Part shown: piece by piece, positions 1 through 54,113 of the stretch
Numbering within the stretch: position 1 is the first letter of the stretch
Layout: each line of letters begins with the position of its first letter
Assembly: GCA_002104905.1 (NCBI GenBank)
Contig: MCFE01000604.1
Coordinates: 1-54,113, forward strand
Direction of reading: 5' to 3'
Origin: Basidiobolus meristosporus CBS 931.73
Lineage: Eukaryota > Fungi > Basidiobolomycota
Length of the DNA stretch: 54,113 nucleotides
The notes under the pieces: generated by a model
Told to the model about the DNA's origin: nothing
What the model saw: the letters and a program-made list of their open reading frames with translations, nothing else
Databases searched by the model: none
Made by a program: the position numbers and the translations under genes

Positions 1-1861
1 CTATTTTTAAGGTATACAGCAATGGCAACTGATTCCACCCAAAATTATAGGATAACTTTTGATCATGGATCATAAATCTTGCCATATCAATTATTGATCT
101 GTTAGCACGTTCTGTTACTCCATTTTGCTGTGGGGAGTATGGTACAGTGGTCTCTTGCTTTATTCCACGATTTTTTGCAGAAGTGAATGAAGAGTTTTGA
201 GGTATATTCTCCACCATTGTCAGAGCATATTTCTTGATTTTTTCACCAGTTTCTCTCTCCACCATGGCTTTAAACTCCCTGAACTTAGACAGAGCTTCTT
301 CCTTTCTCTCCATGAAGTAGACCCATGTGTATCTTGTATAATCATCAATAAAAGTGATTAAATTCTTCATCCTGCCTAAGGATAAATTTTGCATAGGTCC
401 ACACAGATCTGAGTGAGTTAGATCTAATTTTTTATTGGTTTTGACTCACCCAGAGCTCTTGAACAGTTGTCTGGCTTGTTTCCCATATATACAGGCTTCA
501 CAGTGCTCCAAATTAGCCGGGATCAATTTTCACTCCAGAAATTAGCTGATCTTAAATCATTTTACGCAAATAAGCAAAATTGATGTGTCCAAATCTCCTG
601 TGCCGAAGCATTGGTGTTTCTTCATTTAAGTTAGTTATACTGGCTTCCAGATATGATGCAACTTAAGTCAAATTGTATAGAATCTGATCTCTGATGCCTG
701 AAGCAATATGAGCACCATTTGATCAGTGATCCTGCATCCAGAGTTGTCAAAACTGGAACTGAGTCCTTCTGCTGTGGCCTTGCTTACAGAGAGTAGGTTC
801 TTGGCTATTTCTGGTACATAGCATACTTCTTTGAAGGTCAGTGTATGGCTTCCTGCACTGCTTCTAAGGTTTACCTGGATAGTTCCTTCTCCCACTGCAT
901 CAAGTGTTCTATTGTCACCCATGAAAACCTTCTCAATTGGAATTTCTTGATATTGGGTAAAAAGTTCTTTTTGGTGTGCAAAGTGTTGAGATGCTCCAGA
1001 GTCAATATACCACATCTGAGAATCCTTGTTTGTGGTCATATTTAGTGCAGATATGAATAGTCTATCTTCAGTTGTTGCAGCATTTCCATATTCAGGCTTC
1101 TTTTGCTGATTATATTTCTTTTTGAGACACAAGTCTGATATGTGTCCTTTCCTTTTGCAGTAGTTACAAAACAGGTTGCTGTTACCTTTGTAGGGTCTTG
1201 GGTACCTCCTTTATTGGTTATCATTGCTTATTAAAGCATTCTCTTCTTCCTTCTTATTAGCGCTTGATTTTCTTAATTCTTCATCCAGGAGCCTTTCATA
1301 TACAAAAATTAAAGTCAAATCTTCAGCTCTGGACTCTAGGGCTAATACAAGGCCCTGAAACATGTCTGTCAGGCTATTCAGGATGGTAACTATCACATCC
1401 TCATCAGTAGTTGGTACACCCACAGATTCCATCTCTTCTACCAGCAGGGTAATTCTGTTAATTAGATTTTTCATTTCTTCTCCTGGCAGCATCATTGTAG
1501 TAAAGAATTTTTGTCTCAGATACATTTTCTTAGCAGCTGAACATGACTGGTAGGTGTCTTCTAATGCCTTCCAGGCATTCTTTGCCATTTTTGCTCTTGA
1601 CCATTGAATTAGCAATTTGTCTTTAACATTACGGCAAATGCAGTTAAAGGCACTTTGTTCTTTCTTCTGGTACTTTAAGGCTTCCTCTCCCACGTCTTTA
1701 GGAGGACATTCTTCTCCCATGATTATATCCCAAAGGCCTCTTTCTTGTAGCAGCATCTTCATCTTCACCTTCCACACTTGGTAGTTAGATCCATCCAACT
1801 TTTCAGCAGAGGGAAAAATTCCAATAATAGCAGTAGTAGACATTGCAGAGAGTGACAGCTT

Positions 1862-1874
1862 GGGGCTCATAACC
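1862..1874 (-). promoter_or_regulatory. Primer-binding site GGTTATGAGCCCC (copia/Ty5 half-tRNA-iMet type)
   Basis: Abuts the LTR with no spacer; the same motif recurs at 13934-13946, 18075-18087 and 45675-45686, and degenerate at ~30105-30117 and ~40375-40387. Confidence 0.85.
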
Positions 1875-2223
1875 TGTTGTAGGAGTCTTGGAGATATTGG
1901 AAGTAATTGGGAGGACAAGTAGATTACATGGTTTTTGCTTAATGATTTATTGAATGTAAAAGTAGTATTTATACTTTTCCTTGGTCTTAGCATTACAAAC
2001 ACATAGAATAGGTTAAGGAAGGTCCCAAGAACATGTGTGCAAAGTTTGGGGTAGTTTGGACAACTTTGAGAATTTTCATGTTCTGGGTACCTGGTATTTT
2101 GGTGGAAATATTCTAAGTAAATCCCAACAAGGAATTTGGTCAGTATTCACTAGGATTTGAAGGTGATGATGTATGTGACTAAGTTACGTGAATATTTAAG
2201 TGGAAATACTAATTTTTACAACA
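1875..2223 (-). repeat. 5' LTR of copia A1 (349 bp, TGTTG...CAACA)
   Basis: Matches the LTRs at 4542-4891, 41351-41699 and 45687-46035; directly followed on the minus strand by GGTTATGAGCCCC. Confidence 0.95.
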
Positions 2224-4891
2224 GAATATACCTCAAAACTCTTCATCCACTTCTGCAAAATTCATAGGATAAAGCAAGAAACTACTGTACCATAATCCCC
2301 ACAGCAAAATGGAGTAGCAGAATGTGCTAACAGATCAAAAATTGATATGGCAAGATATATGATCCATGATCAAAAATTATCCTATGATTTTTGGGTGGAA
2401 TCAGTTGCCACAGCTGTATACCTTAAGAATAGGAGTTACAATAGAATACTTTGTAATTCTACTCCATTTGAAGCATGGTATGGATACAGACCAAGTGCAG
2501 AACATCTAAGAATAGTTGGGTGTACAGCATATGCCAAAAAAACCGGCTGGAAATCAGTCAAAATTTGAGCCAAAAAGTGTCAAATGCATATTTTTGGGCT
2601 ATTGCAATGAGAGTAAGGCATACAGACTCTACAATACCAAAGCAAAGAAGCTGATCAAGTCCAGGGATGTGTTGTCTGATGAAAATTTAAAATTTTCCCC
2701 AAAAATGACATCGGATTATGACAAAAATCTGATCCCAAGTCCACCAATTGTCAGGATTGAATCAGAGCAAAACAATGAGAATTTTTTCACTCCAGAGGAC
2801 TCTACAACTGCAGTTCAGCCAGAATCAGTGCCCAGGAATATCTCAGAAGTGATCATTCCAGTATCAAATGCCTGGAGATCCAATTGGACAAGAAATAGCC
2901 CAAATTACTATATCAATGAGGGTACAAACTTAGCCTATGCCTATTCAGTCCATATTGATGAACCCCAGACTGTAAAAGAGGCCCTAAAGAGCCCTCAGAC
3001 AAAGTTTTGGAGATCTGCAATGACTGAGGAATATCAGGCCCTGATGGAATATCCAACTTGGGACTTAATCAAATTACCAATTAACCAAAAATCAATTGGA
3101 TGCAGATGGGTCTTCAAGACAAAATACAAGGCTGATGGTACAGTTGAAAGATACAAAGCAAGACTTGTAGCCAAAGGATACTCTCAAACACAAGGACTTG
3201 ACTATACTGAGACCTTTGCACTGGTAGCCAAGTTTAATTCCATCAGATTAATATTGGCTATTGCAGCCAAATATAAGTTTGTTATTCATCAAATGGATGT
3301 AAAAACTGCATTTTTGAATGGAGAACTTGATGAGTATGTGTATATGGACCAGCCTGATGGGTTTGTTGTCCAAGATAACCTCCATTTGGTCTGCAAGCTT
3401 AAAAAGTCACTACATGGTCTCAAACAATGACCAAGAGCCTAGAGTTGCAAGATAGATTCTTATTTGGAATCTTTGAGTTTCAAAAGGAGTAATGCTGGCT
3501 ATAGTATGTATTATAAGCCAGATAGAGCAAATCCAGTTCTACTAGCTCTATATGTGGATGATCTTATTATAGCCACCAATAACCTAGAAACATTGGAAGA
3601 GACTAAATCCAGCCTATCAAAGGAGTTCAAGATGTTTGATCTAGGAGAACATAGTTACTACTTAGGGATTAAGCTCTCCATAGACAGAAGTACCCAGACT
3701 ATCACCCTAAGCCAATCCAAGTATATTCAAGATATACTAAAGAAGTACCAAATGGAAGACTGTAAATTGGCAGCTACCCCAATGGACACAAACCTTAACT
3801 TGATCAAAACTCAACCAAATCAAGAGAGCTTGGTACCATCTGAAAGCCCTGACTTTCCTTATCAATCTATGGTCAGCAGTCTGATGTATATCATGCTTGG
3901 AACACGTCCAGGTATCTCATATTCAGTGGGAGTTGTCAGCCAACATTATCAGAACTATAGATCTGATCATATTGCAGCAGTTAAGCGGATTTTTAGATAC
4001 CTAAAAGGAACTGCTAATATCTGCGTAAGATACACTCATAAGAACTCAGAACAGGATCTTGTGGGATACTCTGATGCTGATTGGGGACAAAATCTAGAAG
4101 ACAGAAGATCCACCACAGGATGCACCTTTCTTTACTGTAAAGGAGCATTTCATGGAATTCAAGAAAGCAACCAACCGTAGCACTCTCTACCACAGAGGCA
4201 GAAAATATGGCATCCTGTGAAGCTACAAAAGAAGCAATGTGGTTAAGAAAACTTTTTACAGATTTAGGCCTATGTCAAAAAACACCTATTGCTTTATTTC
4301 AAGATAATCAAAGATGTATACAATTAGGTAGAAATCCAACTTTTCATGCTGGAACCAAGCACATAGATATTAGACATCATTTCATACGTGAAGCTATAGA
4401 GAATAACTTAGCTAGCTTATTTTACTGTCCTACAGATGAAATGATTGCAGACATATTTACCAAACCATTAGCCAGAGACAAGTTTGAATGTCTTAGGTCA
4501 AAATTAGGACTAGTTAGTATGAACATTTAGCTGAGTGGGAATGTTGTAAAAATTTGTATTTCCACCTAAATATTCACCTAACTTAGTCACTTACATCATC
4601 ACCTTCAAGTTCTGGAGAATACTGACCAAAATTCCTTGTTGGGATTTACTTAGAATATTTTTGCCAAAATACCAGGTACCCAGAACATGAAAATTCTCAA
4701 AGTTGTCCAAACAGCCCCAATCTTTGCACACATGTTCTTGGGATCTTCCTTAACCTATTTCATGTGTTTGTTATGCCAAGACCAGGGAAAAGTATAAATA
4801 CTACTTTCACATTCAATAAATCATTAAGTGAAAGCCACATAATCACTTGTTCTCCCAAATCACTTCCAATATTTCCAAGACTCTTACAACA
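2224..4891 (+). mobile_element. Ty1/copia family A copy A0, 3' half (integrase C-term, RT, RNase H, PPT, 3' LTR)
   Basis: ORFs 2347-2568, 2516-3430 (YKARLVAKGY, QMDVKTAFLNG), 3464-4180 (LYVDD, GYSDADWG), 4207-4530 (TKHIDIRHHF, ADIFTK); PPT GCTGAGTGGGAA at 4530-4541; LTR 4542-4891. Begins mid-integrase (GG/EYTSKLF) exactly where the A1 LTR ends. Confidence 0.95.
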
Positions 4892-5170
4892 GTTCTGACT
4901 TTGAAGGCTTTAGTACATTGTCATCTCAAAGGATGCTGAATCCAGCACATACTTTTGTTAAGACGCCAACTAAGTTGGGGATTGTAGCTTAATAGTTTTC
5001 CCTTGACAAGCTTGTGGCTTTATTCCCCTTCACATTAGATTAGAGACAGAACCCAAGCATTCCTAGCAAGCTTTTGCCAGAGGTTATTGCACCCAGTGAA
5101 CACCCCACACTCAAAACACTTGCAAAGTGTGGACATATCTCTCTCTTGGACTTATACACCACCACATATT

Positions 5171-5188
5171 TGGCACCTAATGTGGGGG
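5171..5188 (+). promoter_or_regulatory. Gypsy PBS, tRNA-Lys(CUU)-like, partly deaminated
   Basis: TGGCACCTAATGTGGGGG, 4 nt after the LTR end, resembles the Lys1,2 PBS TGGCGCCCAACGTGGGGC; three of four differences are C>T/G>A. Confidence 0.6.
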
Positions 5189-5306
5189 GTTCATACAAGC
5201 TCCCTAAGACCCAACAAGACTTACCTGAAGATTTGAGCTGTTATCCACTTATTGAAACAAGACTACCAATATTATCAAGATTACAACACCAACCTACCTG
5301 CCCAAA

Positions 5307-7042
5307 ATGAATTCTATGCCATTACCACTCTCACATGGAGCCCCACAGTTTGATGGAAAGAACGTGGAAAGCTTTATATTCAAGTGGGAGAAGCTCTGCA
5401 AGATGTGCAGCCTATCTGAACAAGAAATGGCTGAAGACTTCCCCTACTACTGCAGCAATGATATTACCACTAAGCTTCTCAGACAAGGAGACATTCTTAC
5501 TGACTGGGCCTTAATGAAGACATACCTACAGACCAAGTATGGTAGACCCCAGATATACTATGGAATTGAAGACCTTGGACACTTTGGTAGGACTGGACTT
5601 TCCAAGCTACCACTTGAAGAGTTCATTCAACAGTATGAAGATATGGCCAAGCCACTCCTAGAGTCCCAGACTATAACTGAGTTTACCATGACACTTTACC
5701 TTGCACAAGGGCTTCCTCAGGACTTGGCAAGGAAAGTTGAATTACATGCAGACAAGGATGACAAGTCTGGCATCCCTTGCCTTGCAGATATGAAACGTGT
5801 TCTCCTAGAGGTAAAGCAAACTTCCACCTTTATCAGACTCCTGACATCTAATCTGCCAGACCAGTCAACCAAGGAGTCAAGGAGTGCTGTTGCTGACAAT
5901 CAGACCTACACTACCAACAGAATTGACCAACTTGCTGAACAGCTACAAAAGCTAGCCCTCAAGATTAATGGCTCAGCTGAGGTTGCTACTGAGGGTCAAA
6001 GACCTTTGCCCAGACACTGCATCTGGTGTGACTCTACTCAACATGCCAGACAAGAATGCTCAGAGCTTAGTCAGCTACTCAGAGAAGGAGCAGTACAGTT
6101 TGATGCTGATGGAATGCTTGCTGACAAGGAAGGAAGAAGGATTCCCACTAATTTCCAAAGAGGAGGGATGAGAGCCCTTTTTCAGAAGTCTGACTCAGCA
6201 ACCAGAAAGATTACTGCTGATGCCCCTACTGGGACTCATACAGTGAATCCAAACAACCCTGACAGCAAACAATACAAAGTTGATGCCTTTGTTACCAAAA
6301 GACACCTCCCTGAAGAACCTGCCAAACCCATCCTTAGAAGACCATGATTTGAAGAACCTGAAGCTGTTATTGACAAGAGGCCTAGTATGCTGCCCACCCA
6401 AGATCCATTGCCTCACCTTTGATGACCTCAAAGATAGCAAGCTACTCAAGCCCTCAACTGATTACTGAGAAGCTGCTGAAGCAGAACCTCACTTTGTTGG
6501 TTGGAGAAATCATTAGTGTATCCCCATCTGTTAGGAAGACCTTTGATGAGCAGCTTAGAACAAGACAACAAGCTGTTGAACATATGGATACCCATATAAT
6601 TCAGACAAACCATGAAGACCACCAAAAGGATGACAACACTACTGAATATAAGACCTTTTACTCTATTGGAACTGCTGTGGTAAAAGGGTATATATATGAT
6701 GACCCTGTTGACTGCCATATTGACAGTGGCTCAGAGATTTGTGTTATGCTGCTAGATTTCTGGAAGACACTTAGAAGCAAGGAGCTACTGCCTGTTGATA
6801 CAGATATTGGATGGAACATGACTGATGCAAACTCAGGATCTACTCCACTCTATGGTGTAGTACACAAGTTTCCTATTGAGGTACAAGGAATCAAGGTCTG
6901 GCTTCCCCTCTTCATCTGCCAGAAGGCAAACTTTGACCTTCTGCTAGGTAGACCATGGGAAACCAGTACCAAGGCTACAACTACCAACTATTTCAATGGG
7001 TCAGTATGGTACACCATACAAGGATCCAACCCAGAACTATAG
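5307..7042 (+). pseudogene. Gypsy gag + aspartic protease (disrupted)
   Basis: APQFDGKNVESF gag start, zinc knuckle CIWCDSTQHARQEC, protease motif IDSGSEIC in ORF 6419-7042; stop at 6345 and a frameshift. Confidence 0.85.
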
Positions 7043-7392
7043 TCAACCTTCTGTGGTGTAACACCCAACAATAAGAGGATGCATACTGCTTGCCAGACAA
7101 CACATCCTGTTATAGAAGAAGATGAGGAGCCTGACAATATACACCCCAACATTTGGAGCTGCTCATTAGGTATACAGGAGCAGACAACTATGGTTTAAAC
7201 AAAATACAAGACAATAGAACAGAAGATTAGACCATCACTTGCCCCTTTATTGATGGATCTTGACCTGCTGATTACATTAGACCACCAGAAGAAACACCAG
7301 AAGATATACAACTTACACCTGAGAGACTTAAGTAACTTATCATTGGTGATGGAAACCTAACACCAGAGGAGATACTATTACTTAAAGAGACC

Positions 7393-10097
7393 TTGAAAAG
7401 GCATGATAAGGGCTTCTCATATAATGTCAAGGAGATGGGACTCTTAAAGACATTGGCTGAAAAACCTATTAAGATTCATACAGTGCCCCACACACCCTGG
7501 TCATTTAAGCCTTACCCACTGCCCAGAGGACTCCAAGCTGATGTGCATGACCTACTTAAGAAGAAGATAGAAGCTGGTATCCTAGAACCTTGCCATGGAC
7601 CTTATGCTAACAGATGGTTTGTGACCAAAAAGAAGAATGGAAAGCTCCAATTCATTCAAGACATGCAACCTGCAAATGCTATCACTATCAGAGATGCTGC
7701 TATACCTCCATCTATTGATGACTTTGCAGAAAGCTTTAGTGGCCACTCCATCTACTCAACATACAATCTCTACTCAGGATATGACCAGATCCCCCTTGAT
7801 GAGACATCAAGAGATATGTTTGCACTCCAGACACCATTTGGATGGTTAAGGATGATAAGACTCAGCCAAGGGGCTACCAACTCCGTGGTTCAGTTCCAGA
7901 GATGCATGGTGAATGTGCTGTATCAGCTAATACCTGAGAAACTTGCTGTTGTTGTTGATGACATAGGCATCAAAGGACCAAAAATCCGGGACACTACTGA
8001 AGTTATGTCTGGAGTAAAAAAGTTTGTCTATGATCATATTTCAGACAATGATGCCATATTAGGAGCCATTGAAGAAGCTGGACTCACCATCAGTGGTGAG
8101 AAAAGCAGCTTTGGTGTATCAGAGATATCCATTGCTGGACAAAAATGCAACACCTTTGGTTGTTCACCTGAAGACTCCAAGACACAAAAGATATGCAACT
8201 GGCCTACCCCCACAAATCTCACACAAGCTTGTGGCAGCTTGTGGGTTCTTTAGGATCTGGATCCCAAGATTTTCTGAGATAGCAGAACCAACTTACCAAC
8301 TACAGAGAAAGAATACCCCATTTATCTGGGGAGAAGAGCAAGAAGAAGCCATGCAATTACCAAAAGAGGCCTTAGTATCTCCACCAGGTCTAAGACCTCT
8401 TGACTATCAGAACACTGAATGCCTACCTATTTTGACAGTGGATGCAAGCCCTATAGTAGCTGGAGCACTACTTGGCCAAGATGATGAAGATGGCAACTGC
8501 TATGCCTGCAGATATGAGAGCTGCCTATTCTCTCCTAGAGAACAAAGATACTCACAAATTAAGAGAGACCTACTAGGAGTTGTGAGGATGCTGAGGAAAC
8601 TGAAGTCACAACTCTACATGACACATTTCATCCTGGAAACAGATGCCAAGCCACTTATAGGAATGGTCAACAAGCCTGACCTACCTGATGATGCCACAAA
8701 CCAATGGATGGCATGGCTGAAAATGCTTGACTTTGAGGTCAGACATATCCCTGGCAAGACAAATGTTGTAGCTGATGCACTCTCCAGGAAGGGACCACAA
8801 TTATTTGAAGACTTGGACGCTCACTTTGATGATATTATTGATGCAGAGATCTGACAGATTGCCATCTAAGACCAAGAGAGAACTACCTGGAGTCTGATCA
8901 AGGATTATCTAAGGACACTTAAGAAACCTAGCTGGATGGAAACTCAGGAAGAAGGCACACCACTACTATCTCAAAGATGATCTTCTCTTTAAGCAAGTGA
9001 AGCCTGGACTTATGCCAAGAAGAGTAGTCACTACCCCACAAGAGCAACTGAACATCATGACAAGTATCCACCAAGGAGAACCAGGAGGACATAGAGGACA
9101 AGAAGCTACCTACAATGCCACAGCTCAGAGGTACTACTGGGATAACATGTATCCCAATATCCAACACTTTGTTGAGTTATGTGTAGCCTGCCAGAAGAGA
9201 TCCTCCAAGCGTTATGAAGAACCACTGCATCCTACCTACACAATCTGTCTATGGCAAAAGGTTGGTATTAACCTTGTCCACATGCCAACAGCTGGATCAA
9301 AAAAGTACCTGATTGTTGCAAGAGATGACCTTAGTGGATGGGCAGTGGCTTGAGCCTTGCCCAACAACAAGAGTCATACCATATGGAGATTTATACTTGA
9401 AGACATCATATGCATATTTGGCTGCATCCAACAGTTTGTTGCTGACAGAGGGGAGATGACATCCCAAATGATCCAGGAGTTGTGCTCAAAGTACAAGATA
9501 CACATTGCTTTTACAACAGCTTACCACCCTCAAGCCAATGGAATGACAGAGAGAGGACATGGACCATTGGTGAACTCTCTTGTCAAGACCTGTAAGAATA
9601 ACACAACACTGTGGCCACAGCAATTATATCTTGCACTCTGGGCAGATAGAATTACTACCAAGAGAACAACTGGATTATTGCCATTCAAACTACTCTATGG
9701 ACATGACTGCATACTACCAGTTGAGTTAAACACAGTCACTTGGTACTCATTGAATTGGAGATCCAATATGCAGACTGAAGACCTCCTTGCAACTTGCATA
9801 CAGCAACTTGATCACCATAACTTGAATATCAGCAGAGCTGCTGAACAACTTAAGGATACACAACTGAAGAACAAGGTGCCCATTGACAAATCACACCCAA
9901 CAAGACCAAAACCACTATCACTAGGAGACCCAGTATTACTCTATGATTCCACCTTGGACAAACAATGGAGTTGGAAGTTGGACAACAAATGGACTGGCCC
10001 CTACCTCATTTCCAAAGTGATTGGAAATGGAAGTTATTACATATCTGAGCTTGACAACACCCAGTTGAGAGCACCAGTTGCTGGAAACCAACTTTAG
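7393..10097 (+). pseudogene. Gypsy pol RT-RNase H-integrase (disrupted)
   Basis: RT YDQIPL / LSQGATNS / VVVDDIGIKG; RNase H LTVDAS, LETDAKPL, NVVADALSR; integrase H-H-C-C (IHQ..GHRG..CVAC), VADRG, YHPQANGMTER; premature TGA stops. Confidence 0.92.
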
Positions 10098-10172
10098 TTA
10101 TTCAAGCATAGGAATTTTGCACATCAAGATTAGTTTGCTCTGACCCAAGCTCAAAGCTGAGAGAGGGGTGGA

Positions 10173-11241
10173 TGTAGTGGGGTGACAGTGACACCCACTA
10201 ACAGATGTGCTAATTCCCTTATTTTCTACTTCCCTATATCTCTACTACACTTACCCATATGTCTCACCTGATCAGTACTATCCCATAAGCCGGTTGACTA
10301 CCACACCTGCTTACCTTATTGCATAAGTTACCCCTCACTTTATGTAAGATCACTAGCTATAAGTGCCTCTATATTAGGCAAGTACCCACACCAGTACCTG
10401 TAACATATGATCAACCCATGTCACCATCCCTACCATTTCCATACCGTATATGGTATCTCTATGTTACACAGGTTTCAGAATACTGATTCCTGGTTGGTTG
10501 GATGTGCTGTGCCTCTTAGAACCTTCTGGTACCTACTTAGAACATTCTTAGGTCATTCTGTTGTCATTAAGATTTCTACTGATATCCAGAACCTTCTGGA
10601 ACACCATGATTAGTAATCACTTAGCCAGTAAAAAAAGTATATGAGGGAGGCTATCCCTCAACAATAAATCATCATCCCTGTTATTAATATACTAACTTGT
10701 TGATTTGTGTGATCACTGCTACCTGCTGCTACCTGCTGCTACCTGAACTTCCAACCCCAGACCACAGGGCTCTCCCAGGAAGCCGTGCTGACAGCCAACT
10801 GACCTTGGAGGCACTACTTGTGAGGAATACTCAGAGTATGTATCTTTTATTATATTTGATTCTTTCCCAAGTTTGTTCTTGTACAGGCAAAGATACTTTT
10901 CTGTCTTTGTAGCTATTGACCACAGCTGCATTCTTATCAAGTCCCTGCTGGCGGAGTTTACAGTTGTTTTGACTTTGGAAGCTTTAGTACATTGCCATCT
11001 CAAAGGATGCTGAACCCAGCACAAACTTTTGTTAAGACGCCAATTAAGTTGGGGATTGTAGTTCAATAGTTTTCCCTTGGCAAGCTTGTGGCTTTATTCC
11101 CCTTCACATTAGATTAGAGACAGAACCCAGGTATTCCTAGCAAGCTTTTGCCAGAGGTTATTGCACCCAGTGAACACCCCACACACAAAACACTTGAGAA
11201 GTGTTGGACGTATCTCTCCCTTGGACTTATACACCACCACA
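10173..11241 (+). repeat. Gypsy 3' LTR (1069 bp, TGTAGTGG...CCACCACA)
   Basis: Follows the PPT, has imperfect terminal inverted ends, and its last 276 bp match the 5' LTR remnant. Confidence 0.9.
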
Positions 11242-13270
11242 GTGCCAATGAGAGGGAAAGAGAAAATGCTTTAACCAGCAATGATAACCAACAAAGGAGG
11301 TACCCAAGACCAAACAAAGGCAACAGCAACCTGTTTTGCAACTACTGCAAAAGGAAAGAACACACATCAGACAGGTGTCACAAAAAGAGAGATTATCAGC
11401 AAAAGAAGCCTGAGTATTGAAATGCTGCAACAACTGAAGATAGACTATTCATATCTGCACTAAATATGACCACAAACAAGGATTCTCAGATGTGGTATAT
11501 TGACTCTGGAGCATCTCAACACTTTACACACCAAAAAGAACATTTTAACAATATCAAGAAATTCCAGATAATAAGGTTTTCATGGATGATAATAGAACAC
11601 TTGATGCAGTGAGAGAAGGAACTATCCACGTAAACCTTAGAAGCAGTGAAGAAAGCCACACACTGACCTTTAAAGAAGTACTCTTTATACCAGAAATAGC
11701 CCAAATTACTATATCAATGAGGGTACAAGCTTAGCCCATGCCTATTTGGTCCATATTGGTGAGTCCCAGACTGTAAAAGAGGCCCTAAATAGCCCTCAGA
11801 CAAAGTTTGGAGATCTGCAATGGCTGAAGAATATCAGGCTCTGATGGAAAATCAAACTTGGGACTTTGTCAAAATACCATCAACTAAAAATCAGTTGGAT
11901 GCAGATGGGTCTTTAAGTCAAAGTATAAAGGTGATGGTCCAATGGAAAGATACAAAGCAAGACTTGTGGCCAAAGAATACTCTCAAACAAAAGGACTTGA
12001 CTATACTGAGACCTTTGCACCAGTTGCCAAGTTTATTTCCATCAGATTGATATTGGGTATTTGCAGCCAAAATAAATTTTTTATACATCAAATGGATGTA
12101 AAAACTGCATTTGCAAATGGAGAACTTGATGAGGACATGTATATGGACCAGCCTGATGCATTTTTTGGCCACAATAACCCCCATTTGGTCTGCAAGCTTA
12201 AAAAATCTCTTTACGGTCTCAAGCAATCACCAAGAGCCTGGAATTGCAAGATAGATTTGCATTTTTGGAATCTTTGAGTTTCAAGAGGGGTAATGCTGTC
12301 TATAGTTTATAATATAAGCCAGATAGAGCAAGTGCAGTTCTATTAGCTCTAAATGTGGATGGTTTTATTACAGCCACCAATAATGTAGCAACATTGGAGG
12401 AGACTAAATCCAGCCTATCTAAAGAGCTCAAGATGTCCAACCAAGGAGAACTCAGTTTATACTTGGGGATTAAGTTCTCCATAGACAGAAGTACCCTGAC
12501 TTTCACCCTAAGCCAATCCAAGTATATTCAAGATATACTAAAGAAGTACCAAATGGAAGACTGTAAACTGGCAGCTACCCTAATGGAGCCAAACCTTAAC
12601 TTAGTCAAACTCAATGAATTCAAGAGAGCTTGGTGCCATCTGAAAGCCCTGACTTTCCTTATCAATCTATGGTTGGTGGTCTGATGTATATCATGCTTGG
12701 AATATGTCCAGATATCTCATATTCAGTGGGAGTTGTCAACCAGCATTATCAGAACTATGGATCTGATCATATTGTAGCAGTTGAGTGGATATTTAGATAC
12801 CTAAAAGGAGCTGCTGAGATCTGCTTAAGATACACTTATAAGTACTCAGAACAGAACTTTGTGGGATACTCTGATGCTGATTAGGGACAAAACATGGAAG
12901 ACAGAAGATCTACCACAGGATACACCTTACTTTACTGTAAAGGAGCAATCTCATAGAAATCACAAAAGCAACAACCATAACCCTTTCCACCACAGAGGCA
13001 GAGTATATGGTTGCCTGTGAAGCTACAAAAAAAAACAATGTGGTTAAGAAAGCTTTGTGCAGATTTAGGCCTATGTCAAAAAACACCTATTATTTTATTT
13101 CAAGATAATCAAGGATGTATACAATTAGGTTGAAATTCAACTTTTGATGCTGGAACCAAGTACATAGATATTAGACATCACTTCATACATGAAGCTATAG
13201 AGAATAACTTAGTTTGCTTAGTATTCTGTCCTTCAGATGAAATGATTGCTGACATATTCACCAAACCATA
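11242..13270 (+). mobile_element. Degenerate copia A copy A5 (gag C-term/PR, internal deletion, RT, RNase H); target of the gypsy insertion
   Basis: Resumes in gag (ANERERENALTSNDNQQRR, CNYCKRKEH) right after the gypsy LTR; RT fragments in ORFs 11942-12277, 12355-12684 and 12630-12884. Confidence 0.9.
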
Positions 13271-13290
13271 GTTGTATATGTAACACTATA

Positions 13291-13581
13291 CCCCCTATAA
13301 AAGATATCTTGGTCCCTTAGGTGGATCCAATCCAGATCAGCCAACAGGATCCCACTATGAGGCCATTATAATGCTAGCAGCTATGAATTATTGACCCACT
13401 TGCATGGTGGGATCATGAAAGCATTTAACTGACATTACTGCCAACTAAAGCAAGAAACTTGATAGTATTTAAATAGCTCTATGGTACAAATATCATAGCA
13501 CACTCTACATCTATTGTGGCAGACCCATGCAGCCAATATATCTAATTAACTCAAATGGCAAAAATCTTGACAGTGTTTCAC
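13291..13581 (-). mobile_element. Terminal fragment of the CACTA-like element
   Basis: Starts CCCCCTATAAAAG with a GATC-rich subterminal block homologous to 22372-22470, 26960-27062, 35926-36010 and 46850-46953. Confidence 0.6.
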
Positions 13582-16500
13582 TGTTGTAAAAGTTTGTAAT
13601 TCCACCTAAATATTCAACTAACTGAGTAACTAGGATCTTTACCTACAAATATTTGAGAACACTGATCACATTCCCTGTTGGGATTAGCTAGGAATATTTT
13701 TACCAAAATATATATGAGGTACCCAGAACTTGAAAATTCTCAAAGATGTCCAAGCAGCCCTAAACTTTGCACACATGTTCTTGGAATCTTCCTGAACCTA
13801 TTCTACATGTTTGCCTTGCCAACAAAATTTAGAGTATAAATAATACTTTTGTCTTCAATAAATCATTGAGTGAAAATCACTGAATCTAGTTGCTCTCCTA
13901 ATCCCTTCCTATATCTTGAAGACTCCTACTGCTGGTTATGAGCCCCAAGCTGTCACTCTCTGCAATGTCTAATACTGCTATAACTTAATTATTTTCCTCT
14001 GCTAATAAGCTGGATGGATTGAACTACCAAGTGTAGAAGGTGAAGATGAAGCTGCTGCTACAATAAAGGGATCTTTGGGATATTGTTGTGGGAGAAGAAG
14101 GCCCTCCTGAAAATGTAGGAGAGAAAGCCTTAGAGTACCAGACAAAAGACCAAAGTGTTTAAGCTATCTTTGCCTTGATAATAAAAACAAGTTGCTAATT
14201 CAATGCTCAAGAGCAAACATGACAAAAATGCAAGAAAGGCACTTGAAGACACATACCAGTCATGTCCAGCTGCCAAGAAAATGTATCTTACATATAAGTT
14301 CTTAACTACAAAGATGCTACCAGATGAAGAAATGGAAAATATAGGTAACAGAATAGCCCTATTGGTGGATGAGATGGGATCTGCAGGTGTACCAAATACT
14401 GATGAGGATGTTGCAATTTAAGAAGTGATTTGGATATAAGGAACTTATCAAGAAATAGTGATAATAGTTGAACTGTTGTTTATTCACAAAGAAGCGCAGT
14501 ATTTATACCTTTGTAGAAGTAATACAGCTGTAACACAAAGTAGGGAGGGTTTCTCAATATTCAGGAGCATTCTGTAACAGTTTCAGGGTTAGTACATAAT
14601 GTTTGGTAATAGTGCTAATTTGATCCTGACTATAGGGGAATAATCATAAGATCATATATCTGGAGAAAGTGGCAAAGTTAATGCAGTAAATGAGTCCTAC
14701 AGTAACTAAGACTAGTCTAGAATTGTTAAATAAATTTTTAGCTGCTGAATGATACCAAATAGTCCAATATTTCAGCACTCCCCCTCAACTAAATAATTCC
14801 TGAATCCTAATTCCTCCCTGAGATTCTCAAATTGTGGCATAGCTAGTGGTTTTGTCAATATATCTGCCGCCATTTTGTTAGATGAGCAGTACACTAACTC
14901 TACTAAATTTTTCTCTACAGCTTCCCTTGCAAAGTGATGCAGTATATCAATGTGCTTAGTTCTGGCATGATTAGTAGGATTTCTAGCAAATGAAATACAA
15001 CTTTGATTATCCTTGTAAATACATGTTGGCTCATCTGAATTAAAACCTAAGTCTTTGAATAATTTTTGTAGCCTGTCTGTTTAAGTGCTGCTCGGTCACT
15101 TGTAGCTATAATTAGGTTGTCCACATAAAGAACTAGGATGATCACACCCTTTTTGAGCTGTTTAACATATATACTGTGAACTGCAGTGCTATGAGAGAAC
15201 CCAATTTCCTCTAGATATGTGTCAATCTTGTCATACCATGCTCTAGGTGCCTGCTTAAGCCCATACAATGATTTTCTAAGTTTGCACACTTTATGGGGGT
15301 CTTTTGGATTGGTAAAACCTTCTAGTTGCTCCATATATATAGTTTCTTGCAAATCCCCATTTAGAAAGGCTGATTTGATGTCCATTTGTTGTAGATCTAG
15401 ACTGTGTACAGCTGCCAGGGCTAGGACTGTCCTAATAGAGTTAAACTTGGCAACCAGAGCAAATGTTTCCTTAAAGTCTAGTCCCTGGATCTGGGAATAA
15501 CCTTTAGCTACCAATCTAGCCTTGTACTTATCAACGGCACCATTTGAGGTTATCTTGATCTTGTAGACCCATCTACATCCAATTGGCTTTCTCCCATTTA
15601 GTAAATCTAACAGTTCTCACGTTTTTGCCTTGATCAGTGAGAGGTACTCCTCTTGCATGGCTTGTTGCCACTTAGTAGCATTCGGACTTTGCATTGCCTG
15701 TTCCAGATTTGGAGGTTTGGCACATAAGGCAAGATAAGCTTCTTCATGATCATTGGATGTCTGCCACCAGGATCCAGGGGCATTTCTTATTCTGGTAGAT
15801 CTCCTAACTGGAATAATCTGTTCTGATCTGGAACTGGTAGACGTATCTTCTGTATCTGGCTGGATTTGGTACATATATTCTTCATTAGTGTTGAATGCAT
15901 CATCAGGCAGCTGGCCAATGATTTCTGTGGCTTTCTGATCTGAATTCTCCTCAAATGCAATGTCCCTGCGCTTGATCAGCTTCTGAATTTTGCCATCATA
16001 CACTTTACACCCTTTAGTATCTTCACAATACCCAAGAAAGATCCCTTTCCTACTCTTTGGTTCCAACTTTGAGTGTTTTTTGTCAGGGATGTGATAAAAA
16101 ACATCACTGCCAAAGATCTTGAGGTGCTGGAGATCTGGTTTTTTACCTGTATATGCTTTAAAGGGTGTAGAGTTGTGTAGTGCTGTTGTTGGGCATCTGT
16201 TCTTGATGTATACAGCAGTAGTAACAGATTCAGCCCAAAAGTTGTAGTCCATTCCCTTATCATGTAGCATGGATCTTCCCATCTCTACTATTGTTCTATT
16301 TGCATGTTCTGCTACTCCATTTTGCTGTGGAGAATGAGGAACAGTTGTCTGTTGAAGTATACCAGTAGATGAGCAGTATTTTTCAAACTCTTTTCAGCAA
16401 TATTTCTCTCCATTGTCACTTTGTAGTACCTTCAATTTACACCCAGTTTGTGTTTCTGTCGTGTTCTTGAAGTGTTTAAGCGTCTCTAAAGCTTCATCCT

Positions 16501-18770
16501 TTGTTTTGAGGAAGTACACCCATGTATATCTTGTTTTGTCATCAATAAATGTCATAAAGTATCTCTTGGCTCCAAAGGACAGTGTTCTCATGGGGCCATA
16601 TATGGCTGAGTGTACAGTAGCCAGTATTTTGGTGGTATTGATGCCTCCTGAGCTCTTGAAACGTTATCCAGCTTGTTTGCCATATGAACATCCCTCACAG
16701 ACATTCAATTTGATTGGAATTGTGTAATTTAGGCCCAAAACTAGTTGATTTTTCACCAATTGGCTCATTTTCTGTTCCCCTATGTGCTGTAGCCTCCTAT
16801 GCCACATCTCCCAGCTGGCTTTATCAGTTTCAGCAATGTTGACATGCTTAGGTACAATGATCTTGCATTGTAACTTGTATATATTGGGATCTCTGATTTC
16901 CAAAGGTAATTTTTACCCATTTACACTCAATATTGAGCAGCTCAGCTTAATAAAAACAAATTTCAGTCCCTGAGTAGTTGCTTTACTGACTGAGAGTAGG
17001 TTCTTAGCTATTCCAGGTACATAGAGTATGTTACTCAGTTTTGCTGTTGATGTCCCTGAGTTAACACTCATATTTAGTTGTATAGACCCACTGGCAGTAG
17101 CTTCCAATGCAGAGTTATCTCCCAGATAAACCTGTCTTACGGGAATAGTCTTTAAGTTGCTGAACCAGTCCTTTATACCACAAATATGCTGTGATGCTAC
17201 AGAGTCAATATACCATTCATTACTTTGGTTACTTGCACTCTCTTGTATGGCTACAAATAACTGTTCATCAGTAGTTATACTGTTTGCCTGCCATTGTTTC
17301 TGTTTTTGTCTGTTTTTTTTTTCTTGCATTCTCTTGCCCAGTGTCCTGGCTTTTTACAATAGTTGCAGCAACCAGGTTTTCTTTGGTTTTGTTGTTTTCC
17401 CTTCTTTTCTTAGTGCCTTTCTGAGCTGAATAAAGCATTATCTTCAATTTTCTCTGCTTGATCATTACGTCTGAGTTCTTCATGGAGCAGTCTTCCTTTG
17501 ACATAGTCTAAAATCAAGTTGTCTTCTCTGCTTTCAAATGAAAGTATGAGTGGCTCATACTTGTCTGGTAGGCTGCAAAGCAGACAGAGTATCTTTTCTT
17601 CATCATCTCCACCAGCATTAATACTGTAAAGTTCTTCTACAAGTGTCTCCATTCTGGTAATGAGTTGTAGCATGTCATCATCTGGCTTCTTCCTCATGTT
17701 GAAGAACTTTTGTTTCAAATAAAGCTTGCTTGATACTGACTTTGCTCTAAAGATCTTCTCTAAGGATTCCCATGTTGCTTTGGCAGTATTTGAGGCATGG
17801 ATTTGTCCAATGAAGGAGTCTTGCACATTGATTCATATGACATGGAAGGCCTTTCTCTCCTTCTGTTGAAACTTCTCCACATCTTTTGCTGTTCCTTTGG
17901 GCTCAACTTCCTTTCCTGTTACAATGTCCCAAAGCTTTCTTTCCTCAAGGTGGATCTGCATCTTGATTCTCCAAAGTCTGTAGCTCTTCCCATCAAACCT
18001 CTCCTTTACTGGGAAGATGTTGGTATTACTCTGTTTGCTAGTAGAAGTCTTCTTTAGAATAGATTAAGGCAATTGGGGCTCATAACCTGTTGCAATTTAA
18101 GATGTGATTTGGATATTAGGATCTTATCAACAAATAGTGATAATAGTTGAACTGTTGTTTATTAGTAAAGAAGCTCAGAATTTATACCTTTGTAGAAGTA
18201 ATACAGCTGTAACACAAAGTAGGGAGGGCTTCTCAATATTCAGGAGCATTCTGTAACAGTTTCAGGGTTAGTACATAATGTTTGGTAATAGTGCTAATTT
18301 GATCCTGACTATAGGGGAATAATCATAAGATCATATATCTGGAGAAAGTGGCAAAGTTAAGGCAGTAAATGAGTCCAACAGGGACTTAGACTAGTCTAGA
18401 ATTGTTAAGTAAATTTTTAGCTGCTGAATGATACCAAATAGTCCAATATCTCAACAGAGGATGTGAGAGTTACCATCTTGAATAGCCTGACAAAGGAGCT
18501 TCAGGGTCTTGTATCAGCACTAGAGTCCAGAACTGAAGTTTGACCTAAAATTACATATATGGAAGACTCCTGAATCTAAAATTAACAAAATCAGGTGCTA
18601 ACAACAAGGAAGAAGTAATGCTTCAATAAGCAGTGATAACCAACAAAGGAGGGACTCAAGACCTTTCAATGGCATCAGCAACCTGTTTTGCAACTACTGC
18701 AAAAGAAAATGACATATTACAGACCAATGCCTACTGAAGAGAGATAATGCACTAAAGAAGCCTGAATATT
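13582..18770 (+). mobile_element. Degenerate copia A copy A6 (5' LTR 13582-13933, PBS, gag), split by copia B
   Basis: LTR + GGTTATGAGCCCC + gag up to ...TDED at 14408; gag resumes (VRVTILNSLT) at 18462. Confidence 0.9.
14409..18456 (-). mobile_element. Full-length Ty1/copia family B element with two LTRs and TSD GAGGA
   Basis: LTRs 18088-18456 and 14409-14777 (369 bp, 18 mismatches by manual count); PBS 18075-18087; PPT at 14778-14790; GAGGA at 14404-14408 and 18457-18461; gag, PR (WYIDSVASQH), IN (SDNGE), RT (QMDIKSAFLNG, LYVDN), RH motifs; internal deletion near 15080 joining RT to RNase H. Confidence 0.95.
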
Positions 18771-18779
18771 GAAATGATA

Positions 18780-20340
18780 ATAAATCCTTGGAATATTCAA
18801 GTGTGTTTTCTTGAGCACTACTCTTGAAGAATGCTCAGCTTACAATTCCTGTGAAATAAGCTGCTTTCTTGTCAGTAATTCTATAGAGCTGTGGCTTTTT
18901 TCTCCTACATCCCTGTCTCAGGCTTGGGTAGACTTCTCTCTGTTAACCTTTACTTTTATAACTGCCAGCTCCTTCACTGTTACTTTGTCTGAGTACTTCA
19001 TGTATTGAACTACATGGTGCTTAGCTAATTTCACAGCTCAATAAGGTTGAAAAACTTGGCAGGGTCTAATTGGTGTGGTAGTAATAATTGCGTGGCATTG
19101 TTGCGGTCTTAATGCGCTCTACAGCTATTTTAAATAGATCTAACTGGCCATTACATCCTGTTGCCTTATATGGCAAGAAATATGACTGTCTCTTGATGGC
19201 CTCATTGCAAGTCTCTGATGGCATTATTACGGCAATATTGCAGCCTACAGCTAGCTCTGAACAATGCCACTATGCCAATTTACCAAATGATATTTCCTTT
19301 TTCTACCTCCTCTTGTGCAACTCATGTTTCACTGCACAATCACCCATCTTTATTTGCTAACCCACAACTACCTTGGGTATTCCACATATGGTTTGAATAA
19401 AAAAAAACTATGGCCTTCTGCTTACTAACCTCTGCAAATGTACACACCTGCCATAATTGACATACATCCATCACCTGAAGCTTACAGCTTTTTAGTATGA
19501 TACTTGCAAAGTTACATATGAAAAAATACAAATCCAGTTCATCCAATCTTTGCAACTTTATTGTTGCAAATGAGTATGAATATTTATTGGAACCTGTGAG
19601 AAGTACTTATGGTAGCAGATTCACTGTATTATCTTGCCAATTCTTTGAGTATCTTTGGTATCCTGAAGGGTTCATCTAGCTTGAAATGCACCCTATACAA
19701 CTTGTTCATCAGTAAAGGGATATTTTTGAAAAGCAAATGCAGTATTCCCGGTGGAAAGCTGTTGCTATAACAAATGCCCTCTATCTTAAGTATTTCTGGT
19801 TTCTGCTTGATTCTATATTCCAGCTGATGGCTTGTAGCTTGCCAACTTTGCTGCAGTTGCATGCTGACTCCTGTACCTTCTCTCTGTGGGAAGATGATGT
19901 TCTGGGTGTTGGTGTTTGGGTAATAATAATGTGTGTGAGTTACGAATTAAATCCCCTGGATCTTACACATCTGAGAGTAATAACATTCATTGTACCCGGA
20001 AAAACCTGTTATCTTGCTGATAGCTGGGGTATCTCCAAACGCAGATAATTATATGTGCTTTTACATAGCAGCAACTTATTGTTATCCTACTGGAAAACAT
20101 ATATAATTTGTCTAGCAATGGAGACAGATAGCAATCCAGGTTGGATGGTAATATGGGCCCAGATACCTGTGTGACTGCAATCATATTTTTGCTCTGATAC
20201 TGTAAGATGTGCAGCAGATTAAGGTTCATGAGATTAAGTGGCCAGCAGGATTTGCTGGTAGAGTACTTGTTTAATGAGAATCCATCAAGTGCTAAGGCAG
20301 AGGCATGGTTATACATTCCTGTTACAAGTCTTAGTATAAG
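18780..20340 (-). mobile_element. CACTA/En-Spm-like relic (Tnp2 transposase fragments plus ORF2 fragment)
   Basis: LALDGFSLNKY..CWPLNLMNLNL..SGPILPSNLDCYLSPLLDKL (ORF 19987-20316) and HLLFKNIPLLMNKLYRVHFKLDEPF (ORF 19629-19862); 18780-19010 matches ORF2 at 23230-23760. Confidence 0.75.
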
Positions 20341-20556
20341 AGTTGTAGAGGAATAGGGAGTTTAGCTAGTATTATGTTTGCTAAAACTTGAACTGACTCT
20401 TACTGAGGTTCCAGTAGCTCCTTATATACATTTTTGCTAGATCAATTGCTGACTAATTGTATTTGGTATTGTAGGTTGTGGCTGATGACACATTTGATTG
20501 CTTTGTTATCACCCAATAAGATCCCATTTAATATATGTATTCCTGTCTGATAAGGA

Positions 20557-20925
20557 TGTTGCAATTTAAGAAGTGTTTTGGATATAAGGGTTTTATCAAG
20601 AGATAGTGATAATAGTTGAACTGTTGTTTATTAATAAAGAAGCTCAGTATTTATACCTTTGTAGAAATAATACAGCTGTAACACAAGGTAGGGAGGGTTT
20701 CTCAATATTCAGGAGCATTCTGTAACAGTTGCAGGGTTAGTACATAATAGTAAGTATTAGTGCTAATTTGCTCCTGACTATAGGGGAGTAATAATAAGAT
20801 CATAGATCTGAAGAAAGTGGCAAAGTTAGAGCTGTAAATTAGTCCCACAATGACCAAGACTAGTCCAGAATTGTTAAGTTAATTTTTAGCTGCAGAATGA
20901 TGCCAAATAGTCCACTATTTCAAAA
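20557..20925 (-). repeat. Solo LTR of copia B with TSD AAGGA
   Basis: Homologous to 14409-14777; AAGGA at 20552-20556 and 20926-20930; no internal sequence. Confidence 0.92.
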
Positions 20926-21099
20926 AAGGATCTGCTGATTCATCTGCTGACTAATGCTGCTGATCTGACAGATAACACTGATAAACTGATAGGCTAAGCA
21001 TATAACTAATTGATTTGACTAAAAACTGATCTGACTTAAACATTCATTTGGTAGCTCATTATATATTCAGCTTTGTACCTGTAGAATAGCCACTCAAAG

Positions 21100-22371
21100 C
21101 TCATCACAACTTTGTCACATCAATGCAGTTGATGCTTTCAGCAAATGGCCCACTAATCAGGGTGATATTACCCTCAATTTCAGAGAGTCCTCACACTTCA
21201 CACAGTGCATCTTGTATTTGCCAGAATAAAAGTGCCTCTGCCCTCTACAAGGTCTGTTGATCCCAACTGAGAAGGTATCCAGAATACTCCTGATATGGAA
21301 CCTGTTGCTGATCACTCTGGGATATGGAAGTATACTGGAGCTTCAGAGCCTAGTATTCCAAGCTGGCTCTAAGTCATTTATGCCCTCTGCAATGTGGTTT
21401 GCTATTGCTCTGAGCTAGAAATGATGGCTTATAGGACTTTTGCTACCACGGATGGAGGGATGAAACCTTGTAAGGCAACGGTACTTTTAATAGCAGAGAA
21501 GCATAACAAGGCAATACCTTGAGTAGATTGAGGTAGATGATCCACAGTGATTGATATAGATTTCCTCCAATGTGTAAAAAGGAAATCCAGTGGTAGTAAT
21601 GAGATTGATGAGAAAAGACTGTTCCAATGAGTTAGTCATATCAAAATTAGTTTGTACTCAAGTAGAGGTGATGTGAGTTGATTTGGTGCAATCAAAATAA
21701 TTTTTCTGATGCTCCATGCATTATGATTAGATCTCCATCAATTGCCATACATCCCATTATTATGTTGCAAAAATCATCCACAAATAATGACTTAGTAACT
21801 TTATGATGATTTGCCAGCAAGTATATAATCAAAAAGGAAATCTGCAATTGATGTGATCTGATCCGTGTCAATGTAACCCAAGATGCATCATGCATAATAT
21901 ATGGAAAGTTCAACAATCACATTAGTTTTCATAGTTATGTTGTATACAACCAGGTTGATGCCAATATACTACTGTATAAGTAACCAAATCTGGCACTATG
22001 TTCCCTATCTCAAATCTTGACTCATCTTTAGTGCAACCCAGATACACCCATCCCCCAGCTTGCAAGCATGGTCTTGGCCAAAAACATCAGTGTCAGATCC
22101 ACTTGAGCTCTTGCCAAATGATTTTAGTATGGCCCAAGTGTCTATGGTGAGCCTTCATACAGATACATGGGTACTACTCATTAATCTAGCAGAGCTGGAT
22201 ACCTCAGAGAGTCAACAAAGATGTGAGAATCAGAGCAGAAAGCTGTGGCATGAGCTCTACATCAAGATGCCAGCATAGGTATGTAAGAAGATATATTACA
22301 AGACAAGTATGAAGATCAATAATGAGCTGAGAGTGAGGGGATTTGATGAGGAAGCCATGTGCAAATAATTG
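21100..22371 (+). pseudogene. Probable KDZ (Kyakuja-Dileera-Zisupton) transposase relic, 5' part
   Basis: Frameshifted motif-like segments: CxC1-like SCICQ...TPDMEPVA...ILELQSLVFQAG, PMCKK...IDEKRLF, HYVPYLK, CKHGLGQKHQCQI, NDFSMAQVSMVSLHTD. Heavily degenerate and recognised only by recall of family motifs. Confidence 0.42.
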
Positions 22372-23074
22372 CCCTATCAAAAGTAATTTGGCCCTGTAGG
22401 TGAATCTGATCCAGGTCTGCTATCATGATCTTTTTTGGAGACCATCATAATACCAGCAGCTTAGAATTAATGGCAGCCCACTACTAGTTTGGTATAGTGC
22501 CACCATACCAGTTTACCAAATGGAATTTCCTTTCACTACCTCCCCTTGTGCAATTCATATATCACTGTACAATCACCCCTATTCATTTGCTAACCCACTG
22601 CTACCTTGGATATTCCACATAAAGTTTGAATCAATAAGACTATGGCCTCCTGCTCACTAAGCCCTACAGATGTGCACACCTGTAGCAATTGACATACTCA
22701 TATCTATATCTATAAGAGTCTTGGAGATATTGGGAGTGATTTGGGAGAACAAGCAGATTATATGGTGTACACTTGATGATTTACTGAATGTAAAAGTAGT
22801 ATTTATACTTTTACATGGTCTTAGCATAACAAACACATAGAATAGGCTAAGGAAGGCACCAAGAATATGTGTGCAAACCATGGGGCTGCTTGAATAACAT
22901 TGAGAATCTTCATGTTCTGAGTACCTGGTATTTTGGTGAAAACATTCGAAGTAAATCCTGGCAAGAAATTTGGTCAGTATTCTATAGGCCCTGAAGGTAA
23001 TGATCTAAGTGACTAAGTTAGGTGACAATTTAGGTGGAATTACAGATTTTTTACATCACTCCCACTCAGCTAAC

Positions 23075-26000
23075 ATTCTACTTGCACAACTTTAGTAGGA
23101 ACCCAACAGCTTTATGCCACTGTTAATTCACCAGTTCCCATATGTCCTGGTCTTCAGCCAGCACTGTAAGATCTAGCTCTGCATCTGCCAGTCTTTGCAA
23201 TAAATCCTTGCAATATTCTGGTGCGTTTTCTTGAGCACTGCTCTTGAAGCAGTGCTGCAACCTCTTTATGTGCCTATTATTGTTCCAAAATTCCACAGCA
23301 GGCAATGTGATAGCCTCTGGAGCAATTGATACTGTAGCCTTGTCTATTAGTGGGATCTCCACTCTGTCAGCAGTGGAGGCCATGGTGGCTGTGGTTAATA
23401 AACTGCCTTTCTTGGCAGGCCCATCTACCTTACTGACAAATATAGAAGATGTGGAGGCTGTGGTAGACAAATTGCCTTTTTCAGTAAACTCATCTACCTT
23501 GCTGGAGTGTAGCTCAACTGGCTGTGGTTCTAACTCCTATTAAAACAGCTGTTTTCTTGTTGGTTATTCTTCTTTGATATGATGGGATTCAGTCTGTTCC
23601 TGGCTTGCAGCATTACTTGGCAAGAATTGCAGGTTTTTTTTACATGCCTCCCTGTCTCAGGCTTGGGTAGACATTTTACCTTTACCTTTTTCTTTATTAC
23701 TTCCTGGTCTTTCACTGCTACTTTGTCCAAATGCTTCTTGTAAAGAACTACATTTTCTCCTCAATACATCTTGCTCTGATGCATCTGTTCTGGCCTGCTT
23801 GTCCCTTGCTGGCACTCTTTTGGCAACCTGATGTTTCTTTTCCACTTGTTTTGAGCTCTCAACCATAATTGTGACAGGCTGCTGTAAAAGCGGCTGGTTT
23901 TTATCACTACCAGGACCACTGCTACTTTAACTGGGTGCTTCTTGAGTGGTACTACACTTTTGCCTTGACAAATGTTGTGCTAGTGCATCTGTGTCTGCCT
24001 ACTTGTGCCTAATTGGCACTCTTCCAGCTAGCTGACATCTCTGTGACACTTGTCTGGAGCTTTTGGCCCTGCTTGTGGCAGGCTATTGAGGAAGCTGCGG
24101 GTTTTTAGCCATGGCACCCTTGTTCTTCTGCCTTTGATAGTTTCTACTATTCTTAAAATACTTTCTTAGCATATCAATGCTGGCCCAAAATGTATTTGCC
24201 TGTTTGAATCCAGGATAATGCTCATGGAACAAGTCCAGTGCATTCTACTTGGCCTTGAGTTCCTGATGGTTCCATGGTATGCTGACCTCAAGGTGATGGC
24301 ATGCTAGACTTCTGACAGCCTCTTGAATATTAGCCCACTCTTCATTATTGCACTCAACAGCTTCACAGATCTTCAATGTCTTTTGATTTTTAGGCATTGG
24401 TATGAAAACCACATTGTCTCCCTCCAGCGCTGTGATAGGTTTTTCTGTGGGCTTTATCTTTGAGCATTGTTATTGTGCTTTAAAGACTGTACATTGTTCC
24501 TTTGCTGTTACACTGGAAATTACTCAGTTCTTGGCCATGACATCAAGCTACGTGAGTTCCTTCTTTGCAGCAAAGATACTGCGTTCTCTACCGGTGATAT
24601 TGATTGCTCTACACATATTATCCTCTCATCCTGTTTCTGGACTATTAACTGACTTCTCTGGGCCATTGCATCTATCCTATCAGCCACTGCACCTAATATC
24701 TTTTGCTTCATTAATGCTTTGGTATGAGCTGACTAGATACTTGCTAATATGGGTGGTGGTGGTGATGTTATGACCGCTACTTGACAGAGAGCCTGAGGAG
24801 TCTGCATTATTACCTTCAATGGGCACACTGTCCACAGGGCCTTTTTTGGATGTAGCCCTGCTTGTTACACTGAATGTCAAAGCAAGCTGTTGTCCAACCA
24901 TTCTTCTGTTGCCATCAGCGGTTGGGTTTGGTTGGGAACCAGACAACTTTGCTTTAATTTTTGCCGGCATATATATGGAAGTGAGTCAAACCAAAGGGGA
25001 AATAATGTTACATATATGTGTGTATGTGGTACCACAACTTTATTTGTAATGCTTTTTATAGCAGGTCATCATTGAATCTTACATTCATGTATGTGCAATG
25101 TCTTATATACAAGACTGTCTTAAGTTCACATGAGCATTGACCAAAAAGTGATATAATAGCATTGGGTTGTTGAAGGTCAAACTGTTTGCCCCATAGATAA
25201 GACTACTTTGACTCAATGCTGTAAGAGAAGAGAAATTAGGCCATGGGGCTATTGTGGCAAGCCTCTCAGCCTTGAAGCATGCAGACAGCATAGAAAGTAT
25301 TACAAGGATCACAGCCAGTATTTTGCCACCCAAGTTATATTTGACCATTCATTGATCAATACTGTACCAACATTATATTGCCAGCCAGTGGATACCTCTA
25401 AGTTGGCACCTGGTTGTCTTTGTCACCTTGCACAAACTGAGTCAGGTGCGTTTGTGATGACTTTACGCTCACCTCAGCCTTCTGAATATGGCACGCAAAG
25501 TGATAGCTCTGACAAAGAAGGTTCACTGATGGATTTGTTGTGTTGTACCATGACTAGTTTGGGGCTTGTTCTACAATGTAGAGGCTAACCAACAATATAC
25601 CACAACTTTCAGTATACTAATACTGAAATAGTTTATTGGGAGTTTGATATACCAATAGAAGTTATAACTTTCACAAATATCCTCAGTCTTAGGCTCAAAA
25701 TATACCATAGGCAGTGTTTATCACTTCTACAGCTGTGTTCTGACCTTCTGTCAACTAATGGGCTTATTTGCTTTTATAGTAGCTTTTCCTTATTTGGAAG
25801 TCACTTTCCTTTCTGAGAGAAGATTTCCTAATATGGAAATTCTGAACTCCCCTTTAACCTAAAGGGGTGTGTTGTAGAAGTCTCTAAAGGGGTCCTTAGA
25901 CCTAAAGGGGTGTCTAAAGGGGTGTCCTTAGAGTAAAGGGGCTTCTGGTAGTGGTCTCTAAAGTGGACTTTACACTAAAGGGGCTTCTTAGAAGGGACTT

Positions 26001-27062
26001 TTCTGAAAGAAACGAGGTAGTTTTTGTAGAACTTAGATTGGATTCTTATGAGCTTTGCGGCCTCTTTACTGATGTAGTATTGATCAATGTCAGAATACTC
26101 TACAGTGCAAGTGATGCAGGGGAAGTCTTATAACCTTTAAACTTGTAATTGTAGTGTGAAGATTCTGGAAAGAGAGGCTCTCCTTTATTTTTCAGCTGGG
26201 GAAGTCATATATATGAGATTTCTGAAGGATCAAAGTTTTTGGGCAATTGCGCAAGCAATACACATGATACAAAGCTAAAACATTGCAGTGGTGCAGATTG
26301 GACATAGGCACAGCACCTGTGAAAATTTCATGTATCCCATAACAACAGTACCATGTATGAGTCCGGTCAAATCCCTATATGCAATGAGAAAACACCTGTA
26401 GAAACAAATGCCAAGGATACTTTATGGAGCCAAGTGAGCCCAGTAATCCATCTACTGGTGAATGATGTAATGTTGCGGCTAGAGAAGTGGCGTGTTTCCA
26501 CTAATAGCAGTAATGGGGGCTTTGAGGATTTATTACTACTTCTTGCCAAAATTATTCCAATATGCAACTTACCATGTATATGGTATAGGTGGACAACCGT
26601 CATGTGGCTGGCAACATATGACCCAGAGACTGTCCTGATTCCAGCATGTGTTAACAGTTGCCTGCATTCACATCTAAAAATGCCACCATTGTAATGTGTC
26701 CAAATTGTTGGGAATCCACCAGCATTGAGTGAAAACATTGCTCACACTCCAGATATATTCTGAGAATACCCAATCTAAGGAAGCTCATGCAGTCTAACAA
26801 ATATTGCAAAGCTATAAAGTAATGCCCTCAGCATCAATCAAGCACAAATATATCCTATATACTTGGTGGTAAATATAAAAAACAGTTAAGAAGCCAGGGC
26901 TACCTAGAAGGTAAGTATGACTAAAACACCATCATGATCCCATCATAAGATTGTTAGGAGGGTCACTAATTCCAAGCTGCTGGTATTATGATGGTCTCCA
27001 AATGGGATCCTGATGGCTGATCCAGATTGGATCCACTTGTGGGCCCAAATTAATTTTCATAA
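23075..27062 (+). mobile_element. Inner CACTA-like copy: ORF2 (minus, ~23100-24970), transposase N-terminus (plus, 25208-26740), right terminus
   Basis: Inverted homology to 32060-33940; ORF 25208-25588 (GYCGKPLSLEACRQHRKYY); GATC-rich terminal block 26960-27062. Confidence 0.7.
25537..26330. other. ~0.8-kb insertion in the inner CACTA copy, possibly a solo LTR
   Basis: Absent from homologous copies at ~32340-32390 and ~38690-38730; begins TGTTG, ends TTTCA; has ~7 CTAAAGGGG-like motifs at 25859-25985; no clean TSD. Confidence 0.45.
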
Positions 27063-30000
27063 GATTTCTTGAATTCCATGAAATTGCTCCTTTATAGTAA
27101 AGAAAAGTGTATCTTGTGGTGGATCTTCTGTCTTCCAAATTTGTCCCTAATTAGCATCAGAGTATCCCACAAAATTCTGTTCTGAGTCCTTTAAGGTGTA
27201 ACTTAAGCAGATATCAGCAGTTCCTTTTAGGTGTCTAAAAATCCACTTAACTGCTGCAATATGATCAGACCATAGTTCTGAATATGCTGGCTGACAGCTT
27301 CCACTGAATATGAGATATCAGGATATGTTCCAAGCATGATGTACATCCAACAGCAGGCCATAGATTGATGAGGAATGTCAGGGCTTTCAAATGGCAACAG
27401 GCTCTCTGAATTTGGTTGAGTTATGACAAAGCTTAGGCTTGTCTCCATTGAGGTAGCTGCTGGTTTACAGTCTTCCATTTGGCACTTCTTTAGTATATCT
27501 TGAATATACTTGGATGGGCTTAAGGTAGTATTCTGCATACTTATGTCTATGGAGAACTTAATCCCTAAGGAGTAACTGAGTTTTCCTAGATTGGATATCT
27601 AGAACTCTTTAGATAGGCTGGATTTAGTCTCCTCCAATGTTGCTAGGTTATTGGCAGCTTTAATAAGATCATCCACATATAGAGCTAATAGAACTGGATT
27701 TGCTCTATCTGACTTATAGTATATACTATAGTTAGCATTACTCCTTTTGAAACTCAGAGATTGCAAATAAGAATCTATCTTGCAATTCCAGGCTCTTGGT
27801 GATTTTTTGATACTATAGAGTTGTTTTTAAGCTTGCAGACTAAATGAGGGTTATCTTGGCCAACAAACCCATTGGGCTGGTTCATATACACTTCCTCATC
27901 AGGTTCTCCATTCAAAAATGCAGTTTTACATCCTATTGATGTACTAAAAACTTATATTTGGCTGCAATAGCCAATATTAATCTGATGGAATTAAACTTGG
28001 CTAACAGTGCAAAGGTCTCAGTATAATCAAGTCCATTTGTTTGAGAGTATCCATTGGCCACAAGTCTTGCATTTTATCTTTCAATTGAACCATCAGACTT
28101 GTATCTTGTCTCAAAGACCAATTTGCATCCAATTGATTTTTTGCTGAATGGTAACTTGACCAGGTTCCAAGTTTGATTTTCCATTGAGGCCTGATATTCC
28201 TCAGCCATTGCAGATCTCCAAAACTTTGCCTGATGGCTATTTAGGGCCTCTTTTGCAGTCTGGGGCTCATCAATATGGACTGAATAGGCATAGGCTAAGT
28301 TTGTACACTCACTGATATAGTAATTTGGGCTATTTCTTGTTCAATTGGATCTCCAGGCATTTGATACTGGAATGCTCACTTCTGGGATATTCCTGGGCAC
28401 TGACTCTGGCTGACCACAGCTGTAGAGTCCTCTAGAGGGAAAAACCTTTCATTGTTTTGCTCCAATTCAATCCTGACTATTGGTTGACATGAGATCAAAT
28501 ATTTGTCATCATCCAATGTCATTTTTTGTGAAAATTTTGAATTTTGATAAAACAACACATCCCTGGACTTGATTGGCTTCTTTGCTTTGGTATTGCAGAG
28601 TTTGTATGCCTTACTCTGATTGCAGTAGCCCAAAAGTATGCATTTTACATTTTTTGGCTAAAATTTTGACTGATTTGCAGGCAGTTTCTTGGCATGTGCT
28701 GTACACCAAAATGTCCAATGTTCTGCTCTTGTCCTGTATCCATACTATGCTGCAAATGGAGTAGAATCACAAATTATTCTGCTATAACTCCATGTTCAAG
28801 GTATACAGCAGTGGCAACGGATTCTACCCAAAAGTCATAGGATAATTCTTGAACATGGATCATGATCTAGCCATTTACTGATTTTGGCTTCCAGATATGA
28901 TGGAATATAAGTCATCATCTATAGATTTTGATCTCTGATACCAAACGCAATGTGGGCACCATTTTAATCAGTGACCCTGCATCCCGAATTGTCAAAGCTG
29001 AAGCTGAGTCCTTATGCTGTGGCCTTGCTTACAGATAGTAGGTTCTTGGCTATTTCTGGTACTTAGAGTTCTTCTTTAAAAGTTAGTGTACGGCTTCCTT
29101 TGCTGCTTCTGAGGTTTACTTGTAAAGTTCCTTCTCCCTCTGTGTCAAGTGTTCTATTGTCATCCATGAAAACCTTCTTGATTGGAATTTCTTGATATTG
29201 GGTAAAAAGTTCTTTTTGGTGTGCAAAGTGTAGAGATGCTCCATAATCAATATAGCACATCTGAGAATCCTTGTTTGTGGTCATATCTAGTGCAGATATG
29301 AATAGATTATGTTCAGTTGTTGCAGTATTTCCATATTCAGGCTTCTTTTGCTGATTATCTCTCTTTTTGATACACCAGTCTGATGTGTGTCCTTTCCTTT
29401 TACAGTAGTTGCAAAACCGGTTGCTGTTGCCTTTGTGGGGTCTTGGGTACCTTCTTTGTTGGTTATTACTGCTTATTAAAGCATTTTCATCTTCCTTCCT
29501 ATTGGCACTAGATTTTCTTAATTCTTCATCAAGGAGCCTTCCATACACATAATTTAAGGTCAATTCTTCAGTTCTGGACTCTAGGGCTACTACAAGGCCT
29601 TGCAGCTTGTCTGTCAGCCTATTCAGAATGGTGACTATCACGTCCTCATCAGTAGCTGGTATGCCCACAAATTCTATTTCATCCACCAGCAGGTAATTCT
29701 GCTAATTAGATTTTTCATTTCTTCTCCTGGCAGCATCTTTGTAGTAAGAATTTTTGTCTAAGGTACATCTTCTTAGCAGCTGAACATGACTGGTAGGTTT
29801 CAACTAATGCCTTCCTGGTGTTCTTTGCCATTTTTGCTCATGAGCATTGAATTAGCAATTTGTCTTTAACATTAAGGCAAGTGCAGATAAAGACACTTTG
29901 TTCTCTCCTCTGATACCTTAAGGCTTCCTCTTCCACATTTTTAGGAGGGCATTCTTCTCCCATGACAGTATCCAAAAGGACTCTTTCTTGTAGCAGCATC

Positions 30001-33000
30001 TTCATCTTCACCATCCACACTAGGTAGTTGGATCCATCCAACTTTTCAGCAGAGGGAAAAGTTCCAGTAACAGCAGTGGTAGACATTGTGGAGAGTGACA
30101 GCTTGGGGCTAATAACCTGTTGTAAGAGTCTTGGACATATTGGAAGTGATTTGGGAGAACAAATATATTATGTAGTTTCACTTGGTTATTTATTGAATGT
30201 AAAAGTAGTATTTATACTTTTACATGATCTTGGCATAACAAACATGTAGAATAGGTTAAGAAGGGTCCCAAGAACATGTGTGCAAAGTTTGGGGCTGTTT
30301 GAACAGCATTGAGAATTGTCATGTTCTGGGTACCTGGTATTTTAATGAAAATACTCTAAGTAAATCCCAACAAGGAATTTGGTCAGTATTCTCTAAACTT
30401 TGAAGGTAATGCTCTAAGTGACTAAGTTAGGTAAATATTTAGGTGGAATTTCAAATTATTCACAACACTATCACCTCAACTTTACAGCTTTTTAGTGTGA
30501 TACTTGCAAAGTTGCCATATACCTTGTACTGCTAGTAACATTTACATCTTGCAAATATAAGCTTGGTTGTTGCTACTTCCACCATCAATACATCCTGTAT
30601 ATCTGCATCAAACTCCTTAATATTTAACCGTGTATTCCTTCTCCATGCAGAAATCTAGTCCCCCTTATACATGTGCTCTGGCTCTTGTTTGTATGAATCC
30701 TTGATTGAGTGGTGTAGAAGTTGGCCTGTGGCCATGAGACATCTGGCATACCTGAGTTGAGTTTTCCTAATAAAAACTAGTTGCTTGTTGAACACAATCT
30801 AGTTTTGCATTACTTAACTGATTACCCACGCATTGGGCTGCTTAGCTTCTTAATGCAACGGGCTTAGGAGTCTCCATATGCACATCTGTCCTCAGTATTC
30901 TACAACTCTTTCTGGCTGTTCTCCATGTGAGCACTCATCATATCCTTGACAGACTTGAAGGTAATATCTTGATGAGATTGGGATAGGGTAGTACCTGTGA
31001 ATTGACTTGTCTTCCTATCTCCCCACACATTCACTCCATAAGAGACTCCCAAAAGGTGAAGCAAGGCCCAATATTTGCAATAAACCAAGCAAGATGGAGT
31101 AGAGAATGGATGTAGTAGTGGCAGAGATCAACACATTCAGCTTTATGTTTGTAGTGTAGCTGCTCAAATCCCATCACAAGCTTCAGACTGATGAAAAATA
31201 AGTGCATTGCTCCCAGTGTAAAGCTTTTGCTCCAACAGATACCCTCTATCCTAAGTATCTCTGGTTTCTAATTGATTCCATATTCTGGCCAATGGCATAT
31301 AGCTTGCCAACTTTGCTGCAATTGCATGCTGACTTCTATACATTCTCTCTGTGGGAAGATGATGTTCCTAGTGTTGATGTTTAGGTAATAATAATGTGTG
31401 TGAGTTATGCAGTAAGTCCCCTGGATCTCACACATTTGATAGCAATACCATCCATTGAGCGCAGAAAAACTGCTATCTTGCTGATGGCATGGGTATCTCC
31501 AATGTAGATAGCAATATGTAACTTTACATGACAGCCACTTACTGCTACCCTGCTGGAAAGCATACAAAATTCATCCAGCAATGGATACAGGTAAATATCC
31601 AGGTTGGACGGTGATTTAGGCACAGATACCAGTGAGACTACCAACAGATTTTTGCTCTGATACTGTAAGATGGGTGGCAGATTCAGATTGATGAGAATTA
31701 TAGGCCAGCAGGATTTGCTGGTAAAGCACTTGGTTTATGAGAATCCATTAAATGCAAAAGCAAAGTTATGGTCTTTGATACCTTCAAAGTAGCCCTTGCT
31801 TCTTTGCTGTTTGTGATGTTTGCCATCAGATATATTGGATATTTTTGTGCATGACTGATACTGAGTGCAGTACTCTGTAGCTTTGCAATATTTGTTGGAC
31901 TGCATGAGCTTCCTTAGACACAATCTTACCAGAATATATCCGGAGTGTGAAAAATGTTATCCCTCAACAGTGCTGGATGCCTGACAATTTGGTCACATTG
32001 CAATGGTAGTATTTTTGGATGTGAATGTCATGTAACTGTTAACACATACTGGAATCAAAACAGTGTCTGGGTCATATGATGCCAGCTGCATGATGGCTGT
32101 CCACTTGTACCATGTAAATGGTAAGTTGCATCCTGGAATGATTTTGGCAAGAAGTAGCAATGAATCCTTAAAGCCCCCATTGCTGATATTTGTGGAAACA
32201 TGCCACTTCTCTAGTCACAACATTATATCATTCATCAGCAGATGGATTGCTGTGCTCACTTGGCTCCATCAAGTATCCTGGGGATTTATTTCAACAGGTA
32301 TTGTCTCATTACACATTGGGATTTGACCAGGCTCATGTGTGGTACTGTTGTCAGGGGAGATAGGGTCACAATCAATCAGTGAACCTTCTTTATCAGAGCT
32401 ATCACTCTGCAAGCCATATTCCAAAGGCTGAGGTGTGCCTAAAGGTGTTGCAAACTCATCTGACTTGGTTTGCGCAAGGTGACAATGACAGCCAGGTGCC
32501 TATATAGAAGTATCAACTGGCTGGCACAATAATGTTGGTACAGTAGTGACTGATGTATAGTCAAATATGAGTTGTGTGGCAAAACACTAGCTATGAGCCT
32601 TGTAATACTTTCTATACTGTCTGCATGCTTTATGGCTGAGAGGCTTGCTACAATAGCCACATGGTCCTTTTTCTCTTCCCTTACAGACAATGTGGTTTTC
32701 ATACCAATGCCTAAAAATCAAAAGACATTGAAGATCTGTGAGGACATTGAGTGCAATAATAAAGAGTGGGCCAATATTCAAGAGGCTGTCAGAAGTCTAG
32801 CTCACCATCACCTTTAAGCTGGCATACCATGGGCCATCAGGAACTCAAAGCCAAGTAGAATGCTCTTGACTTGTTCCATGAGCATCATCCTGGATGCAAA
32901 CAGGCAAACAGATATTGGGCTAGCATTGGTATGCTAAGAAAGTGTCTTGAGAGTAGCAGAAACTATTAAAGGCAGAAGAACAAGGGTGCCATGGCTAATA

Positions 33001-34160
33001 ACCAGTGGCTTCCCCAAGAGCCCATCCCAAGCAGAGCCAGAAGCCCCCAACAAGCATCAAGGAGATGTCAGGTAGCTGGAAGAGTGCCAATAGGGGACAA
33101 GCAGGCAGTCATGGATGCACCAGCACAACATTTATCAAGGAAAAAGTGTTGTACCACTCAAGAAGCACTCAGTCAAAGTAGCAATGAAGGACTTGGAAGT
33201 GATAAACACCAGCGGCTTCTACAGGAGCCTGTTGCAACTACAGTTGAGTCCTCAAAACAAGTGGAAAAGAAATATCAGGTTGCCAGAAGAGTGGTGGCAA
33301 GGAACAAGCGGGCCAAAACAGATGCATCAGAGCAGAACCTATCAAGGAGAAAATGTAGCTCATTACAAGAAGCACTCAGACAAAGTAGTAGTGAACAACT
33401 GGCATAAATCAAGGAAAAGGTAAAGGAAAAAATTTCCACCCAAGCCTGAGACCAGTAGGCATGCAAAAAAACTGCAGTTCTTGCTAATCAATGCTGCAAG
33501 CCTGGAACAGAATGAATACCATCATAGCCAAGAAGAATCAGCAACAAGAAAACAGCTGTTCTCACAAGAGTTGGAAGCGCAGCCAGTTGAGTTACACTCC
33601 AGCTAGGTGGATGAGTATGCAGAAAATGGCAATTTGTCTACCACAGCCTCTGCATCCTCCACTGCTGACAGAGTGGAGATCCCACTGACAGACATTCTAC
33701 AATGTCAAGAACTCAAAAGACTATTGCAATGCCTTCAGTGAAATTTTGGAACATTAATAGGCATACCAGGAGGTAGCAGCACTTCTTCAAAAGCAGTGTG
33801 CTAAAAAACCCTTTGAATATTGCAAGTATTTATTGCAAAGACTGGCAGATGAGGTGCTAGACCTTGCAGTGCTGGCTGAAGACCAGGATGTGTAGGAACT
33901 AGTGAATCAACATTGGCATAAAACCGTTGGGTTCCCACCAAAGTTGTGGAACCAGAGCATTACAGCAGAGGTACTTATTGAGTAGAGGATTTTGATGGAG
34001 TTACTTGTTGAGTGTGGGTTGGGCTTAATGTTAGTGAAGGGTATATGGACTTGTATAGGTCAATACAATGGTGTCCTGATAGGATCACAATCTCTTAGTC
34101 ACCGGACTTTAAATTTGTGATGGCCTTTTGACAGGATCATTACAATAACATTCTGTAGGG

Positions 34161-35100
34161 TTCCACATGCAATTTGCACAGTATGGGCTAGACATGTCCA
34201 TTTGTGCCTCAACTTTGGAAACCCAAGAGAAATTGAATGAGTTTTTGCCTCAGATAAGTAATGTAATAAGTGATATACTAGTAGAACTACATGGTTTCCA
34301 AGAGCAATACACACAGGACTCATCAAGACAACAGTGCCAAAGTATTAGACAGAGGGTGAGTGGGTACCTTGAGTAATCAGAAGGTGACTTCAACAGGAAG
34401 AATACATACCAGAAGCAACTGTGTCAAGAGTGCACCATCATGCCTTGCTGGATTCCTTACCATCCCCTGCAGCATTGGCATGTTGATGCTTGTCAGTCCA
34501 ATCTACACTAACACCCCGCACAAGAGTGCTCCACATTGAGTCAACATGCATCAGATCAACATTCATTCTTCAGGGCAAAACTAACAGAACTCACTAAACT
34601 GCTCATTTAGGCACAAGACCATTGGAGAGGGCCAAGATGAGTCAACCTGTAACATCACATTGAGCTCAGCCATGGGCTGTGCCAACACATCAAGTTGTGC
34701 CTGAGCATGCTGGCACATCTGAACGTCAGCAAGTTACTTCTGGTGAACTGACTGACAATGACCCACATGAAGTGCCTCCACCACCAGAGTCTTTGGCAAG
34801 TAAAAGAATGCATCAGCATGTGGCACCTCAGGCTGGCTCTGCTATATTGTCTGGGGCAATTTAGTGCAGCTAAGCTCCAGTATTGTGCTCATTAACTAGG
34901 AGGCAAAATACTGACTACAAGTACACAAGTAGCCAAGATGATTGTGCACAAGGAGGTAGTTCAGGTGTGCAATGTGAATCACTACTAAATTTTTCAGTAG
35001 TAATGCCTGTAAGAAAAAATCTAGGAGAAGATGATACAACCACAGTGAATTGTTGACATTTGTCACAATCCAAATCATGCATTTTTTTTGCAATCTAAAT
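34161..35100 (+). pseudogene. Probable continuation of the KDZ transposase relic
   Basis: Reads on in-frame across the CACTA-like insertion (…FDEEAMCK*L/FHMQFAQYGL…); DSSRQQCQSIRQRVSGYLE*SEGDFN resembles the Zisupton-type C-terminal helix. The right boundary is uncertain. Confidence 0.35.
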
Positions 35101-35779
35101 TGAGCCATTGCAAATCTGTGGTCATTAAGTTTTTGTCATAAGTAATATCAAGGTTGTCTTGCATTTGAGACCGTGCCCCTTTATAAACACCCCGCATATT
35201 TACACATCATCTGTAACACCAGTGCAGCTATTTAATCTGATTTACATCAACACAACTAGTTGCATGCTTGCTATGACACCAAGTCCAATTACTGAGATCA
35301 GGAACTTACTTGCTCAATGGGCAAAATGGAATATTTGATGATGAATCAGGTAGCTTGTGTGTTAGCCAATGAGCCAATTGGGGGCCAAGAGCTTCAGGAT
35401 ACTTTTAGACCAATCAACCATTGTCATACTATCTAATTGGAGTGATGGCAACCATAATGGTAAGTATCTGTGTAGTTTATAGTGTGATACACATTTATTT
35501 CCATTTACATTAAAGAAACATATCCAAGTACTGGACTTTACCTACCACAATAACAGTATGTGATTACCCATGTGATCCAAACATCACAAGTTGGGGTAAT
35601 TGTCTGTGCTAACCACATTGTGTCAGATTATGCCATAGTGTGCAAGATTGTCCCACATAGTGCAAAATTGACCAAGAGCAATCCTGCCTACTGGTTGCTA
35701 CACTACCATGCCTGATTTTTCTTTGCAACCACAGATTGCACCACATGCCCTGGAGCAGTACAATGGAACAAGTCTCTTG

Positions 35780-38700
35780 AGTGTGAGCAATGTTTTCCTC
35801 CTGAGGAGGTGGATTCCTGACAAGTTGAACACCTTGCAATGATCACATTTTCTGATTTGAATGTCATGCAGGTCTTAATACATGCTGGCATTAGAACAGT
35901 CTCTGGGTCATACTCTATGAAGAATAATCTGGTCCTGCAATAGATTCAATCTAGATCAGCCATCAAGATCCCATCAGGAGACTGTTTCAATACCTGCAGC
36001 TTGGAATTAATGATCATCTACACAATCTTATGATGGAACCACAATGGTGTTTGGCTAATTTCACCACCAAATAAAGTTGAAAAGCATAACAGGTTTTGAG
36101 TGGTTTTTTGTCAAGCATTGTTGCAGTGTTGGTGTGCTCTACAACTGTACAAGTGGATCTAACCAGCCAGTACATTCAATTGCCTTATATGGCAAAAAAC
36201 TTGACAGTGTTTTGACAGCCTCATTGCAAGCCTCTGATGGCATTATTATGGTAGTATGGTGGCCTAAAGCTAGCTCTGTAAAATGCTACAGCACCAATTT
36301 ACTAAATGATATTTCCTTTTTCTACCTCACCTTGCACAGTTCATATATTCCACTCTAAAATCATCCCTCTTTATTTGCTTACCCATTACTACTTTGGGTG
36401 TTCCACATATAGTTCAAATCAAAAAACACTATGGCCACCTGCTTACCAACCTCTACAAGCATGCGCACCTGCTGCAATTGACATACTTCTATCACCTCAA
36501 CTATACAGCTTTTTGGTGTGATACTTGCAAAGTTGCCATATACCTTGTATCACTGGTAACATATATATCTTGCAAAAATATGCTTGGCTACCACCACTTT
36601 GGCCATGAATACCTTCAGGAATATTTGCAAAGAACTTTTTAGTATTTAGTCAGTATATTCCTTGTCCCTCCTGGATTCTAGCACCCCTTATAGTTGTGCT
36701 CTGGCTCTTGTTTGTGCCAATTCTGTATTGATTAGTATAGAAATTAGCTTGTGGTCAAGCAAAATCCAGCATTCCCTGGTAGAGTTCTTGTAGTTAAAAA
36801 TTAAGTGCTTATTGCACCAAACCCAACTTTGCATTACTTAATAGATTACCCATGCATTGGGGCTGCTTGGCTTATTAATGCTATAGACATAGTTGTCTCC
36901 ATGTGTACATCTTTGTCAGTATTTTCCAACTCTTCTTGGCTGACCTCCATGTGCCAACTCATCCCTTCCATGACAGACTTGAGGTAGCATTCTTAATGAG
37001 ATTGGGATATGGTAGTACCAGCAACTTGACTAGTCTTCCTATCTTTCTACACATCTGCTCCATAGGAAACTCCCAAAAGGTGAGGCAAGGTCCCATATTT
37101 GCAATAAACAAAGCCAGATGGAGTAGAGAATGGATACAGTAATGACAGAGATCTACACATTTGGCTTTATGTTTGTAGTACAGCTGCTCAAATTCCATCA
37201 CAAGCTTCTTGCTCAAAAGCTCTAGGGGCATCAAATCAGCATTGGTGATTTACATCTGAATATATAGTCCTTCAATGTCCACTTATTACTCCCAATGCTT
37301 CAATGTACTCCTGGTAAAAATGACTTCAGAAGGCCACCTGAATAAGCACATATCTAGTTCATCCAGTGCTTGCATTTGTATTGTTGCATATACATATCAA
37401 TATTGATTGGTGCTTGTGATCAGTACCTGGGTAGCAGATACTCTGTAATATCTTGCCAATTCTTCAAATTTCTCCAGTATCACAAAGGGCTCATTTAGCT
37501 TGAATTACCTCATACCACTTGGTCACCAGGATGGGGATATTGTTGAGCCACAAATTCATTGCTCCCAGGGAAAAGGTTCTGCTCCAACAGATACCCTCTT
37601 TCATAAGTGTCTCTGGTTTCTGATTAATTCCATATGTGGCTAATGGCTTATAGCTTGCCAACTTTGCTGCAATTACAGGTTGACTTCTTTACATTCTCTT
37701 TGTGCAAAGATGATGTTCTTAGTGTTGGTGTTTGGGTAATAAATATGTGTGTGAGTATGGAGTAAGTCCCCTGGATCTCACACATTCAACAGCAATACCA
37801 TTTATGGTGCCCAAAAAGCCATCTATTTTGCTAATGGGTGGGGTATTGTTAGTGCAGATAACAATATACACTTTGAAATGATGGCCGTTTACTGTTATCC
37901 TGCTGGAAAGTATGCAGAATTCATCCAGCAATGGATACAGGTAGCTATCCAGGTTGGACAGTGATTAAGCCCCATATACCAGTGGGACTACCATCAGATT
38001 TCTGCATTAATATTGTAAGATAGGTGGCAGATTCAAGTTGTTGAGAAATCAGTGGCCATCAGGATTTGCTGGCAGTGTACTGGTTTAATGAGAATCCATC
38101 AAGTGTCAAGGAAAAGACATGGTCATACATACCTTTAAGTAGCCCTTGCTTCTTATCTGTTTATTATGTTTGCCATTGAATATATTGGATATGTTTGCTC
38201 TTGAATGCTACTGTACTTATAGCTTCACAATATTTTTTGGACTTCATGAGCTTCATTAGTCAGGGTATTACTAGAATATATCCAGAGTGCAAACAATGTT
38301 TTCCCCCAATGGTTGTGGATTCCTGACAAGGTGAACACCTTGCAATGGTAGCATTATCTGATGTGAATGCCATGCAGCTGTTAACACATGCTGGTATCAG
38401 GACAGTCTCTGGGTCATATGTTGCCTGCTGCATGATGGTTGTCCACTTGTACCATGTGCATGGCAAGTTGCATCCCTGGATGGTTCTGGTAAGAAGTAGT
38501 AGTAAATCCACAAAGCCCCCATTACTGATATTAGTGTAGAAGTGCCATTTCTTTAGCCACAACATCACATCATTCACCACTAGATGGAATACTGGGCTCA
38601 CTTGACTTCACATAGTATTCTTGGCATTCTTTTGCCATGGGTGGTGCTGCATTACATGATGCAATTTAGCCAGGCTCATGCAGGGTACTGTAATTAGAAA

Positions 38701-39137
38701 AGATAGGCTCACAATCCATCAGTGAGCTAGCTTCTTCAGAGCTATTACTCTGCATGCCATATTCAGAAGGCTGGGGTGAGACCAAAAGCATCACAAATTC
38801 TCCTGACTCAGTTTATGTAAGGTGACAAGTACAGCCAGGTGCTGTTATAGAAGTATCAAGTGGCCAGCAAGATATTGCAGGTACAGTAGTAACAGCTGAA
38901 TGGTAAAATATGACTTGTGTGGCAAAATACTGGCCTTGATCCTTGTAATACCTCCTAAGCTGTATGTGTGCTTCATGGCTGAAAGGCTTGTTACAATAAC
39001 CACATGGTCTTTTTTCTCTTCTCTTATGGTGTTGAATCAAAATAGTCTTGTCCATGGGGCAAACAGTTTGGCACTTAACAATGTAAAGCTGTTTTATCAT
39101 TTTTTTGTCAATACTAATGTGAATTTAAGACAGTCTG
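35780..39137 (-). mobile_element. CACTA-like copy with the most complete Tnp2 transposase relic (35926-39137), abutting a fragment of another copy (35780-35925)
   Basis: FEQLYYKHKAKCVDLCHYCIHSLLHLALFIANMGPCLTFWEFPMEQMC (ORF 36959-37234), LDEFCILSS (37719-37931), LTLDGFSLNQY near 38100, RPCGYCNKPFSH (38813-39100); terminal block at 35926. Confidence 0.82.
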
Positions 39138-39583
39138 TTATTTGAGACTTTGAACATTGCTGTTGCCTTTGTTTGGTCTTGGGTACCTCCTTTCTTGGTT
39201 ATCATTGCTTATTAAAGCACTCTCTTCTTTCTTCTTATTGGCACTTGATTTTCTTAATTCTTTGTCCAGCAGCCTTCCATATACGTACTCTAAGGTCCAA
39301 TTTTCAGTTCTGGACTCTAGGGCTGATACATGACCCTGAAACTTGTCTTTCAGGCTAATCAGGATGATTACTATCATATCTTCATCAGTAGTTGGTACGC
39401 CCACAGATTCTATTCATCTACCAGCAGGGTAATTCTATTAATTAGATTTTTCATTTCTTCTCCTGGCAGCATCTTTGCAGTAAAGAATTTTTGTCTAAGA
39501 TACGTTTTGTTAGCAGCTCAACATGACTGATAGGTGTCTTCTAATGCCTTCCACGCATTCCTTGCCATCATTGCTCTTGAGCA

Positions 39584-40111
39584 TGTCATGATCACATGAC
39601 AACCATGAACACCCATGACAAGTTTCAGCTTCCTAGCTCAATTTCTAAGAGATTCCTTCTGGAACCTTCTACCACCTTCCAGAAAGTTCCTGGCCATTCC
39701 AAACCCTTGTTACACAATGGAACATTCCATGGAAGCTTCCCACTGTATTTTTCATATTCCAATACCATATATGGAGATACCATGTCACATGACTTAGTCA
39801 CATGATCAGGTGACTCAATCCATTTCCCCATCCTGTCTCAGTGCCTTGCCTTCTATATTATTATCCCCAGCACATTGCTGTGCCTCACCCCACAACTCCA
39901 TTAGTATTAGCCAATATCTCTTGGCATTGGAATAACCAAAAAGTATATATAGTCCTAACCCCCCTTAAGTATTCCTCAGTCTGATAAACACAGGTCTTGA
40001 ATAAGCAGCCTTGCCTTGGAAATCCACCTTGCCTTGGCAATCCACACCTAAGTCCTTTCCTGGTCCTGCCTTGCCCAACTCTACTCTCCTGCCTTGTGTC
40101 TATTCATAACA
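39584..40111. repeat. Solo LTR of a third family (C), 528 bp, TSD GAGCA
   Basis: TGTCATGA...TCATAACA ends; GAGCA at 39579-39583 and 40112-40116; interrupts copia gag; unrelated to the A, B and gypsy LTRs in this window. Confidence 0.85.
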
Positions 40112-40492
40112 GAGCATGGGATTAGCAATTTGTCTTTAACATTAAGGCAAATAGAGTTAAAGGCACTTTGTTCTTTGTTCTGGTACTTTAAGGCTTCCTC
40201 TCCCACGCTTTTAGGAGGGCATTCTTCTCCCATGACAATATCCCAAAGGCCTCTTTCTTGTGGCAGCATCTTCATCTTCACCTTCCACACTTGGTAGTTA
40301 GATCCATCCAACTTTTCAGCAGAGGGGAAAGTTCCAGTAATAACAGTAGTAGACATTGCAGAGAGTAGCAGCTTGGAGCTCATATCCTGTTGTAATAGTC
40401 TTGGAGATATTGGAAGTGATTTAGGAGAACAATTAGATTTTGTAGTTTTCACTTATATGATCTATTGAATGTAAAAGTAGTATTTATACTTT

Positions 40493-41226
40493 AGACTTGT
40501 TCCGTTGGATAGTGCCACATTGAGCCATGAGTGCCAAATGATGCCATAGTGTGACAGAGAGGCCAAGTGAGCCTATACTTGGCCACAAAGTGTGAAACAT
40601 AGCGCTGCATCGTCATGCAAAGCAGCCCCTGTGTTTCACCTGTTGCGCAGGAGAAAATCCATTTTTTGACCTTTTTTTTTGGATCAATGTTGTGCAGGAT
40701 GTGCAAGAGCACATGCAGATTGAAGATATGCCTCTGGTACTCAATACCCATGGCACTCTGAATCTAGCTCCTGTGGCTTGTAACATGTCACAAATATGTA
40801 TGGCACTATCTTGGTCCACTGGTATGATATGGCACTATAAGTGCTTTGTATAGGTCTTACTTTAGGGCTAATATTTAAATATAGTGTCAGATAGAACCAG
40901 TGGACCAAGATAGTGCCATTCATTTTTGTGACATGATTTAAGCTACAGGAGCTAGATTCAGAGTGCCACAGGTATTGAGTACCAGATGCATATCTTCAGT
41001 TCTCCTGTGCTCTTACACATCCTTAGCTATATTGATCCACAAAAAAAGGTCAAAAAATGGATTTTCTCTAACACAATGGGTGAAACACAGGGGCTGCTTT
41101 GCATGAAGATGCAGAGCTATGTTTCACGCTCTGTGGCCAGGTATAGGCTCACTTGGCCTCTCTGGCACACTATAGCATCATTTGGCACTCATGGCTCAAT
41201 GTGGCACTATCCAACGGAACAAGTCT
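40493..41226. mobile_element. Fold-back MITE with ~330-bp terminal inverted repeats
   Basis: AGACTTGTTCCGTTGGATAGTGCC... (40493-40822) is the imperfect reverse complement of 40897-41226; 74-bp spacer; apparent 3-bp TTT TSD; inserted in an A LTR. Confidence 0.92.
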
Positions 41227-41350
41227 TTTGACATTGTCTTGGCAAAACAAAGATTCAGAAAAGATGTAGAAAGATCCCAAGAGCATGTGTGCAAGATTTA
41301 GGGCTGTTTGGACAACTTTGAGAATTTTCATGTTCTGGGTACCTGGTATT

Positions 41351-44300
41351 TGTTGTAAGAGTCTTGGAGATATTGGAAGTGATTGGGAGGACAAGTAGAT
41401 TATGTGGTTTTCACTTAATGATTTATTGAATGTAAAAGTAGTATTTATACTTTTACATGGTCTTGGCATTACAAACATGTAGAATAGGTTAAGGAAGGTC
41501 CCAAGAACATGTGTGCAAAGTTTGGGGCTGTTTGGACAACTTTGAGAATTTTCATGTTCTGGGTACCTGGTATTTTGGTGAAAATATTCTAGGTAAATCC
41601 CAACAAGGAATTTAGTCAGTATTCTCTAGGATCTGAGGGTAACAATCTAAGTGACTAAGTTAGGTGAATATTTAGGTGGAATTACAAATTTTTACAACAC
41701 TCCCACTCAGCTAAATGTTCATACTGACTAGTCCTAATTTTGACCTAAGATATTCAAACTTGTCTCTGGCTAATGGTTTGGTAAATATGTCTGCAATCAT
41801 TTCATCTGTGGGACAGTAAACTAAGCTAACTAAGTTATTCTCTATAGCTTCATGTATGAAATGATGTCTAATATCTATGTGCTTGGTTCTAGCATGAAAA
41901 GTTGGATTTCTAGCTAATTGTATACATCCTTGATTATCTTGAAATAAAGTAATAGGCGTTTTTTGACATAGGCCTAAATCTGTAAAAAGCTTTCTTAGCC
42001 ACAATACTTCTTTTGTAGCTTCACAGGCTGCCATATACTCTGCCTCTGTGGTAGAAAGTGCTACGGTTGGTTGCTTTCTTGAATTCCATGAAATTGCTCC
42101 TTTACAGTAAAGAAAGGTGTATCCTGTGGTGGATCTTCTGTCTTGTAGATTTTGTCCCCAATCAGCATCAGAGTATCCCGCAAGATCCTGTTCTGAATCC
42201 TTATAAGTGTATCTTAAGCAGATATCAGCAGTTCCTTTTAGGTATCTAAAAATCTGCTTAACTGCTGCAATACAATCAGATCCATAGTTCTGATTATGTT
42301 GGCTGACAACCCCCACTGAATATGAGATATCTGGACATGTTCCAAGCATGATATACATCAGACCGCCGACCATAGATTGATAAGGAAAGTCAGGGCTTTC
42401 AGATGGCACCAAGCTCTCTTGATTTGGTTGAGTTTTGACCAAGTTAAGGTTTGTCTCCATTGGGGTAGCTGCCGGTTTACAGTCTTCCATTTTGTACTTC
42501 TTTAGTATATCTTGAATATACTTGGATTGGCTTAGGGTAATAGTCTGGGTACTTCTGTCTATGGAGAACTTAATCCCAAAGTAGTAATTAAGTTCTCCTA
42601 AATCAGACATCTTGAACTCCTTAGATAGGCTGGATTTAGTCTCTTCCAATGTTTCTAGGTTATTGGTGGCTATAATAAGATCATCCACCTATAGAGCTAA
42701 TAAAACTGGATTTGCTCTATCTGGCTTATAGTATATACTATAGTCAGCATTACTTCTTTTGAAACTCAAGGATTCCAAATAAGAATCTATCTTGCAATTC
42801 CAGGCTCTTGGTGATTGTTTGAGACCATATAGTGACTTTTTAAGCTTGCAGACCAAATGGGGGTTATCTTGGTCAACAAACCCATCAGGCTGGTCCATAT
42901 ACACGTCCTCATCAAGTTCTCCATTCAAAAATGCAGTTTTTACATCCATTTGATGAATAAAAAACTTATATTTGGCTGCAATAGCCAATATTAATCTGAC
43001 AGAATTAAACTTGGCTACTGGTGCAAAGGTCTCAGTATAGTCAAGTCCTTTTGTTTGAGAGTATCCTTTGGCTACAAGTCTTGCTTTGTATCTTTCAATT
43101 GTACCATCAGGCTTGTATTTTGTCTTGAAGACCCATCTGCATCTAATTGATTTTTGGTTGATTGGTAATTTGACTAAGTCCCAAGTTTGATTTTCCATCA
43201 GGGCCTGATATTCCTCAGTCATTGCAGATCTCCAAAACTTTGTCTGAGGGCTATTTAGGGCCTCTTTTACAGTCTGGGGTTCATCAATATGGACTGAATC
43301 GGCATAGGCTAAGTTTGTACCCTCATTGATATAGTAATTTGGAATATTTCTTGTCCGATTGGATCTCCGGGCATTTGATACTGGAATGATCACTTCTGGG
43401 ATATTCCTGGGCACTGATTCTGGCTGAACCACAGTTGTAGAGTCCTCTGGAGTGAAAAAATTTTCATTGTTTTGCTCTGATTCAATCCTGACAATTGGTG
43501 GACTTGAGATCAGATTTTTGTCATCATCTGATGTCATTTTTTGTGAAAATTTTGAATTTTCATCAAACAACACATCCCTGGACTTGATCAGCTTCTTTGC
43601 TTTGGTATTGTAGAGTCTGTATGCCTTACTCTCATTGTAGTAGCCCAAAAATATGCATTTTACACTTTTTGGCTCAAATTTTGACTGATTTCCGGCCAGT
43701 TTTTTGGCATATGCTGTACACCCAAATATTCTTAGATGTTCTGCACTTGGTCTGTATCCATACCATGCTTCAAATGCAGTAGAATCACAAAGTATTCTGT
43801 TATAACTCCTATTTTTAAGGTATACAGCAGTGGCAACTGATTCCACCCAAAAATCATAGGATAATTTTTAATCATGGATCATAGATCTTGCCATATAAAT
43901 TATTGATCTGTTAGCTTGTTCTGCTACTACATTTTGCTGTGGGGAGTATGGTACAGTAGTCTCTTGCTTTATCCCATGAATGTTGCAGAAGTGGATGAAG
44001 AGTTTTGAGGTATATTCTCCACCATTGTCAGAGCGTATTTTCTTGATTTTTTCACCAGTTTCTCTCTCAACCATGGCTTTAAACTCCCTGAGCTTAGACA
44101 GAGCTTCTTCCTTTCTCTCCATGAAGTAGACCCATGTGTATCTTGTATAATCATCAATAAAAGTGATTAAATACTTCATCCCGCCTAAGGATAAATTTTG
44201 CATAGGTCCACACAGATCTGAGTGAATTAGATCTAATTTTTTCTTAGTTTTGATTAACCCAGAGCTCTTGAACGGTTGTCTGGCTTGTTTCCCATATATG

Positions 44301-46035
44301 CAGGCTTCACAGTGCTCCAAATTAGCTGCCGGATCAATTTTCACTCCAGAAATTAGCTGATCTTTGATCATTTTACGCAAATAATCAAAATTGATGTGTC
44401 CAAATATCCTGTGCCAAAGCATTGGTGTTTCTTCATTTAAGTTACTTATATTGGCCTCCAAATATGATGGAATGTAAGTCAACTTGTATAGATTCTGATC
44501 TCTGATGCCCAAAGCAACATGGGCACCATTTTGATCAGTGATCCTGCATCCAGAATTGTCAAAACTGAAACTGAGTCCTTCTGCTGTGGCCTTGCTTACA
44601 GAGAGTAGGTTCTTAGCTATTTCTGGTGCATAGAGTACTTCTTTAAAGGTCAGTGTATGGCTTCCTTCACTGCTTCTTAGGTTTACTTGGATAGTTCCTT
44701 CTCCCACTGCATCAAGTGTTCTGTTGTCACCCATGAAAACCTTCTTAATTGGAATTTCTTGATATTGGGTGAAAAGTTCTTTTTGGTGTGTAAAGTGTTG
44801 AGAAGCTCCAGAGTCAATATACCACGTCTGAGAATCCTTGTTTGTGGTCATATTTAGTGCAGATATGAATAGTCTATCTTCAGTTGCTGCAGCATTTCCA
44901 TATTCAGGCTTCTTTTGCTGATAATCTCTCTTTTTGAGACACTGGTCTGATGTGTGTCCTTTCCTTTTGCAGTAGTTGCAAAATAGGTTGCTGTTGCCTT
45001 TGTAGGGTCTTGGGTACCTCCTTTGTTGGTTATCATTGCTTATTAAAGCATTTTCTTCTTCCTTCTTATTGGCGCTTGATTTTCTTAATTCTGCATCCAG
45101 GAGCCTTCCATATACGTAATTTAAGGTCAAATCTTCAGTTCTGGACTCTAGGGCTGATACAAGGCCCTGAAACTTGTCTGTCAGGCTATTCAGGATGGTA
45201 ACTATCACATCCTCATCAGTAGTTGGTACGCCCACAGATTCCATCTCATCTGCCAGCAGGGTAATTCTGTTAATTAGATTTTTCATTTCTTCTCCTAGCA
45301 GCATCTTTGTAGTAAAGAATTTTTGTCTCAGATACATTTTCTTGGCAGCTGAACATGACTGGTAGGTGTCTTCTAATGCCTTCCAGGCATTCTTTGTCAT
45401 TTTTGCTCTTGAGCATTGAATTAGCAATTTGTCCTTGACATTAAGGCAAATGCAGTTAAAGGCACTTTGTTCTTTCTACTAGTACTTCAAGGCTTCCTCT
45501 CCCACGTTTTTAGGAGGGCATTTTTCTCCCATGACAATATCCCAAAGGCCTCTTTCTTGTAGCAGCATCTTCATCTTCACCTTCCACACTTGGTAGTTAG
45601 ATCTATCCAACTTTTCAGCAGAGGGAAAAATTCCAGTAATAGCAGTAGTAGACCTTGCAGAGAGTGACAGCTCAGGGCTCATAACCTGTTGTAAGAGTCT
45701 TGGAGATATTGGAAGTGATTGGGAGGACAAGTAGATTATGTGGTTTTCACTTAATGATTTATTGAATGTAAAAGTAGTATTTATACTTTTACATGGTCTT
45801 GGCATTGCAAACATGTAGAATAGGTTAAGAAAGGTCCCAAGAACATGTGTGCAAAGTTTGGGGCTGTTTGGACAACTTTGAGAATTTTCATATTCTGGGT
45901 ACCTGGTATTTTGGTGAAAATATTTTAAGTAAATCCCGACAAGGAATTTGGTCAGTATTCTCTAGGATCTGAGGGTAACAATCTAAGTGACTAAGTTAGG
46001 TGAATATTTAGGTGGAATTACAAATTTTTACAACA
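41351..46035 (-). mobile_element. Youngest full-length copia A element A3 (4685 bp) with TSD GTATT
   Basis: LTRs 45687-46035 and 41351-41699 (349 bp, 7 transitions by manual count); PBS 45675-45686; PPT 41700-41712; GTATT at 41346-41350 and 46036-46040. Confidence 0.97.
41711..45655 (-). pseudogene. Copia A3 gag-pol polyprotein (single frame, ~1314 codons, inactivated)
   Basis: ORFs 45814-45479, 45427-43868, 43846-42689 and 42688-41711 are in the same frame; start ATG>AGG, TAG TAG near 45479, TAA near 43868, TAG replacing Y of YVDD at 42689; CCHC knuckle, DSGAS, SDNGGEY and YSDADWG motifs retained. Confidence 0.93.
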
Positions 46036-46166
46036 GTATTTAGGTGAAAATATTCTAAGTAAATCCCAACAAGGAATTTGGTCAGTATTCTCTAGGATCT
46101 GAAGGTAATGATCTAAGTGACTAAGTTGGGTGAATATTTAGGTGGAATTACAAATTTTTTACAACA

Positions 46167-47222
46167 CTAATGACATCAATACTTCTTGATCAAAGGAATT
46201 AGTTACTGTGACAGCCTTTTGATATGACCATCACAGTTATTTTCACAGGGTAGAGCTGTTACAAGATCATTAAAACCCCATCATAAGGATATCAGAACAC
46301 TGTTAGGTTTCAACCACAAATGACAATTGGACATATTGGCCAGTTAGGCTCTGTCAAATAATTGTTGGTTGCATAGGACTCTTACAAATGTTGTCAGGGA
46401 CTTGGAGATATTGGAAGTAATTTGGAGAACAAGTAGATTTTATGGTTTTCACTTAATGATTTATTGAATATAAAAGTAGTGTTTATACTTTTACATGGTC
46501 ATGGCTTAGCAAGCATGTAGAATAGGCTTATTAAAGTCCCAGGAACATGTGGGCAAAGTTTGGGGCTACTTAGATAACGTTGAGAATTTCATGTTCTGGG
46601 TACCTGATGTTTTGGTGAAAATATTCTGAGTAAATCCCAACAAGGAATTTGGTCAGTATTCTCAACAATTTGTAGGTAATGATCTAAGTGACTAAGTTAG
46701 GTGAATACTTAGGTGGAATTACAAATTTTTACAACAACAAAGCCATTAGAGCTTTATCATAAGGTCATCAAAACACTATCAAGTTTATCAATACATCAAG
46801 GAGTCTAGACAGCAAAACACTATTATGACCCTGCCACAACCTAATTAATGGGGTCAAGAATTCTAAGCTGCTGGTACTAAAATGGCATCATTGTGGGATC
46901 CTGCTAGCAGATCCAGATGAGATCTATCTGCAGGACCAAGTCATTTTTCATGAGGAAAACACACTTGAATATTGCAGGCACTTGTTACAAAGTCTGGCAG
47001 TTGAGGTGCTAGACCTTACATTGCCACCAGAAGACCAGGACACATGGGAACCAGTGAACAAACAATAATATAGAGCCTCAGGGTTCCTGCCAAAGACAAG
47101 GGTAGAGGATGTTGAGGCAGAGGCACTTGTAGATTGGTAGATTTTAATGGAGTTACTAGTAAAATGTGAGACTGGGTTAAATGTTAATGTTGGGTATAGG
47201 GACTTATATAGGTCAGTATACT
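46167..47222 (+). mobile_element. CACTA-like fragments (3' terminal region joined to the ORF2 C-terminus)
   Basis: 46850-46953 terminal block; 46954-47222 matches 33800-34070; 46200-46830 resembles 13400-13580. Confidence 0.6.
46389..46736 (-). repeat. Solo LTR of copia A with TSD ACAAA
   Basis: Family-A LTR; ACAAA at 46384-46388 and 46737-46741. Confidence 0.92.
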
Positions 47223-48003
47223 TGATCGAATTTCTAAATAAGGCGCCTAGAAGCTGCATGCAAAACTTAAAGTCTCATGAAGTTTTAAGTGTGCTTCACT
47301 TGTGCAGGCGAAATAATTATCTACAACGAAGATGAGAGCATTTGAAAAGGCTATAGTCAGGTGAAAAGCTTAGTACAAAAAATCCGATAGTCACAGTTAA
47401 GTTATTATGCGCAGTGCTAACAATCTGACAGTAATCATTTCCACGTAATATGCTGTCCCGATCATAAATTGATTATAATGCATGTTGCTCTAATCATTTA
47501 TGATTTCTGTTGACTATAACTATCCAACTGCAGTCGAATGCGGTTGACCGCAGCCAATTATTGCCAGAGGCCAGAATGGTGGCTGCTGATGTTTTAGTTA
47601 GATTGCTCTAGTGCTAGATTCCCATGATAGCTCAAATCGAATAAAATATGAAGTAATCATGATTTGATTCAATACAATCCATTTAATGGAAACATCATCT
47701 ATACGTCTCATGAATATCATATGCTTTATAGATATCCCATTATATAATGGCATATGATATCAGAGAGTCATGTGACTGAAAATCAAGCGTAAATTAAAGC
47801 AGTCCCACTATGAATGATAAAATATCCATTCAACAAGGTCAGCATGACCGTTTCCCTTGATCATTTTTCTTGTGCATAAGACCCTATTGGACTTTTCTCA
47901 ATATTGCTTACACTGAGCTTGAACTAATTCAAAGTACGTATGTACCGAGGCACCCGATGTAAGCCTGGGTTTCTAACACGGTTTGCTCAAATAGTATCTT
48001 GCT

Positions 48004-49279
48004 ATGGAAACCTACACTGTCTCAGTAAAAGATACTTGGCACGAGCATGATGGCGTGACTTTCTACACAAAACTCTTTGAGGTAGAATACATTAACTTAC
48101 TTTCAAGGCTTCTTCTCATTCATCCGACCACTGTAGGTAACTCCTAAACCAAGAGCCACGGTGACACTCATTCACGGATTGGGAGAGCACTGTGACCGTT
48201 ATGAGGAGCTTGGAAAATACTTAGGAGAAAGAGGAATTCAAGTGTTTACATACGACCAACGTGGTTTTGGGAAAACCGGGTACCGTAACCCTCCCTTGGG
48301 CCATAGCGGTGGTTTCGAAAAGGTGCTACAGGATGTCGATTACTTTGTAGAGCGGTCGAGCTTTTCGGATCTGTCGGTCCCTCATTTTCTGGTATTGGCG
48401 AGTTAGATATGTAAGCATCCGACCCGATTGTAATATTAGATCGTTTTGTAGTTTGGTCACTCGATGGGTGGTATGATTGTTTTAAATTACGGTGCCGTGT
48501 ATAGCACACGCGAAATAGCCGGAATCATCGCATCAGGTGCAGTAGGGCAATTGATTAGTAAGTGAATGTTGGCTATAGCTGATACTTTGGCTACGTAGCA
48601 CCCTGTATTCAAGCTGGGAAAGGTTATATCGTTTCTGGCATCCAAGCTAAAGCTCTCGGGTTCTTGGGATCGATCCCGATTATCAACACGCTTCCGATTC
48701 AATCCAACATCAGTTAAGGCCTATACCCAGTGCGTCATCACGTCCACCAGTACTAACCCGTCCAGTAGAGGCTGAACATCTCAGTTTTAATGAAAAATCC
48801 AATCAAGAGTATATGGGCAGCATGTATAACTTTGGCTACGCATCACTCAGTTGCCGTAAGTGGCCCATCACCTCATTTTATCACCCGCCATGTTAACTCG
48901 CGCTTCAGTTTCGGATATCTTTTATTACGGGAAACTACTTCTCACTGATCGTTACAAAAACTTTTTGACTCCAGTGCTGCTGACACATGGTGAACAAGAC
49001 CAGATCACCAGGTAAACAGATTGTCATACTTTTATATCTTGCGATATACTAATCAATGCAATAGCTGTGCGGCAACAACAGAGTTTCATGACCTTCTGGA
49101 AGCAGACAAAACTCTCAAGATCTGGCCAAACTCAGCTCACGAACGTACGTAAACCCAAATGCTATCAATCATTCAGCCATTAATATAAGTTTGCAGTGCA
49201 CTTCGAGGACAACAAACAGGAAGTAATGGAGTACTATTACCAATGGCTGGACAACAAAATTCACCGGGAAGAAAAGTAG
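48004..49279 (+). CDS. Monoacylglycerol lipase/lysophospholipase-like alpha/beta hydrolase (Hydrolase_4 type), 8 exons, 294 aa
   Basis: Exons 48004-48081, 48137-48391, 48452-48536, 48599-48712, 48769-48855, 48909-49011, 49065-49144 and 49197-49279 splice in frame via GT-AG introns of 52-62 nt; IHGLGEH, YDQRGFG, GHSMGG (Ser), HGEQD (Asp), AHEL (His). Confidence 0.9.
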
Positions 49280-49607
49280 GCCAAAAGCTCGAATTCTTAT
49301 GTTCTGCATAGCCTAATTTGCATCTATTTTCCAGCTGGCCCAGCTTGGCTAAAGCATCCAATATTGACTGAGGTGCTCTTCCAGGATTCACTAAGGGTAT
49401 CTAATTATAACGGACTATTAAACCGCAAATTCTGTCAATACTACAAGCTGTCTACGCCTTTCAAGGTCCCGATATTGATAAATAATTGGGCATCAATGAT
49501 TAAATATATACGTATCCCCACATGGTTTTCAATTTGAGTGAAACTGGTTGTAGAGATAAAAGAATCATTGCCATGACCTTTATTCAGTATTGCATGCATT
49601 TTCACAT

Positions 49608-49871
49608 TTACCAATTATCCTCGTCATGGTGGCCCGATTCATCGCCAGGACCATCCTCATCCTGGTCGTCTCCGTAGTCACAGAATGGACCAGTGGCATC
49701 CTTTTCCCGGCAAACTGTCTGCTCTCCGCACATAGTCTCCACCCATTCATCGTTGACGCAGCGGATAATAGCTCGGTCATCCTCTGTGGAGCATTTACTT
49801 TCAAGGTTGTTGCAAGCCAGAACAATCTGACTCAAAAGAGCAAGCACAAGAATGGTTGCGTGGAACTTCAT
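49608..49871 (-). CDS. Small secreted CBM19-like protein S1 (87 aa), acidic tail
   Basis: Signal peptide MKFHATILVLALLSQIVLA; C-x6-C-x10-C-x4-W-x4-C-x5-C-x9-C; D/E-rich tail. Confidence 0.88.
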   Translation of the reverse strand: MKFHATILVLALLSQIVLACNNLESKCSTEDDRAIIRCVNDEWVETMCGEQTVCREKDATGPFCDYGDDQDEDGPGDESGHHDEDNW

Positions 49872-50224
49872 TAGATTATTGCCAGTGATGAAGAGTGCGG
49901 GATCTATTTATGTACAGCTTTGGAATCTGAGGTCCTTTCAATTCAGGAGCAGTCGCGTGCTAATACTGCACAGCTTGCGTTGCCTTTGCAGAGGAAACCC
50001 CTTGGTCCCCCGTACTAAATAGTCAAATCGTTCTGGATAATTCAATACCCTGGGACCTCATGGATGAAAACTATTTAAGCAAAAAGCCTAATATAGAGTA
50101 ATCTGCTAGAGACTTGTGGAAGTATAGGGCGAGGTTGGCTTATAAAAGTGGGGCATCTTCTATCGATGACACTCAACAAGTGCCAATTCCTCCACAGTAT
50201 CGTCTCCGTTGAAAGATTACACCA
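49872..50224. promoter_or_regulatory. Divergent promoter region between S1 and S2
   Basis: 353 bp between head-to-head ATGs; TATAAAA at 50141 (plus) and CATAAATA at 49905-49912 (minus). Confidence 0.55.
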
Positions 50225-50500
50225 ATGAAACTCTACGCCACGCTGATATTCTTCGCTATTTTGAGTCAGGTTGCGCATGCCTGTCAAAGTATGGAAAGTA
50301 AGTGCTCCACTGAGGATGATCGTACAATCGTTCGCTGCGTCAATGATGAATGGGTCGAAACCAAATGTGGAGAGGGAACAGTCTGCCAAGAAAAGCGTCA
50401 TACTGGGCCGTTCTGCGATTATGAAGGACATGATGACTGGGAGGAGGATAATGATGGAGAAGATCATGGTGATGGTGATGATGAAGAGAGCGAAGATTAA
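50225..50500 (+). CDS. Small secreted CBM19-like protein S2 (91 aa), acidic tail
   Basis: Same architecture as S1; TATAAAA at 50141-50147. Confidence 0.88.
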   Translation: MKLYATLIFFAILSQVAHACQSMESKCSTEDDRTIVRCVNDEWVETKCGEGTVCQEKRHTGPFCDYEGHDDWEEDNDGEDHGDGDDEESED

Positions 50501-51271
50501 AAAGATGCAAGACGTTCGAGTTGTATTTGGCTTACAATAAACAGAAGATATTCTCTTGAACAATGTTTCTTTTCGCCAGATTTAAAGGATCTTGTGCCGA
50601 AAATATCCATCTTTTGTCATCTAAATTGTGACTACTGTGACAGGTAATATCCCGAGTACTTGGATATTTGAAGATTGTATGTTACCACACGAGTGGTACT
50701 GAAGATTGTATGTTACCATGCGAGTGGAGGTGCTTTCATCTTGGCCCACCTCCATCTCCTAATCACCCTGCCATCATGCAATACTGAGCTTTGTACATAA
50801 ACCTGCAAGTTCAGCTTCAAAGGTGATAGTAGATAGGATTACTGCACATATTGCACTTCTGCACGGAAATGCTCCATTACTCTACCCGTCGCAGTTTCTG
50901 CTACTCCACAATTCTGCAGCTGCACATTTACAATTATAGAAATTAAGTTGGTAACTCGTTATCACACCATTTGCCGTCATTCCAAGCTTTTGCAGTGGTG
51001 TCTTACTCCTTAATACCTAAATTTATCTCTCCATTTCACTCCAGTGCTAGGGGGTCTGTGATACTTCTCCGGATGGATGTAGGGGATTTGCAATGGTAAG
51101 GACTTTTAGAAGCGTATTGGTCATTGATACGCAGTTATGGGGAAAGGAGCACTATATTTAGAAACTATTAGTAACCACATAGAGATACCATTTACTACTA
51201 TAAATACCTTGAAAGCTACTTCCCAAATGACACACTCACAGCCTATCCTCTACTTCAACTACGATCATACC

Positions 51272-51541
51272 ATGAGAATCTGCACTGCATTTGTTGTTCT
51301 TGCCTTTCTGAGCCAGGTAGTGATGGGATGCACCCAAAACGAAAGCAAATGTTCCTCAGAGGATGCCCAGACTATCGTCCGATGCGTCAACGATGGCTGG
51401 GTTGATACGAAGTGCGGACAAGGAACAGTCTGTCGTCAAGGTGACCACACTGGGCCATTTTGTGATCACGAGGATGTGGAAGACGATCAAGAGTGGGGCC
51501 AAGATGATGATGAGGAGGAGGAGGAGGAGGACAATGAATGA
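51272..51541 (+). CDS. Small secreted CBM19-like protein S3 (89 aa), poly-acidic tail
   Basis: Start reassigned to the ATG at 51272 (MRICTAFVVLAFLSQVVMG) by paralogy; TATAAATA at 51199-51206 lies inside the longer ORF-track frame. Confidence 0.88.
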   Translation: MRICTAFVVLAFLSQVVMGCTQNESKCSSEDAQTIVRCVNDGWVDTKCGQGTVCRQGDHTGPFCDHEDVEDDQEWGQDDDEEEEEEDNE

Positions 51542-51696
51542 TACATCGTATAGTAATAATAATATTATATGTCTACCACTATCCAAATATCCTCTAAATA
51601 ATAAAGCTCATCAGTAAGTACAATCAATGCTATGAATCTGTGATAATATCATACTATTGGCCATTCTCCTGATACTTCTCGTTGTCACATTAACTA

Positions 51697-51769
51697 TCAG
51701 TCCTTGTCATTGTCCCCATCACCGCTTGATCAGAAGGTCTAGAGCAATTGGTGCAGCATAGACTCTCAT
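51697..51769 (-). pseudogene. Internally deleted paralog of S4/S5
   Basis: ATG AGA GTC TAT GCT GCA CCA ATT GCT CTA.. (MRVYAAPIAL) joined to GDNDKD*; upstream GATTTATATTCACCA and downstream GATACTTCTC match the S4 flanks; Cys domain absent. Confidence 0.75.
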
Positions 51770-52188
51770 GATTCGATTGTTTTATTCGAGGTATTAAAAG
51801 CGTTCAACGGCACCCTCGCCTAACCCTTTGCTGATTTATATTCACCAAGTAAAAGCTAAGTTATAGCGCCAATGAAATTTACTCTATTCAGATGAACAAC
51901 CATAATCCCATCTACTTTCTAGTGAACTATCGTAGCTTGCAAGTAACTACAAAAAGCTGTGACCATCAAGTATAAATCGTATTGGCATTTGTCCAGATTC
52001 GAAAACGTGATCTAATATGGCTATCAAGAATAGCACAAGACAGACAAAGGCAAGGTATTGAGACGACAGCTCTTGTGAAATATTACTTTATTATTTAGTA
52101 CAGCTAGTGTCGGCAGATCTATAAGCTAAAGCAGAGTTCTTGATACTTCTCTGCAACAATACTAATTTCATATACAGCACAGTCCGGA

Positions 52189-52485
52189 CTAGTGACCATG
52201 GTGGCGGTCATCCCAGTGCTCGTCGTGGTCTCCATCCCAGTGACCGTCATGGTCCCCATCCCAATGATCATCGTGATCCCAGCCATCATGGTCACAGAAT
52301 GGTCCGGTGTGATCCTCCTCACGACAGACTGTCTCCTTGCCACACTTCGTCTCCACCCAGTCGTCGTTGACACAGCGGATAATGGTGCGGGCATCCTCGG
52401 ACGAGCACCGGCTTTCATTGTGGGTGCATCCAATCACCACCTGGCTGAGAAAGGCCAAAGCAATCAGTGCAACGTAGACTCTCAT
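52189..52485 (-). CDS. Small secreted CBM19-like protein S4 (98 aa), His/Asp/Trp repeat tail
   Basis: Start at ATG 52485 (MRVYVAL) by identity with S5; tail HDGWDHDDHWDGDHDGHWDGDHDEHWDDRHHGH; TATAAAT at 52557-52563 (minus). Confidence 0.9.
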   Translation of the reverse strand: MRVYVALIALAFLSQVVIGCTHNESRCSSEDARTIIRCVNDDWVETKCGKETVCREEDHTGPFCDHDGWDHDDHWDGDHDGHWDGDHDEHWDDRHHGH

Positions 52486-53174
52486 GATTTGGCTGTTGTA
52501 TTCGAAATATGGAAAGTAAGGCACTGATGGGTATCATTCAACGGCATCCTTGACTGATTTATATTCACCAGCTCACGCGATATGGGCTTCCGTTAAATTG
52601 TAGTGCCAATAGAACTCACTGAATACAAATGAATCGCATCGATCATCCTTACCCTGCTTTGATAGCCTAGACTCCTTAATTTTGCCAACTGACTGCTACT
52701 GCACACGCACTCGCCAATTTCCCCCGCCTGATGGATGTCTTGGAGAGACTCGAGTGGATAAAAGAGACCCTATGTCATTCGGCCTTGACGCATATTCCAG
52801 AAGCATACTGCATTTAGGTGATGTTGTGAAGACTGGTGTCATGTGACATAAAAAGTGGCTATCCGACTCGGGATTTCCTGGATAGCATCAGTCTACATTC
52901 CATTGAAGTTTATTTGATAAATGCCATACCTTCAGCTAAATATTATTGTGAAATATGCTTAGCACTTGGTATAACAACACGGCGTCATCAAGTATGTATC
53001 ACAACCACAATCCTCATGATTCAAACATGCGATTAGATGTTACAGGACAGACGAAGGTAAGGTGAATAAAGACAACAAATGATGTAGGAAGTGATTTATT
53101 GTTAAGTGCAATCAGCGACAGCAGGTCTTTAAACCAGTACAAAGCTCTTTATATCGTTCACAAAGTAATCCTGA

Positions 53175-53495
53175 CTAGTGATCACGGTGGCGGTCATCCC
53201 AGTGCTCGTCGCGGTCTCCATCCCAGTGACCGTCGTGATCCCCATCCCAGTGACCGTCATGATCCCCATCCCAATGATCATCGTGATCCCAGCCATCATG
53301 GTCGCAGAATGGCCCGGTGTGATCCTCCTCACGGCAGACTGTCTCCTTGCCACACTTCGTCTCCACCCAGTCATCATTGACACAGCGGATAATGGTGCGG
53401 TCATCCTCGGACGAGCACCGGCTTTCATTGTGAGTGCATCCAATCACCACCTGGCTGAGAAACGCCAAAGCAATCAGTGCAACGTAGACTCTCAT
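53175..53495 (-). CDS. Small secreted CBM19-like protein S5 (106 aa), His/Asp/Trp repeat tail
   Basis: Near-identical to S4 with one extra 24-bp/8-aa repeat; TATAAAT at 53567-53573 (minus). Confidence 0.9.
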   Translation of the reverse strand: MRVYVALIALAFLSQVVIGCTHNESRCSSEDDRTIIRCVNDDWVETKCGKETVCREEDHTGPFCDHDGWDHDDHWDGDHDGHWDGDHDGHWDGDRDEHWDDRHRDH

Positions 53496-54113
53496 GGTTT
53501 GGCTGTTGTATTTGAAGTATGGAGAGTAAGATACTGATGGGTATCATTCAACGGTATCCTTGACTGATTTATATTCACCAGCTCACGCGATATGGGCTTC
53601 CGTTAAAATGTAGTGCCAATAGAACTCACTGAATACAAATGAATCGCATCGATCATCCTTACCCTGCTTTAGTAGCCTAAACCCTGTAATTTTACTGACT
53701 AGCAGCTGCTACTACTACATACAAACACACAAATCCCCCGCATGGTGAATATCTTTGAGTGGCTCGAACAGATGAAGGAGACCTCATGTGGATCGACAAC
53801 AGTGCGTATACCAACCCCATACAGTATTTAAGTGATCTGGTGAAGGATGGTGTCAAGTGGCATCAAGTTATCTTGCATACCCCCCATTATACATTCTCTT
53901 GAACTATCTGCTGATTTTCAATGTCGTGAATGCCATTTTAGCAGTTACTACAAAAAGCTGTGGTGATCAAGCACGTACTGTAGCGGCAATTTCGAATTTC
54001 GAATATATGATCCTATATTGTTGTCGAGAATAGCTCAAACCAGGCAACGACAAATTACTGAGATAAGAACTATTATACGATATTATTTTATTATTAGGCA
54101 TTATCTGTGTCAT

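Follow-up and report, generated by a model that had tools for sequence, protein, structure and literature searches.

Basidiobolus carries a tandem array of short genes, each of which specifies a leader, a six-cysteine core related to CBM19 and a strongly acidic tail. Five of them lie in the window, by which we mean the whole 54,113-nt stretch of Basidiobolus meristosporus DNA analyzed here. What might such proteins do? We think it fairly probable that they are secreted, that the core is a chitin-docking module of the CBM14/CBM19 type and that the disordered, polyanionic tail binds cations.

The gene array and its conservation

Five intact, intronless paralogs of 87, 91, 89, 98 and 106 aa are found on both strands between positions 49608 and 53495, together with one decayed relic (Table 1). 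For two of the five genes, the listed open reading frames begin further upstream, and the lengths given here are set by the conserved Met; for copy 3, both the reading frame and a public 134-aa gene model begin at 51137. The genes are co-oriented in blocks and tandemly amplified, and copies 1 and 2 are transcribed divergently across a 353-nt spacer. Copy 5 matches copy 4 at 95% over 300 nt and is, by this comparison, its recent duplicate. The decayed copy resembles copies 4 and 5 in its upstream region and leader-like start.

Table 1. Positions of the paralogs, their tail repeats and the neighboring retroelements in the window
Feature	Position	Strand	Description
Retroelement block	1-47 kb		Nested, decayed Ty1/copia-like and Ty3/gypsy-like elements
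Copy 1	49608-49871	-	87 aa: 19-aa leader, six-Cys core, 22-aa tail
Copy 2	50225-50500	+	91 aa; 26-aa Asp/Glu tail
Copy 3	51272-51541	+	89 aa counted from the conserved Met; 24-aa tail
Copy 6, decayed	51719-51769	-	Leader-like start, stop after 16 codons, without core
Copy 4	52189-52485	-	98 aa; 33-aa His/Asp/Trp tail at 52192-52290
Copy 4 tail repeat	52209-52280		3.0 units of 24 nt
Copy 5	53175-53495	-	106 aa; 41-aa His/Asp/Trp tail at 53178-53300
Copy 5 tail repeat	53195-53290		4.0 units of 24 nt

Are these genes real? The core has a dN/dS of 0.06-0.13 at dS >1 and copy-to-copy HMM E-values are about 1e-32, so chance open reading frames are excluded. By these ratios the core is under strong purifying selection both within and between two species, and the leader has a dN/dS of 0.26. 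The six Cys, the leader and the open frame are kept in all 26 full-length copies. In the window copies the core spans 46-48 aa, with 32 columns invariant across the five, and is acidic on its own (pI 4.3-4.8). The leader is 19 residues long in all five, with a basic residue at position 2 and then a hydrophobic segment; positions -3 and -1 hold small residues (V/A and A/G), and position +1 is Cys. An earlier note, made from the letters of this DNA, had described the five paralogs, the leader ending before a Cys, the conserved core pattern and an adjacent 47-kb transposon block; each is present, the leader as judged by its residue pattern.

All five genes are preceded, at a distance of 41-84 nt, by a TATA-like box and followed by a poly(A)-like signal. 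Because the TATA-like box is the sole motif shared in an alignment of the upstream regions of 11 copies, we claim no metal- or pH-responsive regulation.

The contig of the window, of the Basidiobolus meristosporus type, terminates inside the array, and the five genes are part of a larger one: on a near-identical public scaffold the total is 12 copies or more, and in B. ranarum it is about 10. The near-identical loci (99.4%) would be either alleles or homeologs. Beyond the five, 23 further copies were found across three public loci, all of them in Basidiobolus; on these sequence searches the family is lineage-restricted, its amplification confined to this genus. A tree built from leader and core resolves little. 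Its one starred split (96/97) sets window copies 1 and 2 and the B. ranarum copies apart from the remaining copies, no more than a hint of two old lineages. Most of these genes are missed or mis-modelled by public annotation, and an exact-sequence look-up among public gene calls did not find copies 2 and 5.

Relationship of the core to CBM19 and its predicted fold

The earlier note had likened the core to CBM19 and proposed a profile search. When 15 members were scanned with Pfam CBM_19 (PF03427), none reached the gathering score of 20.1 bits and four gave sub-threshold matches (14.5 bits for copy 2, 13.7 for copy 3, 12.3 and 11.0); CBM_19 is the only Pfam family that recurs among members. At E cut-offs up to 1-10, none of the 15 matched CBM_14 (PF01607). 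The family profile was run exhaustively with HMMER against 1.84 billion representatives, and the one credible relative outside the family was P0006 (E 8e-12), a Basidiobolus protein with four CBM19 modules. P0006 has a relative in B. meristosporus, the secreted 4xCBM19 protein P0012 (K493DRAFT_373193). Both clear Pfam thresholds, with 42-46 bits for CBM_19 (against 20.1) and 29 for CBM_14 (against 22.1). Comparison of the family core with the eight repeats of P0006 and P0012 by hhalign gave probabilities of 95-96.2% and E-values of 2e-8 to 2.4e-9. The best alignment covers 45 columns and places all six Cys, N-x-x-W-V, C-G-x-x-T-x-C and (F/Y)-C-D in register, the sole framework difference being a three-residue insertion in loop 2. 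The Asn, Trp, Phe/Tyr and Gly/Thr near Cys that CBM19 repeats have in common are invariant in 26 of 26 full-length copies.

The search of 1.84 billion representatives did not reach the canonical CBM19 domains of GH18 chitinases. Three very long proteins (P0005, P0007 and P0008; 2113-7596 aa) were rejected as relatives, as only 13-28 profile positions matched and these matches lie in cadherin-like or mucin-type repeats, pointing to compositional or partial similarity. A PDB sequence search with the core profile returned nothing, and an Atlas feature search with copy 2 returned weak leads only (0.81).

The core was modelled by AlphaFold (AF2) with a pLDDT of 90. Foldseek ranked CBM14 proteins first, namely Der p 23, EHEP, Avr4 (chitin hexamer) and CHIT1 (TM ~0.7, probability 0.95-0.99), with weak E-values of 0.3-1. 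VIA, a search independent of Foldseek, placed the same set on top, aligning 43-47 of 48 residues (Z of 5.8 for Der p 23, 5.5 for EHEP, 5.3 and 4.8 for two Avr4 structures and 4.5 for Blo t 12), with an rmsd of 1.7-1.8 for the three highest Z values. The structural matches also included tachycitin (Z 3.8), PAFC (Z 3.4; identity of 30% across 43 residues) and the CBM14 of CHIT1. Atlas structure matches comprised a Zoopagomycota cluster of GH18+CBM_19 proteins and the CBM_14 proteins obstructor and chitotriosidase. Z-scores below 6 and weak E-values are as expected for 48 residues and are not decisive by themselves. CBM14, or peritrophin-A, and CBM_19 are placed in one Pfam clan. From sequence and model together, the core is most likely a compact, disulfide-braced five-strand beta module and a divergent member of the CBM14/CBM19 superfamily, closest to the CBM19 repeats of the Basidiobolus four-module protein.

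Since the four-module protein links the family to members that pass Pfam and the predicted fold agrees, homology to CBM19 is well supported, as a real but indirect relationship. The likeness first suggested thus holds by this route and by fold, but not by direct Pfam score (at most 14.5 against 20.1).

Acidic tails and candidate functions

The tails diverge: they measure 22-41 aa in the window copies and reach 71 aa in relatives. Asp and Glu make up 39-71% of them and His up to about 31%; Trp is periodic, and Lys and Arg are nearly absent. The divergence of the tails had been recognized earlier, but "charged" was too loose a word, as all are strongly acidic. The tail of copy 1 is rich in Asp/Glu with two His and one Trp, and that of copy 3 contains a poly-Glu run. 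HWDGDHDG repeats with a 24-nt period occur in two of the five tails, and sister copies have unequal repeat numbers. The proposal that the locus is fast-evolving applies to the tails, through gain and loss of repeats, and fails for the strongly conserved core. Residues 69-106 have a pLDDT below 50, so the tail is predicted to be disordered. The mature proteins have a pI of 4.05-4.7 and a computed net charge of -16 to -20 at pH 7; for the His-rich copies, the computed charge is close to zero at pH 5, with a net positive value at pH 3. Comparison of the tail with the PDB by sequence and with the Atlas by feature search gave no match and no relative of known function. Its composition suggests that it may bind metals.

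How might the two parts work together? The leader would be cleaved directly before the first Cys and the mature protein exported. The module would then dock on chitin, either that of the fungus's own wall or insect chitin, which is plentiful in the herptile guts and dung that Basidiobolus inhabits, where the Phe preceding the last Cys and the hairpin with the invariant Asn-Asp-x-Trp would make contact. Once docked, the module would display a tail whose net charge at neutral pH is about -10 to -17. This tail may take up cations, with His/Asp pairs suited to Zn, Cu and Ni and Asp runs, including DGDHDG, suited to Ca; alternatively, it may give the surface a negative coating. In the His-rich copies, charge would reverse at acid pH. 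A bolder form of this proposal, which we offer tentatively, is a chitin-anchored, pH-switchable cation-binding coat in which dozens of near-identical CBM19-type anchors carry Asp/His/Trp octapeptide-repeat tails and serve as a wall-bound zincophore or decoy. At neutral pH the tails would hold Zn, Cu or Ca or neutralize cationic host peptides, and in acid gut compartments they would let go of their cargo or reverse charge. If true, such a coat would have no counterpart described in other fungi.

Does the module still bind chitin? The earlier note suggested that the proteins may be wall-coating or chitin-masking effectors, which we keep as a conjecture. A CBM14 fold is no guarantee of chitin binding, since PfAvr4-2, an Avr4 paralog of this fold, binds de-esterified pectin and not chitin (PMC8104879). 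The module may likewise have drifted to chitosan or to another wall or host polymer, with the acidic core and polyanionic tail holding on to polycationic chitosan or a cationic surface mainly by charge. To this possibility we give limited credence: strong acidity extends through the whole mature protein and its core, and the divergence of the family leaves it below Pfam thresholds, but the 26 of 26 invariance of the residues shared with CBM19 argues for a kept sugar-stacking surface. Agents directed at competitors or hosts, whether chitin-binding peptides with antimicrobial or antifungal action, like tachycitin and the PAFC/bubble-protein group, or polyanionic decoys for the cationic peptides of amphibians and reptiles, seem unlikely to us. 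Gene amplification is typical of interaction proteins, tachycitin and PAFC are among the structural matches, P0006 has a weak Pfam "Bubble" match (14.4 bits) and the net charge is -16 to -20; however, the known antimicrobial representatives of these folds carry positive charge and the present proteins are extremely anionic, PAFC is outscored by CBM14 chitin binders, and no toxin-like or pore-forming feature was found.

Animal biomineral matrix proteins join a chitin-binding domain to an Asp-rich mineral-binding region, and the architecture described here parallels theirs. The Asp/Glu runs and DGDHDG units also fit DxDxDG, the motif pattern of calcium loops. We nonetheless doubt that these are wall-bound proteins organizing calcium or mineral by the same two-part logic, given that high His and Trp favor transition metals or pH switching over CaCO3 and that the PDB and Atlas searches with the tail detected no sequence relationship with matrix proteins; we know of no mineralization in Basidiobolus. 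It is very improbable that the copies are decaying duplicates with no present role. The array does adjoin the retroelement block and contain a decayed copy, and most copies are absent from public annotation, but this reading is contradicted by the strong purifying selection on the core, seen at saturated synonymous divergence within and between two species, and by the retention of Cys, leader and frame noted above.

Comparison with known systems

The earlier note was correct that the proteins stand alone without a catalytic domain, as leader, single module and tail, but too strong in calling them its best candidate for a new system. Stand-alone secreted CBM proteins (Avr4, LysM and CBM18 effectors) are already known and are central to wall hiding and protection in Dikarya. 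What is new is the joining of a CBM19-type module to an Asp/His/Trp tail and its Basidiobolus-restricted amplification, a variant and not a categorically new system; the literature searched contains no description of a CBM19-type module with an Asp/Glu or His/Asp/Trp tail. To our knowledge, almost nothing comparable is known in early-diverging, animal-associated fungi. Basidiobolus lives as a symbiont in herptile guts and occasionally causes basidiobolomycosis in humans and animals; in this genus a minimal CBM19-type module has been multiplied and fused to an unusual Asp/His/Trp tail. Provided that chitin binding by the module and metal binding by the tail both hold, the family would represent a natural "anchor plus chelator" of compact design. 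It would then offer a way into the metal or pH biology of the fungal surface in the gut and possibly a useful chitin-affinity or metal-capture tag.

Which known proteins come closest? In composition, the tails are similar to the His/Asp-rich metal-binding segments of Zn transporter loops and fungal zincophore tails and to acidic biomineral matrix proteins, which have alternating His/Asp or Asp runs and couple an anchor to a cation-binding disordered region. The PDB and Atlas searches showed no homology of the tails to any of these, and we know of no such segment or matrix protein with Trp every eight residues and almost no Lys or Arg. In fold, the best matches are the small six-Cys beta modules of arthropod CBM14/peritrophin-A proteins (Der p 23, Blo t 12, obstructor and tachycitin), which bind chitin matrices and are often joined to low-complexity regions. 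Those are animal proteins with no sequence relationship detectable beyond clan level, and what is joined to their modules is of mucin-like or Thr/Pro-rich character rather than Asp/His/Trp.

Avr4 of Cladosporium fulvum (PDB 6BN0) is likewise small and essentially one disulfide-rich module of chitin-binding type, and the modelled core superimposes on it with Z 5.3 and an rmsd of 1.7 over 47 residues. The architecture predicted from the mini-protein genes, leader plus single module, is compatible with the Avr4 type. An Asn/Asp cluster beside the key Trp of Avr4 is functionally important (PMC6128652), and the mini-proteins have a similar N-D-x-W motif that is invariant. However, Avr4 belongs to another CBM family by sequence, the mini-proteins having no Pfam CBM_14 match; it contains four disulfides and additional helices, lacks an acidic tail and works in the plant apoplast against plant chitinases, whereas Basidiobolus is no plant pathogen. 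CBM19 itself, as found in P0012 and at the C-termini of fungal GH18 chitinases, has its six Cys in the same order and, for four of five inter-Cys intervals, at the same distances; it also shares the hairpin N-x-x-W-V and the motifs C-G-x-x-T-x-C and (F/Y)-C-D-(Y/H). In contrast to these domains, the Basidiobolus mini-proteins fall below the Pfam threshold, have a three-residue insertion in the second loop and consist of a single module that, with no catalytic or repeat partner, carries a novel acidic tail.

Extent and constraint of the array

The earlier note had counted five intact, uninterrupted paralogs at the far end of the window, and these were recovered by an ORF list spanning window 48.5-54.1 kb together with sequence alignment (see the table). 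All five copies are identical at 32 alignment columns, including the six cysteines, N-D-x-W-V, C-G, T-V-C, and T-G-P-F-C-D. Each opens with a 19-residue leader that has Lys/Arg at position 2, then a hydrophobic stretch, and ends with small residues at -3/-1 and Cys at +1; from sequence, we infer that the leader is cleaved. A TATA-like box lies 41-84 nt upstream of every window gene and a poly(A)-like hexamer lies downstream. Copies 4 and 5 are 95% identical over 300 nt and 1010 nt apart by DNA repeat analysis, and are the product of a recent duplication. The same analysis uncovered a decayed sixth copy in which a promoter-like upstream region and the opening 16 codons survive; a stop then follows, with no core behind it. 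No additional family copies were found within the window by tblastn.

Outside the window, a word-based search detected only three relatives, all Basidiobolus (one B. ranarum and two B. meristosporus). The start of the B. meristosporus scaffold MCFE01000143 (L001) aligns to window 50392-54113 at 99.4%, and an HMM scan places ten copies within its first 11 kb; counting window copies 1 and 2 as well, the array therefore comprises at least 12 copies. The window itself is probably an entire contig whose end falls within the array. The same scan found four copies in the second B. meristosporus locus (L002) and ten copies within 11 kb on the B. ranarum contig (L003). Among these ten, two lack a leader, one of them also being truncated soon after the core, and may be pseudogenes or assembly errors; a third extends beyond the contig end. 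A tree of the family was too short for resolving its history. In both B. meristosporus loci, the array is directly followed by a pair of PTR2-family peptide transporter genes, with no evident functional link to it.

Are these genes under selection? Nei-Gojobori estimates drew on 28 copies, 26 of them full-length, found in the window and the three public loci. Core dN/dS is 0.08 across all pairs, 0.06 between the two species, and 0.13 among the five window copies, at synonymous divergences of about 1.2, 2.1, and 1.2, while the leader gives 0.26, 0.26, and 0.28, respectively. The family genes are real and constrained, and these core values contradict the idea that the copies are merely decaying, which we regard as barely credible. 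One or two long ORFs, antisense or out of frame, overlap every window copy (window 49580-53537, both strands). Because core constraint and homology support the sense frame, it is favored; the overlapping ORFs are by-products of biased codon content, not genes.

Two public annotations touch the family. The 134-aa model covering copy 3 (P0004/P0011) takes an upstream ATG as its start, which places the leader 45 residues into the protein. A TATA-like box lies downstream of that start and 73 nt ahead of the conserved Met (51272), so the model is probably too long and, as annotated, would escape secretome predictors. A 479-aa multi-exon gene on L001, with a faint FHA_2 match, runs antisense to five family copies, themselves unannotated, and is probably an erroneous gene call assembled from the long ORFs that lie opposite family genes.

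The transposon block that the earlier note placed beside the array is indeed present, and consists of nested Ty1/copia-like elements in a decayed state together with a single Ty3/gypsy-like element. At window 1-47000, no ORF of at least 170 aa without a retroelement domain was seen except one, which has no Pfam match.

Coordinates of the array genes and other features
Feature	Sequence	Position	Strand	Details
Copy 1	window	49608-49871	-	87 aa
Copy 2	window	50225-50500	+	91 aa
Copy 3	window	51272-51541	+	89 aa
Copy 4	window	52189-52485	-	98 aa
Copy 5	window	53175-53495	-	106 aa
Sixth copy, decayed	window	51719-51769	-	between copies 3 and 4
134-aa model P0004/P0011	window	51137-51541	+	covers copy 3
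Out-of-frame/antisense ORF	window	53178-53537	+	119 aa
Out-of-frame/antisense ORF	window	50075-50563	-	162 aa
Ty1/copia-like copies	window	around 0.2-4, 27-30, and 39-46 kb		share 65-98% identical segments
Ty3/gypsy-like pol	window	about 7.4-10 kb		
ORF without Pfam match	window	5307-6347		
479-aa gene	L001	1807-7309	+	multi-exon
PTR2 gene	L001	11945-13552	-	same in L002
PTR2 gene	L001	17727-19376	+	same in L002
Leaderless copy	L003	3466-3633		B. ranarum
Leaderless copy	L003	8849-9208		B. ranarum
P0012 gene call	L005 (MCFE01000194)	6001-6777		
P0012 gene call	L005 (MCFE01000194)	11899-12675		

Relationship of the core to CBM19

The proposed likeness to CBM19 held at the level of profile homology and fold class, and did not extend to strict Pfam membership. 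Among 15 members scanned, only four match CBM_19, at 11-14.5 bits, all under the 20.1 cut-off, and no rival Pfam family recurs. An exhaustive HMMER search of 1.84 billion representatives with the core profile returned the family itself, P0006, and three giant repeat proteins, the last discounted as relatives as they matched over short stretches only. P0006, a Basidiobolus protein of 251 aa and four repeats (family-profile E 8e-12), exceeds the Pfam thresholds for both CBM_19 (42 bits) and CBM_14 (29 bits). Only one protein, P0012 (B. meristosporus K493DRAFT_373193; CBM_19 at 46 bits), is closely related to P0006, and it is also the family's nearest relative from outside. When the family core was compared, profile against profile, with the eight P0006/P0012 repeats, the probability was 96.2% and E 2.4e-9 over 45 columns, matching all six cysteines plus the Asn, Trp, Gly-Thr, and Phe/Tyr-Cys-Asp positions; apart from three residues inserted in the second loop of the family core, the alignment has no gaps.

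An AlphaFold2 model from an 8-sequence core alignment is confident (pLDDT 90) and five-stranded. Foldseek ranked CBM14 chitin binders first (TM about 0.7, probability 0.95-0.99), namely Der p 23, Aplysia EHEP peritrophin-type domains, chitin hexamer-bound Avr4, and human chitotriosidase; the shortness of the domain keeps the E-values weak (0.3-1). VIA, which does not depend on Foldseek, ranked the same proteins first among 48,161 chains (Z 5.8, 5.5, and 5.3), followed by Blo t 12, tachycitin, and the CHIT1 CBM14. Hits in an Atlas search included CBM_14 proteins and a Zoopagomycota GH18 cluster carrying CBM_19. With high confidence, we assign the core to the CBM14/CBM19 superfamily as a divergent member whose closest counterparts are Basidiobolus's own CBM19 repeats.

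P0012 itself is a secreted protein of four CBM19 repeats, with two gene calls of equal length 5.9 kb apart; the overlapping locus L006 indicates that the two are identical in sequence. E-R-R-A-P precedes three of its repeats; these dibasic sites resemble those cleaved by Kex2, so P0012, too, might be processed into individual CBM19 mini-modules.

Acidic tails and possible function

The tails begin immediately after the last Cys-Asp and reach 71 residues among relatives. They consist of 39-71% Asp+Glu and up to about 31% His, with Lys/Arg almost absent and Trp spaced about every eight residues. The window has two tail styles: in copies 1-3 the tail is short, of the Asp/Glu type, and contains one or two His, and copies 4 and 5 carry 3.0 and 4.0 units, respectively, of HWDGDHDG-type octapeptides from a 24-nt repeat. 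The tails are predicted to be disordered (pLDDT below 50 at residues 69-106 of copy 5), and no tail relatives were detectable in PDB or Atlas. The mature proteins have a computed pI of 4.05-4.7 and a net charge of -16 to -20 at pH 7; the His-rich copies lose nearly all net charge by pH 5 and carry a positive one at pH 3.

What would such proteins do? The family joins a constrained, amplified, leader-bearing CBM19-type module to a variable, polyanionic, disordered tail. We lean toward a composite role in which the proteins would be secreted, the module would dock on chitin via a conserved Asn/Trp/Phe surface, and the tail, with its pH-dependent charge, would serve for cation binding and/or charge cloaking. 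Chitin is, by a similar modest preference, the ligand we favor, and metal binding as the tail's main job is a tentative proposal. CfAvr4 binds chitin through Trp, with a supporting Asn-Asp-Asn motif (PMC6128652), yet its relative PfAvr4-2, with the same fold, binds pectin (PMC8104879); by analogy, this literature would be both precedent and caveat for chitin docking. A changed ligand, such as chitosan, is unlikely, an antimicrobial or decoy role more so, and a calcium or mineral role less probable still.

Comparison with known systems

Full-text searches found no description of the family, and only one work, on chitinases, that mentions Basidiobolus and CBM19 together. A zygomycete secretome survey reported chitin-binding modules to be enriched in Zoopagomycota; CBM19 and CBM14 are both absent from its main text. 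Stand-alone secreted CBMs are a known kind. What is new here is that a CBM19-type module is used alone, bears an Asp/His/Trp tail, and has expanded only in Basidiobolus.
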